From positions 17,434-81,433 of the forward strand of contig DASWKR010000028.1 of NCBI GenBank assembly GCA_036396535.1: DNA of 64,000 nucleotides, in the 5' to 3' direction. The notes under the pieces were generated by a model, which saw only the letters and a program-made list of their open reading frames with translations, was not told the origin of the DNA and did not search any database. Shown here in pieces: positions 1 to 64,000 of the stretch. Position 1 is the stretch's first letter, and every line of letters starts with the position of its first letter. Origin of the DNA: Acidimicrobiia bacterium (GTDB lineage: Bacteria > Actinomycetota > Acidimicrobiia > Spongiisociales > UBA5794). The translations under genes and the position numbers were made by a program.

Positions 1-483
1 GCCCCTGCCGGATCCGCCCGGGTGGCCGCCACCCGTCTCCTCGGCTTGCGGACCGGAAAGCAGCTGGATGACCGTCTGGCGCACCTTGTGGAGCTCTGCG
101 CCGAGCTTCTGGAGGACCTGGGCGGCGACGCCTTCGCCCTCGCGGATCAGACCGAGGAGGATGTGCTCGGTGCCGATGTAGTTGTGCCCGAGCTGCAATG
201 CCTCGCGCAGCGACAGCTCCAGGACCTTCTTCGCCCTCGGGGTGAACGGGATGTGGCCGGTGGGCGCTTGCGAGCCCTGGCCGATGGTCTCGACCACCTG
301 GTTGCGCACCGCCTCGAGGTTGATCCCCAGGCTCTCGAGGCCGCGGGCTGCGACGCCCTCTCCCTCGTGGATCAGCCCGAGCAGGATGTGTTCGGTGCCG
401 ATGTAGTTGTGGTTGAGCAGTCGAGCCTCTTCCTGCGCGAGGACGACCACCCGTCTGGCCCTGTCGGTGAACCGTTCAAACAC
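1..483 (-). CDS. clpC: ATP-dependent Clp protease ATP-binding subunit ClpC (N-terminal part; gene runs off window start)
   Basis: Reverse-strand translation from GTG at 481-483 gives MFERFTDRARRVVVLAQEEARLLNHNYIGTEHILLGLIHEGEGVAA... followed by a second HNYIGTEHILLGLIREGEGVAAQVL repeat, the classic duplicated Clp-N domain of ClpC/ClpC1. It is not in the ORF track because no stop lies inside the window. The listed + ORF 22..828 is its antisense. Confidence 0.9.
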   Translation of the reverse strand, partial: MFERFTDRARRVVVLAQEEARLLNHNYIGTEHILLGLIHEGEGVAARGLESLGINLEAVRNQVVETIGQGSQAPTGHIPFTPRAKKVLELSLREALQLGHNYIGTEHILLGLIREGEGVAAQVLQKLGAELHKVRQTVIQLLSGPQAEETGGGHPGGSGRG

Positions 484-686
484 TCGCTCATCACCCCAAG
501 AAAACTGTGGCGCACCGATCCGATCGGGCGCCTTGCGGAGTATAGCCAGGGGTCCTGTCTAGACCTCGTTGTGCCATGTCGGTCCGCATGCCCTTCTCTT
601 TCGGCAGCTTGCACGCCGTTGTGTAGAACAGATCGCAGGCCGCCGGTATGCCATCGGCCCGAACCACGATCCTGCCCCGGTATACC

Positions 687-1688
687 ATGTCCTGCATGGA
701 TGCTCCCATCCTGCGAGACCTCGTTCCCATCGACCGGGTGTGGGACCGGCTCGCCGCCGTCGAGCGGCGCCTCCTCGACGTCACCGAGGCGGACAACCCG
801 TTCCTCACCGAGATCGCGCAGCACCTGATCATCGCAGGGGGCAAGAGATACCGGCCGCTGCTCGCCCAAGTCGCCGGCGAGCTCGGCCCGTCGGACGGCG
901 ACGGCCCGGTCGAGGCAGGCGTCGCCGTCGAGCTGGTCCACGCCGGATCTCTCTACCACGACGACGTCATCGACAACGCCGCCACCCGCCACGGCGTCGC
1001 CTCGGTCAATGCCAAATGGGACAACACCGCGGCGATCCTCGGTGGCGACTTCCTGCTGGCGAGGGCATCCGAGGTGGCGGCTCCTCTCGGCGAGGAGGCG
1101 GTGGCTCTCATCGCCAACACATACGCCGTCCTCTGCGAGGGCCAGGTGCTCGAGCTCCAGCTCGAGGGGAGCGTCGACCACGGCCCCGAGGATTACTACC
1201 GGGTCATCGAGGGCAAGACCGCCAGCCTCATCAGAACGTCGGCGAGGCTCGGTGCGCTCACCGCCGACGCCGACCGGGACGCCGTCGAGGCGATCAGCGC
1301 CTGGGCGTGGGAGATGGGGGTCGTCTTCCAGCTGGCGGACGACGTCCTCGACATCGTGGCGGACGCCGAGTTCCTCGGTAAGCCCGCCGGGTCCGACATC
1401 GTCGAAGGCACCTTCACGCTCCCCGTGCTCCACGCCATGGCGGGAGCTTCGGGGCGCGAGATTCGATCGCTCCTCATGGGAGGCGGCCCGTACGAGCCGG
1501 TGGCTGTGGAGCGGGTGATCCGTCTCGTCGTCTCCGGCGGGCACGTCGACGTGGTCTTGGACGAAGCGACCGACAGGCTGAGACGAGCTGAGGATGCGAT
1601 CCGTGGTCTCGAAGATCGCCGCCTCGTCGCAGTGCTCCACACCCTCGACCGATATCTCCTCGACCGGGTCGACCTGGCGAGGACGTGA
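687..1688 (+). CDS. polyprenyl diphosphate synthase (trans-isoprenyl diphosphate synthase, HepT/GrcC/IspB-like)
   Basis: Both aspartate-rich motifs are present, LYHDDVIDNA and FQLADDVLD, with an overall polyprenyl_synt fold. The start could be ATG 687 or 696. Confidence 0.85.
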   Translation: MSCMDAPILRDLVPIDRVWDRLAAVERRLLDVTEADNPFLTEIAQHLIIAGGKRYRPLLAQVAGELGPSDGDGPVEAGVAVELVHAGSLYHDDVIDNAATRHGVASVNAKWDNTAAILGGDFLLARASEVAAPLGEEAVALIANTYAVLCEGQVLELQLEGSVDHGPEDYYRVIEGKTASLIRTSARLGALTADADRDAVEAISAWAWEMGVVFQLADDVLDIVADAEFLGKPAGSDIVEGTFTLPVLHAMAGASGREIRSLLMGGGPYEPVAVERVIRLVVSGGHVDVVLDEATDRLRRAEDAIRGLEDRRLVAVLHTLDRYLLDRVDLART

Positions 1689-1740
1689 CCGGAGAGCCCG
1701 GTCTCGCGTCGAACGAGGCGACGACGCGCCCCGTCCGGGG

Positions 1741-3246
1741 TCAGGCCTCGGGTCGCAGCAGCGGGAAGAGGATCACGTCCCGGATGTGGTGCTGATCGGT
1801 GAGCAGCATCACGAGCCGGTCGACGCCTATACCGAGCCCTCCGGTCGGCGGCATCCCATGCTCGAGGGCGAGGAGGTAGTCCTCGTCGACGGGGTGAGCC
1901 TCGGCGTCGCCCGCCCGGCGCAACATCGCCTGCGCTTCGAAGCGTCGGCGCTGGTCGAGGGGATCGTTCAGCTCCGAGAAGGCGTTGGCGTACTCGCTCC
2001 CGGCGATGAAGAGCTCCCATCTCTCGGTGAGGTTCGGGTCGTGGCGGTGCTCCCGGGCCAGAGGGGAGACCTCCTTCGGATGGTCCATCACGTACGTCGG
2101 CTGAACGAGGTCGTCGGCGACGAGCTCGTCGAAGAGAGCCTCGATGAGCTTGCCGTGCCCCCAATGCGCCTGCGGCTCGATACCGTGGCTCGTCGCCAGG
2201 CTGCGCACCTCGTCGAGGGGCGCCTCGAACGACACCGGGACGCCGACCCTCTCGGCCACCACGTCGGCCATGCGCACCCGTCGGTACGGCGGGGAGAGGT
2301 CGATCGCCTCGCCCTGGTACGTGATGGCGGTCGAGCCTGTCACGCTCTCGGCGATGGCCGCGAAGATCTGCTCGACCATCACGGCGACGTCGCCGTAATC
2401 GGCATACGCCTCGTACGACTCGAGCATCGTGAACTCCGGGTTGTGGGTCGAGTCGATCCCTTCGTTGCGGAAGATCCGGCCGATCTCGAACACCTTCTCG
2501 ATGCCCCCGACGATGAGGCGCTTCAGGTAGAGCTCGGTTGCTATCCGCAGGTATATGTCCATGTCGAGGGCGTTGTGGTGGGTGGCGAAAGGCTCGGCCA
2601 GCGCTCCGGTCGCCAGCGGCGTGAGCACCGGGGTCTCCACCTCGACGTAGCCGCGACCCTCGAACTCCCGGCGCAGCCCGGACACGATGGCTGCCCGCGC
2701 CAACGCCACATTGCGCGACTCCTCGTTGACGATGAGGTCCAGATAGCGCCTCCGGCTCCGCAGCTCGATGTCGGCGAGGCCGTGGTACTTGTCCGGCATG
2801 GGTCGCAAGCTCTTCTGGAGCAGCGTGAAGTCCTTCACCCTCACCGAGAGCTCGCCCTTCTTGGTCGTGACCACCTCGCCGCTCGCCCCCACCCAGTCAC
2901 CCAGGTCGAGCTCGGCGAAGGCCGGGAAATCGTCGAGCTCGGACTCGTCCGCCAGGAGCTGGATGCGACCCATGCCGTCCTGAAGGGTGGCGAAGACGAG
3001 CCTCCCGAACGACCGCAGCAGCACGAGGCGTCCCGCAACCGTGGCGGTGACCCCCGTCGCCTCCGCCGGGCCCAGCCCTGCGAACCGCTCGTGGAGCCCG
3101 GCGGCCGTCGCCGTCCGCTCGAAGCGGTACGGGTACGCCGACGCTGCCCGCTGGTGCTTCTCGAGCCTCCCGGCGGTGAGCGGATGATCGGCCAGCCCGA
3201 CCGTCTCGTCGACGACGCTGTCGTTCGTCTGTGGCGTGTCGCTCAT
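1741..3246 (-). CDS. lysS: lysine--tRNA ligase (class II)
   Basis: MSDTPQTNDS... with class II motifs (FRNEGIDSTHNPEFTMLE, GGLGIGVDRLVMLL). The real start is an internal ATG at 3244-3246 of the 782-aa ORF; the upstream in-frame extension is Arg-rich junk. A 4-nt ATGA overlap with coaX. Confidence 0.93.
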   Translation of the reverse strand: MSDTPQTNDSVVDETVGLADHPLTAGRLEKHQRAASAYPYRFERTATAAGLHERFAGLGPAEATGVTATVAGRLVLLRSFGRLVFATLQDGMGRIQLLADESELDDFPAFAELDLGDWVGASGEVVTTKKGELSVRVKDFTLLQKSLRPMPDKYHGLADIELRSRRRYLDLIVNEESRNVALARAAIVSGLRREFEGRGYVEVETPVLTPLATGALAEPFATHHNALDMDIYLRIATELYLKRLIVGGIEKVFEIGRIFRNEGIDSTHNPEFTMLESYEAYADYGDVAVMVEQIFAAIAESVTGSTAITYQGEAIDLSPPYRRVRMADVVAERVGVPVSFEAPLDEVRSLATSHGIEPQAHWGHGKLIEALFDELVADDLVQPTYVMDHPKEVSPLAREHRHDPNLTERWELFIAGSEYANAFSELNDPLDQRRRFEAQAMLRRAGDAEAHPVDEDYLLALEHGMPPTGGLGIGVDRLVMLLTDQHHIRDVILFPLLRPEA

Positions 3247-4016
3247 CCCTCGTCCACATTGCGCTCGTAGATCATTCGCAAGCCGTCGAGCGTGAGGAAC
3301 TCGTCGATGACCTCGACGGTGCGGCAATGGGGGACGATGGTAGATGCAAGCCCTCCGGTGGCGACTCTCGCCGGCTCTCCCCCCACCTCGGCGACGAGCC
3401 GCTCGAGGATCCCGTCGACGAGGCCGGCGTGCCCGTAGAGGGCTCCCGATTGGATCGCCTCCACGGTGCCTTTGCCGATGGCGGCGCGCGGGGGCACGAA
3501 TTCGACGTTGCGTAGCGCCGCAGCCCCCGAGATGAGCGCGTTGGTCGAGATCTCGAGCCCCGGGGCGATCGACCCGCCGAGGTACTCGCCTCCGGGGCCG
3601 ACGACGTCGAAGTTCGTCGACGTCCCGAAGTCGACGACGATCACCGGCGCCCCGTACCTCTCCCTGCCTGCCACGGCGTTGACCACTCTGTCGGCGCCGA
3701 CTTCCCGAGGGTTGTCGATCAGGATCGGCATTCCCGTCTTGGTGCCCGGCTCGACGACGACGACCGGACCGCTCGTCAGCTTCGATGCCACCATGCGGAA
3801 CGTGCCTGTGATCTTGGGGACGACGCTCGACACCGCCACGCCGGTGACGTCGGACGGGTCGAACCCCTCGAGCTCGAGGAGCCCGGTGAGCCAGAGGCGA
3901 AGCTCGTCCGCCGTCCTGTCGGCGATGGTCGTGAGCCGCCAGTGCCCGACCAGGCTGTCGACGTCGTAGAGGCCGAGAGCGGTCTGGGTGTTGCCGATGT
4001 CGAGCGCCAGGAGCAT
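3243..4016 (-). CDS. coaX: type III pantothenate kinase
   Basis: MLLALDIGNTQTALGLYD... Bvg accessory factor/CoaX family with ASKHA-fold motifs (DIGNT, VVDFGTSTNFD). Confidence 0.92.
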   Translation of the reverse strand: MLLALDIGNTQTALGLYDVDSLVGHWRLTTIADRTADELRLWLTGLLELEGFDPSDVTGVAVSSVVPKITGTFRMVASKLTSGPVVVVEPGTKTGMPILIDNPREVGADRVVNAVAGRERYGAPVIVVDFGTSTNFDVVGPGGEYLGGSIAPGLEISTNALISGAAALRNVEFVPPRAAIGKGTVEAIQSGALYGHAGLVDGILERLVAEVGGEPARVATGGLASTIVPHCRTVEVIDEFLTLDGLRMIYERNVDEG

Positions 4017-4912
4017 CAGGTGGTCTCCTCGAGAACGGACGGCCGGTCGAGCACGACCCCGCGATCGGCCGTGAAGCCGCCGCCGGCACGCTCGAGATGG
4101 ATGTTGTCGATGAGCGTCGTCGGGCCGACGTGAACCGCCGTGGCGAGAAAGGCGTCGCGATCGAGCGTTTCGATGCGGGAGCAGTCTGCGGTGGCGGCGA
4201 GGGTGACGTAGTCGAGGCGCAGCTCGGGCTCGGGGCCGATCTCCGACGCGACCAGGTCTTCCAGGACCGCCCCGCGACGCTCTCCCGATTCGGCTGCGTC
4301 GGCGGCAGCCATGAGGCCGCGGCCGATCGCCGACGCCGCTTCCCGCTGCGCAGTCGAGAGGAAGATGTTGCGCGACGACAGCGCGACCCCCCCGGCGTCG
4401 CGGATCGTCGGGCTGCCGACCACCTCGACGGGGAGCGAGAGGTCTGCGGCGAGACGCCTCACGATGGCGAGCTGCTGGGCGTCCTTCTTGCCGAACACGG
4501 CGACGTCCGGCTGGATGCCCGCCAGCAGCTTGGCGACGGCCATCGCCACCCCTGCGAAATGACCAGGGCGCCGTGAGCCCTCCATGGCGTCGGCCATCGA
4601 CCCGACGTCGATCGTGACGACGGGGCGCTCCGGGTACATGTCGTCGACGTCGGGGGCGAAGAGCACGTCGACGCCGGCGGCGGCGGCGAGCTCGACGTCA
4701 CGCTCGACGTCCCGTGGATAGTGGGCGAGGTCCTCGTTCGGGCCGAACTGAAGCGGGTTGACGAACAGGCTCATCACGACCCGGTCGGCGAGGGTTCCAG
4801 CCCGTTTCACGAGCGACAGGTGACCCTCGTGGAGGTAGCCCATCGTCGGGACGAGCCCGACGACGCCTCGGTTGCCGTCTCTGACTTCCCGAAAGCTCGT
4901 GACGACCTCCAT
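4016..4912 (-). CDS. panC: pantoate--beta-alanine ligase
   Basis: MEVVTSFREV...VPTMGYLHEGHLSLV (HIGH-type motif) ...FGKKDAQQL. The start is the internal ATG at residue 147 of the listed 444-aa ORF; the upstream part is Arg/Gly-rich antisense-like sequence. Confidence 0.9.
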   Translation of the reverse strand: MEVVTSFREVRDGNRGVVGLVPTMGYLHEGHLSLVKRAGTLADRVVMSLFVNPLQFGPNEDLAHYPRDVERDVELAAAAGVDVLFAPDVDDMYPERPVVTIDVGSMADAMEGSRRPGHFAGVAMAVAKLLAGIQPDVAVFGKKDAQQLAIVRRLAADLSLPVEVVGSPTIRDAGGVALSSRNIFLSTAQREAASAIGRGLMAAADAAESGERRGAVLEDLVASEIGPEPELRLDYVTLAATADCSRIETLDRDAFLATAVHVGPTTLIDNIHLERAGGGFTADRGVVLDRPSVLEETT

Positions 4913-5742
4913 CAGTCCGACTCCCAGAAGCGAAGCATCTCGTCGAACTGGTCTGATCGGCCGGTCAGCCTTGCGAGCTCCCTCACAACGACGACGAAGG
5001 CCGGCAGCCACGACGGGTCCGCGGCATGGATGGCGTCGAGTTGAGTGGCGACGGTCGCAACGTCGCCTCGGGCGACCGGACCCGTGAGCGCCGGCCGCGG
5101 GCCGATCTCGAAGGCGTTGCTCACAGCCGCCTCCACGAGCGGGCGGGCGGCCGCGAACGGCACACCCGCCCCGTCGAAGAGGTCTGAAGCCATCGCCAAC
5201 GCCGCCAGCGGGAAGTTGGCGGCTGCGGACGCAGCCGCGTGGTAGAGCGGCTTGCGGGCGTCCTCGAGGTCGAACGGGGCGGCGCCGAGCGAGACGGCGA
5301 AACCGTGCAGCTCGGAGCGGAGCGGCTCGACCGCGGTGACCGCGATCCACGCCCCCCCGAGGCGGGCCGCCCCCGCCTCAGGCGTCGGCAACGTCTGGAG
5401 CGGGTGGAACGAGCCGACCCGGAGCCCGGCGGCGGCAAGCGGGTCGAGAGCGGAGACCGGAGTGAGCCCAGAGACGTGCACTGCGGCCGCTACGGAGGAG
5501 GCGTGCTGCGCGATCTGCGCCGCCACGGCGGCGATCGCCTCGTCACGGGTGGCGATCAGAAGCAGGTCGCTCGGTGGGAGATCGTCGGCCGTGGTGAGGG
5601 CGGCGCCTCCCACGAGGGCTACGCCCGCCTCTGCGCCCGCCTGGTCGCGACCGACGACGGCGGTGATGTCGTGGCCCGCGGCGCCGGCCGCCAGCGTCAG
5701 CGAGAGCCCTGCCCGCCCTGGCCCGACGAGAACGATGCGCAT
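4912..5742 (-). CDS. Rossmann-fold NAD(P)-binding protein, DUF2520-type (ketopantoate-reductase-like), conserved upstream of panC in actinobacteria
   Basis: MRIVLVGPGRAGLSL GxGxxG motif. It holds the same operon position as the mycobacterial panC-upstream gene. The stop overlaps the panC start. Confidence 0.7.
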   Translation of the reverse strand: MRIVLVGPGRAGLSLTLAAGAAGHDITAVVGRDQAGAEAGVALVGGAALTTADDLPPSDLLLIATRDEAIAAVAAQIAQHASSVAAAVHVSGLTPVSALDPLAAAGLRVGSFHPLQTLPTPEAGAARLGGAWIAVTAVEPLRSELHGFAVSLGAAPFDLEDARKPLYHAAASAAANFPLAALAMASDLFDGAGVPFAAARPLVEAAVSNAFEIGPRPALTGPVARGDVATVATQLDAIHAADPSWLPAFVVVVRELARLTGRSDQFDEMLRFWESD

Positions 5743-5818
5743 CTGGCTTCAGTCCCTTCTGGGTACCGGTACCGGTCGCCCGAGTGTAGGTGCTGCGGCT
5801 CCCCGACTCGGAGGCGCC

Positions 5819-6388
5819 TCAGAGGATCCAATCGATGATCCACCAGATCAAGAGGGACATGAGCAGCGTCGCCCCGGCGACCATGGGAGGAGCAACGAGC
5901 CATCCGGCGCGCCGCAGCCTGCGGACGTCCTGGTGGGAAACCGAGGGGAGGAGGCCGGCGGCCGGAGTTCCGTCGGGCAGGGCGGCGTCCGGCCACGCCT
6001 CCAGCAGCGGCTCGAGAACGAAACGGCGATCCGCCATCCTCGGGTGGGGGATGGTCAGGCCGGCGACGTCGACCTGGTCGCGGTCGTACAACAGCACGTC
6101 GAGATCGAGGGTCCTGGGCCCCCACCGTTCCCTGCGCTCCCTGCCCCTCGACCGCTCGATCTCCCTGAGCCGGGCCAGGAGATCGATCGGCGCCAGCTCC
6201 GTCTCGAGCACCACCACGGCGTTGAGGTACGGTCCCTGCTCGGGGCCACCGACCGGCGCCGTCTCGTAGATGCCGGACCTCGAGGCCACCCGGCCGATCG
6301 CACCGAGGGCCTTGAGCGCAGCTTCGAGGTGGGCTCGCCTGTCCCCGAGGTTGGAACCGAGCCCGATGGCGGCCCGGTGGAGGGTCAC
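5819..6388 (-). CDS. folK: 2-amino-4-hydroxy-6-hydroxymethyldihydropteridine pyrophosphokinase (HPPK) with a short C-terminal hydrophobic extension
   Basis: VTLHRAAIGLGSNLGDR...IYETAPVGGPEQGPYLNAVV...WGPRTLDLDVLLYD are HPPK signatures. The start is a GTG near 6386-6388; the upstream 160 aa of the listed 352-aa ORF are Arg-rich junk. The C-terminus WLVAPPMVAGATLLMSLLIWWIIDWIL is a TM-like tail. Confidence 0.8.
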   Translation of the reverse strand: MTLHRAAIGLGSNLGDRRAHLEAALKALGAIGRVASRSGIYETAPVGGPEQGPYLNAVVVLETELAPIDLLARLREIERSRGRERRERWGPRTLDLDVLLYDRDQVDVAGLTIPHPRMADRRFVLEPLLEAWPDAALPDGTPAAGLLPSVSHQDVRRLRRAGWLVAPPMVAGATLLMSLLIWWIIDWIL

Positions 6389-6432
6389 GGTCGGGCCAGA
6401 CCGGCCGGTATGGGAGCCTCGTCGTCCATCCG

Positions 6433-6906
6433 CTAGCTCCTCACCGGGATGAGCCGCCTGCCCTCGGGGCCGAGCGGCCGGCCCGTGATCTCCTGGATGA
6501 TGGTCGTGGCGATGATCGGGTCCTTGATGAGCCCGGCATGGACCAGGTAGCCGCCGAGGAGCCCGACGAGGGTGTCGTCGATGAGGTCGCGATGGACGAG
6601 CACCGAAGCTCCCTCCACGTCGAGCGCCTCGTCGAAGGCGTCGAACACCGCGGCGACGTCGCCTGGCTCGAGCTCTCCATCGATCGGCCTGTGAAGGAAA
6701 CGGAACCCTGCCGCCTCGTACGCAGCTTGGTTCTGGTTGCCGGGGAGGAAGGACAGCACGGTGTTGATGCCGCGACCGGACAGCCAGGCGATCTCCTCCT
6801 CTCGCCTGACCCTCCTGTGTTGGAACCCGTAGCCACCGATGCGCTCGGATACGGCCAAGCGCCCGGCGATGACCCACGTGAACCCTCGCGGCTCAAGACC
6901 AGCCAC
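6433..6906 (-). CDS. hypothetical protein with dual-specificity-phosphatase-like topology but lacking the CX5R active site, sitting in the folB position of the fol operon
   Basis: GINTVLSFLP...FLHRPIDGELEPGD...ASVLVHRDLIDDTLVG matches DSP-fold element order (general-acid loop PIDGE about 25 aa before the VLVH P-loop position), but the P-loop reads HRDLIDDT instead of HCxxGxxR. It lies 10 nt after folP and 45 nt before folK. Confidence 0.55.
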   Translation of the reverse strand: MAGLEPRGFTWVIAGRLAVSERIGGYGFQHRRVRREEEIAWLSGRGINTVLSFLPGNQNQAAYEAAGFRFLHRPIDGELEPGDVAAVFDAFDEALDVEGASVLVHRDLIDDTLVGLLGGYLVHAGLIKDPIIATTIIQEITGRPLGPEGRRLIPVRS

Positions 6907-6915
6907 GCCAGCCTC

Positions 6916-7815
6916 TCATGATTCGGGGACCCGTCGCCTGACCCTGGGAGGTTGCCGGCTCCCAGCCTCAGAAGAGTGCCTCACGATAGCGTCGGCGACG
7001 CGGGCGACCTGTAGCGTCCCTGCCACGTCGTGCACCCGAACGACGGCGACCCCCGAGGCGATGGCGAGTGTCGTGGTCGCCGCCGTTGCGGTGTCCCGCC
7101 CAGCGGCTTCGATACGGTGCCCTGCCGACTCGAGGATGGCGCCGAGGAACGCCTTCCTCGACGCCCCGAGGAGCACCGGGTAGCCCAGATCGACGAGGGA
7201 TGGGAGATGCCCGAGCAGCACCAGGTTGTGCTCCAGCGTCTTGCCGAACCCGATGCCGGGATCGAGGCAGATCTGGTCGCGGCCGACCCCGGCCGCCTCG
7301 GCGGCCGTGGCCCTCTCCACCAGGAACTCGCCGACCTCGGCGACTACGTCGCGGTACGCCGGCGCATCCTGCATCGTCCCCGGGGTGCCTTGCATGTGCA
7401 TGAGCACCACCGCGGCGCCGGCGGAGCGGCACACCTCGGCCATCCCGTCGGTGCCGAGAGCCGTCACGTCGTTCACGATCTGCGCCCCAGCCTCGAGCGC
7501 CGCCGCGGCGACCTCCGGTTTCCTGGTGTCCACCGAGACGATGACACCGCTCTCCGCCAGGGCGGCGACGACGGGCACGACCCTGGAGATCTCGTCGCCG
7601 ACCGACACGGGGTCGGCGTACGGCCTCGTCGACTCGCCGCCGACGTCGACGACGTCGGCACCCTCGTCCGCCAGACGCAACCCTTTGGCGACGGCGGCGT
7701 CGGTGTCGAAACTGAGCCCGCCATCGGAGAAGGAGTCGGGCGTCACGTTGAGGACGCCCATGACGAGGGTGTGGTCGCCCGTGTCGAGCGTCGTATCGCG
7801 GAGCCGCCACTCCAC
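6916..7815 (-). CDS. folP: dihydropteroate synthase
   Basis: VMGVLNVTPDSFSDGG...VVDVGGESTRP...DPGIGFGKT...GASRKAFLG are Pterin_bind/DHPS motifs. The start is ambiguous (GTG near 7815 or ATG 7761); the listed ORF start 7896 would overlap ftsH by 60 nt. Confidence 0.85.
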   Translation of the reverse strand: MEWRLRDTTLDTGDHTLVMGVLNVTPDSFSDGGLSFDTDAAVAKGLRLADEGADVVDVGGESTRPYADPVSVGDEISRVVPVVAALAESGVIVSVDTRKPEVAAAALEAGAQIVNDVTALGTDGMAEVCRSAGAAVVLMHMQGTPGTMQDAPAYRDVVAEVGEFLVERATAAEAAGVGRDQICLDPGIGFGKTLEHNLVLLGHLPSLVDLGYPVLLGASRKAFLGAILESAGHRIEAAGRDTATAATTTLAIASGVAVVRVHDVAGTLQVARVADAIVRHSSEAGSRQPPRVRRRVPES

Positions 7816-7834
7816 GGGGCGCACGCCGGGGCCG

Positions 7835-9754
7835 TCAGTTCTTGGACTCGTCGCCGGTACGGGCGGCGACCATCCCGGACTCGCGAACGCTGCCACCCTG
7901 CGGCATCTGGATCCGCAGCGAGCCGACTTCCGTGTGCTCCCACTTCGGTACGTCGTGGAGGATCTCGGTCAGCTCGGATGCGTCGACCGTCTCCTTGTCC
8001 ATGAGCACCTCGGCGAGCCGGTGAAGCGCCTGCTCGTGAGTGATGAGTATCTCCCGCGCCTCGTTGTGGGCTTGCGTGATGAGGAAGCGGATCTCCTCGT
8101 CGATGGCGGCGGCCACCTCGTCCGAGAGATCCGAAGAGCGCGAGTAGTCCCTGCCGAGGAAGACCTCCGCCTCGGGCCTGCCGTACTGGAGCGGACCGAG
8201 CTTCTCGCTCATGCCCCACTCCATGACCATCCGCCGGGCCAGGTTCGTCGCCTTCTCGATGTCGTTCGACGCACCCGTCGTCGGGTCGATGAAGATGATC
8301 TCCTCGGCGGTGCGGCCGCCGAGGAGCATCGCCAGCTGGTCGACCAGCTCGCTGCGCCGCATGTAGTTCTTGTCCTCCGTCGGGAGCGCCATCGTGTAGC
8401 CGCCGGACCGGCCCCTCGGGATGATGGTGACCTTGTGGATCGGGTCGGAGTGTGGCAGGGCGAACCCGACGACGGCGTGGCCGCCCTCGTGGTAGGCGGT
8501 GATCTTCTTCTCCTCGTCGGACATGACCCGGCTCTTGCGCTCCGGGCCGGCGATCACCCGCTCGATGGCCTCTTCCAGCTCTGACAGCGTGATCTCTTCC
8601 CGGTTGCGCCTCGCCGCCAGCAGCGCCGCCTCGTTGATGAGGTTGGCGAGGTCGGCACCCGTGAACCCGGGCGTCTGCCTGGCGAGGACCTTGATGTCGA
8701 CGTTCGAGGCGATCGGCTTCCCCTTGGCGTGGACCGTGAGGATCTCCTCGCGCCCCCGCAGGTCGGGCCGGTCGACAACGATCTGCCTGTCGAACCTCCC
8801 CGGCCGCAGCAGTGCCGGGTCGAGGATGTCCGGCCGGTTCGTGGCCGCGATGACGATGACGCCCGTCTTCACGTCGAACCCGTCCAGCTCGACCAGCAAC
8901 TGGTTGAGCGTCTGCTCACGCTCGTCGTGGCCTCCGCCGAGGCCGGCGCCGCGGTGCCGCCCGACGGCGTCGATCTCGTCTATGAAGACGATCGCCGGCG
9001 CATTCGTCTTGGCCTGCTCGAAGAGGTCACGGACCCTGCTGGCGCCGACTCCCACGAACATCTCGACGAAGTCCGAGCCGGAGATGGAGAAGAAGGGCAC
9101 GCCGGCTTCCCCGGAGACGGCCCTCGCCAACAGGGTCTTGCCGGTGCCCGGCGGGCCGAACAGGAGGACGCCTTTCGGGATCTTGGCGCCCATCGAGCGG
9201 AACTTGCCCGGACTGGTCAGGAACTCCTTGATCTCCTCGAGCTCCTCGACGGCCTCGTCCGAACCTGCGACGTCACTGAACGTCACCTTCGGCTGATCCT
9301 TCGAGACCTGCTTGGCCTTCGCCTTGCCGAACTGCATCACGCGGTTCCCGCCGCCCTGGAGCTGCATCATGATGAAGATGAAGATCCCGAACAGCAGGAT
9401 GTACGGGAACAGCGTCGTCAGGAACCACTGCAGGGCGGACGGGTTCTCGGGGTCCGGGTCGAGGTCGACGTCGGCGTCGAGGATCTCCTGCGTGAGCGTC
9501 CCCTCGAACTCGTTCGGGTACTGCACCTTGAACGTCGTCGAGCCCGAGACCGGCTCGACGAACTCGCCGACCAGCTCGTCAGACTTCGTCTTCATCGAGA
9601 CCGTGGCGACGTTGCCGTCCTCGAGCTCCCTCTCGAAGTCGTTGAGCGACAACTCCGACGGATCGACGGCGCCGGGCGTGAACAGGCTCACGAGCGCGAA
9701 AATGCCGAGCGCCACTACGAAGTAGACGAGCACGGTGCGTGCTGTACGGCTCAC
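7835..9754 (-). CDS. ftsH: ATP-dependent zinc metalloprotease FtsH
   Basis: Two N-terminal TM segments, AAA Walker [14 protein letters not shown], an SRH region, and the HEGGHA zinc-binding motif. Confidence 0.97.
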
Positions 9755-9940
9755 GCTGCTCCTTGTCGGCGTCGTGGGTCGGCTTGCTTAGACGTTTTGG
9801 ATGCCCCATCTTATGTCGTCCGACTTGCTAACCGACCGGAACCGGGCCGGTCGCACCAGGTTCGCCGACCGGCGCACGATGCCGCTCGGCCCGACCGCGA
9901 AGGGCGCCACCGGGTCCCGGACGGCCCGGGCGGGCGGGCG

Positions 9941-10462
9941 TCACTCCGGGTCGAACGTGCCGATGTACGGGAGGTTGCGGTACTTCTCGCCGTGGTCGAG
10001 ACCGTACCCGATCACGAACTCCGGGCCGATGTGGAACCCCTCGTACTTCACGTGGAGAGGGGGCCGCTCGATGCCGTCCTTGATGAGCAAGGCGGCCAGC
10101 TCGAGCGACGCCGGCTGGCGGACCCGCAGGTTCCTCATGAGGTAGTGGAGGGTGAGCCCCGAGTCGATGATGTCCTCGACGATCAGCACGTCTCTCCCGG
10201 AGATCTCGGTGTCGAGGTCCTTGAGGATCCTGACGACGCCCGACGTCTTCGTCGCCGAGCCGTACGAGGAGACGGCCATGAAGTCGAACTCAACCGGAAG
10301 CTCGATGTGGCGGGCCAGGTCGGCCATGACCATGAAGGCGCCTTTGAGGATGCCGACGATGAGCAGGTCCCGGCCGCGGTAGTCCTCGGTGATCGCCTTG
10401 CCCATCTCGCTGAGCTTGTCGCGGATCTGCTCCTCGGTGATGAGACGGTTGGCTGGGTTCAA
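9941..10462 (-). CDS. hpt: hypoxanthine-guanine phosphoribosyltransferase
   Basis: PRTase motif VLIVEDIIDSGLTL. The start is TTG (forward 'caa' at 10460-10462), forming a TTGA overlap with the tilS stop. Confidence 0.92.
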   Translation of the reverse strand: MNPANRLITEEQIRDKLSEMGKAITEDYRGRDLLIVGILKGAFMVMADLARHIELPVEFDFMAVSSYGSATKTSGVVRILKDLDTEISGRDVLIVEDIIDSGLTLHYLMRNLRVRQPASLELAALLIKDGIERPPLHVKYEGFHIGPEFVIGYGLDHGEKYRNLPYIGTFDPE

Positions 10463-11787
10463 GGTTCCTCCACGATCGGATCGAGCGCCAGGAGCGTGAT
10501 CGGTTCACCTCCTGGTGTCGGGCGGCACCATGCGGCAACCCTGACCCCTGCCACCCAGGCAATGTTCCCATCCACGGCGACGACAGGCCAACCGGCCCGC
10601 AGCCTCCTGGGCACGCCTTGCTCGGCAAGGGCGTCGAAGACACGCTTCGAGCCTCCTGTGATGGCGATCCTGTCGGTTCGCCGCGCCGCCCGCACCTCGC
10701 TCACCTGTGCCGCGCCGAGATCCACCAGCGCCCTGCTCCGACCGAGGATGGTCCGCCACGTGGCGGCTCCCGACGCGGCGAGACGCCACCCGTTCCACTC
10801 GACCGACCCGGGGATGGCGAGCTCGACCGGGTCCGGGGGCTCCGGGGTCTCGTCGCGGTACAGGGCGAGGTACGCCCCCTCGTCGGCGGCGACGAGGCCG
10901 CCACCGAGCTCCGTCGCCGGGGCGAGCCCTGCGGCGACCCTGGTCACTCTCTCGATCTCGGCGGAGGTACCGGGGTACGGAGGGCGCGCCAGCCTGATGG
11001 CGCGGCGGATGACCCTGGTGGCTACGGGGGCCGCCAGCGTCCTGAGCATCGACATCGGCACCAGCCAAGCGTCGCGATCCCGCTTGATCGGCACGTCGCC
11101 CGCCATGCCCTCGAGGGCCGCCTCGTCGGCCTCCAGGTGGGCCGCCGTCCTCACGAGGCGCTCCACCACCCCGGGACGCACCTCGTCGAGCGAGGGCAGC
11201 ACCCTGTGCCGCAGCTGGTTGCGACCGTATGCCGGATCCTCGTTGGCGGGATCATCCAGGTAGGGCAAGCCGAGCTCGTCGGCGACCTCTCTGATCTCGG
11301 CCCGGGACGAGGTGAGCAGCGGCCGCCACCACCTGTCGCGTCTTCTCGCCATGCCGGCCAAGCCGTGCGCACCGGCGCCGCGCAGCAGGTTGGCCAGGAC
11401 CGTCTCTGCCTGATCGTCGGCGTGATGGCCGGTCACGAGCAAGGCATCGACGGCGGCGACCTCGAGCGCCGCAAGCCGCGCAATCCGCGCTCGCTCCTCC
11501 CATCCGGCGCCAGGGGGAACGTCGATGCCGACCGTCTCGATCGGGAGCTCGAGGTGGCGGGCGACGGCGGCCGCCGCCACCCGCAGGCTCGCCGAGGCCG
11601 GCTGACCGTGATCGACGTGGATCGCCTTGACGGGCCTCCCGTCTGCGACGGAGGCCGTGACGAAGGCGGCGACCGCCGAGTCCGGGCCACCGCTGACCGC
11701 CACGGCGAAGGCGGCGGCGTCGGGAGCCGGGGCAGCTGCCTCGACGAGCGACGCGGCGAGGGGGGTCAGGCGACTCTCTCGAGCCAC
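10459..11787 (-). CDS. tilS: tRNA(Ile)-lysidine synthetase (long form with TilS_C domain)
   Basis: PP-loop AVAVSGGPDSAV and a C-terminal GGSKRVFDALAEQGVPRRLRAGWPVVAVDGNIAWVAGVRV segment. The start is probably GTG (about 11785-11787) overlapping the upstream gene by about 20 nt; the listed 712-aa ORF is a spurious 5' extension. Confidence 0.85.
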   Translation of the reverse strand: MARESRLTPLAASLVEAAAPAPDAAAFAVAVSGGPDSAVAAFVTASVADGRPVKAIHVDHGQPASASLRVAAAAVARHLELPIETVGIDVPPGAGWEERARIARLAALEVAAVDALLVTGHHADDQAETVLANLLRGAGAHGLAGMARRRDRWWRPLLTSSRAEIREVADELGLPYLDDPANEDPAYGRNQLRHRVLPSLDEVRPGVVERLVRTAAHLEADEAALEGMAGDVPIKRDRDAWLVPMSMLRTLAAPVATRVIRRAIRLARPPYPGTSAEIERVTRVAAGLAPATELGGGLVAADEGAYLALYRDETPEPPDPVELAIPGSVEWNGWRLAASGAATWRTILGRSRALVDLGAAQVSEVRAARRTDRIAITGGSKRVFDALAEQGVPRRLRAGWPVVAVDGNIAWVAGVRVAAWCRPTPGGEPITLLALDPIVEEP

Positions 11788-12797
11788 AGCACGGGATTCT
11801 CGATCTCGCCGAGCGTCGGGAGGTTGTCGGATCGCTCCCACGCCTTGTCGAGCGCCGACCAGCCGGCGTGTCGCTCGACACCCTGAATGAAGCGGGCCCC
11901 GTCCTCGTATTGCCGCATCTTCATCTCCAGCCCCACGAGGCGCATGAAGAGGGCGGTCCTCGGATCCTGGCGACGAGCCTTGAGCACCTGCGACATGCGC
12001 TGTTGGGTGACGAGCTCGCGAGCCCCGATCCTGTCCATCACGACGTGGCCGTGGCCCTCGAGAAGCGACATGAGCGCCTGGACGCGCTCGATGACATCCC
12101 GCTGAATCGGCGAAGCGAACACGCCGAAGAGGCCGGTCTGCCCGATGAGGGGGGTGCCCGACGCCGAAGCCTCTCGCATCTCTGCTGCCACCCTGGCGAG
12201 CCTGCCGGGTTCCGGCTCCGACGAGGCTACGAGCTCGTTGACCAGATCCAGGAAGTACTGGCGGAGCCACGGCACCCCGACGAACTGCAGCCGGTGCGTG
12301 CACTCGTGCAGCGCGACCCAGAACCGGAACTCGTCCGGCCGGAACTCGTGCTGTCGCTCCATCTGCAAGACGTTCGGTGCAACGAAGAGCACGGTGTCGC
12401 CGAACCCGTCGTCGTCGCTCGGCAACACGAGCTCGTATTGGCCGAGGACGCGCCGAGAGAGCAGCCCGAGGACCACGCCGAGCTCCATCCCGACGAAGCG
12501 GCGGCCGATGCCGGCGCCGACTCCTGCGGACGTGGCGAGCCGCTCCTCGGCGGGCGCGATGAGATGGGCGAACGACTCGACGTTGTTGGCGACCCAATCC
12601 TGTCGGCTGACCACTGCGACCTTGGGGGTACCTGTCCCCGTCAGCCCCGTCTCGCTCTCGACGAGCTCCGATGCCCTCGCCACCAGGCCGGGCGCCTGCC
12701 TTGCGTAACGAGCCTCGTGGTACGTGCCCTCGAGTGGATAACGGCCTGCGAGCCTGCCGGCGACACGCGTCACCGACTCCCAGTTGACGGTGCTCAT
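11766..12797 (-). CDS. zinc-dependent metalloprotease, Zincin_2 (former DUF2342) family
   Basis: HECTH (HExxH) motif. It is the conserved actinobacterial neighbour of tilS (mycobacterial Rv3626c-like position). Confidence 0.85.
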   Translation of the reverse strand: MSTVNWESVTRVAGRLAGRYPLEGTYHEARYARQAPGLVARASELVESETGLTGTGTPKVAVVSRQDWVANNVESFAHLIAPAEERLATSAGVGAGIGRRFVGMELGVVLGLLSRRVLGQYELVLPSDDDGFGDTVLFVAPNVLQMERQHEFRPDEFRFWVALHECTHRLQFVGVPWLRQYFLDLVNELVASSEPEPGRLARVAAEMREASASGTPLIGQTGLFGVFASPIQRDVIERVQALMSLLEGHGHVVMDRIGARELVTQQRMSQVLKARRQDPRTALFMRLVGLEMKMRQYEDGARFIQGVERHAGWSALDKAWERSDNLPTLGEIENPVLWLERVA

Positions 12798-12831
12798 GGG
12801 CTCAATGTAGCCCGCGCCGGTCGCGCAGCCG

Positions 12832-13158
12832 TCAGCTGATGACGCGGTAGCGCCGTCTGATGCGCACCCCGTAGTACGCGATCGCCCCGATCAGGGCGGC
12901 CAGGCCGAGCACGAGGACGAGGGGTGCCAGGAAGCGGGCCGTCCAGGGCTGTTCCTCCCCCTCTTCCTCCTCGGGGGGCGCCTCCACCGCCGGGGTGAGG
13001 CCGCTCGAGGGGGCCTCGGTCGTCGTGGCCGTCGGCTCCTCGGTGAACGCCATCAGAGACGTGCGCCCGTCGAGGGCGGAGGCGGGAGCGCCCACGGGCG
13101 ACCCGAGCACGAGCGTCGCCGCCAGCGCCGCCGCGAGTGATACCTGGCTGGCTTTCAT
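12832..13158 (-). CDS. small secreted/tail-anchored hypothetical protein (signal peptide, acidic Thr/Glu/Pro linker, C-terminal TM plus RIRRRYR tail)
   Basis: MKASQVSLAAALAATLVLGSPVGAPASA signal-like N-terminus, then ...EQPWTARFLAPLVLVLGLAALIGAIAYYGVRIRRRYRVIS. Confidence 0.5.
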   Translation of the reverse strand: MKASQVSLAAALAATLVLGSPVGAPASALDGRTSLMAFTEEPTATTTEAPSSGLTPAVEAPPEEEEGEEQPWTARFLAPLVLVLGLAALIGAIAYYGVRIRRRYRVIS

Positions 13159-13210
13159 GGGGGCGGGATGGTAGTGCCGGGGGCTGGGAGGGATGGTCTC
13201 GACGCAGAAC

Positions 13211-13231
13211 GATCGAGCCCATGGCTCGATC
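13211..13231. terminator. perfect 21-nt palindrome GATCGAGCC-CAT-GGCTCGATC (9-bp stem, 3-nt loop), candidate U-tract-less terminator just after the small ORF ending at 13251
   Basis: Read directly from the sequence. It lies between two minus-strand gene ends and no T-run follows it. Confidence 0.4.
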
Positions 13232-13250
13232 GTTCACCGGGACGAAGGGT

Positions 13251-13445
13251 TCAGCTGTCTGCGACGACCCTGCCGCGAAGGCGAGGGAACTTCGTTGGAG
13301 CGTGTGCGTAGCAGTGGTCCCGCCTGTTGTACCGGCTCAGAGTGGTGGCGCAACCCCGTTGGGCGCAGGTACGTGTCTCGGAGTAGGTCTTGGGGGCACG
13401 ACTCGTGCCCATGATCCGCTTGCCTTTTTGAACGTTCTCAGCCAT
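13251..13445 (-). CDS. small Cys/His-rich putative zinc-ribbon protein (64 aa), third gene of the sigH-rshA transcription unit
   Basis: MAENVQKGKRIMGTSRAPKTYSETRTCAQRGCATTLSRYNRRDHCYAHAP... with C-x4-C...H-C-x2-H spacing. An AGGAAG Shine-Dalgarno sits 3 nt before the ATG. I could not assign a family. Confidence 0.5.
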   Translation of the reverse strand: MAENVQKGKRIMGTSRAPKTYSETRTCAQRGCATTLSRYNRRDHCYAHAPTKFPRLRGRVVADS

Positions 13446-13484
13446 TGGTGCTTCCTGATCGTCGGCGCAGGAGCCCCGGGCCTC

Positions 13485-13736
13485 TCATGGCGCGCCTGGA
13501 TCTCCTGCGGCTTCCTCGCGTATCAACGTTCGAAGACGGTCGAATAGTTCCTCGGGTGGATCATCTTGGCAGCGGTCCTTGATCATCCGTTTCACGCGCT
13601 GCTCGAACGTGAATGCGTCGGCGCATCCGCCGCAACGGTTGAGATGCCATCGGATGCGCAGCCGCCGCGACCATGTCATCTCCTCGTCGATGTACTGGTA
13701 GACGTAGGCGACGGCGTGGTTGCAGGCTCTACTCAT
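13485..13736 (-). CDS. rshA: anti-sigma factor RsrA/RshA (zinc-associated anti-sigma, ZAS)
   Basis: [42 protein letters not shown] carries the HxxxCxxC ZAS motif. It is 83 aa, with an ATGA overlap with the sigH stop. The listed 212-aa ORF is a spurious extension. Confidence 0.9.
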
Positions 13737-14296
13737 GCATGTGGTCCTGTCAGGCCGCGTTCCTCTGCAAGCTTCCACAACTTCTGTTGGAGTGCTTTTC
13801 TTCCGCGGTGGAGCCGCGACATCACGGTTCCGATCGGGATGTCCATCACCTCTGCGATCTCCTTGTACGAGAAACCCTCGACGTCTGCGTAGTAGACCGG
13901 GAGCAGGAAGTGCTCGGGAAGGGACTCCATCGCCGCCTTGACGTCCTCGTCGACGAAGTGCTCGAGGACGTCTTCCTCCGCCGACCGGGTCGCCCCGGAT
14001 TCTTCGCCCAGGCGCCTGAAGAGGTAGAGGTCCTGGAGCTCGCCGAGCTCGACCTCGCTCGGCCTGCGCTGCTGCTTGCGGTAGCGGTTGATGAACGTGT
14101 TGGTGAGGATGCGATAGAGCCACGCCTTCAGGTTCGTTCCCTCCTGGAACGAGTCGTAGGCCCTGTACGCCTTGAGGTATGTCTCCTGTACGACGTCTTC
14201 GGCATCCGCAGGATTGCGGGTCATCCGGAGCGCGGCCGAGTACAGCTGGGGGGCGTACTGGATCGCGTCCTTCTCGAAGTTCGCCTGATCGGCCAC
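13733..14296 (-). CDS. sigH: ECF RNA polymerase sigma factor SigH/SigR
   Basis: Sigma-70 regions 2 and 4 ([12 protein letters not shown]..., [26 protein letters not shown]). It has a GTG start and is paired with the ZAS anti-sigma downstream. Confidence 0.92.
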
Positions 14297-14450
14297 CCGG
14301 CGAGTATACGAACGGTCCCAGACGAGGCGGCAGCGGTCGGGTGCCGGACCGAGCGCCAGGCGACTGACCCCGAGCAGGCCACGCGGGGCGATCGACGGCG
14401 CGCTCGGCGTCGGAGGCGCGACGCCCGTGCCGTCTACAATCCAGCTTCCC

Positions 14451-14523
14451 GCCGGGGTAGCTCAGTCGGCAGAGCGACGCACTCGTAATGCGTAGGTCAC
14501 GGGTTCGATTCCCGTCTCCGGCT
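14451..14523 (+). tRNA. tRNA-Thr (anticodon CGT), CCA encoded at 14524-14526
   Basis: GCCGGGGTAGCTCAGTCGGCAGAGCGACGCACTCGTAATGCGTAGGTCACGGGTTCGATTCCCGTCTCCGGCTCCA folds into a cloverleaf. Acceptor is GCCGGGG/CTCCGGC (one G-U), anticodon stem ACGCA/TGCGT, loop CTCGTAA gives anticodon CGT, and the T-loop is TTCGATT. Confidence 0.93.
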
Positions 14524-14692
14524 CCACCTGAAACCCTGTCCTCGCACGAGTTTCAGCGATTCCAAAGACCCTCAGCTACCAACCCGGGGCGCGCGCTCGG
14601 GGCGCGCCGGGGGCGCGGCAGCTTCGGACTGTCGGCGGTCGAGGCGCTCCATCACGTCGTCCGCGGCGTCGTCGAACAGCCCAACATACGCC

Positions 14693-14794
14693 CAGCGCGG
14701 CGACGATCGGATCATCTACGAGATCATCGAGGACGAGAAGGTGGTGCTGATCCACCGGGCCCAGCACGCCAGGGACGTGTATCGACCGCGGTGA
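14693..14794 (+). pseudogene. remnant of a ParE/RelE-family toxin gene (C-terminal about 33 codons only), directly 3' of tRNA-Thr
   Basis: The in-frame translation QRGDDRIIYEIIEDEKVVLIHRAQHARDVYRPR* matches the conserved C-terminus of ParE/RelE toxins (..hlIfYri.dd.v.ILRvlH.r.d). No start codon or N-terminal half is present upstream; the tRNA is 170 nt away. Confidence 0.5.
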
Positions 14795-14817
14795 CAACGG
14801 CCCGTCACGCGCAGGCG

Positions 14818-15837
14818 CTATCTGTCCAGCGCGAACAGCTCGACCGAGGTGGCGACCCCGCGCAGTTCAATGGGTCCGAGGCTCTCGACTGCGATCCCGT
14901 CCGGGATGGTGACCGCCTCGACCACATCTGCGGATGCGAGGAAGGTGCGCTCGAAGTCCCGACACGCCTGCTCGATCCGTGCCGCCGTGTTCGGCGTGTC
15001 ACCCAGGTAGACGATCTCGTGCTTGACCGTCCCGATCTCACCGGCGACCACCGGCCCCATGTGCAAGCCCGCCCAGAAGCTGGGCACCGCACCGAAATCG
15101 GCCAGGTAGTCGCCGGACGACCGGTCGATTGTGTCAGCCATGGCAAAGACGGCCTTGACGCACGCCGCGTTCTCCAGGCCCTTGCGTTCGGTCCAGGTGA
15201 GAACAACCTCGTCACCGACGAACCGGTGGACGTCGCCACCGTGGCGGGTGGCGCTGGTAGAGATGTCGTCGACGAAGCGCTTGAGAAAGGCGTGATAGCG
15301 CAGGTTGCCCAGCTGCTCGGCGATCTGGGTGGAGCTGCGCAGATCGACGAAGAGGAAGATGCGGACCTCCTGGCGTGGTCGGTGGTAGCGGCCGAGAATC
15401 AAACCGACGAGCACGCCCCGACCGAGCAGTCGGTTGACCTGGGCGACGAAGTTGAACAGAAGGGCAGCGAGGAAGCTGATGACGACGGACCAGGCAAATC
15501 CTTGATCGGCCAGGTCGCTCCACGCCACCCCGCCGACCGTCAACAAGGGCACGGCGATGCCGGCCACGATGATGGCGAGCCAGGCCAGGCTCCGCGTGAC
15601 GAGAACCACCAGGAACGGAGCCTCCCGCCATTGGCGGGGAATGAGGTCAACCGCCCAGGCCACCTCGAACGCGACCATGCCACCCGAAACAAGAGCTCCG
15701 ATCAGCGCTCCGGTGATGAGCGAGCGGGCTGATCCATCGCCGAGGAAGTAGCCGGGGATCATTCCGATGAGCGCTCCCAACGGAGCGACGACGGCCGCGA
15801 CCCGCATCACGATGCGCCACTGCTCAGAAGTCGTCAC
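14818..15837 (-). CDS. membrane-anchored class III adenylate/guanylate cyclase (N-terminal 6-TM domain plus CHD catalytic domain)
   Basis: Hydrophobic N-terminal half, then FLFVDLRSST...GDEVVLTW...GEIGTVKHEIVYLGDTPNTAARIE, the class III nucleotidyl cyclase signatures. Confidence 0.88.
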   Translation of the reverse strand: MTTSEQWRIVMRVAAVVAPLGALIGMIPGYFLGDGSARSLITGALIGALVSGGMVAFEVAWAVDLIPRQWREAPFLVVLVTRSLAWLAIIVAGIAVPLLTVGGVAWSDLADQGFAWSVVISFLAALLFNFVAQVNRLLGRGVLVGLILGRYHRPRQEVRIFLFVDLRSSTQIAEQLGNLRYHAFLKRFVDDISTSATRHGGDVHRFVGDEVVLTWTERKGLENAACVKAVFAMADTIDRSSGDYLADFGAVPSFWAGLHMGPVVAGEIGTVKHEIVYLGDTPNTAARIEQACRDFERTFLASADVVEAVTIPDGIAVESLGPIELRGVATSVELFALDR

Positions 15838-15894
15838 GTATCCGGCTGCTCTGCTCGGGCGGGCAATCGTAGGGATTGCGTTGGTACGTGCTTG

Positions 15895-16233
15895 TCAGTA
15901 GTTGAGCAGCGTCTTGATAGCGGTGCTGACCTGGCTGGCGACATCTGGTTCTATGGCGCCGAGGCGATGGACGAGACGGTTTCTGTTGATCGACCGGATC
16001 AGCTCGCATTGGATGTAGCTGGTGGCATCGAGACCGCTGTCGGCGCTGGCCTCGGTCTCGATATGCAGCGAGAGACCACGCCGGACCGTGGTCAGCGGGA
16101 CAACGATCACGAACGGAAACCCGGGGCCGAACGTGTCGGGCGGACCGAGGATCAATGCGGGACGGTGCGCGGCCGGCTCACCGGGATACGGCTCGCCGAA
16201 ATCGACGAGCCAGAGATCATCAACCGATGCCAT
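15895..16233 (-). CDS. mazF: MazF/PemK-family type II toxin (endoribonuclease)
   Basis: MASVDDLWLVDFGEPYPGEPAAHRPALIL...FVIVVPLTT...SYIQCELIRSINRNRL. The start is the internal ATG of the listed 136-aa ORF. There is a 14-nt overlap with the upstream antitoxin. Confidence 0.8.
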   Translation of the reverse strand: MASVDDLWLVDFGEPYPGEPAAHRPALILGPPDTFGPGFPFVIVVPLTTVRRGLSLHIETEASADSGLDATSYIQCELIRSINRNRLVHRLGAIEPDVASQVSTAIKTLLNY

Positions 16234-16456
16234 CGGGCACCGACGTGTCATCCGCCTCGGCGAGGTAGGTCTGCCATGCCCGGGGGTCCTCTCGGAGTTC
16301 GGCAATCTCTGCGGCTACCTGATGGGCGAAGCGTTGGCGTCGGAGCGCTTCGGCGGCGTCGCGAACTGTCTCGATGAGCGATGCCCCGGTCGCTTGGCTC
16401 AATGCGAGGAGGCGGGCGTGGGTGTCGGTGTCCACTCGGATCGTCGTAGTTCCCAT
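16220..16456 (-). CDS. ribbon-helix-helix (CopG-like) antitoxin partner of the MazF toxin
   Basis: MGTTTIRVDTDTHARLLALSQATGASLIETVRDAAEAL has an RHH N-terminal beta-strand plus helices. It lies upstream of and overlaps the toxin gene. Confidence 0.75.
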   Translation of the reverse strand: MGTTTIRVDTDTHARLLALSQATGASLIETVRDAAEALRRQRFAHQVAAEIAELREDPRAWQTYLAEADDTSVPDGIG

Positions 16457-16500
16457 AGAAGCAGTCTACATTATGTATGCGTTCTGTCTACACCTATACT
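16457..16500 (-). promoter_or_regulatory. AT-rich putative promoter/operator of the antitoxin-toxin operon: palindrome TACATTATGTA (16467-16477) and direct repeat GTCTACA x2 (16464-16470, 16486-16492)
   Basis: Read directly from the sequence. It is the only strongly AT-rich 45-nt patch in this region and sits immediately 5' of the antitoxin start. Confidence 0.45.
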
Positions 16501-16671
16501 TTCACGCTCTGCGCACGCCGATCACCTGATACCGGACGAGAACGCACACCTCGACGAGTGCACGAGATCGGCACTTCCTGAGCGGGCGTTCCCGCACGTC
16601 TCGAGAGCATCGAGTTGAGTTCGGCTCCACGCGGCGGGTTGCCTGGTCGCCCTTCCGAACGTGCCGAGGCC

Positions 16672-17133
16672 TCAGCCCGCCTCTTGCCCCGCCCTCCACG
16701 CCGTGTACTCGTCTGCGAAGCCGAGCATCAGCAGCGGGAGCAGACCCCCCGTGAACACCCCCGCCGGCGTCGCCACCACCAGGAGCACGAGCGTGTAGAT
16801 GGTGCTCACGACGACCGCCCACACCCGGCGCCGGTACACCCTGTCGAGGGGCAAGGGGTTGAGGGTGATGGCGCCCCCTGCCCCGAATGCGGCGGATGCT
16901 CCGAGCGCGGGCGAGAGGAGCCCGACGGACAACCCGACGAGCAAGAGGAGCCCCATGGCGCGCAGGACCATTCCCGGGGCCCGCGGGTTGCGCGAGACGA
17001 AGGCGAGGACCACGAAGACGAACGGGGCGATCGTCAAGGCGATGGCGATGAGCCCCACGTTGATCCGGACGACCTCGTCCTCGGGCGCCGCGAAGGCGTA
17101 CCCATACGAGAAGTAGCTGAAGACCATCACCAC
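16672..17133 (-). CDS. hypothetical integral membrane protein (about 4 TM)
   Basis: Strongly hydrophobic throughout (MVMVFSYFSYGYAFAAPED...LIAIALTIAPFVFVVLAFV...). It lies between the TA pair and the ABC transporter operon. Confidence 0.55.
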   Translation of the reverse strand: MVMVFSYFSYGYAFAAPEDEVVRINVGLIAIALTIAPFVFVVLAFVSRNPRAPGMVLRAMGLLLLVGLSVGLLSPALGASAAFGAGGAITLNPLPLDRVYRRRVWAVVVSTIYTLVLLVVATPAGVFTGGLLPLLMLGFADEYTAWRAGQEAG

Positions 17134-17208
17134 CGTCGCCGTGGCGATCGCCAGCCAATTGCGGCGCCGCAGCTTCTCGATCGGTGTTCCGGCGGGCGCG
17201 GTCGCGGC

Positions 17209-18105
17209 CTATCCCTTCACGGACCCGGCCGTCAGCCCACGCACGAAGAACCTCTGCAGCGAGAAGAACACCACCATCGGGAGCACCATCGTCACGAAGG
17301 CGGCCGCGGGTAACAGGTTCAGCGCCCCTTCGCCGCGGCCCGCCAGGGTGGCCAGGCTGACGGTGAGCACCTCGACGCTCGGGTCGTTGCCCAAAAAGAC
17401 GAGTGCGACGAGATAGTCGTTCCAGACCCAGAGGAACTGAAAGATGGCGAACGACGCCAGCACGGGAACCGACAGGGGCAGGATCAGACGGGCGAAGATC
17501 GCGAAGTGATCAGCGCCGTCGATCTTCGCCGACTCGACGATCGACTTCGGGAGCGACCCCATGTAGTTGCGCAACAGGTACACAGCCAGAGGGAGCCCGA
17601 AACCGGCATGGGCGAGCCACACCGCCGGGAAGGTCCCGTTCACGTCGAAGTCGACGTAGATCCTGAGAATGGGAATGAGCGCCATCTGGAGAGGCACGAC
17701 CAACAGCCCGACGACCGTCACGAACAGGATATTGCGACCAGGGAACTCCATCCACGCGAAGGCGTAGGCCGCGAAGGCGGCGATGGTGATGGGAATCACC
17801 ACGGACGGGATGCTCACTGCCACCGTGTTGGCGAAAGCATTCCCGAACCCCTGATCCAGCACGACTCGGTAGTTCTCCAACGTCCACGCAGCGCTGTCGA
17901 ACACATCAGTGAAGGCCGACCACCAGCCCGACGCCCGGATCGAGCGCGGGTCACGGAGCGAGTTGATCAGCAGCCCAAAGGAAGGGATGGTCCACAAGGC
18001 GACGATGACGGTCACGGCGAGGTAGATCAGACCTCTCCGCGACGCTCGCGGGCCGCTCGGAGCGCCTGTTTCAGTGGTTGCCGCAGCCTCTGACGTCGTC
18101 GTCAT
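17209..18105 (-). CDS. carbohydrate ABC transporter permease (MalG-like)
   Basis: BPD_transp_1 signature (ESAKIDGADHFAIFARLILP). There is a 4-nt overlap with the upstream permease. Confidence 0.9.
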   Translation of the reverse strand: MTTTSEAAATTETGAPSGPRASRRGLIYLAVTVIVALWTIPSFGLLINSLRDPRSIRASGWWSAFTDVFDSAAWTLENYRVVLDQGFGNAFANTVAVSIPSVVIPITIAAFAAYAFAWMEFPGRNILFVTVVGLLVVPLQMALIPILRIYVDFDVNGTFPAVWLAHAGFGLPLAVYLLRNYMGSLPKSIVESAKIDGADHFAIFARLILPLSVPVLASFAIFQFLWVWNDYLVALVFLGNDPSVEVLTVSLATLAGRGEGALNLLPAAAFVTMVLPMVVFFSLQRFFVRGLTAGSVKG

Positions 18106-19253
18106 CGGAGTGCCTCCTCGGCTCGGAACCGGCGCACGTTCAGGATCAGGATCGGCACCACGGCAACGAACAGCACCACGGCGAGGGCAGCTCCGACGCC
18201 GTTGTTGCGGTTCGTGAAGAACTCCTGGACCATCTGTTGCGCGACGACCTGGGTGCCCTCACGGCCTCCGGTCATCACCCACACGATGTCGAACACCTTC
18301 CACACCGTGATGACGACGGTCGTCCACACCACCACGACCGTGGAGAAGATCGACGGGAACACGACCCGCCAGAACGACTGCCACTCTGTAGCCCCGTCGA
18401 TCCGTGCCGCCTCGAGCAATTCCTCGGGCACACCTTTGACCGCGGACGAGAGGATGACCATCGAGAACCCGGTCTGTAGCCACACCAAGATCACCATGAG
18501 GTACAGGTTGTTCCAAGGCCGTTGGGCCAGCCAGTTCGTCGCTTCGTTGCCGATCGACGTCCAGATGGCGTTGAGGATGCCGATCTGGTCTCCGAACCCC
18601 TCCGGCCTGAAGCTGTACACGAACGTCCACACGACGCTCGCCCCGACGAACGAGATCGCCATCGGGAGGAAGATGAGCGACTTCGTGGCCGACTCGATAC
18701 GCCTGCCGAGCTTGTCGGCGAGCGTGGCGAACGCCAGTCCGATGCCGACCGCTGCCAGCGGGACGACCAGCACCCAAATGGCGCTGTTGCGCAGCGAGAC
18801 CAGGTATTCGCTCTCCGTGAAGATTCGCACGTAGTTGTCGAAACCGACGAACGACTCGCTCCGGGCATCCTGGAACGAGATGATCGTGGTGTTGATCGCC
18901 GGGTAGACCAGGTAGAAGGCCAGCAGCACGAGAGCCGGTCCTACGAAAGCGAAGGGGCGGACGCCGATCCCCGCCTTCAGCGGGAGCCGGTCGACCAGGC
19001 GGTCCATCCCCCAGTAGAGGGCCCAGACGCCTCCGATGCCGACAACGAGGGCCACCAACACCTGTATGGCCTTGTTGGCCTCCTCGTCCTTGAGGAACCC
19101 GAAAGCGAAGAAGAAGACCACGATGACGACCGGGACGACGAGCGCTGTAGCGATCCTGAGAGCCCAGACGCCCAAGCCTCCCGGCTGCTCGAGCTCCCTC
19201 AAAGGCGTCGACGTGACCGGCTCGTCCGGAGTCGTTACCGGTGGTGTCGTCAT
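18102..19253 (-). CDS. carbohydrate ABC transporter permease (MalF-like)
   Basis: EAA-like motif EAARIDGATEWQSFWRVVFP, with a long N-terminal segment and 6 TM. Confidence 0.9.
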   Translation of the reverse strand: MTTPPVTTPDEPVTSTPLRELEQPGGLGVWALRIATALVVPVVIVVFFFAFGFLKDEEANKAIQVLVALVVGIGGVWALYWGMDRLVDRLPLKAGIGVRPFAFVGPALVLLAFYLVYPAINTTIISFQDARSESFVGFDNYVRIFTESEYLVSLRNSAIWVLVVPLAAVGIGLAFATLADKLGRRIESATKSLIFLPMAISFVGASVVWTFVYSFRPEGFGDQIGILNAIWTSIGNEATNWLAQRPWNNLYLMVILVWLQTGFSMVILSSAVKGVPEELLEAARIDGATEWQSFWRVVFPSIFSTVVVVWTTVVITVWKVFDIVWVMTGGREGTQVVAQQMVQEFFTNRNNGVGAALAVVLFVAVVPILILNVRRFRAEEALR

Positions 19254-19351
19254 CGCACCTCCCTCCTCAATCGCCTCAGAGCCAAGACCATAGCGAAAGG
19301 GAGGGGCGGCCTGCAGGCCGCCCCTCCCAGAGGTTGCTCAGTCGATTCGGC

Positions 19352-20734
19352 TCACGGCCAGCTCGCCTCAACGGCGTCCACGACTTCCTGGGTCGACGTG
19401 CCACGGCTCCAGTTCACGATGCCCTCCCAGAACGAGCCCTGGCCAACGGCCGCAGGCATCAGGTCTGAGGCATCGAACACGAACGTGTTCGCAGCCAGAG
19501 CATCGGTCACCGAAGCGGCGAACGCCTTCGCCGCGTCGGAGTCGTAGCAGTTCGAGTCGACGTCCTTGTGGCCTGGGAGCCGCTCGACGCCGGCCACACC
19601 GTGGCCACCGTGCACGGCGATACCGCCGCCGGTCTCAGACGCCAACGTGCACTGCCACTCGGGCGTGATCCAGTCGGTGATCGCCTGGACGGTGGCATCG
19701 TCGCCCTCGAAGACGATGATCGTGTCACCGCCGCCCATGGCGCCCGGGTTGCCGTCGATCGTCGGGAACGGGAACGTGGCGATCTCATCCGCCTCGCCCT
19801 CCTCGAAGCCCGGGGCCTGCTCGAACACGTTCGAGATGAACGAACCCTGCTTCAGCATGAGACATCCCGGCGGGTCATCGAACAGCGGTGCCGGCGAGTC
19901 GTTGAAGTTCACGCCTGCCGCGTTCTCCGGACCACCGAGGACGAAACCCTCGCCGAAGAAGATCTCGCCGAATGTGTCAAACGCAGAGGCCACGGCGGGA
20001 TCGCTGAACGGGATCTCGTGGTTGAACCAATCGGCATAGGTCTGGGCGCCCGCCTCGCGAACGAGGATGTCCTCGATCCAGTCGGTACCCGGCCAGCCGG
20101 TCGCGTCACCGCTCTCGAAGCCGAAGCACCACGGCGTCATGCCGTCGGCGACGATCTGCGCGGAGAGTGCGACCATGTCCTCGTACGTCTCAGGAATCGC
20201 GTAACCCTGCTCTTCGAACGTCGGGACGTGATAGAACACGATCGACTTGAAGTTCGGGAACCACGGAACCCCGTAGTGGTTGCCGTCGGCGCACAGGCCG
20301 AGATCCATCCAGAACTTGGAGTGATTCGCCTCCATCTCGGCGATGTCGAACCCCATGTCCTCGAGCGACACGAGTGCACCCTCGTCCGCAAACTCGCAGA
20401 TCGAGCCCGGCTGCGGCACGAATGCCACTTCGGGCGGGTTGCCACCGTCGACCTGGATCCGCAGCTCCTGCTCGAACCCGTCGGATCCGATGACTGTGAT
20501 GTTCGAGTCTGTCGTCTCGTTGTAGACGCCGACGAACCCCTCGAGTGCTTCGAGCTCGACGCCCGTCGGTGCACCGAAGATCGTGAATTCGGCTCCCACC
20601 GTCATGTCCTCGCCGGCAGTCGTCGTCGTTCCGTCGTCACCCGCCCCGGCCGTGGTCGTCGTGCCGCCGTCGCCGCATGCGACCGCAATGATCGCGAATA
20701 CGGCGAGCAGCACCAGCCACTTGGTCTGCTTCAT
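19352..20734 (-). CDS. ABC transporter sugar-binding lipoprotein (family 1 solute-binding protein)
   Basis: MKQTKWLVLLAVFAIIAVACGDGG has a lipobox. It is the first gene of the SBP-permease-permease operon. The ATG is at residue 14 of the listed ORF. Confidence 0.85.
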   Translation of the reverse strand: MKQTKWLVLLAVFAIIAVACGDGGTTTTAGAGDDGTTTTAGEDMTVGAEFTIFGAPTGVELEALEGFVGVYNETTDSNITVIGSDGFEQELRIQVDGGNPPEVAFVPQPGSICEFADEGALVSLEDMGFDIAEMEANHSKFWMDLGLCADGNHYGVPWFPNFKSIVFYHVPTFEEQGYAIPETYEDMVALSAQIVADGMTPWCFGFESGDATGWPGTDWIEDILVREAGAQTYADWFNHEIPFSDPAVASAFDTFGEIFFGEGFVLGGPENAAGVNFNDSPAPLFDDPPGCLMLKQGSFISNVFEQAPGFEEGEADEIATFPFPTIDGNPGAMGGGDTIIVFEGDDATVQAITDWITPEWQCTLASETGGGIAVHGGHGVAGVERLPGHKDVDSNCYDSDAAKAFAASVTDALAANTFVFDASDLMPAAVGQGSFWEGIVNWSRGTSTQEVVDAVEASWP

Positions 20735-20939
20735 GTGTCTATCCCTCCGGATTGTTTCCTCCGCCCACCGCAAAGCCGCGGGCAGTCAGCCAAGTTAGAG
20801 CAATATTCCCTTCGAGGCGAACAAACCTGCGACCAGGAGGTGGAGCAGACCCGGGCGACGCCCGCGCCGGCCGAGACCGTTGGGATCCGGCGGCGGTCGC
20901 CACCAGGGTGCCGGCATCGCCGGTCCTAGTGTTGTCTCG

Positions 20940-21623
20940 ATGGACTCGGCAGAGATCGACGGCGTGCTCGAGGCGGCGGAACGATCGGTGTTTGCAGGCA
21001 GCGGGCTCTCCGGGACCAGGTTCTGGGGAGCCGTTGCGCTGGTCAAAGCCGACCGCCCGCTCGTCGATCGATACGCCGACCGGATCGCCGCCATCGACCA
21101 GGAAGCTCTGCAGCGTTGGGCGATGCTCACGGTGCCGCTCGGTCTCGGCACCACGCTCATGTCCATAGCCACGCTCGCGGGTTTGGCGCTCGTCGGGTGG
21201 ACGTACGCACTGGACGGTCTTCCGGCGGTGGCCGTCTTCGCCGTCGGGCTCGGAGCGCTGCTCGTGACGACGCACGGTCTCGCCCACCTCGTGGTCGGCC
21301 GCCTTGCCGGCATCCGGTTCACGACATGGTTCGTGGGTCCGTTGTCCGTGCCGCTGACGGGTGGGGTCAAGATCGACTACGGCACCTACCTCAGGGCGGC
21401 CGCCAAACGCCGGGCCTGGATGCACGCCTCGGGCGCCATCGTCACGAAGCTCGTCCCGTTCGCCCTCGTCGGCGCGGCCATCGCCGCCGATCTCCCTGCC
21501 TGGGCAGTCTGGGGGGTGATCGCGCTCGGAGTCGCCAACGTCGTTCTCGACCTCGTGTGGTCGACGAAGCGCTCGGATTGGAAGCGCTTCCGACGTGAGA
21601 TGACATTCGCCCGCTCGGCCTGA
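20940..21623 (+). CDS. hypothetical integral membrane protein
   Basis: Multiple TM segments (LGLGTTLMSIATLAGLALVGW..., AVAVFAVGLGALLV..., LVPFALVGAAIAADLPAWAVWGVIALGVANVVL). It is the only plausible frame here. The start is uncertain (tool start 20880). Confidence 0.5.
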   Translation: MDSAEIDGVLEAAERSVFAGSGLSGTRFWGAVALVKADRPLVDRYADRIAAIDQEALQRWAMLTVPLGLGTTLMSIATLAGLALVGWTYALDGLPAVAVFAVGLGALLVTTHGLAHLVVGRLAGIRFTTWFVGPLSVPLTGGVKIDYGTYLRAAAKRRAWMHASGAIVTKLVPFALVGAAIAADLPAWAVWGVIALGVANVVLDLVWSTKRSDWKRFRREMTFARSA

Positions 21624-21635
21624 CCGGCGGGCCTG

Positions 21636-22304
21636 CTACGCCTCGCCGGGCTGTGCAGCCAAGCCGTCTCCGGTTGCGACACGAGCGGCGACCACCTCGT
21701 GCCAGCGGAGCATCATCGCCCCGACCGGATCGGCGTGATCGATGAAGTCGAGAGCATCGAGTGGCTCCTCGATCCACATCGTCAGGGCGGTTCGCTTGAA
21801 GCGAGGCTCCGACTTGGAGAGCACGTTCTCGGTGCCGACGATGGCGATCGGCACGACGGGCGCTCCGGTGAGCAGCGACAGCCACGCGGCCCCATTCGCC
21901 GGGTGATCCGTCCCCCACTGCTCGACTCTCCTCCCCTCCGGGAAGACGACGAGCGGCTCGCCCTGCTCGAGCCTGGCGATCCCCTCCCGGAGGGCGGCGA
22001 TGGGTGGCCGACCTCGCGGCGTCGGCACGGCGCCGAAGAACCGCGTCATTCGATCGAACCCCGCCGACTTCCCGAACAGCTCGTCGATGGCGAGGTAATA
22101 CGAGCGGCGCCCCGCGGCGAGCGTGACGATCACGGGGTCGATGAACGACAAGTGGTTGGCGGACAGGATCACCGGCCCCGCTTTCGGCATGTGCTCCCGA
22201 CCGCGGACCTCCAGGCGCCACCACGCCTTCGAGAACCACCCGACCGGGTGGCGCAGGACCACGACGGCGGCCCGGGCGACCTCGTTGGCGTCAGGTAGCC
22301 GCAC
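21636..22304 (-). CDS. plsC: 1-acyl-sn-glycerol-3-phosphate acyltransferase (PlsC family)
   Basis: HxxxxD motif NHLSFIDP and an FPEGRR motif. Confidence 0.85.
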   Translation of the reverse strand: MRLPDANEVARAAVVVLRHPVGWFSKAWWRLEVRGREHMPKAGPVILSANHLSFIDPVIVTLAAGRRSYYLAIDELFGKSAGFDRMTRFFGAVPTPRGRPPIAALREGIARLEQGEPLVVFPEGRRVEQWGTDHPANGAAWLSLLTGAPVVPIAIVGTENVLSKSEPRFKRTALTMWIEEPLDALDFIDHADPVGAMMLRWHEVVAARVATGDGLAAQPGEA

Positions 22305-23343
22305 CGAGATCCGCGAAGAGGTTGGCGAAGGCGAGCTGGGGGCGCTGGTTGGCGGCGAGAGCCTCGACGGTTTCGAGCACCCGTTCGGCGTTGGCGACGG
22401 CCGTCGTCGGGAGGACCCTGGTGAGCGAGGCCGCCGACACGTCCATGTTCCTGACCGGGGCTCCGAACTGGGCGGCGGCGACGTCGCGATAGAAACCGGC
22501 GAGGATCTCGAGGCCAGACACGTAGAGAGCGGATGTGGCTCTCTTCACCTCGCGGTCGTGGCGATCCTTCACGACCCTCCCGGCATCGCCGGCGGCATCC
22601 GTCTCTGTGCCCTGCCTCTCCCTGAGGGCCGCCAGCAGTGGCTCGGCGGCTGCCTGGACCGCATCGGCGAGCTGGAAGGCCCTGGCGGGATGCTCCGCCA
22701 GCTTTTCGGGTATCGAGAGCCACACCTTCCTGAACTCGGCGACCTCCGGCCGCGTGGCCAGCGCGATCGCCAGCCCGGGCCGCCCGCCGGAGATACGAGC
22801 CGCTCGGTCGGCCTGTCCCGACTCGACGCCGCGAGCGGCGAGGCCGGCCGATACGTCGTCCTCGCCGACCCGCCCGAACACGACAGTCCTGCATCGGCTG
22901 GCCACGGTGTCCGGGAGGTCGTCGACGGATTCGGCGACGATGATGAAGACGGTCGACGGTGTCGGCTCCTCGAGCGTCTTGAGGAGGGCGTTGGCGGCTT
23001 CGTCGTTCATGGCGCCTCCCTCCTCGAACACGAACACCTTCCTCTCGGCCTGGAGGGGGGTGAGGGAGGCGTGTGAGACCGTGAGCCTCGCCTGATCGAC
23101 GGTGATGGCGGCCTTGCCGTCCGGCTCGACGACGACGAGGTCCGGGTGCACCCCGGCGAGCACCCGCCGGATCCCGTCATCGTCGCCCCGGCACAAGAGG
23201 TCGGCCGAGAAGCGTCGGGCAACCGTCGCCTTCCCGACCGACTCGGGCCCGACGAAGAGGTACGCCTGCGCGGGAGCGTCGACCTCGGAGGCGAGCAGGG
23301 CCAGCACCTGGGCGTGGCCTATGACTCCGTCGAATGTCCCCAT
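22291..23343 (-). CDS. holB: DNA polymerase III subunit delta'
   Basis: YLFVGPESVGKAT Walker-A-like, SRC-type TVASRCRTVVF. It is in the conserved position next to tmk. Confidence 0.85.
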   Translation of the reverse strand: MGTFDGVIGHAQVLALLASEVDAPAQAYLFVGPESVGKATVARRFSADLLCRGDDDGIRRVLAGVHPDLVVVEPDGKAAITVDQARLTVSHASLTPLQAERKVFVFEEGGAMNDEAANALLKTLEEPTPSTVFIIVAESVDDLPDTVASRCRTVVFGRVGEDDVSAGLAARGVESGQADRAARISGGRPGLAIALATRPEVAEFRKVWLSIPEKLAEHPARAFQLADAVQAAAEPLLAALRERQGTETDAAGDAGRVVKDRHDREVKRATSALYVSGLEILAGFYRDVAAAQFGAPVRNMDVSAASLTRVLPTTAVANAERVLETVEALAANQRPQLAFANLFADLGAAT

Positions 23344-23942
23344 GACCGTTCCTTCAGCTCCTCGAGCACCTCGGAGACGACGCCGGCGACATTCTGGTCG
23401 GCATCGACGACGAGAAATCGGTCAGGCTCGGCTGCAGCCAGCGAATCGAAGCCGTCGGCGACCGACTGCTGGAAGTCGTGACCCTCCGACCCGATCCGAT
23501 CGGGCTCATGCTGGCGTTCGATCCCCCTCGAGGCGGGTACCCGGAGCAACACGACGACATCCGGCCACGCCGCCAGCCCGGGCTCGTTGATCGCCCGCAC
23601 CTCCTCGACGCCGAGCCCCCGGCCGACGCCTTGGTAGGCGAGCGACGAGTAGACACTGCGGTCGGAGAGCACCCAACGACCGACGGCCAGCGCCGGGGCG
23701 ACGACCCGGCGCGTCAGCTGGGCGCGTGCTGCCGCGAAGAGCAGCGCCTCCGCCCAAGGAGCGACCGGCTCGACACCGTTGAGGACGGCGTCGCGGATCA
23801 GCTCCCCCGTCGGGGTGCCTCCCGGCTCGCGCACGACGAGCACCGGCTCCCCCAGCTCGGTGAGGGCCGCTGCCACGAGGCGACACACCGTCGACTTGCC
23901 GGCCCCCTCGATCCCCTCGAACGCCACGTAGCGACCGCTCAC
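23319..23942 (-). CDS. tmk: thymidylate kinase
   Basis: FEGIEGAGKST P-loop, and DRSVYSSLAYQG. Confidence 0.9.
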   Translation of the reverse strand: MSGRYVAFEGIEGAGKSTVCRLVAAALTELGEPVLVVREPGGTPTGELIRDAVLNGVEPVAPWAEALLFAAARAQLTRRVVAPALAVGRWVLSDRSVYSSLAYQGVGRGLGVEEVRAINEPGLAAWPDVVVLLRVPASRGIERQHEPDRIGSEGHDFQQSVADGFDSLAAAEPDRFLVVDADQNVAGVVSEVLEELKERSWGHSTES

Positions 23943-25327
23943 TCGGAGTCCTCCTCCTCAGCGGACGACCTATGGCGGCTCCGCCTCGACGCCTCCTCCA
24001 GGAATTCACGGGTCGCCGGCTCCAGCACCGGCGTGCCGAACACGGTTCGCATGCTCCACAGCGTCACCAGGCCGGTCAGGACGATCACCGCTCCGCCCAG
24101 GAACATGACGGCTCGCGTAGGCGCATCGAGAGGCCCACCCAGGTCGAGTTTCGAGATGGCGCTGTCGAGCGGCACTGCGATGAGCATCGAACCGAAGAGG
24201 GCGATCCGCATGAGGGAGAACAACGAAGCGAAGATGCGGCCGCGCAGAGCGTCGTCGACCGTCTCGTGCAGGTGAGTCAGCCCCATGACGTACGCCGAGC
24301 CCGCCCCGAGCCCGAACAGGAAGATCCACCCAGAGGCCCCGAAGACCGTGGACGTGAGGGCGGCGGCGCACAGCCCGAAGCCGGTGACGAGCACCGAGAT
24401 CGCGAACGTCACGTCGCGGCGCAGCAGGCGGGCGCCGTAGAGGGACACCGACAGGAACCCGAGGCCGGCGCCGATGCCGAGCGTGGTCACCACTGCGAAG
24501 AAGCCCGTCGCCCCGGCGCGGAGCACGTCCTCGACGAACGGCTTCCCGATGACGATGATCACCCCGCCCCCGAACAGAGAGGCGGTGATACCGAGGATCA
24601 CCCGGCGCACCGTCCGCTCGGTCCAGAGGAACGCCAGCCCTTCGAAGAGGTCCTGCCGCGTCGATCCGGGTTGTCGACCGTGCGTCTTCGCTCTGTCGGC
24701 CAGCCCGCTCCGGAGCGTCGGCAGCGACAGGATGATGAGACCGGAGACGAGGAAGGTCGCCGCGTCGCTGAAGAACGCCAGCACGAACGGCGCCGTCTCG
24801 TCCGGAAAGAATTCTCCGCCCGGATTCGGGAGGGCGGTCACCAGCCAGTTGACCGCCGCGCCGATCGGGATCGTGCCGTAGGTGGCACCGAGAATCAGGC
24901 TGTTGGCGTTGACGAGATTCGCCCGGGCCACCAGGCGAGGCACGACGGCGGCGCGTGGCGACTGGCCGAGGAGGCTGAGAAGCTCCGAGACGACCCCGAT
25001 GAGGACGAGTAACGGCAGTGTCGTGGCGAACACGAGCATCGGGACGAGGAGCGCCCTGCCGAAGTCGGCGACCGCGATGAGGACTCGCCTGTCCACCCGA
25101 TCCGTGATGACGCCGACGGCGGCGCCGAACAAGAGTCCGGGGAGGATTCGCGAGAGCACGGCGAGGAGGATCCCTTGCCCGCCCGCGATCGTGTCCCCGA
25201 GGGCGATCGTGGCGAAGATCGTGATCCAGTCCCCCGTGCTGCTGATGACGCTCGTCCACCAGAGGCGGGCGAACGGTCCGCGGGTGACGAGAGAGAACGA
25301 CGAGCGGGCGGCCTCGGGGGAGGTCAT
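23939..25327 (-). CDS. MFS transporter
   Basis: 12-14 predicted TM helices. It ends in an acidic/Ser-rich tail. Confidence 0.8.
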   Translation of the reverse strand: MTSPEAARSSFSLVTRGPFARLWWTSVISSTGDWITIFATIALGDTIAGGQGILLAVLSRILPGLLFGAAVGVITDRVDRRVLIAVADFGRALLVPMLVFATTLPLLVLIGVVSELLSLLGQSPRAAVVPRLVARANLVNANSLILGATYGTIPIGAAVNWLVTALPNPGGEFFPDETAPFVLAFFSDAATFLVSGLIILSLPTLRSGLADRAKTHGRQPGSTRQDLFEGLAFLWTERTVRRVILGITASLFGGGVIIVIGKPFVEDVLRAGATGFFAVVTTLGIGAGLGFLSVSLYGARLLRRDVTFAISVLVTGFGLCAAALTSTVFGASGWIFLFGLGAGSAYVMGLTHLHETVDDALRGRIFASLFSLMRIALFGSMLIAVPLDSAISKLDLGGPLDAPTRAVMFLGGAVIVLTGLVTLWSMRTVFGTPVLEPATREFLEEASRRSRHRSSAEEEDSE

Positions 25328-25398
25328 CGGGCCAGGCTAGGTCGACCGGGTCGAAGTTCGACTCAACCCGAGCAAGGTGACCCGAGCGGGACGGCCAC

Positions 25399-28110
<2,712 letters not shown>

Positions 28111-28273
28111 AGGGAGTTCCGTGACCGGGGCAATGGGCCCCTGACTGGAGAAACGGAGTGCAGTTGTATCGAAGGCCTGGACGTCTTGTCAAGACCACGC
28201 ATCGACACCTGCCGTCGAAGACTGAACAGAGTCGCACGGCACTTCCATGTGCCGGACCCAACGTGACCTGGCG

Positions 28274-29350
28274 TTATCCCTGCTCCGTCGAAGTGAGGAG
28301 CCCGGCTTTGAGGCGCTCGGCGACGAGCTCCCAGCGGAAGCGGGACAACACCAGCTCCCTGCCGCGTCCGCCGAACTCACGGGCAGCCGGCATGAGCAGC
28401 TCGATCGCCTCCGCGATGGCGGCAGGTGATGTGGCGATGTAGCCCGACTCGCCGGGGATCAACGTCTCGGGCGCCCCGCCGGAGTCGCCCGCGATCACGG
28501 GAAGCCCCGATGCCGCCGCCTCCAGGAACACCAGCCCGAGCCCTTCGATCTCGAGCCCGCCCCACCGCGACCGGCACGGCATGGCGAAGACGTCCATCTG
28601 GCGGTACAGGCCCGGGAGGTCTTCCCACGGCACTGCCACCTCGAACCTGACGGGCACGGCTTCGTGGACCGCCAACTTGCGGAGCCGCTGCTCCGTCCTG
28701 CCCTTCCCCACCAGGAGCAGGTCGACCTCGACGCCACGCCGGTGCAGCAGCGCCACGGCCCTGATGAGGCGGTCCTGGCCCTTGCGGGGCACGAAACGAC
28801 TGACGCAGCCGACGACGAAGGACCCGCCGTCCTTCGTCCCGGGGTGGAACGCCTCATGATCCACCCCGGCGCCCAGGTACACCACCTCCCGTCCGGTGAG
28901 CGCTCCCACGGCGCGGCGGGTGTACTCCGACACGGCGAACACCACGTCGGCCTGCCTGAGCCATCCGGCGAGGGCCTGCCTGGCGCCGGGCACCGCCGCC
29001 GGGATCGTCACCTCGGCGCCGTGACAGATGACGCCGAATGGGACATGGAGCCGGCGGCGGAGCTCTGCACCGAGCCTCGGAAGCGGGTGAGGGGCGCCGA
29101 AGAGGATCGCATCCGGGCGGAAAGGGGCCGCCTGCTCGACGATCCATCGGGCGAGGCTCTTCGTCGGCCACATGAAACGCCGCCGATTCCGCACCACTGC
29201 GGCTTCGCCGCGTCTCGTGCCGGCTGCTGCGTCGTCGGCTGGCGCGACGACCAGCAACTCACCGTCGAAGGCATCGAGGGCGTTGCCGAGATACTGCTGG
29301 ATGCCGCCGGGCTTCGGCGGGTAGTCGTTCGTGATGACGAGGAGCCGCAT
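28274..29350 (-). CDS. GT4-family glycosyltransferase (PimB/MgtA-like mannosyltransferase)
   Basis: MRLLVITNDYPPKPGGIQQYL (compare mycobacterial LLVTNDFPPRRGGIQSYL) plus a C-terminal GT4 EX7E-region (FLEAAASGLPVIAGDSGGAPE). The start is an internal ATG (29348-29350) overlapping the upstream gene stop by ATGA. Confidence 0.85.
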   Translation of the reverse strand: MRLLVITNDYPPKPGGIQQYLGNALDAFDGELLVVAPADDAAAGTRRGEAAVVRNRRRFMWPTKSLARWIVEQAAPFRPDAILFGAPHPLPRLGAELRRRLHVPFGVICHGAEVTIPAAVPGARQALAGWLRQADVVFAVSEYTRRAVGALTGREVVYLGAGVDHEAFHPGTKDGGSFVVGCVSRFVPRKGQDRLIRAVALLHRRGVEVDLLLVGKGRTEQRLRKLAVHEAVPVRFEVAVPWEDLPGLYRQMDVFAMPCRSRWGGLEIEGLGLVFLEAAASGLPVIAGDSGGAPETLIPGESGYIATSPAAIAEAIELLMPAAREFGGRGRELVLSRFRWELVAERLKAGLLTSTEQG

Positions 29351-30693
29351 CAGGCGACGAAGTGGGGGGCGAGGTTCCAGTCGACGAGCCGCCGCCCGTT
29401 GGCCGAGTACACGACGCGCGAGAAGGCGGTGTTGTCCATCGAGGCGAGCCGGTGGCGGTTGGCGGGACCCATGCCGAGGAGGCCGGACGCGAATGCCCGC
29501 AGCGCCCCGCCGTGCGAGACGATGCCGACCGTCTGACCCCGGTGATTGGCGGCGATCTCGTCGATGGCGGTCGTGACCCGCTGGCGGACGCCCGCAAACG
29601 CCTCGCCGGATCCGCCGCGGATGACGTGCTCGTCTCCTGCTCGCAGCAGAGCCAGACCCTCCGGGTCGCGCTCGCCGATCTCGTCGACCGTCAGGCCCTC
29701 CCACGAGCCGAACCCGATCTCCTTGAGGTCCTCGACCTGGACCGGTTGCATGCTGAGGGAGTCGGCGACCGCCTCTGCCGTGTGGACGGCGCGCGCCAGG
29801 GGCGACGAGTAGATCGCATCCAGCCGAGGCAGGTGGGCGCCCACCGATCGGATCTGCCGACTGCCGCGCTCCGTGAGCTCGCCGGGCTGGTGCCCCTGCC
29901 ACCTGCCCTCGATGTTGGCGACGGTCTCGCCGTGCCTGATCAGGATCAAGTGGGTCTCCTGATCGGAAGGCATCGGAACGTGGTCCGGGAGCAGGTGGGT
30001 CGAGTCGTTGTACCGCACGAGCCGGATGCCATGTGGGTCGGGCGTGAGGGTGACGACCGCCGTGTTGAACGGCAGCGCCAACGGGGCAGGCCGTGACGTG
30101 CCGAGCAGCTGCGAGGCGAGAGTGAGGATTGCGAGGCCGTGACTCACGACCAGAGCCCGCCCCGACTCGCCGACGCGCCGGACGAGGTCGCCGAGGGCGT
30201 TGCCCAGCCTGACCGCGGTGTCCGTGAGGCGTTCGCCGCCCCCGAGCTCGACGTCGTCGCCTGCCAGCAGCCTGCGGATACGCTCCGGCTCCCGTTCAGA
30301 GATCTGCTCGAACGTGAGCCCCTCCCACGAGCCGATGTTCGGCTCTCTCCAGCGAGGATCGACCTCAGGAACGAGTCCCATCGCCGCCGCGGTCGCCTCG
30401 GCTCGGCCGAGATCGGACGAGGCGACGATGTCGAAGCGCTCGGAGGCGAATCGCAGCCGGAGCCGCTCGAGTTGCACTTCACCCTCCGGCGAGAACGGCG
30501 CGTTCGTCGATCCCTGCCACACCCTGGTGCGATTGGCCGTGGTCTCGGCGTGTCTCACGAGCACGATCTCAGGCGGCAAGGGGCTCTCCGGGAGGGCGGG
30601 ATGCGGAACATACCACGGGCTTTCCGATGCCCTTCTCCCCTTTCTGGGTATCACGGGCCGGCGGGCCGCATCGTCTGGCGGAAGGAGGCTCAT
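29350..30693 (-). CDS. tandem-domain histidine phosphatase (two phosphoglycerate-mutase-family domains in one polypeptide)
   Basis: Two RHG cores, LVRHAETTANR and LIRHGETVANIEGR, each followed by its own catalytic His (SHG) region. The start is uncertain: ATG 30693 or a GTG near 30558-30564 giving MLVRHAET. Confidence 0.8.
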   Translation of the reverse strand: MSLLPPDDAARRPVIPRKGRRASESPWYVPHPALPESPLPPEIVLVRHAETTANRTRVWQGSTNAPFSPEGEVQLERLRLRFASERFDIVASSDLGRAEATAAAMGLVPEVDPRWREPNIGSWEGLTFEQISEREPERIRRLLAGDDVELGGGERLTDTAVRLGNALGDLVRRVGESGRALVVSHGLAILTLASQLLGTSRPAPLALPFNTAVVTLTPDPHGIRLVRYNDSTHLLPDHVPMPSDQETHLILIRHGETVANIEGRWQGHQPGELTERGSRQIRSVGAHLPRLDAIYSSPLARAVHTAEAVADSLSMQPVQVEDLKEIGFGSWEGLTVDEIGERDPEGLALLRAGDEHVIRGGSGEAFAGVRQRVTTAIDEIAANHRGQTVGIVSHGGALRAFASGLLGMGPANRHRLASMDNTAFSRVVYSANGRRLVDWNLAPHFVA

Positions 30694-30695
30694 AC

Positions 30696-30905
30696 ATGCA
30701 AGAAGAGCAGAGGTTCGTGCTCCCGTTCCCCGCCGCCGCCCAGGTGAAGGGACTCGAGGAGTTGGCGAGGATGCGGTCCCACCGCCGAAGCGGCGCAGGC
30801 ATGCTCAGCCGGGCCAAGGCGTTGGTGGCGGCCGCGAGACGGGTGCGCCGCGCCGCCGTGCCGGCCACGGTCGAGGTGGAGCACCCGGCATCGGTGGCCC
30901 GGTAG
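30696..30905 (+). CDS. small basic protein, possible ribbon-helix-helix DNA-binding protein (69 aa)
   Basis: A perfect SD GGAAGGAGG sits 7 nt upstream of ATG 30696. The predicted protein is MQEEQRFVLPFPAAAQVKGLEELARMRSHRRSGAGMLSRAKALVAAARR (beta-strand plus two helices). Confidence 0.45.
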   Translation: MQEEQRFVLPFPAAAQVKGLEELARMRSHRRSGAGMLSRAKALVAAARRVRRAAVPATVEVEHPASVAR

Positions 30906-30951
30906 GGCAGCCCGGCCAGGAGGGTTGGCGTCGGGCCGGTAGGGTGAGCCG

Positions 30952-31179
30952 GTGCCGGCACCCGCCCTCGTCGCCCAGGCCGCCTCGAACGGCGTCAGCG
31001 CCGGACAGGTCATCATCTGGATCGTGGTCGCCGCCCTGCTGCTCGGCCTCTATCGCCTCAACCGAGCCAGCAGACGCAAAGCCGATGCCGAGTATTGGCG
31101 TCGGCGGGCACGCCAGGAGGAGCTGAAGCAGAGCGATCCCGACATGGCGCCACCCTCCGACGAAGACGACCCCGGCTGA
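30952..31179 (+). CDS. small single-pass membrane protein (75 aa)
   Basis: One TM (VIIWIVVAALLLGLY) followed by a charged tail. It is downstream and co-directional with the small RHH-like ORF. It has a GTG start. Confidence 0.35.
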   Translation: MPAPALVAQAASNGVSAGQVIIWIVVAALLLGLYRLNRASRRKADAEYWRRRARQEELKQSDPDMAPPSDEDDPG

Positions 31180-31185
31180 CCCACC

Positions 31186-33288
31186 TCAGACGAACGCCGA
31201 GGCGAAGATGAGGCTCACGATCGTCATCACCTTGATGACGATGTTCATCGCAGGTCCCGAGGTGTCTTTGAAGGGATCGCCGATCGTGTCACCGACGACC
31301 GCCGCCTTGTGGGCGTCCGAGCCCTTGCCGCCATAAGCGCCTGCCTCGATGAACTTCTTGGCGTTGTCCCATGCGCCGCCGGCGTTCGCCATGAAGATCG
31401 CCAGGAGGAACCCGGTGACGAGGGCACCCGCCAGCAACCCGCCGAGCGCCCGCACCGAGATGAACCCCACCACGAGGGGCAAGGCGACGGCGAGGGTCCC
31501 CGGCACGACCATCTCCCGGAGGGCGGCCGCCGTCGAGATGTCGACGGCGCGGGCGGAGTCGGGCCGCACACCGTCCAACCCCTCCAGGAGCCCCGGGATC
31601 TCACGAAACTGCCTGCGAACCTCCTCGATCATGCGATTGGCGGCGCGGCCGACAGCCTGGATGGTCAGCGCCGCGAACAGGAACGGGAACATCGCTCCGA
31701 TGAACAGTCCGACGGTGACCGGGATGTCGAGGATGTCGATCGTCGTCAGCACCGGCTCCAATCCCTCGGCGATGGCGGCCTCGTTGACCGCCTGGCGGAA
31801 GGTGAAGAAGAGGGCGAGGGCCGTGACGGCCGCCGAGCCGATGGCGAACCCCTTGGCGACCGCCGCCGTGGTGTTGCCGAGCGAGTCGAGCGCATCCGTG
31901 GCCTGGCGAACCTCAGGCGGCAGGTGGGCCATCTCGGCGATCCCTCCTGCGTTGTCGGCGATCGGTCCGTATGCGTCGACGGACACCGTGATGCCGAGGG
32001 TCGAGAGCACACCGATGGCGGCGATGGCGATGCCGTACACGCCGGCGATGGCGTCGGGCACATCGAAGGCGACCGTGCCTCCCCAGAACGCCGCCAGCAT
32101 GCCGAACGCCACCAGGACCACGGAGAATGCGGCCGATCGCATCCCCTCCGAGATGCCGGCCAGGACCACGGTGGCGGGACCCGTCTGCGCCTGCCTGGCG
32201 ACCTCCTTCACCACCTTGTGGTGGTCGGAGGTGAACCATTCGGAGACCTGGCCGATCAGCCAGCCGAGCAGCAGGCCGGAGACGACGGACACGACGAGGC
32301 CCCAGGCGTTGTTCTCGACACCGTCCTGGCTCCCGAAGAGGAGCGGGGTGAGCACGACCGTGCCGACCACGGTGACCCCCATCGCCGCCCACGTACCCTT
32401 GTGGAGCGCACTCGCCAGGCTGCCGCCTCCCGGCTTGACGAAGAAGCTCCCGAGTATCGACGCCCCCATGCCGAGCGTGGCGATGAGGAGCGGATAGAAG
32501 AACGCCTCCTCTTGGAACGCTGCTCCGCTGAAGGCGAAGGCGGCGAAGGCGATCGGGGCGATGAGCGCCCCGACGTACGACTCGAACAGGTCGGCGCCCA
32601 TACCTGCGACATCTCCGACGTTGTCGCCGACGTTGTCGGCGATGACTGCGGGGTTGCGCGGGTCGTCCTCAGGGATGCCGGCCTCCACCTTTCCGACGAG
32701 GTCGGCGCCGACGTCGGCAGCTTTCGTGTAGATCCCGCCGCCGACCCTGGAGAACAGAGCGATCGACGAACCTCCGAGCCCGATCGCAGTCAGGACGCTG
32801 TACGGCTGGTTCACCTCGAGCAGCTCCACGAAGACCAGGTATCCGAGCGACAGGCCGAGCAGCCCGAGCCCGGCGACCGTGAACCCCATCACCGCGCCGC
32901 CTCGAAACGCCAGCGGGAGCGCTCGGCTGATGCCGCCCGTCCTCGCCGCCTCTGCGGTCCTGGCGTTGGCTCCGGTTGCGGTCCGCATCCCGATGTAGCC
33001 CGCCGACGCCGAGAGCGCCGCTCCGAAGACATAGGCGATCGCACCCCACGGCCGGCCCCAATCCAGGAACACGAGGATGAGGATCGCCAGCACGACGACG
33101 AAGCCGGCCACCGCCATGTACTCACGCCGGATGAAGGCCATCGCTCCCTCACGGATCGCAGCCATCAGCTCCTGCATGCGCTCGTTGCCCGGATCAGCCC
33201 TGTTGACCTGGTTGGCGAAGAAGTACGCCAGACCGAGTGCCGCGACCGACACCGCGATCGCCAGATACAGCCAGATGATCGGATTCAC
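31186..33288 (-). CDS. hppA: membrane-bound proton-translocating pyrophosphatase (H+-PPase)
   Basis: GGIYTKAADVGADLVGKVE and DNVGDNVGDVAGMGADLFESY signatures, with about 16 TM. The 704-aa + ORF 31309..33423 is its antisense. Confidence 0.95.
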   Translation of the reverse strand: MNPIIWLYLAIAVSVAALGLAYFFANQVNRADPGNERMQELMAAIREGAMAFIRREYMAVAGFVVVLAILILVFLDWGRPWGAIAYVFGAALSASAGYIGMRTATGANARTAEAARTGGISRALPLAFRGGAVMGFTVAGLGLLGLSLGYLVFVELLEVNQPYSVLTAIGLGGSSIALFSRVGGGIYTKAADVGADLVGKVEAGIPEDDPRNPAVIADNVGDNVGDVAGMGADLFESYVGALIAPIAFAAFAFSGAAFQEEAFFYPLLIATLGMGASILGSFFVKPGGGSLASALHKGTWAAMGVTVVGTVVLTPLLFGSQDGVENNAWGLVVSVVSGLLLGWLIGQVSEWFTSDHHKVVKEVARQAQTGPATVVLAGISEGMRSAAFSVVLVAFGMLAAFWGGTVAFDVPDAIAGVYGIAIAAIGVLSTLGITVSVDAYGPIADNAGGIAEMAHLPPEVRQATDALDSLGNTTAAVAKGFAIGSAAVTALALFFTFRQAVNEAAIAEGLEPVLTTIDILDIPVTVGLFIGAMFPFLFAALTIQAVGRAANRMIEEVRRQFREIPGLLEGLDGVRPDSARAVDISTAAALREMVVPGTLAVALPLVVGFISVRALGGLLAGALVTGFLLAIFMANAGGAWDNAKKFIEAGAYGGKGSDAHKAAVVGDTIGDPFKDTSGPAMNIVIKVMTIVSLIFASAFV

Positions 33289-33385
33289 GCGCCAGGCTCC
33301 TCAGTCATTCGGGGTCCACGACCGGGCGGGGAGTGTAGTTCCGCCGCAGTGGGCGACCTGAGTGCTGCCTGCCGGTGCGGGCGGC

Positions 33386-33925
33386 TCACGACTCGCCGGT
33401 CGACGACCGCACCCGCAGCGTGATCGCCGCCCCGAAGAAGCCGAGCCCCGCCAGGAGCGGCCACCACGCTATCGGCTGACTGAGCGCCCTGCCTTCCTCG
33501 ATGACGTCGAGGCCGACCACCTCGAGATACGACTCTCCGCCGCGGTCCGGGTCGTGGTGGTGCCACACTCCGGTGAGGCTGACGACGGGTCCTCTCGTGC
33601 CGTAGCCGCCGGCAGGGTCGAGCCCCTCCGCCAGCCCCGCAGGGATCATCACCCCGATGCCGGTGTTCGACCCGGATCTGGCTCCTCCCTCGCGAAGCGG
33701 CATGGTCACGTACGAACCGCCGTTCAGCTGTGCCCACGTCGTCCCGTCGTCACGGTTGCCGTAGTCACCCACGAGCTCCCCCTCGACCGTTATCTCGATC
33801 CCGTCGAACTCGGCCGATCCGAGAACGATCGCTTCGACGCTGGTCGCCTGCGCCTCCGCCGGCGCAGCCGCGCCGACCACGGCGGACGTGGCGGCCAGCC
33901 AGACGATCACCACGGCCCGCTTCAT
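33386..33925 (-). CDS. secreted hypothetical protein with signal peptide and C-terminal TM anchor
   Basis: MKRAVVIVWLAATSAVVGAAAPAEA signal peptide ... IAWWPLLAGLGFFGAAITLRVRSS C-terminal anchor. The ATG overlaps the trkH stop (ATGA). Confidence 0.5.
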   Translation of the reverse strand: MKRAVVIVWLAATSAVVGAAAPAEAQATSVEAIVLGSAEFDGIEITVEGELVGDYGNRDDGTTWAQLNGGSYVTMPLREGGARSGSNTGIGVMIPAGLAEGLDPAGGYGTRGPVVSLTGVWHHHDPDRGGESYLEVVGLDVIEEGRALSQPIAWWPLLAGLGFFGAAITLRVRSSTGES

Positions 33926-35421
33926 TTGCCCCTCACCCAAGCGAGAAGGAAGCCGATGAGCGCGAAAACGGCGACGAACTCGAGGCGCCCGGCCCACATC
34001 TGCAGCATGAAGACCAGCTTGAGGACGGCAGGCATCATCGTCGGATCCACGACCCCGACCGAGAGCCCGACATTCGCTCCGGCGCTCACCGACTCGAACA
34101 GGGCATGCTGCAGCGAGTAGCCGTACGCCATGCCGACACCCGCTCCTAGCAGGAACAGCGCCACGTAGAGGAGCGACACCGCCATCACGGACTGGGCGAG
34201 CTCAGGGGTGAGGCGCTTCCGGCTTCCCTGGAAGTACCCGGTACCGACCACCGCCCCGTCCGGGAGCAGGACACGCCTGACCTGGTTGCCGATGGCCTTC
34301 AACGTGAGACCGATCCTCAGAGCCTTGACTCCCCCCGAGGTCGACGAGCCCATTCCCCCCAGCGCCATCGCGATGGCGATGCCGCCGTACTCGAGGCCTC
34401 CCCAGCCACGCAGCTCGGCGCTGCTCACGGTGGCGAAACCCGTCCCGGTGTGCGCGCTGAGCAGCTGGAACGTGCCGGCCCTGGCAAGCCCGGAGATCGA
34501 CGAGTAGACCCCGGTCACGGCCAGCCCGACGATGGTGAGCACGAGCGTGAACCCGAGCGATCCGAGGATCGTGCGGGTCTCGAGGTTGCGCAGGACGGAT
34601 CCAGGGTTACGCCGCCACAGCGCGTAGTGGACCCCGAACGACATCGCCCCGGCGACCATGAGCACAGCCGTGACAGCCTCGAAGATCCCGGAGTGGTAGT
34701 AGCCGAGGCTCGTGCTCTGAGGGGCGAACCCCCCCGTGTCGAACCCGGCGAAGAAGATCATCAAGCCGTGGAACGCCGACCGCATCGGAGAGAAGCCGAG
34801 AGTGACCCAGCCCACGAGAGTGAGCGCGACGACGCCGCCGACGAGGTGGACGATGGCGACGCCCCATATGAAGCGGGCAGTCGAGGTCACCGAGGGCATG
34901 ATCCGCTCTTCGCGTGCCTCCCCGTGATAGAGGGTCAGGCCACCACCGGCCGCGAAGAGGCTCAGAGCGGCGAGGATGATGCCCTGGCCGCCGAGGAAGT
35001 GCAGGAAGTGGCGCCAGAAGTTGATCGACGAGGCGAGATGATCGAGGTCGTGGACGAGCGAGAGCCCGGTCGTCGTGAGCCCCGACATGGCGTCGAAGTA
35101 CGAATCGAGCGGCCCCGACCAGTGGCCCGATAGCAGGAGCGGGATCGAGCCGACGAGCGGAGCGAGCGCCCACGTCAACGCCACCACGGTCATCCCGTGG
35201 CTCCAGTCGAGCCTTCTGACCTTGGGACTGGAACGCAGACCGATGGCGGCGAGAGCGGCGTAGCAGCCCGCCATGAGGGCGAACGAGCTCATCGGGTGCC
35301 ACTCGCGAGCGAGGGCGGCCCACAGCAGAGGCACGAGGCTCGCCACCGTGAAGATCGCGAACACCCGGCCCATGAAGAACCCGATGATCCTGAAGTCCTC
35401 GGCTACCGGTCGAATCAACAT
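33922..35421 (-). CDS. trkH: TrkH/KtrB-family potassium transporter
   Basis: Multiple pore-loop GTG/GFA-type repeats (LSAHTGTGFATV..., GGVKALRIGL). Confidence 0.9.
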   Translation of the reverse strand: MLIRPVAEDFRIIGFFMGRVFAIFTVASLVPLLWAALAREWHPMSSFALMAGCYAALAAIGLRSSPKVRRLDWSHGMTVVALTWALAPLVGSIPLLLSGHWSGPLDSYFDAMSGLTTTGLSLVHDLDHLASSINFWRHFLHFLGGQGIILAALSLFAAGGGLTLYHGEAREERIMPSVTSTARFIWGVAIVHLVGGVVALTLVGWVTLGFSPMRSAFHGLMIFFAGFDTGGFAPQSTSLGYYHSGIFEAVTAVLMVAGAMSFGVHYALWRRNPGSVLRNLETRTILGSLGFTLVLTIVGLAVTGVYSSISGLARAGTFQLLSAHTGTGFATVSSAELRGWGGLEYGGIAIAMALGGMGSSTSGGVKALRIGLTLKAIGNQVRRVLLPDGAVVGTGYFQGSRKRLTPELAQSVMAVSLLYVALFLLGAGVGMAYGYSLQHALFESVSAGANVGLSVGVVDPTMMPAVLKLVFMLQMWAGRLEFVAVFALIGFLLAWVRGK

Positions 35422-35422
35422 G

Positions 35423-35566
35423 TCACGAGAGGGCCACTATCAGGGCCGCCACGGCGAGGCCGACCAGGATCACCGCGACGACAAAGAGCGTTTCGAATCC
35501 GATCGTCACCAGCAGGCCGGTCAAGCGGCTCCCGATCGTCTCGACCCGCCGGTGGGGCTCCTCGCT
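35423..35566 (-). CDS. possible small hydrophobic peptide (about 47 aa) between trkA and trkH
   Basis: The GTG-initiated frame VSEEPHRRVETIGSRLTGLLVTIGFETLFVVAVILVGLAVAALIVALS* fills the 145-nt gap. It is below the ORF-track size cutoff. Confidence 0.25.
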   Translation of the reverse strand, partial: SEEPHRRVETIGSRLTGLLVTIGFETLFVVAVILVGLAVAALIVALS

Positions 35567-36234
35567 CACGGAGCATCCGCCGCCGACGCCATGGCGTCGA
35601 AAGCGTCACAGAAGGCCTGCTCGTTGTCGATGGACGTGACGGCGAGGAGGCGATCGCCCGGCTCGATACGGGTGTCGGCGCCTGGGACGAAGACCTTCCC
35701 ATGGCGAACCACCGTGACGAGAACAGAAGGGGCAGGGAATCGCAGCTCGGCAAGAGGGGTGTCGGGGAAGCCCTCCGGTACCACCCGCTCGACGAGCGAA
35801 ACTTGACCATCGCCGAGCAGCGCAACGCGGCGCAGCGTCGTCAACTCGATCTCCCGCGAGATCATCGAAGCCATCAGGTCGGTCACCGCCACCACAGGAA
35901 GGTCGAGGGCGTCGAATGTCGGCCTGTTGCGCGGGTCGTTGAGCCGGGCGAGCACCCTCTCGGCACCGAGCGTCGTGGCGAGCTGGCAGGCGACGAGGTT
36001 GTCCTCGTCCTTGCCGGTGACTGCCAGCAGCCAGTCTGCCCGGTCGACGTCCGCCGCCTCGAGAAGGCGCACGTCCGTACCGTCGCCTTGGAACACGAGA
36101 AGATCGTGCTCGTCGGTCAACCGCTCGGCCAGGCGGGCGTTCGACTCGATGACGGTCACGACATGGCCGTCGTCGCGCAGCTCCCGAGCGAGATACCCGC
36201 CGACTTTGCCGCCTCCGACGACGATCACCCGCAC
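35566..36234 (-). CDS. trkA: Trk system potassium uptake protein TrkA (NAD-binding, second copy)
   Basis: VRVIVVGGGKVGG Rossmann motif plus a TrkA_C domain. Probable GTG start. Confidence 0.85.
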   Translation of the reverse strand: MRVIVVGGGKVGGYLARELRDDGHVVTVIESNARLAERLTDEHDLLVFQGDGTDVRLLEAADVDRADWLLAVTGKDEDNLVACQLATTLGAERVLARLNDPRNRPTFDALDLPVVAVTDLMASMISREIELTTLRRVALLGDGQVSLVERVVPEGFPDTPLAELRFPAPSVLVTVVRHGKVFVPGADTRIEPGDRLLAVTSIDNEQAFCDAFDAMASAADAP

Positions 36235-36244
36235 CGCCGACCAC

Positions 36245-36898
36245 TCATCCTTCCCGTGCCAGGTACTTGTGGAGCTTCCTGCGAGCACCCGCCCTCGCCG
36301 CCGCTACGACGAGGTCGCCCGCGTGGAGGGCGAACTCGGCGTCCGGGACGAATGTGGTGGAGCCGCGCCGGACGGCAGCGACGCGCAACATGTTCGGGCT
36401 CTCGAGTTGCTTCACTGGTAATCCTTCGGCATTGGCGCCCATCTCCATCTCGATGACCTCGACGTCTCCGCCGCCGAAGGTGACGTGATACCGGAACTCC
36501 TCGTCGACGATCTGCTCGTGGATCACCTTGCTCACGAGCTGCGCCCCGGTCACGTACGTGACGTTCAGCGTGCGGTAGGCCTTCGCCCTGGCGGGGTCGT
36601 CGAGCCGCGCGATCGACTTGGGGACCCCGAACACCGACTTGGCCACCTCCACCGCCATGAGGTTGGCGTTGTCAGACGACGTCACGGCAAGGAAGGCGTC
36701 CGCCGATTCGATGCCGGCGTCTCGCAGCACGCTGACGTCGTATGCCAGTCCGACGTGGGTGGCGCCGTTGAACGTCGAGCCGAGGGCTCTCAAACGCGAC
36801 TCGTCCGAGTCGATGATCGACACGTCGTGGCCCTCCTCGGACAACGTGAGCCCCAGCTCGCTCCCAACCCTGCCGCAGCCGGCAATGACGATCCGCAT
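36245..36898 (-). CDS. trkA: Trk system potassium uptake protein TrkA (first copy)
   Basis: MRIVIAGCGRVGSEL Rossmann motif plus a TrkA_C domain. Confidence 0.88.
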   Translation of the reverse strand: MRIVIAGCGRVGSELGLTLSEEGHDVSIIDSDESRLRALGSTFNGATHVGLAYDVSVLRDAGIESADAFLAVTSSDNANLMAVEVAKSVFGVPKSIARLDDPARAKAYRTLNVTYVTGAQLVSKVIHEQIVDEEFRYHVTFGGGDVEVIEMEMGANAEGLPVKQLESPNMLRVAAVRRGSTTFVPDAEFALHAGDLVVAAARAGARRKLHKYLAREG

Positions 36899-36999
36899 CG
36901 CACTCCCAGTGGTCGACCCGCGATGTTACGAGGTGCCGGGCGGGTCGCGGCATCGCGTCGCACCGTCGCCGCTCACGTCACCTGCGCCGGAGCCCTCTG

Positions 37000-38343
37000 G
37001 TGAAGCGGAGGATGATCGGGGACACCGCCGGCCGCCCGACGATCGTGAGCACGGAGAGGAGGAGCCTCCCGGGCCATCGGACTGCCAACGACCCCCGGAT
37101 CGGGCATAGCTCCGGAGCGTCGTTACGATCCGGGCTCGTGCGAGCCCGCACCTCTCTCCTTGCAGCCCTCACGTGCGCCGCCGTGGTCGGTGCGGCGTGC
37201 TCGGGCGCGGCCGAGCCGACCACAACTCCCGCTCCGTCGATGACGACCCAACCGGCGTCGACGACGACGAGCCGGCCGGCCCCCACGACGACGGTGGCCG
37301 TGAGAGGCGTCACCGTGTCTGGGGATCTCGACGAAGGCCTGCTCACGGCGACCGCCGAGCTCTATTCGTGGATACACGACCACCACAACCCGCGCCCGGC
37401 CATCCCGTCACTCCTCTGGCTCCGCCTGCTCGACACCGAACGTCCCGCCGACGAGATCGAAGCGTCCGGCGTCGTCGCCGATCTCGACAACGGGGAATCC
37501 GTCGCCGTGGTGCACGCCGGTGAGGATCTCCTGATCGCCGTCCGTGATCCTGCGTGGCGGATCGTCGGGGCCGACCTCGCCGACGCCGACCCGTGGTTCG
37601 GACGACCACCTCGCAGCCTGCTCGTCATCGGCTCGGATGCCAGAGTCGGCGAGAACCAGCAGCGTCTCAGGGCAGACAGTGTTCACATCGTCACGGTCGT
37701 ACCGAGCGAGGGAGGCACGATCGTCGGATTCCCTCGTGACAGCTGGGTCGACAGTCCGGCAGGCACCATGAAGCTGACCAACGTCCTGGCGGGGCGAGGT
37801 CCCGAGGTTCTCCTCGAGACGACGGAGAGCCTGACCGAGCTCGACCTCGAGGGCTACATCGTCACGGGCTTCAAGGGGTTCTCCGACCTGATCGGAGAGC
37901 TCGGCGGGCTCGTCATCGACCTGCCGAGCGCCGTCAACAGCGGTGTCGCCGAGTGGGAGAGCTATCCGGCCGGCGAGCAGAAGCTGTCGCCGGTGCGCAC
38001 CCTTCGCCTGGCGCGGATCCGCAAGACCCTGGCAGGCGGCGACTTCACGCGGAGCGCCAACCAGGGCCTCATCATGCTCGCAGGGATGCAGATGGTCCGC
38101 GACCTCGGGATCGACACGCTGCCGAGCATGGTCGAAGCGCTGCTGGCCCATGCGTTCACCGATCTCACGACGGAGGCGCTCCTCACGTTGGCGGCGTCGA
38201 TGTACACCGTGGATCCCGACGACCTCGTCAACCGGGTGCTGCCCGGCAGAGTCGGATCGGTTGCCGGGCAGTCCGTCGTGTTCCTGTCGGCCGATGCGAC
38301 CGACGTCTACCGAGACTTGCGCGACGGTCTCCTCGACGAGTGA
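37000..38343 (+). CDS. LytR-CpsA-Psr (LCP) family cell-envelope phosphotransferase
   Basis: Basic N-terminal tail, one TM (SLLAALTCAAVVGAAC), a Thr/Pro linker, then the LCP domain (LLVIGSDARVG...HIVTVVPSEGGTIVGFPRDSWVDSP...ELGGLVIDLP). The start is uncertain (GTG 37000, ATG 37012 or GTG about 37138). Confidence 0.8.
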   Translation: MKRRMIGDTAGRPTIVSTERRSLPGHRTANDPRIGHSSGASLRSGLVRARTSLLAALTCAAVVGAACSGAAEPTTTPAPSMTTQPASTTTSRPAPTTTVAVRGVTVSGDLDEGLLTATAELYSWIHDHHNPRPAIPSLLWLRLLDTERPADEIEASGVVADLDNGESVAVVHAGEDLLIAVRDPAWRIVGADLADADPWFGRPPRSLLVIGSDARVGENQQRLRADSVHIVTVVPSEGGTIVGFPRDSWVDSPAGTMKLTNVLAGRGPEVLLETTESLTELDLEGYIVTGFKGFSDLIGELGGLVIDLPSAVNSGVAEWESYPAGEQKLSPVRTLRLARIRKTLAGGDFTRSANQGLIMLAGMQMVRDLGIDTLPSMVEALLAHAFTDLTTEALLTLAASMYTVDPDDLVNRVLPGRVGSVAGQSVVFLSADATDVYRDLRDGLLDE

Positions 38344-38374
38344 GGCGCCGCCCATCGGTGGCTTGAATGAGGGC

Positions 38375-40645
38375 GTGGTCGCCGACGACAAGAGATCATC
38401 GATCGCCGACGTCATCGACGCATGGCTCGACGACCCGGAGATCGCGCCCCGGATCGTCCACATCGAGCGGATAGAGGGCGCCGACGCCGTCTTCGCCGAC
38501 ATCGCGGTAGGGGCGGCCGTGCGGGGGCGCCTCGAGGCCGCCGGGGTAGGCAGGCTCTACCGGCACCAAGCGGAGGCGATCGCTGCGATCCGCTCCGGGA
38601 AGCACACGGTGGTCGTCGCCGGCACGGCCTCCGGGAAGTCGCTCTGCTATCAGATCCCGATCGCCGAGGCCATCGAGGCGGACCGGCAAGCGACCGCCCT
38701 GGCGGTGTTCCCGACGAAGGCCCTCGCCCAGGATCAGCTCGGAAGCCTGCTCCGCACCGGAACGTCGAACCTGGTGGCGGCCACCTACGACGGGGACACA
38801 CCCCGGGACGAGCGGGCGTGGATCCGCCGCAACGCCAACGTCGTCGTCACGAACCCGGACATGCTGCACCTGGGAATGCTGCCGCACCACGAGCGCTGGA
38901 GGCATTTCCTGGGTCAGCTCCGATACGTGGTCGTCGACGAGATCCACAGCTTCAAGGGCATCTTCGGCAGCCACGTCGGCCTGGTGCTGCGCCGCCTCAG
39001 GAGGCTGGCTGAGAAGTACGGCGCCACTCCGACGTTCGTGTTCGCATCGGCGACGATCGGCAACCCTGCCGAGCTGGCAGGCGCCCTGTCCGGGCTCGAT
39101 GTCGCCGCGGTCACCGACGACGTCGCCCCGCGCGGGGCGAAGACGTACGTGGCTTGGAACCCACCGATCGAGGACGAGGCTCGAGGGCTGCGGGGGAGCC
39201 CGCTCACCGACGCCACGAACGTCTTCTGTGACCTGGTCGCCAACGACCTGCAGACCATCACCTTCAGCCGGAGCAGGAAAGCGAGCGAGCTCATGTACCG
39301 CTGGGCCCGCGACCGGCTCGACGAGGAGCGCCGGGCGCTGGTGGCGCCCTACCGAGCCGGCTACCTGGTCGATGAGCGCCGGCGAACCGAGGAGGAGCTC
39401 TTCTCCGGCAGGCTGCTCGGGGTCATCGCGACGAATGCGCTCGAGCTCGGGATCGACGTCGGCGGCCTCGACGCCGCGGTGCTGACGACTTTCCCGGGAA
39501 CCATCTCGTCGTTTCGCCAGCAGGCTGGACGGGCAGGTCGATCGCGCCGGGAGTCGCTGGCCGTGCTCGTCGCGGGCCACGACGCACTCGACCAGCACTA
39601 CATGGCACATCCTGAGGAGCTCTTCGTGCGACCCGCCGAGGCGGCGGTCGTCAACGTCACCAACGAACAGATCCTGGCGGACCACCTGCGGTGCGCTGCA
39701 TACGAGGCACCACTCGTCCCAGAGGACGCCGAATGGTTCGGGCACGACATCGAGACGATCGTTCCCGACCTGGTGCGGTCGGGCGATCTCGGGCTGCGAG
39801 AAGGCAGGTTGTACTGGTCCGGTGGCGGAGCGCCCGCCTTCGACGTGGACCTGCGCACCTCCGGCGGACCGCCGTACGAGATCATCGACGAGCAGTCGCG
39901 CCACATAGGCACGATCGACGAGGCCCGGGCGTTCACACAATGCCACGAGGGCGCCGTGTACCTCCACCAAGGCGAGGGCTACGTCGTCGAGGTGCTCGAC
40001 GTCGAGGTCCGAGAGGTGCGGGTACGCCGCGGCGAGGTGGCGTACTTCACCCAGCCGCAGACGGCCAAGGAGCTCACCGTCGTCGCACGGGAGGATTCCT
40101 CGACAATCGGACTCGTCGACCTCGGGCACGGGAGAGTCTCCGTCACGACAGAGGTGCTCGGCTTCCAGCGGAGATCGCTGTCGACCGGCGAGGTGCTCGA
40201 CACGAATCCGGTCGACCTGCCACCGCGCAGCTTCACGACACAAGCGCTCTGGCTCTCGTTTCCGCCCGATCTCGTCGATCAGGCCGGCGTGACGCCGGCG
40301 GCGCTCCCCGGCACCATGCACGCCATCGAGCACACCGCCATCGCCATGCTGCCGCTCTACGCCATCTGTGATCGCTGGGACGTCGGCGGCCTGTCGTCCG
40401 CCTTCTTTGCCGACCTCGGCGGGCCCGGGTTCTACATCTACGACGGATACCCCGGCGGCGCCGGCATCGCCCCCATCGCCTACCAGCGAGCCCGACAGCA
40501 CCTCGCCGCGACACTCCAAGCGCTCGTCGACTGCCCGTGCTCGTCTGGATGCCCATCCTGCGTCCAGTCACCCAAGTGCGGGAACTACAACGACCCGCTC
40601 GACAAGCACGGAGCCATCGAGCTGCTCGCCGTCGCGCTCCGGTAG
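38375..40645 (+). CDS. DEAD/DEAH-box helicase with C-terminal DUF1998 zinc-binding domain (MrfA/YprA-like)
   Basis: Helicase motifs TASGKSL, DEIH, SAT, and the DUF1998 C-terminus with CPCSSGCPSCVQSPKCGNYN. The start is GTG 38375 or TTG 38363; the listed ORF start 37943 overlaps the LCP gene and is spurious. Confidence 0.88.
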   Translation: MVADDKRSSIADVIDAWLDDPEIAPRIVHIERIEGADAVFADIAVGAAVRGRLEAAGVGRLYRHQAEAIAAIRSGKHTVVVAGTASGKSLCYQIPIAEAIEADRQATALAVFPTKALAQDQLGSLLRTGTSNLVAATYDGDTPRDERAWIRRNANVVVTNPDMLHLGMLPHHERWRHFLGQLRYVVVDEIHSFKGIFGSHVGLVLRRLRRLAEKYGATPTFVFASATIGNPAELAGALSGLDVAAVTDDVAPRGAKTYVAWNPPIEDEARGLRGSPLTDATNVFCDLVANDLQTITFSRSRKASELMYRWARDRLDEERRALVAPYRAGYLVDERRRTEEELFSGRLLGVIATNALELGIDVGGLDAAVLTTFPGTISSFRQQAGRAGRSRRESLAVLVAGHDALDQHYMAHPEELFVRPAEAAVVNVTNEQILADHLRCAAYEAPLVPEDAEWFGHDIETIVPDLVRSGDLGLREGRLYWSGGGAPAFDVDLRTSGGPPYEIIDEQSRHIGTIDEARAFTQCHEGAVYLHQGEGYVVEVLDVEVREVRVRRGEVAYFTQPQTAKELTVVAREDSSTIGLVDLGHGRVSVTTEVLGFQRRSLSTGEVLDTNPVDLPPRSFTTQALWLSFPPDLVDQAGVTPAALPGTMHAIEHTAIAMLPLYAICDRWDVGGLSSAFFADLGGPGFYIYDGYPGGAGIAPIAYQRARQHLAATLQALVDCPCSSGCPSCVQSPKCGNYNDPLDKHGAIELLAVALR

Positions 40646-40744
40646 CTCGCCCCGGGCAATGGAATGCAACCGCTCGGCGCACGGGCGCTCTTACACTCGA
40701 CGCGTCCGGTGAAGGCCGGGCTGCCAGATTCGAGTACCGGCCGA

Positions 40745-41059
40745 TGCATGGCCGGGAGTTCCAAAAGAGGAAACGTGGCTATCAAGAAGGCTGCGGCCAC
40801 GAAGGCTGCACCAGCGAAGAAGGCTGCGGCGCGCAAGCCGGCGGCCACGAAGGCTCCAGCCAAGAAGGCTGCACCGGCGAACAAGGCTGCGGCCAAGCCG
40901 GCGGCCAAGAAGGCCCCGGCCAAGAAGGCCCCGGCCAAGAAGGCTCCAGCCAGGAAGACGACCGTCAAGGCCGCCGCCAAGCCGGCAGCCAAGAAGGCCC
41001 CGGCCAAGAAGGCCCCGGCCAGGAAGCCGGCGGCGCGGGCGGCGGCCAAGAAGAGGTAG
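40745..41059 (+). CDS. histone-like Lys/Ala-rich DNA-binding protein (AKKA repeats)
   Basis: ...[61 protein letters not shown].... The start is ATG 40745 or, more likely, GTG about 40772, which is preceded by AAGAGGAAAC. Confidence 0.7.
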
Positions 41060-41125
41060 TCGAACCCAGGGAGGAGGGGCCCGAGCGCGTGGGCGACGGG
41101 CCCCTTCTGCGCGACTCAGAAGGAT

Positions 41126-41548
41126 TCAACGGACCCGGGTCGGCCGACCCTTCAGCCGCTCCTCGAATGCCGGCAGACGCGCCGGCACGAACTCGGCCCT
41201 GCTGCGCGCCTCCACCGTCACCACCCCGAACACGAGGAGCCGGCGATCAAAGGCGACGGTCACCTCCACTGCTCTCTCGCTCCACGACTCATCGACAGCG
41301 CAGGCGCACGCCACGAGCCGGCCACCATTGAGCGTGGCGAACCGAGCCGCCTCCTGGGCGGGTGTGCCGGCGGCTCCGAACGGGCGGAACGTGACCGGGG
41401 CGGCGGCGAGGGCGGCAGCATCGGCCGCGATGCTTGCCTGCGCCCTCGCCTGCAACAGCATGCCGACGTCCGCCACGACGATCGTGAGCGCTACCACGAG
41501 CACACAGACCGCCAGAAGCGGCAGCGACGCGGCGCCCTCGTCGGTCAT
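41126..41548 (-). CDS. TadE/TadF-like pseudopilin-family protein of the tad locus
   Basis: MTDEGAASLPLLAVCVLVVALTIVVADVGMLLQARAQAS has an N-terminal TM helix. It is in the mycobacterial Rv3654c/Rv3655c-like position and has an ATGA overlap with the upstream gene. Confidence 0.65.
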   Translation of the reverse strand: MTDEGAASLPLLAVCVLVVALTIVVADVGMLLQARAQASIAADAAALAAAPVTFRPFGAAGTPAQEAARFATLNGGRLVACACAVDESWSERAVEVTVAFDRRLLVFGVVTVEARSRAEFVPARLPAFEERLKGRPTRVR

Positions 41549-41907
41549 GCCTCGACCCGCATCGCCGCCCTGCCGGTGAGCTCGATCACAAAGCCACCGA
41601 GAAGGGGCGACGCCACCCGATGGGTGAGCCGGACTGTGACCGCGGCCTGCTCTCCAACGACGTGCGGACGAGATACCGAGACCCGAGCAACGGAGCCGCC
41701 ACGGCCGAGGGCCGCCTTGGCGGCGGCGACCGCCCGAGCGGGGTCGGGGCTGGTGGCCGCCTCGCGGGCTCCCTCGCGAGCAGCGTTCATGACCTCGAGC
41801 TGCGCCCGGGCCACGACCGCCACCTCGACCATCGCCAGGACGAGGAGGAGCACGAGTGGGAGCACGATCGCAAACTCGACGACCGCACTCCCCCGCTCGC
41901 TGCTCAC
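41545..41907 (-). CDS. tadE: TadE-like protein
   Basis: (V)SSERGSAVVEFAIVLPLVLLLVLAMVEVAVVARAQLEVMNAAREGAREAA is the canonical TadE N-terminus. Its GTG start overlaps the flp stop (GTGA). Confidence 0.75.
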   Translation of the reverse strand: MSSERGSAVVEFAIVLPLVLLLVLAMVEVAVVARAQLEVMNAAREGAREAATSPDPARAVAAAKAALGRGGSVARVSVSRPHVVGEQAAVTVRLTHRVASPLLGGFVIELTGRAAMRVEA

Positions 41908-42071
41908 ATGAAGTCCTTGACCCTGGCGAGCACCGCGTCGAACAGACCTGCCAAGGCGTCGGTGTTCGTAGCCCACACGATGAGAGCGAAAGCGACGGCC
42001 GCTGCAGCCACGATGACCAGGGCATACTCGGCGGTCGCCTGCCCCTCCTGGCGGAGGATGATCGAGTGCAT
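41904..42071 (-). CDS. flp: Flp-family type IVb pilin (55 aa)
   Basis: MHSIILRQEGQATAEYALVIVAAAAVAFALIVWATNTDALAGLFDAVLARVKDFM*. A GGAAGGAG SD sits 8 nt upstream of the ATG. It is below the ORF-track size cutoff and was found by manual reverse-strand translation. Confidence 0.75.
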   Translation of the reverse strand: MHSIILRQEGQATAEYALVIVAAAAVAFALIVWATNTDALAGLFDAVLARVKDFM

Positions 42072-42123
42072 GTGACACTCCTTCCATCTCGGACATCCCG
42101 GGCTGCCCCCGGGCGGCGGGAAG

Positions 42124-42744
42124 TCAGAGGGCGAGGCGATCGAAGGCGCTCAGCAACGTGGGGCCGACCGTGAGCACGAGGAACCCAGGCAGGATCAGTA
42201 GAGCGAGCGGGAACAGCATCCGAACGGGCAGCCGCTTGGCTGCGGCGACAGCCCTGGCTCGCTCCTCGGCCCGCTGCTCGACGACGAGCGCGGCGACGAT
42301 CTCGAGCAATGGCGCTCCTGTGAGGGAGGCGCGTCCTGCCGCTCGGTAGAGGTCGGTTGCCCGCCCTCCGGCTGCCTCGAGCGTCGCCTGTCCTCCAAAC
42401 CGAGTGGCCTCCCGAATGACCGAGAAGACCTCGCGGCGCAGCTCGGGGTGAACCTCTCGGGCTGCGAGGCGCAGAGCCGCCCGGAATCCGAGGCCGGCTC
42501 CGAGTCCCAAGACCGTCAGTTCGCTGAGGAGCACGACGTCGGAGTCTGCGCCGCCGGTGTCGGCGAGCCGGTCGGTGCGGCGACGCCGCAAGCGCACAAG
42601 CGGCACCGCGGCGACGAACGCCACACCTGCGAGTGGAGCTACGACGAACGCCACCGCAGCCGCCAGCAACGGTGCGAGTGCCACGTCGTCGAGACGGCGG
42701 ATGGCAATCATCGAGACGGCCGCCAGAACACCCCTGGCCATCAC
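42124..42744 (-). CDS. tadC: type II secretion system F-domain protein TadC
   Basis: T2SSF-type membrane protein. The start is the internal ATG (MARGVLAAVSMIAI). Confidence 0.75.
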   Translation of the reverse strand: MMARGVLAAVSMIAIRRLDDVALAPLLAAAVAFVVAPLAGVAFVAAVPLVRLRRRRTDRLADTGGADSDVVLLSELTVLGLGAGLGFRAALRLAAREVHPELRREVFSVIREATRFGGQATLEAAGGRATDLYRAAGRASLTGAPLLEIVAALVVEQRAEERARAVAAAKRLPVRMLFPLALLILPGFLVLTVGPTLLSAFDRLAL

Positions 42745-42760
42745 GTCGCTCACGCCTCGC

Positions 42761-43438
42761 TCATCGCGATCGTGCCAGCATCGTTGCGACGATCGCGATG
42801 CCGGCGACCTCGAGCCCGACACCGGCCGCCAAGATCGTGAAACCCACCACGCCGTGGTCGATCAGGACTCCGGCTCGCCCGGTGAGGAGGAGCAGCATTG
42901 CGAACCCGAGTGGGGCCACGCCGACGACGAGCGCAGACAAGCGTGCCTGTGCGGTCAGCACTGCCCTCTCACGAGAGAGCTCGGCCTGGTGAGCTGCCCG
43001 ATCGGCCAGTACCTCGAAGATCGCAGCCGCTCTCCCTCCCGTGGAACCCGCCAGCCGCAGCGCCGGGGCGGCGACGCGGCCGTTCGCCGGAAGCGATGCG
43101 GCCACTGCCGCGGCCACGTCCTCGAACGGCGCCCCGACGACAGCACGCCGCTGAGCGCCGCTCAGGTCGAGGGATGGCACCCGCGCCGCCGCATCGCCGA
43201 TGGACATCCGTAGCGAGGCACCGGACCGCAACTCCGCGGCAAGCGCCCTGAAATACTCAGCCTCGAGAGATGGCCGAAGCCGTCTACGCATGACCCGCCG
43301 CCCGCTGACAGCCACAGCCCAGGCGGTGATCATGGCCGCCGCCACGAGAGGCTGGCGTGCGGCGACGACGCCCACGCCGATGACCCACCACGGCACACCC
43401 GTCGCGATCATCATGGCGATGAGCAGCGCGATCACCAC
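42761..43438 (-). CDS. tadB: type II secretion system F-domain protein TadB
   Basis: T2SSF-type membrane protein. Confidence 0.78.
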   Translation of the reverse strand: MVIALLIAMMIATGVPWWVIGVGVVAARQPLVAAAMITAWAVAVSGRRVMRRRLRPSLEAEYFRALAAELRSGASLRMSIGDAAARVPSLDLSGAQRRAVVGAPFEDVAAAVAASLPANGRVAAPALRLAGSTGGRAAAIFEVLADRAAHQAELSRERAVLTAQARLSALVVGVAPLGFAMLLLLTGRAGVLIDHGVVGFTILAAGVGLEVAGIAIVATMLARSR

Positions 43439-44505
43439 GAGTAGACCTCCTCCAGGTCGTCGAGCGTGACCGCGGCGATCCGGCTCACCCGTCGGTTACC
43501 ACCTCGCCGCTCGACTTGCACCACGATGTCGAGCGCCGACCGCAGCTGGCGCCGCACGGTCGCAGGCGACACCCTCCTGTCCCCAGACAAGGCGAGCGAC
43601 TCGACGCGCCACACCGCTTCCTCGGGTCCGTTGGCGTGGACGGTCGACATCGATCCGTCGTGCCCGGTGCTCATCGCCTGGACCATGTCGAAGGCCTCGG
43701 GGCCTCTCACCTCGCCGACGATGATTCTGTCTGGTCGCAGGCGGAGGGCGTGTCGCACGAGGTCACGCAGTGGGATCTCGCCGAGGCCCTCGACGTTGGC
43801 GGGTCGAGCCTCCAGCCGCACGACGTGGCCTGCGAGGCGAAGCTCGGCGGCGTCTTCGACGGTGACGACCCGCTCGCCGGCGGGGATCACTCGCGACAGA
43901 AGGTTGAGGAGAGTCGTCTTGCCTGACCCGGTCCCCCCGCTCACCAGGATGTTCCTGCGAGAGGAGACGGCCTCGGCGAGGAGATGAGCCCCGTGGTCGT
44001 CGATCGCGCCGGCGGCGACGAGGCCGTCCAGGTCGGAGACCGCCTCGGTGAAGCGCCGCACCGCGACCACCGGCCCATCGACCGCGATCGGGTCCATGAT
44101 GGCGTGCAACCGCGAGCCGTCCGGCAGGCGGGCGTCTACGACCGGGCTCGCCCTGTCGATCCGCAGGCCGAGCGGAGCGATCACCCGCTCGACGGCAGCA
44201 AGCACCGCCCGGCCGTCGGGGAACCGAATCGAGGTCCGCTCGAGAGCGCCGGCGCGCTCGACCCAGACCTCCCCGGGCCCATTGACGAGCACGTCGCTCA
44301 CCTCACGATCGCGCAGCAGGGACTCGAGCGGGCCGAGGCCCACCAGGGCGTCGGCCGCGTCGACGGCGACGGACGCAGGGGCCAACGGCGCCTCCTCCAG
44401 GAGGAGCCGTTCCGCGGCGGCGACGAGCGCGGCACGTTCCAGGGCGACGTCGGAGTCGATGAGCCGGCGCGTCAGGCGGTCGATCAATGCCATGGGTGCT
44501 CCCAT
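43432..44505 (-). CDS. tadA: Tad/Flp pilus assembly ATPase CpaF/TadA
   Basis: Walker A SGGTGSGKTT, Asp box, Walker B, His box (AMSTGHDGSMSTVHA). The start is an internal ATG (MALIDRL, about 44493-44505); the listed 442-aa ORF is 5'-extended. Confidence 0.88.
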   Translation of the reverse strand: MGAPMALIDRLTRRLIDSDVALERAALVAAAERLLLEEAPLAPASVAVDAADALVGLGPLESLLRDREVSDVLVNGPGEVWVERAGALERTSIRFPDGRAVLAAVERVIAPLGLRIDRASPVVDARLPDGSRLHAIMDPIAVDGPVVAVRRFTEAVSDLDGLVAAGAIDDHGAHLLAEAVSSRRNILVSGGTGSGKTTLLNLLSRVIPAGERVVTVEDAAELRLAGHVVRLEARPANVEGLGEIPLRDLVRHALRLRPDRIIVGEVRGPEAFDMVQAMSTGHDGSMSTVHANGPEEAVWRVESLALSGDRRVSPATVRRQLRSALDIVVQVERRGGNRRVSRIAAVTLDDLEEVYSW

Positions 44506-45029
44506 ACGTCGCCCCAGGCGCGCAGCCAGCGGTCTCGCCGTGGCAGAGCACCAGCAACGAGCGCCCGAGCGGTCGCCAGCGCCATTCGGGGCAGGACGAT
44601 GGATCTCCCCGGAGGCTCGGTGCGCAGCCCGAACGGCTGGTAGACGGCGGCCACGTCCAGCGGCTCGAGCCACTCGGAGGGGAGCAGCGGACGCACCGGG
44701 ACGACCCCGTCGAAGCCGGGAGGTCGATGGCGCCCGAGCCTGAAGACGACCCTCGGCCACCCTGCCAGGAGCGCCTCGATGACCTCGCGCCCCTCGTCCG
44801 GCAAGATGCCGCCGTTGCGGAGCACCGCGACGCCGCGACGCAGTGGGGACAGATCGGACGCCGTGGGGCTGTCCCGCACCATGGCGGCCAGGCTCCCCGA
44901 ACCGGGATAGCCGGGCCCGGCAGGGTCGAGGTCGACGACGAGCGCCGTGTCACACGCCGCGGCCAGCGCCAAGGGCGCGATGGCGCCGAGCACCCCGTCC
45001 TCCGGTGCCCAAGTCGAGAGCGCAACCAT
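44484..45029 (-). CDS. short CpaE/MinD-like protein with degenerate P-loop (Tad-associated pseudo-ATPase?)
   Basis: MVALSTWAPEDGVLGAIAPLALAAACDTALVVDLD sits where ParA/MinD-like proteins carry the KGGxGKT P-loop, but the Lys/Gly residues are absent. It is first in the tad operon, like mycobacterial Rv3660c, but is only about 180 aa. Confidence 0.5.
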   Translation of the reverse strand: MVALSTWAPEDGVLGAIAPLALAAACDTALVVDLDPAGPGYPGSGSLAAMVRDSPTASDLSPLRRGVAVLRNGGILPDEGREVIEALLAGWPRVVFRLGRHRPPGFDGVVPVRPLLPSEWLEPLDVAAVYQPFGLRTEPPGRSIVLPRMALATARALVAGALPRRDRWLRAWGDVWEHPWH

Positions 45030-45201
45030 GCGCCCACCTCTCAGAGTCCGGCGGGGAAGGCCCCGCAAACCTATGGGACGAGCGCGACACGTTCAAGACT
45101 CCCGATCGGCAGCCGCCAGACCCACTCCACGCTGGGACCTCCATGGTCGGGGAGCCGTCGACGTTCATCGTGAGGGCCGCAACGAGTTCTGAACTGCGCC
45201 T

Positions 45202-47007
45202 TTGCCGCTTCACGGGCCGTGGGATGCTGCCGATAGGACACCCGTGAGCGAAGCAACCGGTGCCGGGCGGGTCCGACGCGCCGTCCTCGTGACCGGCACG
45301 GTCTCGGTGAGCGCCGCGCTGATCCTCGAGCTCCTCCTCGGATCGGGAACGTACCAGCCGCAGCCGCTCCGCATAGCCGCATACCTCGTCATCCTGCTTC
45401 TCGTGTGGGACGCCAGACGCCGAGGCAATCGGGTCGAGGTTCTCACGCTCGGCTCGGCGGTGCTTCTCTGCGTCCTGTCACTCGCAGACGGTGCCCTCCC
45501 CGAGCGAGGCGCCGGGTTCGGCCCCGGGACGACTGCAGGCATCGCCGGCCTCGTCTGTGTCATGTACCTGGCGACCCGCGAGACGACCAGGATGTGGCCC
45601 GTCTGGTCGATGAGCGCCGGCATCGCCGCCTTCGGGGTGCTCTCGGTGGCCATCGAGCGGCCGTCGGGAGCCATCGCGGTCACCTGGCTGCTCGTGGCGA
45701 TCCCTACCCAGGCACTGGCGATCTGGCTCGTCGTCGACCTCACGGCGCGGCTGGCGAACCACGCCAGAGCGGAGACCGTGAGAGTCAGGATCCAGAAGGC
45801 GCTGGCGGCGTGCTCCCACATCCTGCTGGCGCGCGACGACGAGACGGCGATCGAGAGCGCGTTGCGCGCCCTGCTCGACGCCACCGAGGCCGACTACGCC
45901 TACGTCGACGTGAACCAGTCCGAGCCGGACGGCAGGGTGACATGGCGGATCGTCCATGACGTGATGAGCTCGCGGGTCCCGATCGGCCCCGGCGATTTCC
46001 AGGACGGCAACTACGACGACATGCCCTGGGTCGCCGACATGCTCGGTGCAGGAGAGCACGTCGAGATCCGCGTCGAAGAGCTTCCGGAGCGGCTGAGAAG
46101 CCGGTATGAGGCAGAGGGGGTGAAATCCGAGCTCGCCGCCCCGATCCTGATCGGCGGCGCGTGGATAGGGACGATCGGGTTCACCGACTTCTATCGCGAC
46201 GGGGTGTGGACGGACCTCGAGGTCGATGCCCTCATGCGGGCCGCCGACATGGTGGGGGCGTACTGGACGCGCGAGCGCGCCCGCGAGGGGCTGGAGAACC
46301 TGGCCATGGCGAAGGACCGGTTCGTGGCATCCGTGAGCCACGAGCTGCGGACGCCCCTGACGGCGGTGGCCGGGTTCTCCGCCGAGCTGCGCGAGAACCT
46401 CGAGCGACTCACGACGACCGAGATCAGAGAGATGGTGGAGCTCATCGCCGGGCAGAGTGACGAGGTCGCCAACCTCGTCGAGGATCTGCTCACGGTCGAG
46501 CGGGCCGCCGCCGGCAACCTCGCCGTCAACCCGGTCGAGTTCGACCTGACAACCGCCGTGGCGTCCGTGGTGGCCACGACGCCGCTCGACGGCAAGTCCG
46601 TCGTTCAGGTTCCGGGCTCGATCTTCGCCGTCGCTGATCCGCTGCGGACGCGTCAGATCGTTCGCAACCTACTCACGAACGCCGCCCGCTACGGCGGCCC
46701 GTCCGTCAGGGTCACGTGCACAGAGCACGGCGTCCACGCTTCCGTGACCATCGCCGACGACGGCCCCGGGGTCGAGGGCATGGACGCCGAGCGCATCTTC
46801 GACCCGTACTTCCGCTCGCGTCCGGAAGGCGGCGTGCCGGGTTCCGTCGGCCTCGGGCTGGCCGTCGCCCGGCAGCTGGCACGCCTCATGGGAGGCGAGC
46901 TCGTCTACGGCCGCAAGCGGGGGTGGACCGAGTTCGTCCTCACTCTCCCGAGCCGGCTGCCCGCCAAGGGGCAGCCGGTCGGGGCCGGCGCCTCGGTGTC
47001 CCGATGA
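45202..47007 (+). CDS. membrane-bound sensor histidine kinase with GAF domain
   Basis: N-terminal 5-6 TM, a central GAF-like region, H-box SHELRTPL, N-box VRNLLTNAARYG, G1 IADDGPGV, G2 GSVGLGL. An alternative GTG start is at about 45244. Confidence 0.88.
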   Translation: MPLHGPWDAADRTPVSEATGAGRVRRAVLVTGTVSVSAALILELLLGSGTYQPQPLRIAAYLVILLLVWDARRRGNRVEVLTLGSAVLLCVLSLADGALPERGAGFGPGTTAGIAGLVCVMYLATRETTRMWPVWSMSAGIAAFGVLSVAIERPSGAIAVTWLLVAIPTQALAIWLVVDLTARLANHARAETVRVRIQKALAACSHILLARDDETAIESALRALLDATEADYAYVDVNQSEPDGRVTWRIVHDVMSSRVPIGPGDFQDGNYDDMPWVADMLGAGEHVEIRVEELPERLRSRYEAEGVKSELAAPILIGGAWIGTIGFTDFYRDGVWTDLEVDALMRAADMVGAYWTRERAREGLENLAMAKDRFVASVSHELRTPLTAVAGFSAELRENLERLTTTEIREMVELIAGQSDEVANLVEDLLTVERAAAGNLAVNPVEFDLTTAVASVVATTPLDGKSVVQVPGSIFAVADPLRTRQIVRNLLTNAARYGGPSVRVTCTEHGVHASVTIADDGPGVEGMDAERIFDPYFRSRPEGGVPGSVGLGLAVARQLARLMGGELVYGRKRGWTEFVLTLPSRLPAKGQPVGAGASVSR

Positions 47008-47837
47008 CTCCCGGAGACAACTCGACGTCGCACGTAGACTCGCCGGTGATGCAAGAGGCAGCATTCTTCGACCTCGACAAGACCGTCATCGCCAAGTCCT
47101 CGACGCTCGCCTTCGGCAAGCCGTTCTACAAGGCGGGCTTCGTCGGGAAACGAGCGCTCATGAAGATGGGATTCGCCCAGCTCTTCTACGTGCTGTTCGG
47201 AGCGGACGAGGAACAGCTGCAGCGAGCCCGCGACCAGATGCTGCAGCTCACTTCGGGTTGGCACCGCGCCGAGATCGAACAGCTCGTCGAGGAGACGCTC
47301 GATGAGGTCGCCGATCCTCTCGTCTACGCCGAGGCGCTGACCCTCATCGACGACCACAAGCGGCAGGGCCGCCTCGTCTACCTCGTCTCGGCGAGCCCGG
47401 TCGAGATCGTGCGTCCCATCGGTCGCCACATCGGCGTCACCAACGTCATCGCAACCAGGGTGAAGACGGACTCGGCGGGCTTCTTCCTCCCCGAGCTGGC
47501 GCTGTACGCCATGGGCCCGGGCAAGGCGGACGCCATCAACGAGCTCGCCGAGCGAGAGGGCATCGACCTCGGCTCGTCGTTCGCCTACAGCGATTCGATG
47601 ACCGACCTCCCGATGATGGAGTTGGTCGGCCACCCGGTGGCGGTGAACCCGGAGAAGGACCTCAGGAAGCTCGCCGAGGAGCGGGGATGGGAGATCCTCG
47701 AGTTCCAGCGGCAGGTGTCGCTGCGCACGCGTCTCGCTCGACCCGTCCCCATCATCTCCGGAGCGACGATCGCGGCGGCGGGCATCGGCGCCCTGGCCGT
47801 GATCCTGCTGAAGCGCCGCGCCGCGGCGAGGGCGTGA
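47004..47837 (+). CDS. HAD-IB family hydrolase (phosphoserine-phosphatase-like) with C-terminal TM anchor
   Basis: FFDLDKTV motif I, YLVSASP motif II, and K...GKAD / SDSMTDLP motifs III-IV. An ATGA overlap with the histidine kinase stop. Confidence 0.85.
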   Translation: MTPGDNSTSHVDSPVMQEAAFFDLDKTVIAKSSTLAFGKPFYKAGFVGKRALMKMGFAQLFYVLFGADEEQLQRARDQMLQLTSGWHRAEIEQLVEETLDEVADPLVYAEALTLIDDHKRQGRLVYLVSASPVEIVRPIGRHIGVTNVIATRVKTDSAGFFLPELALYAMGPGKADAINELAEREGIDLGSSFAYSDSMTDLPMMELVGHPVAVNPEKDLRKLAEERGWEILEFQRQVSLRTRLARPVPIISGATIAAAGIGALAVILLKRRAAARA

Positions 47838-47880
47838 CGTCGCAGACGGCGGCCGCGCCTGCAGGCCCGATGGATGCCGC

Positions 47881-49260
47881 TCAGGCTCCCGGCGCCTTCT
47901 CCGCTTCCTTGGCTGCGATCCCCTCCGCCCTGGCGGCCTCGAGCTTGGCGGTGGTCAGCTTCGGGGCGGCATAGAGGAACACCAAGGCGTACGCCGCCGC
48001 GGTCACGAACCACGGCATCCGAAGGGCCAGCTCTCGGCTGGCGAACGTGTCGGTGGCCGATACGATGAGCCCGCCCAACGCCAAGCCGATCGGCATCATC
48101 CCCCAGGCGAAGAACCGGTACACGCTGTTCACCCTGCCGAGAAGCCTGTCGGGGATGATCGTCTGGCGCAGCGACACCGTGATGACGTTCCACAGCACCG
48201 CCGTGAACGTGAACGCCACGAACATCAGCCAGGCGATCGGCCAAGCAGACGTGACGCCGATGACGAGGGATGTGATTGCCCCGCCGATGAACGTCACGTA
48301 GAGCGACGTGCCGCTCCCCAGCGCCTTGCTGACCCGCGATGCGCTGACGCTTCCGATGATCCCGCCGAGGGCGCCGCCCGTCATCAGCAGGGCGAAGGCG
48401 AACGAGCCGATGCCCAGTACCTCCTGGGCGAAAAGGACGAGTGTGGCGAACGTGAGGCTCGACAATGCGTTCATCAGGCCGAGGATGATCGCCATCGGGC
48501 GGAGGAGCGAGTGGCCCCAGAGCCAGGAGAAGCCCTCCGCGATCTCCCTGCGCCACTCGACCTTCTTCGATGCAGGCACGTCGCGCCTGGTACGGAAGTC
48601 GCCGGCGACGAGGAAGACGAGAGCCGCGGCGACGGCAAACGTGCCTGCATCGAAGAAGAACGGGAGAGCAAAGAGCGCCGCGATGAGGAGGCTGCCGAGG
48701 GGCGGTCCGACGAAGCTGTTGGCAACCATCTCGGCTCCCCACATCCGCCCGTTCGCCTTCTCGAGAGCGCCCGGCTCGACGATGGCCGGCATGATCGTCT
48801 GGGCGGCGTTGTCCCGCAGCACCTCCGCCAAGCCGAAGAGGAGTGAGGCGGCGACGAGAACGGAGTAGATCGCCATGTTGGTGGAGATCGCGATCCCGCC
48901 GGCTACCTCGTCGGGGGAGGGCAGCGAGTCGGCGCCGACGACGACTGCAACGGCGACCCCGAGGGTGACGACCGTCCTGAAGGCGTCCATGGCAACCATG
49001 ATCCTGCGCCGATCGACCCTGTCGGTGATGACGCCGGCGGGAAGCGTGAAGACCAGCCACGGGATCCGCTGGGCGACGGCGATGAGGGCGATGAGCAACG
49101 GGTTGCGCGTGACGGCAGAGGCGAGCCACGGGTAGGCGATGAGGGCCACACCGTCCCCCAGGTTCGAGATGACGCTTGCGGTCCAGAGCTTCCAGTAGTT
49201 CCCACCCAGCTTGGCGCGGTCGCCCTCGGCGGCCCGAGCCGCGGTCTCCTGGTCGGTCAT
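47881..49260 (-). CDS. MFS transporter
   Basis: 12 TM. The start is the internal ATG (MTDQETAARAAEGD). An ATGA overlap with the ArsR gene stop. Confidence 0.82.
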   Translation of the reverse strand: MTDQETAARAAEGDRAKLGGNYWKLWTASVISNLGDGVALIAYPWLASAVTRNPLLIALIAVAQRIPWLVFTLPAGVITDRVDRRRIMVAMDAFRTVVTLGVAVAVVVGADSLPSPDEVAGGIAISTNMAIYSVLVAASLLFGLAEVLRDNAAQTIMPAIVEPGALEKANGRMWGAEMVANSFVGPPLGSLLIAALFALPFFFDAGTFAVAAALVFLVAGDFRTRRDVPASKKVEWRREIAEGFSWLWGHSLLRPMAIILGLMNALSSLTFATLVLFAQEVLGIGSFAFALLMTGGALGGIIGSVSASRVSKALGSGTSLYVTFIGGAITSLVIGVTSAWPIAWLMFVAFTFTAVLWNVITVSLRQTIIPDRLLGRVNSVYRFFAWGMMPIGLALGGLIVSATDTFASRELALRMPWFVTAAAYALVFLYAAPKLTTAKLEAARAEGIAAKEAEKAPGA

Positions 49261-49826
49261 TCCCTCGGCTCCTTGAGCGATGGTCGGTCTGTTGGATAGA
49301 CGGCGGCGACGAACCCGTAGACCCGCGATCCGCCTCGCGGCATGCGGACGAACTCCTCGGCCAGCAAGAGCACCCTCCGTGAGAACTCCGCGGCCGCCTC
49401 CTCCGGGATCCTGACATGGCGGAGCGTGGTCATCGGGAGCGCCGAGCCGGCCTCGGCCACGGCCTCCTCGGCAGCTTCGCTGAGCATCCACATCTCGCCC
49501 TCCGCCGGAATCGCGCCGAAGACGATCGTGCGGCCCGTCCTGCCGTAGTACTTCTCGGTCATCGCCCTCACCTTCCTAGTGCGGACGACCCGGACGAGGT
49601 CGGCATCCTCGAGGACCTTGATGTGGTAGCCGACCGTGCCCTTCGGCTTGCCGAGCGCCGCCGCCAGGTGCGACGTCGTCGCGGCCCGCTCGAGCAGCAT
49701 GTCGAGGACGGTCTTCCGCGTCGGGTCGCCGATCGCCTTCAGTTGTTCAGGTGTGTCGGCGACGACGTAGTCGTCGAGGCTGTAGTCCGGGATGCTCTCA
49801 GGTGCCGGCAGAGGTATGGTCGACAT
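49257..49826 (-). CDS. ArsR/SmtB-family transcriptional regulator
   Basis: HTH IGDPTRKTVLDMLLERAATTSHLAAALGKPKGTVGYHIKVLEDADLV. Confidence 0.8.
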   Translation of the reverse strand: MSTIPLPAPESIPDYSLDDYVVADTPEQLKAIGDPTRKTVLDMLLERAATTSHLAAALGKPKGTVGYHIKVLEDADLVRVVRTRKVRAMTEKYYGRTGRTIVFGAIPAEGEMWMLSEAAEEAVAEAGSALPMTTLRHVRIPEEAAAEFSRRVLLLAEEFVRMPRGGSRVYGFVAAVYPTDRPSLKEPRE

Positions 49827-50394
49827 CTTCCGTATTGTCGGGATTTCCCGACCCAATGTCAACCGGACGTCGAGAGCCGCGCCCTCCGAGCACCCAGACC
49901 GCCACAGCGGCGAGGGCAGCCGCCGCGGCAGCCAGCCCCAGCCAGCCCCACCGGCGGGTGTCCCCGTCGCCCGGATCTTCGATGGCCGGATCTTCGATGG
50001 CCGGATCTTCGATGGGTCGTGTCGTGCCTCCGCCGGAAACCTGCTGCAGCGCGGCCGGATCGACCCCGAGCTCGACCAGGGTGTGCACCTCGGAGACGAC
50101 TGCGGTCGTCCCCGACTCGGCGATCAACTCGAAGCCCATGCGGAGGTCGGGTCGGATCGGAACGGTCACGATCCCCTGCCACACCCCTGACCGCACGTTC
50201 GAGAGGGCGACCGGGGGAAGCTCGGCGCCATCCACGCCGACGGTCCGCGCCAGGACCGCAACGGCGCCCACCTCGACCTCGACCGTCACGCTGAGCTGGA
50301 GCTCGCCGTTGCCTGCCCGGATGGCGCTCACCTCGGCCTCACCGAACGGGGCGGCGAGCGTGACGGAGAGCAGCATGGCCAGCAGCGTCGGCAC
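49798..50394 (-). CDS. hypothetical exported protein with IEDPA x3 repeat and C-terminal TM anchor
   Basis: [24 protein letters not shown] signal-like N-terminus, a beta-rich middle, [15 protein letters not shown] (15-nt DNA repeat x3 at about 49971-50015), then the [27 protein letters not shown]. It overlaps the ArsR start by about 29 nt. Confidence 0.45.
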
Positions 50395-50447
50395 AGAGGC
50401 AGGTTACCGTCGGCAAGGGTTCTCGACGGGTTGCCTACTATCCGACG

Positions 50448-51845
50448 ATGGCTGCCAGCACCCTGTTCGACAAGGTCTGGGCCGACCATCTCGTCGAGGA
50501 TGGCGACCCTGCCTTGATCTTCGTCGACCTGCACCTCGTCCACGAGGTCACGTCTCCGCAGGCGTTCGAGTCGCTCGAGCTGTCCGGCCGTCCGGTCCGC
50601 CGCCCCGACCTCTGCCTGGCGACGATCGACCATGGCGTGCCGACGGAGGGGAGAGCCCTCGGTATCCAGGATCCGCTCTCTCGCCGGCAGATCGACACTC
50701 TGGTGGAGAACTGCCGCAGGCACGGGATCACGCTGTTCGGGATCGACGATCCGCGCCAGGGCATCGTGCACGTGATCGGCCCGGAGCAGGGCGTCACCCA
50801 GCCCGGGATGACGATCGTCTGCGGCGACTCGCACACCTCGACCCACGGCGCCTTCGGGGCGTTGGCTTTCGGGATCGGAACCAGCGAGGTCGAGCACGTG
50901 CTGGCGACGCAGACGCTGTCGCAGACCAAGCCCAAGTCCATGGCGATCAACGTCGAAGGCACCCTGCCGACCGGGGTGACGGCGAAGGACGTGATTCTCG
51001 GCATCATCAACCGCATCGGCGTCGCAGGCGGCACCGGCCACGTCATCGAGTACCGGGGCTCGACGATCCGGTCTCTGTCGATGGAGGGTCGGATGACGAT
51101 CTGCAACATGTCCATCGAGGGCGGGGCCAGAGCCGGGATGATCGCCCCGGACGACACGACGTACGAGTACCTCGTGGGAAAGCCTCACGCCCCGATCGGT
51201 GCCGCGTGGGACGATGCCCTGGCGTACTGGGAGAGCTTGCCAACGGACGAAGGGGCGCTCTTCGACGCCGAGGTCGACCTGAGAGCCGCCGACCTGGCGC
51301 CCTTCGTGTCGTGGGGCACCAATCCGGCACAGAGCGTCCCGGTCACGGGGCGGGTGCCCTTCCCTGACGACTTCGACGATCCGCTCGACCGCGACGCCAC
51401 CGAGCGAGCACTGGCGTACATGGACCTCGAGCCGGGCACGGCCATCGAGGAGATAAGGATCGACCGGGTCTTCTTCGGTTCGTGCACGAACGCCAGGATC
51501 GAGGACCTGCGGGCGGCCGCCCCGCTCCTGGAAGGCAAGACGGTCCACCCGGACGTCTCGGCGATGGTGGTCCCCGGTTCGGGGCTCGTGAAGATGGAGG
51601 CCGAAGCAGAGGGCCTCGACAGGGTCTTCAAGGAGGCGGGCTTCGAGTGGCGAGACGCCGGCTGCTCGATGTGCCTCGGCATGAACCCGGACATCCTCGC
51701 GCCCGGCGAGCGATGCGCCTCGACGTCCAACCGGAACTTCGAGGGCCGCCAGGGAAGGGGCGGGCGAACCCACCTCGTGAGTCCCGAGATGGCGGTCGCC
51801 GCCGCCGTCGAAGGCCACTTCGTCGACGTGAGGAGGTGGACGTGA
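50448..51845 (+). CDS. leuC: 3-isopropylmalate dehydratase large subunit
   Basis: Aconitase-family motifs, and the MCLGMNPD cluster-ligand region. Confidence 0.95.
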
Positions 51846-52444
51846 GAGCCGTCACGATCATCGAGGGACAGATGGCCCCGCTGCCGCGGGCGAACGTCGA
51901 CACCGACCAGATCATCCCCAAGCAGTTCCTGAAGCGCATCGAGCGGTCCGGCTTCGGGCCGTTCCTGTTCTACGACTGGGCGGTTGACGAGGAGGGCGAG
52001 CTCGTCCCGGACTTCATCATCAATCGCCCCGAGTACCAGGGTGCCAAGGTGCTGGTCACCGGCCCGAACTTCGGCTCGGGGTCGTCACGCGAGCACGCCC
52101 CGTGGGCCCTGGAGGACCGCGGTTTCGAGGCGATCATCGCCCCGTCGTTCGCCGACATCTTCCGCGGTAACTGCCACAAGATCGGGCTCGTACCGGTGCA
52201 ACTCGCCCAGCACGAGGTCAACCACCTCATGGGGCTCGCCGAAGATCCGCGCAACGCAGTGACGATCGACATAGCCAACGATCAGGTGATCGCCGAGGGC
52301 TTCGAGGCGACGTTCGACCTCGACCCGTTTGCCAAGCACTGCCTGGTGAACGGGTTGGATCACATCGCGCTCACGATGCAGCATGCCGGCGCAATCGGCG
52401 AGTTCGAAGCGGCTCGACCGCCCTTCAAGCCGTCTCTGGCATGA
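51842..52444 (+). CDS. leuD: 3-isopropylmalate dehydratase small subunit
   Basis: GTG start overlapping the leuC TGA (GTGA). A GAGGAGG SD lies upstream. Aconitase swivel domain ([17 protein letters not shown]). Confidence 0.92.
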
Positions 52445-52561
52445 ATGGGCCGGCGCCTTCGCCGTCCTGAGCAGGGCGAAGCTTCATTTCTCGCCGTGGT
52501 TCTCGCCGTGGTCGTGGTGGTGGTCCCGGGAGCCCCGACCGGGCTCGCCCTCAGCGGTTCG

Positions 52562-52711
52562 TCAACACCCGGGCTCGCCGTGATTTCCGCAGCAGGCTGA
52601 CCCCGTCCTCAGCTTGATCCCGGTGTTCTTGAGCGACAAACGCAGCTTCTTCGCCGTCGACGCCTCGTACGTGCTCCAGTTGTCGAAGAAGTCGCGCACA
52701 ACGTTTGCCAT
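52562..52711 (-). CDS. possible small Cys-containing protein (49 aa) in a lower-GC patch
   Basis: MANVVRDFFDNWSTYEASTAKKLRLSLKNTGIKLRTGSACCGNHGEPGC*. The local GC is noticeably lower than the surroundings. The upstream in-frame part of the listed 103-aa ORF is Arg/Ser junk. Confidence 0.3.
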   Translation of the reverse strand: MANVVRDFFDNWSTYEASTAKKLRLSLKNTGIKLRTGSACCGNHGEPGC

Positions 52712-52742
52712 CCATCGAATGTAGCCGTCGCCGACTCGCCGG

Positions 52743-53108
52743 TCAGCCGGCGAGCGGTGGGTCCACTGCCACGCTCGGCCAACCGAGCGGAGGATCGACC
52801 GCCACGCTCGGGAGCTCGAGCAGCGGATCGATTGCGACGTCGGGTGCACCGAAGATCGGATCGACTGCCGCATCGGGATTGTCGAGCAGCGGGTCGACTG
52901 CGACGTCGGGTGCGTCGAGCGGCGAATCGATTGCGATCTCAGGCGTGCCGGTATCGGCCACGACGGACTGCTCGTTGACGGGCTCGTCGACTTCTCGGGG
53001 TGAGGAGCTATCGGCGTCGAGCGCCGCCGCCAGACCGAATGTTCCCAGTCCGATGAGGAGCGCCAGCAAGAGTGCGTCTGCGATCCTCGCCAAACGTTCG
53101 TCGTCCAT
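52743..53108 (-). CDS. single-TM protein with five and a half 11-aa tandem repeats (A[VI]DP[LP]L[DE]xPDV)
   Basis: MDDERLARIADALLLALLIGLGTFGLAAAL (TM) ... AIDSPLDAPDVAVDPLLDNPDAAVDPIFGAPDVAIDPLLELPSVAVDPPLGWPSVAVDPPLAG*. It is encoded by about 33-nt tandem DNA repeats (about 52790-52960). The strand assignment is uncertain. Confidence 0.45.
   Translation of the reverse strand: MDDERLARIADALLLALLIGLGTFGLAAALDADSSSPREVDEPVNEQSVVADTGTPEIAIDSPLDAPDVAVDPLLDNPDAAVDPIFGAPDVAIDPLLELPSVAVDPPLGWPSVAVDPPLAG
52790..52960. repeat. approximately 33-bp tandem repeat array (5-6 copies, cggatcgattgcgacgtcgggtgcaccgaagat-like)
   Basis: Read directly from the sequence. It is open in a frame on both strands. 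Confidence 0.7.
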
Positions 53109-53199
53109 GCCGCTACGACGCCCGCGGCTCCGGCCCGGTTCCGTCTGTGCCACCGGCGGGAACCGGTCCGCGGTGATCCGTCGTTTCTCAGTCACACTG

Positions 53200-54201
53200 A
53201 TGTCGGTGAAACTCCTGCCCTCGATCGTGCTCGCATGCAGCGTCCTCGCTGCGTGTGGGGGACGCGCAGATCAGACGACGACGCTCGCCACCACCTCGAC
53301 GACACGCGAAGCGGCAGTCTCGACGACCGTCGCTGCGACGACGGCAACGGAACCGGACACCACGCCGCCCGAGCTGACGGTGATCGACCCCGAGCCGAAC
53401 GCGGTTGTCTTCCAATCCGTCTACACGTTCCGAGGAACGACCGAGCCGGGAGCCGCGGTCGTCGCCGCCGGCCGGTACGCGGCCGACGTGGCCGATGACG
53501 GGAGCTGGTCGGTGGTCCTCGTCCTCACCGAGGGAGGCAACCTGGCGGTGTTCGTGGCGACGGACTCCGCTGGGAACGAGGAGCGAGTGAGCTTGCAGGT
53601 GGCGTATCACCCGCAGTTCGAGGGCGACTGCGGCGACCTGCCCCGCGACGTCATCCCCGACGGCGTGTCCGATTTGGACGCCGGCTTCGGCGACGTCGAC
53701 GGGGACGGCCGGCAGGACACGATCACCGTCTACAACATCGACGGAGTCGGCTATCTCCACTTCGCCCTCGGGTACGGTTGGAGCGTGCAGTCCAGGCTCG
53801 CCCGTGCAACGCCGGGCGGCGTGGAGCGGGTCGTCGACATGGGAGGGCCGGTCGTATTGCTCCGTCTCGACGAGAGCAGCGATGGAAGCGCATACGGCCT
53901 GTACGCCCTCCACGGTTGCGAGATCGTCGCCGTGCCGGAACCGGACGGCTCCGTCCCCACACTGTTCCGCGGGTTCCGCGACTCCGACGCCGGATGGTTC
54001 TCTTGCAGCCCCGACGGGGTGACCCAAGTGCTCGCCTTCATCGAAGGCGGTGAGGTGCATGCGCAGTTCCACGAGTACCTGTACGACCCGGCGGCGGCGA
54101 GCGTCACCGAGGTGAGCGCCACCGAGACCGTCGAGAGCGGCAGTCTCTCCGACGTCACAGCCCGGCTCATGGGCGTGTACCCCTCGTGTGTCGACGGCTG
54201 A
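53200..54201 (+). CDS. lipoprotein with bacterial Ig-like (Big) domain and C-terminal Asp-rich beta domain
   Basis: MSVKLLPSIVLACSVLAACGG lipobox, a Thr-rich linker, PPELTVIDPEPNAVVFQSVYTFRGTTEPGAAVVAAGRYAADVADDGSWSVVLVLTEGGNLAVFVATDSAGNEE (typical Big-domain pattern), and DVDGDGRQD (calcium-binding-like). The real start is the internal ATG; the listed 498-aa ORF upstream part is the antisense of the repeat array. Confidence 0.75.
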   Translation: MSVKLLPSIVLACSVLAACGGRADQTTTLATTSTTREAAVSTTVAATTATEPDTTPPELTVIDPEPNAVVFQSVYTFRGTTEPGAAVVAAGRYAADVADDGSWSVVLVLTEGGNLAVFVATDSAGNEERVSLQVAYHPQFEGDCGDLPRDVIPDGVSDLDAGFGDVDGDGRQDTITVYNIDGVGYLHFALGYGWSVQSRLARATPGGVERVVDMGGPVVLLRLDESSDGSAYGLYALHGCEIVAVPEPDGSVPTLFRGFRDSDAGWFSCSPDGVTQVLAFIEGGEVHAQFHEYLYDPAAASVTEVSATETVESGSLSDVTARLMGVYPSCVDG

Positions 54202-54622
54202 ACCGAATCCCGCCCGTTGCTTGCGTCGGCACCGTCCTAGCCTGCCGGACACGGTGGAGCGGCCAACGAGACACGAGCAGGCTCAGGCGATCCTCCAGCT
54301 GAAGGGGGCCCGCCTCGCCTCCCGGATCATCGGCAGGCACGCCAGAACGGCCTCCGACTATGAAGAGGCCTTCAACCTCGAGCTCGTGGACCTCATCAGC
54401 GAGATCACCACCCCCGCCGCCCTTCTGGCGCTCGGCCGCAACGTGGTCGGCCCGGCGGACGGGTTGTACGTCCTCGACGACGGAGATACGTACCGGGTCT
54501 ACCTGCAGGACCGCGGCGACATCCGCTCGGCAGTGAGTGGGGCCTCGTTCGAGGAGGCGAGGACTGCAGCCGTCGAGTGCATCCTTCGTCTGGGAGGGCT
54601 CCCCTACCGCCCGCCCGGTTGA
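54188..54622 (+). CDS. hypothetical protein (about 125-144 aa), likely co-transcribed with the Big-domain lipoprotein
   Basis: Well-behaved non-repetitive sequence (...DYEEAFNLELVDLISEITTPAALLALGRNVVGPADGLYVLDDGDTYRVYLQDRGDIRSAVSG...). There is no internal ATG; the start is GTG 54188 or GTG about 54251. Confidence 0.45.
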   Translation: MSTAEPNPARCLRRHRPSLPDTVERPTRHEQAQAILQLKGARLASRIIGRHARTASDYEEAFNLELVDLISEITTPAALLALGRNVVGPADGLYVLDDGDTYRVYLQDRGDIRSAVSGASFEEARTAAVECILRLGGLPYRPPG

Positions 54623-55408
54623 TCAGGCCCTCGCCGCCACCACGTCGTTGAGGACGTCCGGCCGGTCGGTGACGATCCCGTCGACGCCGAGGTCGAGCAG
54701 CCTGTGCATGTCCGCCGCGTCGTCGACCGTCCACGTGTGGACCTGGGCTCCCGTGGCGTGGGCTCCGTCGATGAACCTCCTGTCGATCGGCATGCCCCGT
54801 TGGTCGAACGGCACCTGGTACGCGGTGGCCCCGACCCGGGGGGACCGGCCGAGGCGCGACGCCACCCACATCGCAACGGACGCCGCCGAGCCTGCCGAGG
54901 TCGCCACCTGTCCGCCGGTCAGCCGCGTGAAGCGCGCGATCCTGCGGTCCGAGAAGGAGGCGATCAGCACGCTGGGCCGACGATCGAGGCGCTCGACGAT
55001 CTCGGCTACCGCCTCGGGCGTTCCGGTGGCCTTCAAGTCGATGTTGAAGTGCACGTCCGGCCACGTCGCCAGCACGTCCTCGAGAGCGGGGATCCCGATC
55101 CCCTCGCCCCGATACGGGAAGTCGCCGGAGGGCTGGTACGTGAAGGCGGCATCGAGCTGTGAGAGCTCGTCGAAGCGCCAATCGGCGACACGCCCGGTGC
55201 CGTTCGTGAGCCGGTCGAGCGTTGCGTCGTGGAACACCACGACGACTCCGTCCCTCGTCAGGCGCACATCGGTCTCGAGGTAGCGATAGCCGAGGTCCAC
55301 CGCACCCTGGAACGCCTCCATCGTGTTCTCGGGCCAGAGCAGACGGCTCCCGCGGTGAGCAAGGCGGATGGGGTGCTCCTTCGAGAGGTATGGATGGATC
55401 GTGCTCAC
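54623..55408 (-). CDS. glycerophosphodiester phosphodiesterase
   Basis: GDPD motifs HRGS, ENT, ETDVRLTRDGVVVVFHD. GTG start (VSTIHPYL). Confidence 0.85.
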   Translation of the reverse strand: MSTIHPYLSKEHPIRLAHRGSRLLWPENTMEAFQGAVDLGYRYLETDVRLTRDGVVVVFHDATLDRLTNGTGRVADWRFDELSQLDAAFTYQPSGDFPYRGEGIGIPALEDVLATWPDVHFNIDLKATGTPEAVAEIVERLDRRPSVLIASFSDRRIARFTRLTGGQVATSAGSAASVAMWVASRLGRSPRVGATAYQVPFDQRGMPIDRRFIDGAHATGAQVHTWTVDDAADMHRLLDLGVDGIVTDRPDVLNDVVAARA

Positions 55409-55448
55409 ACCCCCAGTCTGGCAACCATGCGACGGTCGACGAGCGCCG

Positions 55449-56684
55449 TCAGCCGAACGACTCGGGCAGCGGCGTCGGCGCGGCGACGGTGACGCCGTCC
55501 TTGAGCACAGCGTGGACGAGCGGGCTGTCCGGGCGGTACGCCAGGTGGACATGGCTTGGCGCGTCGAGGACGACGATGTCGGCGGCGGCTCCCGGCCGCA
55601 GCCATCCCTTCGAGCGCTCCCGAAGAGCGAGAGCGCCTCCCCGCGTCGCGCTCCACAGGGCGTCATCCGGGGACATGCCCATCTCGAGAGTTGCCAGAGC
55701 GATGACGAACGGCATCGTGAGGACGTAGCTGGTACCCGGGTTGGCGTCCGTGGCGATGGCGATCGTCACTCCCGCCGCGGCGATCCTTCGAGCGTCGGGC
55801 TGAGGCAGCCGCATCGAGAACGAGACGCCGGGCAGGAGAACGGCGACTGTTCCTGCCTTCTCCATCGCCGCCAGCTCGTCCCCTGTGACATGATCGAGGT
55901 GGTCGGCGGAGGCGGCGCCCACCTCGGCGGCGAGCCCGGCTCCGCCGGACGAAGCGAGCTGGCAGGCGTGGAGGCGGGGCACGAGACCATGGCTTTTCGC
56001 CGCTTCGACGATCCGCCTCGTCTCGGCAACCGTGAAGACGCCCTCGTCACAGAACACGTCGCAGAACCGCGCCAGCGGGGCGCACCTCGGGAGGATATCG
56101 CCGACGACGTCTTCCACGTAGGCGTCCCGGCCGCCCGGCCATTGGCGTGGAACCGTGTGCACCAGGTAGGTCGAGGCGACGTCGAGCGGAAGCTGCTCCA
56201 TCACCGCCCCGGCGATCTCGAGGAGGCGCTCCTCACCGGGGCCGTCGAGGGCGTACCCGGACTTGATCTCGACGGTCGTCGTGCCCGCTGCGAGCATCGT
56301 GGCCGCCCTGGCCCGGGTGGCCTCGAGGAGATCGGCCGTCGCCGCAGCGACGGTGGCGGCGACCGTCGCCTCGATCCCGCCACCGGACGCCAGGATCTCC
56401 TCGTAGGCGCGCCCTGCGAGCCGCTCGCCGAACTCGCCCGCCCTGTCGCCCCCGAAGACGAGATGCGTGTGCGAGTCGACGAACCCGGGCACCGCGGATC
56501 GTCCTTCGAAGGCAACGCTCGGCATGGCCTGGAAGTCACCAGGGAGCTCGCCGCGCTTGCCGACCCATGCGATCGTCCCGTCGACGATGGCGATGGCGGG
56601 GTCGGTGACGATGCCGAGCCTGCTCCCGTGGGCTGGATCGTTGGTGACGACCTGGCTGAGGTCGGTGAGGACGAGATCGCTCAC
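55449..56684 (-). CDS. hutI: imidazolonepropionase
   Basis: Amidohydrolase HxH ([11 protein letters not shown]) and ...[13 protein letters not shown] start; an ATGA-type overlap with the hutU stop. Confidence 0.88.
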
Positions 56685-58339
56685 ACCTGATCCATCGGGA
56701 TCGTGACGCCCCGCTCGTCCGCCGTCCGCCGGGCCCGTGCGTAGCCGGCATCCACGTGGCGGATGACCCCCGTCCCGGGATCGTTGGTGAGGACCCGCTC
56801 CAGGCGGAGCGCCGCCTGCGCAGTCCCGTCGGCAACCACTTGGGCGCCGGCGTGGATCGACTTGCCCATGCCGACGCCCCCACCGTGGTGCACCGCGACC
56901 CACGCCGCCCCGGATGCAGTGTTCAGCAGGGCGTTGAGGATCGGCCAGTCGGCGACGGCGTCCGACCCGTCCGCCATCGCCTCGGTCTCCCGATATGGCG
57001 AGGCAACGGACCCGGAGTCGAGGTGGTCACGCCCAATGACGATGGGCGCCGCGACCTTCCCGGAAGCGACGAGGTCGTTGAAGGCGAGGCCCGCCTGATG
57101 ACGCTCTCCGTACCCGAGCCAGCAGATCCTGGCGGGGAGCCCCTGGAAGCTGACCCGCTGGGCTGCCAGCTCGAGCCACCGGTTCAACGGGCGGTTGTCC
57201 GGGAAGAGGCGAGCAACCGCGTCGTCCGTGGCTGCGATGTCCGCCGGATCGCCGGACAGGGCGACCCAGCGGAAGGGACCGAGGCCCTCGCAGAAGAGAT
57301 CTCGTATGTATGCGGGCACGAACCCCTGATAGGCGAAGGCGTCGTCGAACCCTCCGAGCTTCGCCTCGCCTCTGAGGTTGTTCCCGTAGTCGAACACTTC
57401 GGCACCGGCTCGCTGAAAGCCGACGATGGCCTCGCAGTGGACCGCCATCGACTCTCTCGCCGCCTTGATGTAGCCGGCAGGGTCCGACCGTCGCAACTCC
57501 TCCGCTGCCTGCAAGGTCATCCCCCTCGGGACGTATCCGTTGAGAGGGTCGTGCGCAGACGTCTGATCGGTGACGATGTCGATGTCGGCGCCGCGAGCGA
57601 GCAGCTCAGGGAACACGTCGGCCGCGTTCGCCTCGACGGCGACCGACAACGGACGTCCCTCCCGCTTGGCGGCCTCCGCAACGGCGAGCGCTTCGTCGAG
57701 TGACTCGGCGACCTCGTCGAGGTAACGAGTCTCGAGACGGCGGCGGATCCGGTCGGGGTCGACCTCGACGCAGAGGGCGACCCCGTCGTTCATGGTGACC
57801 GCAAGCGGCTGGGCGCCGCCCATGCCGCCGAGACCGCCCGTGAGCGTGATGGTGCCCCGCAGGGTGTTGCCGGCTCGTTTCTCGGCGATGGCGGCGAACG
57901 TCTGAAACGTGCCCTGGAGGATGCCCTGCGTCCCGATGTAGATCCAGGAGCCGGCGGTCATCTGGCCGTACATCATGAGCCCTGCCGCTTCCAGCTCCCA
58001 GAAGTGCTCCCAGTCCGCCCAGTCTGGAACGAGGAGGCTGTTGGCGATCAGGACCCGGGGCGCCATCTCGTGTGTCGAGAAGCGCCCAACGGGCTTCCCG
58101 GACTGGACGAGGAGCGTCTCGTCGTCCTCGAGATCGCGCAAGTGGTGGACGATGGCGTCGAACGCTTCCCAGCTGCGAGCCGCTTTGCCGCGACCGCCGT
58201 ACACGACGAGGTCCTCAGGACGTTCGGCCACCTCGGGGTCGAGGTTGTTCATGAGACAGCGCAGCGCTGCTTCCTGCAGCCAACCCTTGCAGGACTTCTG
58301 GGAGCCGCGAGGCGCCGTGACGAGCCTGGGACCGGTCAC
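56681..58339 (-). CDS. hutU: urocanate hydratase
   Basis: 552 aa, with the conserved NAD-binding [10 protein letters not shown] and a C-terminal GVGMGKS. Confidence 0.95.
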
Positions 58340-58453
58340 GCCGTCACCCTAGTTCGGCGTACATGCCCGGGAGGCTCCATGATCGACCCCGTGATCGACC
58401 CCGGACGCGCCGCGGCCGCCGACGAGCGGCGGCCGCATCGATCCGCCGAGGAC

Positions 58454-58687
58454 TCAGACCCCTCCGCCTCCGCCTTCGCCTCCGCCTTCGCCTTCGCCTT
58501 CATCTGGCCCGTCGTCGTCGCCCTCGAACCGATCCTTGACGTCGCCTGCGACATCCTTGGTCTTGTCCCAGGCCTTCTCGGCGACGTCACCTGCTTTCTC
58601 GACCATCGGCTTCGCCTTCTCGGCCACGGTTCCTGCCGAATCCTTCGCCATGCCGAGCCACTTCTTGACGGTGTCTATGAATGCCAC
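58454..58687 (-). CDS. CsbD-like small stress-response protein with Gly/Glu-rich tail
   Basis: Helical KAKPMVEKAGDVAEKAWDKTKDVAGDVKDR repeats resembling the CsbD family. A GC hairpin (GCGGCCGCCG-ACGAG-CGGCGGCCGC) lies just downstream. Confidence 0.55.
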   Translation of the reverse strand: MAFIDTVKKWLGMAKDSAGTVAEKAKPMVEKAGDVAEKAWDKTKDVAGDVKDRFEGDDDGPDEGEGEGGGEGGGGGV

Positions 58688-58762
58688 TGCTCACTCCCGG
58701 GGTCGCTGATCGTTGCCCGATTGTACGCGGCGGAGAACTGATCGTGCGGACCCGTGAGTACG

Positions 58763-60298
58763 TCACGGCCCCGACGACCTCGCCTCGGCGACGAGGTCGT
58801 CGAATCGCCCCTCCCTCAGGATGGCGGCGACGGCATCGATGTCGGCTCCGATCGGGCGATCGCCGTCCAGTCGGGGGACCCGGGAGCGCACGATCTCGAG
58901 GGCGCGACCCGTGAGGTGGGCCGGGCGAAGGGGTGCGCGCTGTTCGACACCTGCCGCGGCGCACATGAGCTCGACGGCGATCACGCGTTCGGTGTTGGCC
59001 AGCACCTGCGAGAGCTTGCGGCCTGCGCCCCACCCCATGGAGACGTGGTCTTCCTGTGATCCCGACGTCGGGATCGACTCGACGGACGCCGGATGGGACA
59101 ACACGCGATTCTCGGCGACGAGTGCCGCCGCGGTGTATTGGGACAACATCAGCCCGGAGTTGACACCAGGACGGGTCGCCAGGAACGGCGTGAGCCCGGC
59201 CGACCGCTCCGGATCGAGCAGCCGGTCGGTCCGCCTCTCCGATATCGACCCGAGCTCGGTGACCGCGATGGCCATGTAGTCGAGGGCGAACGCCAGCGGC
59301 TGTCCGTGGAAGTTTCCTGCCGACACGACGTCGCCGTCATCGGGAAACACGATCGGATTGTCGACGACGGCGCCGAGCTCTCTCGTGAAGGTTTCCGCAG
59401 CGAAGCCGATCGTGTCCCTGACGGCGCCGTGCACTTGAGGCGCGCAACGCAGCGAGTAGGCGTCCTGCACCGCATGGTCGAAGTCGTCCGCATGGCTGGC
59501 GCCGATCTCGGATCCCTCGAGCAGCGCTCCGATGAGGGACGCCGTGGCGGCTTGGCCGGGGTGCGGGCGGAGGGCGTGGATCCTGGCGTCGAACGGGCGA
59601 GCTGAGCCGAAGAGAGCCTCGATCGACAACGCGCAGGCGAGGTCGGCCGCATCTGCGATCCGCCGAGCCCTGGCCGTCCCGAGCACGCCCATTGCCAGCA
59701 TCCCCTCGGTCCCGTTGAGGAGGCTCAACCCCTCCTTGGAGGCCAGCGTCAGCGGCTCCAGCCCGTGCCGGGCGAGCACGAGTGCTGAGGGCTCGGGCTC
59801 GCCGCCGTCGGTCATCTCGCCCTCCCCGATGATCGGGAGGGCCAGATGGGCGAAAGGAGCCAGATCGCCCGACGCACCTACGGATCCCTGGGCGGGCACG
59901 GAAGGGAGGAGATCACGGCGCAGCAGCTCGACGATCCGCTCGACGATGACGGGGCGAACGCCGGAGTGCCCTTGCGACAGCGTGCGAGCCCGCAACAGCA
60001 TCATGGCTCGCACGAGGTCCGGAGGGAGTCGCTCGCCGACGCCGGCGGCGTGCGATCGGACGAGCGAAACCTGCAGCTCCTCTATCTCGTCCGGGGCGAT
60101 GCGAGTCGAAGCGAGTGCACCGAAGCCGGTCGTGACGCCGTAGACGATCCGCTCTTCTCTGGCGAGACGCTCGACGAGCTCACGCGCCGGCGCCATCCGA
60201 GCAGCAACGCCCTCGGCGAGCGTGACCGTTGCGGCTCTCCCTGCGACGGCCACGACGTCCTCGATGTCGAGCGAGCCGCCGTCGATGATCACCTCACG
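58763..60298 (-). CDS. hutH: histidine ammonia-lyase
   Basis: MIO-forming GASGDLAP (Ala-Ser-Gly) motif. Probable GTG start about 60298; the listed ORF start 60370 is in the 5' leader. Confidence 0.92.
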   Translation of the reverse strand, partial: REVIIDGGSLDIEDVVAVAGRAATVTLAEGVAARMAPARELVERLAREERIVYGVTTGFGALASTRIAPDEIEELQVSLVRSHAAGVGERLPPDLVRAMMLLRARTLSQGHSGVRPVIVERIVELLRRDLLPSVPAQGSVGASGDLAPFAHLALPIIGEGEMTDGGEPEPSALVLARHGLEPLTLASKEGLSLLNGTEGMLAMGVLGTARARRIADAADLACALSIEALFGSARPFDARIHALRPHPGQAATASLIGALLEGSEIGASHADDFDHAVQDAYSLRCAPQVHGAVRDTIGFAAETFTRELGAVVDNPIVFPDDGDVVSAGNFHGQPLAFALDYMAIAVTELGSISERRTDRLLDPERSAGLTPFLATRPGVNSGLMLSQYTAAALVAENRVLSHPASVESIPTSGSQEDHVSMGWGAGRKLSQVLANTERVIAVELMCAAAGVEQRAPLRPAHLTGRALEIVRSRVPRLDGDRPIGADIDAVAAILREGRFDDLVAEARSSGP

Positions 60299-60590
60299 CA
60301 CGTCGCCGAGACTAACGAGCGTTCGGGCACCGCCCCGTCGGGGTTGGACGGAATGGCCCCCGCGGGGCACCGAGCGTCATCCCCCGCAGCCATTTTGCGA
60401 GACGAGGGCCGGGGCTAGTGCGACGACCAGAAACGTTCACATTGCTTGGTGGGGGTGCACGAGGGGGCGGCCCTTGTGCCGGCCCCCTCGTACTGGGCGG
60501 AGCGGCTTGCCGCTTCGACCAGGGCAATAGGCGCGGCCGGCAGGCCGCACCAGCAGAGCCGAAGCCCCGGTAGGGGCGCAGGCGACAAAC

Positions 60591-60619
60591 TCGACCAGCA
60601 ACCGTAGGTTGCTGGTCGA
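60591..60619. promoter_or_regulatory. perfect 29-nt palindrome TCGACCAGCAACC-GTA-GGTTGCTGGTCGA in the hutH/divergent-gene intergenic region; candidate dimeric-regulator operator or hairpin
   Basis: Read directly from the sequence: 13-bp arms, 3-nt centre. Confidence 0.5.
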
Positions 60620-60687
60620 AGCACTAGCCGAGCACCGAAGCCACGGAGAGGAGCCGGCGACTCGATGGGGCGCGTTAGCGTGACGGT

Positions 60688-61092
60688 ATGAGAACCGGCC
60701 GACGCGTGCTGCTCGTCCTGTGCGCTGCATTCTCGGTCGCCGCAGGGCTCATCCTCGCGGTAGGCACGGCGGTCATCTCGTCGCTGACGGGCGATGCCGC
60801 GGTGAGCGACACGGCGGGCATCGTCGCCGCGGGTGCCGCCGGAGCCGTCGGCGTGCTCGCTGCCGTCCTGTGGCGCAGCAGGGTCACCGAGCGGACCGTG
60901 ACCATCGCCCAGCTGCGCGCCACCATATTCGTCGCACTGGCGATCGCCGAGGTGGGGATGCTGCTCGGGCTCGTCTGGGGGTTCTTCTCGCAGTCGCCGG
61001 CGCCGCTGTGGACGGGTGCGGCGTTCTACGCGCTGTCGCTCGTCCTCGTCGCCACCGGCATCGCCAGGGCGGACGTGGCGCAGCTGCCATGA
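60688..61092 (+). CDS. hypothetical 4-TM membrane protein
   Basis: Hydrophobic helices throughout. It has an ATGA overlap with the downstream gene. Confidence 0.55.
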   Translation: MRTGRRVLLVLCAAFSVAAGLILAVGTAVISSLTGDAAVSDTAGIVAAGAAGAVGVLAAVLWRSRVTERTVTIAQLRATIFVALAIAEVGMLLGLVWGFFSQSPAPLWTGAAFYALSLVLVATGIARADVAQLP

Positions 61093-61574
61093 ACGATCTG
61101 CACGAGGGGCTGGCGCACCTGGCTTTCCTCGTCGGCACGTGGCGCGGGTCCGGTGTCGGGGTGTACCCGACGATCGAGACGTTCGAGTACCGAGAGGAGG
61201 TCGTCATCGGCCACATCGGCAAGCCGTTCCTCACGTACGCGCAACGCACCACCCGGGCCGGCTCCCACCCCGAGGCAGGCGTCCGACTCCACTCCGAGAC
61301 GGGGTACATCCGTCCCGCCGGCGCCACCGGGGTCGAGTTGGTCGTCGCTCAACCGACGGGCATCGTCGAGATCCACGAAGGGCGGCTGTCCGGGACGACG
61401 CTCGAGATCGAGCCGCGGCTCGTGGCGACCACGGCGACGGCCGTGGCCGTCTCACGCGTCGAACGGCGAGTGGTCGTCTCGGACGACGAGATGCGCTACG
61501 AGCTGTGGATGGAGGCCGTCGGCCAACCGCACCAGATCCACCTGGAAGCGACGCTCACCAGACGGGATTCCTGA
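61089..61574 (+). CDS. nitrobindin-like / THAP4-type heme-binding beta-barrel protein (DUF1794)
   Basis: The MNDLHEGLAHLAFLVGTWRGSGVG... GTWRG motif is characteristic of nitrobindin/FABP-like DUF1794. It is about 160 aa. Confidence 0.7.
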   Translation: MNDLHEGLAHLAFLVGTWRGSGVGVYPTIETFEYREEVVIGHIGKPFLTYAQRTTRAGSHPEAGVRLHSETGYIRPAGATGVELVVAQPTGIVEIHEGRLSGTTLEIEPRLVATTATAVAVSRVERRVVVSDDEMRYELWMEAVGQPHQIHLEATLTRRDS

Positions 61575-61580
61575 CGCCGG

Positions 61581-64000
61581 TCACAGCTTCTCAGCGATCC
61601 CTCCCTGTTCGCGTCCCCGAAACCCCTCGTACACCGACAACAGCTCGAGGCGTTGGGCGAGGGACTTCGGGTGCGATGTCTCGTGTTGCGCGAACCATTG
61701 CCGTACGTCGTCTGCCGACTCGGGATGCGTCAGCGCCCGCAGGCCTCGATGGAGGTTCTTGGCGATGGCCTCCGGGACGATCTCGTGAACCTCGTCCCAT
61801 CTCCGCTTCAGCTTGGCCCAAACCGCCGCGTTGACCCTGCGATTCGTCAACATCGTGGCGATGAGGCCCGGGGCGTCCTGGCTCCTGATCCTGCCGGCCA
61901 GCATCATGCGAAAGACCTCATCTGCCTGTCGCTCGTGCGGGAACGCCGCCAAGGAGTACAGGAATCGAACCTTGTCCTGAGGTGTGGCGGCGTTCTCGAA
62001 GCGCTCCACGAACCGATCGAAGTCGTCGTCCGTCCCATGCCAGGCGACGACACCGACGGCGGCGGCCGCCAAGTCCGGGTCGTGCGCTCCCCCGCCGTCC
62101 AAGATCGAGGAGACGATCGTCCTGCTCCTGTCGATCGCCTCGTCATGGTCGGCGAGCCGGCCCGCTGCGCGCAGGGCGGTCGCCCGCAGCTTGCGGACGA
62201 GGTCATCGTCGCCGTCGACCGGCGCCCACCCGAGGTCGACGAGCAGCGGCGTGAAGACGGCATCGGCCCTCGCCTTGAAGGCGTGGCGGGCAGCATCAGG
62301 GACGATCCTGTCGATCTCCGTCATCGCCGACTCGACGACGTCCCAAATCGCCGGCTGGCGCTCGTCCCCGAGGTTCTCGAGCAGATCGAGGAACACCTCC
62401 AGCCCGACGTCGCCCGACAGCACGAGCCCCCAGGTGTCGTCGACGAGCATGAATCGCTCCAGCGGAGCGAGGCGATCGTAGGCCTCGGATGTGGCGGCTC
62501 GGCAGGCATCGTCGTAGTCGACGAGGTAGAAGCCATGGCCGCCGGCGTTCACGATGATGGGCTCGTCAGACGTCACGACCGCCTGCTCCTCCAGCAACAG
62601 GCGGTGCGAGTCGGCCGATCCGACCGGTCGCCACAGCACGGGAACGATCCAGCGGCCTCCCGCCCCGCCATCGAGCAGCTCGAACTGCCGCTGGGTCAGG
62701 CGGTAGCCGCCTTCGATCTTGGCGACCCGGACGACGGGAAGCCCCCCCTGGAGGATCCAGGTGTCCATGATCGATCCGACCGGCTCCCCGCTCGCCTTCT
62801 CGAGCGCCTCCCACAAATCGACCGCCTCGGCATTTCCGTATTGGTGAGCCCGCAGGTAGTCGCCGACCCCGCGCCGGAAGGCCTCGTCGCCGACGTACTG
62901 CTCGAGCATCCTCAGCACCGACGCCCCTTTGTCGTACGTGAGGGCGTCGAACATCTCGTTGGCCTCGTCGGGGGTCGCCACCGGGAAGTCGATGGGCCGC
63001 GTCGCCGCCAAGGCGTCGATCTCCCTGGCCGAAGCGGCCTCCGTTCCGAAGTCGATCCATCGCCCCCACTCCGGCCGGCATGCATCCGTCGTCTTCAACT
63101 CCATGAAGGTGGCGAACGCCTCGTTGAGCCAGATGCCGTTCCACCATTTCATGGTGACGAGGTCGCCGAACCACATGTGGGCGATCTCGTGCGCGATCAC
63201 ATCGACGATTCGCTGCATCTCACGTTGTGTCGCACGTCTCGGATCGACGAGGAGCAGGTTCTCCCGGAACGTGACGCAGCCGAGGTTCTCCATGGCCCCC
63301 CAGGCGAAGTCCGGCACGGCCACGAGGTCGAGCTTGTCCCCCGGGTATGGAATGGCGTAGTAGTCCCGCAGGTAGCGCAGCGCAAACGCTCCGGCCGCCA
63401 GGGAGAAGCCGGTGAGCTCCCCCTTGCCGGGCTCGTGGACGATGCGAAGCGGCACACCGTCCACGTCGACGGCTTCGGTCGCCTCCAACTCGCCGACGAT
63501 CCACGCCAGGAGGTAAGTCGACATCTTCATCGTCTCCGCGAAGCGAACCTGTCGCCTGCCGTCCTCGCGGATCACGTCCTCGACGATGGAGCTGTTGCTG
63601 ACGACGAAGAGGTCGGGCTCAACGACGAGCGTGAGCGAGAACGTCGCCTTGATGTCCGGCTCGTCCCAGCACGGGAAGGCCCTCCTGGCATCGGTCGCCT
63701 CGAACTGGGTGACGCCGATCGTGCGCTCTTCGCCCTCCGCGTCGCGATACCGGGACCGGTAGAAACCTCGCAGTTGGTCGTTGAGGATGCCCCGAAACTC
63801 GATGTGCAGCCCATGGGGACCCGCCGGGAGGGGTTCGTCGAGCGTGAGGACGAGGCGTTGATCCTCGGCTTCGTGATCGGGCGTGAGAGTCGCTCCCGAG
63901 CCGACAACGGCGACCGCGTCGATCTCGAGCTCCGCTGCGTTCAGCTCGATTCGATCGACGGGTTCGACGACGTCCACGTCGATGACGACCGAGCCCGAGA
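61581..64000 (-). CDS. pepN: aminopeptidase N (M1 family), 5' end beyond window
   Basis: GAMEN, HEIAHMWFGDLVT plus NEAFATFME zinc motifs. The reading frame stays open past 63977 to the window edge, so the N-terminus is truncated by the window. Confidence 0.93.
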   Translation of the reverse strand, partial: SGSVVIDVDVVEPVDRIELNAAELEIDAVAVVGSGATLTPDHEAEDQRLVLTLDEPLPAGPHGLHIEFRGILNDQLRGFYRSRYRDAEGEERTIGVTQFEATDARRAFPCWDEPDIKATFSLTLVVEPDLFVVSNSSIVEDVIREDGRRQVRFAETMKMSTYLLAWIVGELEATEAVDVDGVPLRIVHEPGKGELTGFSLAAGAFALRYLRDYYAIPYPGDKLDLVAVPDFAWGAMENLGCVTFRENLLLVDPRRATQREMQRIVDVIAHEIAHMWFGDLVTMKWWNGIWLNEAFATFMELKTTDACRPEWGRWIDFGTEAASAREIDALAATRPIDFPVATPDEANEMFDALTYDKGASVLRMLEQYVGDEAFRRGVGDYLRAHQYGNAEAVDLWEALEKASGEPVGSIMDTWILQGGLPVVRVAKIEGGYRLTQRQFELLDGGAGGRWIVPVLWRPVGSADSHRLLLEEQAVVTSDEPIIVNAGGHGFYLVDYDDACRAATSEAYDRLAPLERFMLVDDTWGLVLSGDVGLEVFLDLLENLGDERQPAIWDVVESAMTEIDRIVPDAARHAFKARADAVFTPLLVDLGWAPVDGDDDLVRKLRATALRAAGRLADHDEAIDRSRTIVSSILDGGGAHDPDLAAAAVGVVAWHGTDDDFDRFVERFENAATPQDKVRFLYSLAAFPHERQADEVFRMMLAGRIRSQDAPGLIATMLTNRRVNAAVWAKLKRRWDEVHEIVPEAIAKNLHRGLRALTHPESADDVRQWFAQHETSHPKSLAQRLELLSVYEGFRGREQGGIAEKL

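Follow-up and report, generated by a model that had tools for sequence, protein, structure and literature searches.

The gene that lies between folP and folK in the 64,000-nucleotide stretch of Acidimicrobiia DNA analyzed here (the window), which we call X, is very probably an additional, fixed cistron in the pterin-branch operon, a member of an unannotated family found across the class Acidimicrobiia that derives from VHZ/DUSP23-like dual-specificity phosphatases (DSPs), has lost the catalytic Cys of that fold, and has not replaced the dihydroneopterin aldolase FolB; these statements are made jointly and with good confidence. The removal of the three phosphates of dihydroneopterin triphosphate (DHNTP) constitutes steps 2 and 3 of folate synthesis. 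For most bacteria, the gene for DHNTP dephosphorylation is still unassigned (PMC1971073). X, which has its origin in a phosphatase fold, is about as conserved as ftsH, and is fixed class-wide between folP or folE and folB, is a candidate for this missing step. The analysis corrects the appealing inference that X replaces FolB and flags a large clade of Acidimicrobiia whose operon keeps folP and folK and does not keep folE or folB; X itself stands as an uncharacterized fifth gene of the folate operon, highly conserved throughout the class, at the place of the long-missing step.

Gene X and the window operon

The genes on the minus strand of the window are arranged in the order hpt-ftsH-folP-X-folK-DUF2520 gene-panC-coaX-lysS (Table 1). 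The longest folP ORF runs over the 3′ end of ftsH (7835-7896), and the real start of folP may be located more downstream. X had been described as lying 10 nt after folP and 45 nt before folK; the tight packing between the two genes was upheld, whereas the figures were not, the measured gaps being 9 nt from the folP stop codon to X and 44 nt from the end of X to the folK GTG. The folP stop codon (6918-6916) is followed directly by a Shine-Dalgarno-like GAGG, which is positioned 5 nt ahead of the GTG start codon of X. A scan for promoters and terminators detected no terminator or promoter-like site inside the operon, and an Rfam scan of the window detected no riboswitch. Neither folB nor folE was found within the 64-kb window, and there is no room for panD in the cluster, where panC and coaX adjoin at position 4016, in agreement with the claim that these three genes are absent from it.

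X is a genuine gene under purifying selection and not a chance ORF. Its third-position GC content of 0.87 matches that of the adjacent genes, and its dN/dS in comparison with close relatives is 0.13-0.21. Database searches returned 1527 homologs of X, every one of them unnamed and without a Pfam domain. Mean identity to the window X in the closest clade is 67%, and the corresponding values at the same loci are 57% for folP, 58% for folK, 61% for lysS, and 72% for ftsH.

Some further features of the window and its flanking genes were recorded. The sole Rfam match is one tRNA on the plus strand (14451-14523), near a gene for a MazF/PemK-type toxin (15895-16305; PF02452, 3e-17). A 447-aa protein (29350-30693) contains two matched stretches of the His_Phos_1 (histidine-phosphatase) type with an E value of 1e-95, and the ORF at 60720-61574 encodes a THAP4-like heme-binding β-barrel domain (PF08768, 1e-40). 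The product of the DUF2520 gene also carries a Rossmann-like N terminus, and the gene occupies the same folK-panC position in most of the loci compared below; in distant lineages (L082-L084), nadC sits between panC and coaX.

Table 1. Features of the window operon and of gene X, with the coordinates of ORF fusions at related loci (locus handle before the colon)
Feature	Position	Strand	Remarks
hpt	9941-10462	minus	
ftsH	7835-9754	minus	
folP (dihydropteroate synthase)	6916-7896	minus	TIGR01496 1e-92, PF00809 1e-83
Shine-Dalgarno-like site for X (GAGG)	6912-6915	minus	read from sequence
Gene X	6433-6906	minus	157 aa, Cys-less, VHZ/DUSP23-like DSP fold
X start codon GTG	6906-6904	minus	
X stop codon TAG	6435-6433	minus	
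Gly/Arg-rich insertion, β2-α1 loop, residues 21-38 (ERIGGYGFQHRRVRREEE)	6793-6846	minus	top conservation in the family
General-acid-loop position, residues 73-80 (RPIDGELE)	6667-6690	minus	alignments A1 and A2; residue frequencies
P-loop remnant, residues 102-115 (VLVHRDLIDDTLVG)	6562-6603	minus	hhalign to VHZ
C-terminal helix-loop, residues 133-150 (ATTIIQEITGRPLGPEGR)	6457-6510	minus	α5-α6 loop position of DSPs
folK (HPPK)	5819-6388	minus	GTG start; TIGR01498 4e-42, PF01288 1e-40
DUF2520 gene	4912-5742	minus	between folK and panC
coaX	3243-4016	minus	
FolK-methyltransferase fusions	L025:6846-7799; L022:6565-7518; L081:7523-8482; L086:5357-6307; L087:5366-6349; L088:5377-6333		
Clp_N-like + FolB ORFs	L011:3232-4137; L038:6483-7346; L042:6483-7343; L044:6365-7411; L053:6523-7371		Clp_N assigned by eye

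Fold, catalytic residues, and conserved loops of X

The original prediction recognized a DSP fold in X and held that the protein is not a T-fold aldolase, and HMM searches together with structure prediction confirmed both points. The AlphaFold model of X is confident (pLDDT 89) and has the α/β architecture of the DSP superfamily, with a central β-sheet and, between the last strand and the next helix, a loop at the P-loop position. A profile of distant X-family members matches PDB 25xa with an E value of 1.3e-13; this entry is a "dual specificity protein phosphatase family protein" that keeps an intact HCRAGYGRTG. Alignment of the X-family profile with human VHZ (PDB 4erc type) gave an hhalign probability of 94%. 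No family in Pfam or NCBIfam covers X, and neither a FolB, a Nudix, nor an HD signature was found in it with these collections; the only matches were sub-threshold ones to DSP-type models. DUF442/BLH_phosphatase (PF04273; PDB 3gxg) gave weak sequence and structure matches only, at 14.6 bits in comparison with a cut-off of 26.1, and the TIGR01244 score was 15.7 bits in comparison with a cut-off of 85.9. On sequence and predicted fold we class X as a Cys-less, pseudophosphatase-like DSP derivative, and as neither a phosphatase, a FolB, a Nudix FolQ, nor a DUF442 protein. It combines three properties of the STYX-like pseudophosphatase concept, namely the fold, a substituted Cys, and purifying selection.

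Replacement of both the nucleophilic Cys and the Arg, as read earlier from the letters of the window, was borne out by hhalign to VHZ, which places R106 at Cys95 and T112 at Arg101, with His105 on the conserved His. The P-loop of the window protein reads H105-R-D-L-I-D-D-T112, with acidic residues at positions 107 and 111, and does not contain the HCX5R(S/T) signature. Cys at position 106 was found in none of 150 family representatives (50%-identity clusters), among which this position is free to vary (R, Q, G, H, A, S, and others), and Arg112 is retained in ~40% of representatives. The segment PIDGE had been proposed to be the general-acid loop, an assignment that did not survive alignment: the general acid of VHZ, Asp65, aligns with Ile75 and not with Asp76, position 75 is hydrophobic family-wide (L/F/I/V), and conservation within the family is lowest around residues 73-80, which have no conserved Asp, Asp76 itself being unconserved. 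Since the Cys, the Arg, and the general-acid Asp are all replaced in the window X, the whole catalytic triad is missing, and we infer that X would be unable to act as a cysteine phosphatase.

Arginines at positions 106 and 112 (codons 6589-6591 and 6571-6573 in the window) are nearly mutually exclusive among representatives, with R106 only in 22, R112 only in 32, both in 1, and neither in 26. The idea of a relocated arginine is only suggestive because of the 26 representatives that have neither residue.

The Gly/Arg-rich insertion of the β2-α1 loop has the pattern E21-R22-x-G24-G25...H30-R31-x-x-R34-R35-x-E37-E38, in which E21, G24, G25, R31, R34, R35, E37, and E38 are conserved in 96-100% of family representatives and R22 and H30 in ~90%. 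The insertion corresponds to a gap of 6-10 residues in both PDB 25xa and VHZ, and the pLDDT of this segment is lower, at 65-79. The family consensus of the acidic P-loop is H105-x-[ED]107-x-hydrophobic-[GD]-[DE]111, and further conserved residues are N59, Y63, R143, and R150. Within the C-terminal helix-loop, A133, R143, G146, and R150 are 81-91% conserved among family representatives and invariant or nearly so in 81 locus sequences. In DSPs the α5-α6 loop lines the pocket, and from the alignment and the structures of other DSPs we take most of these conserved residues of X to be located in loops around the catalytic pocket. Because ~15 very strongly conserved polar residues fall in these presumed pocket loops, conservation suggests that the old pocket is still the functional site, with a changed chemistry.

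Gene order in relatives and the folB question

One scan of GTDB species genomes identified at least 538 relatives of X, and the best 80 loci, of ~12 kb each, were mapped with the window proteins and a FolB query. The scan used a subset of the diverse alignment A2 as query, the full alignment being too variable, and the FolB query was the M. tuberculosis FolB, with Pfam subsequently verifying the identity of FolB in locus L025. Nearly all of the best 80 loci are labeled as Acidimicrobiia or as an unclassified Actinomycetota/Actinomycetes bin. A few are labeled Kiloniellales, Acidobacteriota, or Bifidobacterium, and these labels are taken to reflect mis-binned contigs.

Among the best 80 of the at least 538 relatives, X is found directly upstream of folB-folK in 47 loci, 41 of which have folP immediately before X, and folE is directly upstream in 43 of the 80. 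The arrangement folP-X-folK without folB, as in the window, is found in 19 of these best 80 loci, and the contig ends after X in 2. In the remaining 12, the fetched flanks contain no fol gene (L010, L062, and an Ilumatobacteraceae clade): in the Ilumatobacteraceae, X follows tilS with no fol genes nearby, and in L010 it lies between ftsH and the DUF2520 gene without folP or folK. Homologs without fol linkage, which the original prediction had named, together with a canonical folB elsewhere in the genome, as counterevidence, do exist at these 12 loci, as judged from the fetched flanks, and most of the 80 loci are fol-linked. Six loci have the order folE-X-folB-folK, with folP not in between. 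In L025 the order is folE-folP-X-folB-folK, the stop codon of X overlaps the folB start, and Pfam confirms FolE, FolB (3e-32), and HPPK. Family members at 27-31% identity are still directly upstream of folB-folK or folK, the genes ftsH, folE, and folP having moved away; L084 has tilS-hpt-X-folB-folK, and L082 and L083 have tilS-X-folK-panC.

For a sampling independent of X, we took the FolB domain of L011 as a query and looked up seven matches. All seven loci have the order tilS-hpt-ftsH-folE-folP-(ORF of ~160 aa without a Pfam match)-folB-folK, and several have overlaps of 4-13 nt. The HMM confirmed the intervening ORF as X in L085-L089 (E 1e-55 to 1e-59); in L090 and L091, the ORF at the position of X is known as a 158- to 159-aa ORF without a Pfam match. 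The pterin-branch genes of Acidimicrobiia lie on the same strand with short or overlapping junctions and in conserved order, as expected of an operon, and are flanked by genes of the block tilS-hpt-ftsH...panC-coaX-lysS, which is syntenic and functionally mixed in these genomes. The ancestral order is likely folE-folP-X-folB-folK. In most Acidimicrobiia sampled, X is co-transcribed, and probably also coupled in translation, with the pterin-branch genes.

Apparent fusions of X were rejected as such: folP-X-FolB (P0241), X-FolB-HPPK (P0262), X-FolB (P0163), TilS-X (P0142), and FolE-X (P0305) have scrambled interdomain sequence, and the source of P0305 is a 3x-coverage long-read contig in which other genes are split too. 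We treated them as frameshift artifacts, informative on gene order only. At several loci the ORF after X is longer and contains a ClpC-type N-terminal-like repeat twice, reading MFERFTD.ARRV..LAQ.EAR.L.H..IGTEH.LLGL, and then a complete FolB domain (Table 1). An ftsH with an intein in the AAA domain (Pfam Intein_splicing, with a faint LAGLIDADG match) was found at L085:1-2619.

The FolK proteins of the class have features of their own. The window FolK has a hydrophobic C-terminal tail of ~40 residues (...AGWLVAPPMVAGATLLMSLLIWWIIDWIL; 5819-5940), a similar tail is found in L002, and the FolK (HPPK) of many Acidimicrobiia is a fusion protein that includes a PEMT/ICMT-like multi-pass membrane methyltransferase domain. 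Together, the fusions and hydrophobic tails suggest a membrane-anchored HPPK. A single 389-aa ORF in L004 (6471-7640) begins as FolK and has an end resembling uracil phosphoribosyltransferase (...GYIVPGLGDAGDRIFGTK); it may represent a fusion or a missed stop codon.

The placement of X in a folB slot of the operon, as originally predicted, was contradicted by the relatives, most of which have X between folP (or folE) and a canonical, Pfam-recognized folB gene that often overlaps it. In a neighbor-joining tree of X, built without bootstrap, the window belongs to one large clade of folB-less operons, and such operons occur separately at three further, smaller places (L012 with L065, L022, and L054). 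All of the deepest branches of the tree have folB, and the window arrangement is therefore read as a secondary loss of folB, together with folE, from an operon around a pre-existing X. In the window clade and at loci L001-L009, L012, and L065, ftsH leads straight into folP, folE and folB are gone from the operon, and folK and folP are intact, an arrangement that reflects either the loss or the relocation of the early pterin steps.

That X replaces dihydroneopterin aldolase in the folB-less lineages, including that of the window, is highly improbable. A replacement would be in keeping with the dropping out of folB at several separate places of the X tree while the X-folK adjacency persists, with the failure to find FolB in the 64-kb window, and with the fact that, among the top 120 FolB matches, none is tied to a contig that has a window-clade X gene. 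However, canonical FolB adjoins X in most relatives, an arrangement that is likely ancestral, and every conserved motif is common to X proteins with and without an adjacent folB, so that nothing suggests that X took over the FolB reaction. The fold is moreover DSP and not T-fold, with no FolB Pfam signal, and the absence of folE from the same operons suggests that a whole module was relocated or lost, and not that a single enzyme was replaced. As a general function of the family, FolB replacement is ruled out, as X coexists with canonical FolB in most relatives.

Possible functions and comparison with known systems

We tentatively favor a function in which X binds a phosphorylated pterin or a partner protein at the FolB, FolK, or FolP steps, acting non-hydrolytically or at least independently of Cys. 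In this model, the phosphates of DHNTP or of hydroxymethyl-dihydropterin pyrophosphate would be bound by the Arg-rich loop, with the pterin or a metal ion held by the His and the acidic residues; another possibility is that X docks onto FolB, FolK, or FolP. Handling of the labile FolK product would fit three observations, namely the persistent adjacency of X and folK, the putative membrane anchoring of FolK in the class, and the persistence of X in operons that folE and folB have left. A binding or accessory role is less easily reconciled with the 12 loci (L010, L062, and the Ilumatobacteraceae clade) that carry X without fol genes in the fetched flanks, or with an acidic P-loop that has no obvious capacity for phosphate binding. 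Enzymes are also commoner than binders among the small proteins of biosynthetic operons, and the synteny of the whole tilS...lysS block makes adjacency alone weak evidence for a shared function.

The same synteny, embracing genes of mixed function, would be expected if X had no connection with folate, acting for instance as a pseudophosphatase-type regulator or adaptor whose gene entered a highly stable housekeeping cluster on a single occasion, a possibility that we regard as somewhat unlikely. The position of X after tilS in the Ilumatobacteraceae and between ftsH and the DUF2520 gene in L010, where fol genes are absent, would be accounted for, as would the loss of catalytic residues, which is typical of protein-binding pseudoenzymes. 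Yet X stays directly upstream of folB or folK down to 27-31% identity despite changes in the genes on its other side, its reading frame overlaps with those of folP and folB, and it was present at all seven FolB loci that were picked independently of X.

It is unlikely that X is a Cys-independent phosphohydrolase, probably metal-dependent through His105, Asp/Glu107, and Asp111, that acts on dihydroneopterin triphosphate or monophosphate. The Arg-rich loop would then hold the triphosphate, and X would stand in, as a non-orthologous enzyme, for FolQ/NudB or the "non-specific phosphatase" supplying FolB, a version that we likewise consider improbable. Gene order argues for hydrolysis: X-folB-folK corresponds to pathway steps 2, 3, and 4, folP is not between folE and X-folB-folK in six loci, and there are no other candidate hydrolase genes between X and folB, any extra sequence there resembling by eye a Clp_N-like extension of FolB, while the gene calls at the seven FolB-anchored loci contain nothing further between the two. 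A DHNTP pyrophosphatase gene was reported to be missing from most bacterial genomes (PMC1971073), the fold derives from hydrolases of phosphate esters, and numerous conserved charged residues would lie around the old pocket. On the other side, the three catalytic residues of the fold are all absent and the nucleophile position is variable; X is also retained, and is even more conserved, in the window clade from which folE and folB have left the operon, and it is kept at loci without a nearby fol gene. We know of no precedent for a Cys-less DSP-fold hydrolase.

Literature searches found no paper tying a DSP-like protein to folB or folK or dealing with an actinobacterial DHNTP pyrophosphatase, and neither the X family nor any folate-operon gene of DSP-like type was found described. 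A doubtful but more far-reaching proposal is that X founds a class of DSP-fold proteins with a rebuilt, Cys-less site, consisting of a His, two acidic residues, and an Arg-rich lid, which would perform or chaperone DHNTP/DHNMP dephosphorylation in Acidimicrobiia or serve as a channel for the labile hydroxymethyl-dihydropterin pyrophosphate between FolP and a FolK anchored in the membrane. A non-enzymatic X would, as far as we know, be one of the rare pseudophosphatases of bacteria with a link to a biosynthetic operon, and it would exemplify the change from a cationic to an acidic P-loop.

In comparison with the VHZ/DUSP23-type atypical DSPs (PDB 4erc) and PDB 25xa, X has neither the nucleophilic Cys nor the Asp that serves as general acid, and in this lineage the Arg of the P-loop is gone too; it has instead the 6-10-residue insertion GG..HR..RR.EE, an acidic P-loop, and a location in a folate operon. 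DUF442/BLH_phosphatase is, like X, a bacterial DSP-fold family, but X is Cys-less and scores below its cut-off. STYX-type pseudophosphatases and the PRL-CNNM system use the DSP fold for binding and not for hydrolysis, the Cys being substituted in STYX and dispensable in PRL-CNNM. Both belong to eukaryotes, retain the cationic P-loop and its Arg, and have phosphoproteins or a CBS domain as binding partners. X, which may be comparable to them, is bacterial, and its P-loop has turned acidic. PRL works as a pseudophosphatase on CNNM (PMC8728433).

Within folate synthesis, the Nudix protein FolQ/NudB is a DHNTP pyrophosphatase, encoded by ylgG in the folKEPQC cluster of L. lactis, and HDIG proteins are candidates termed "FolQ2" (PMC1971073). 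Like FolQ, X is a small folate-operon protein located where the dephosphorylation step is needed; unlike FolQ and FolQ2, it has an unrelated fold with no Nudix or HD signature. The window X adjoins folK as mycobacterial folB does, whereas in contrast to FolB (PF02152, T-fold) it has a different fold and no profile match, and it coexists with canonical FolB in most relatives.
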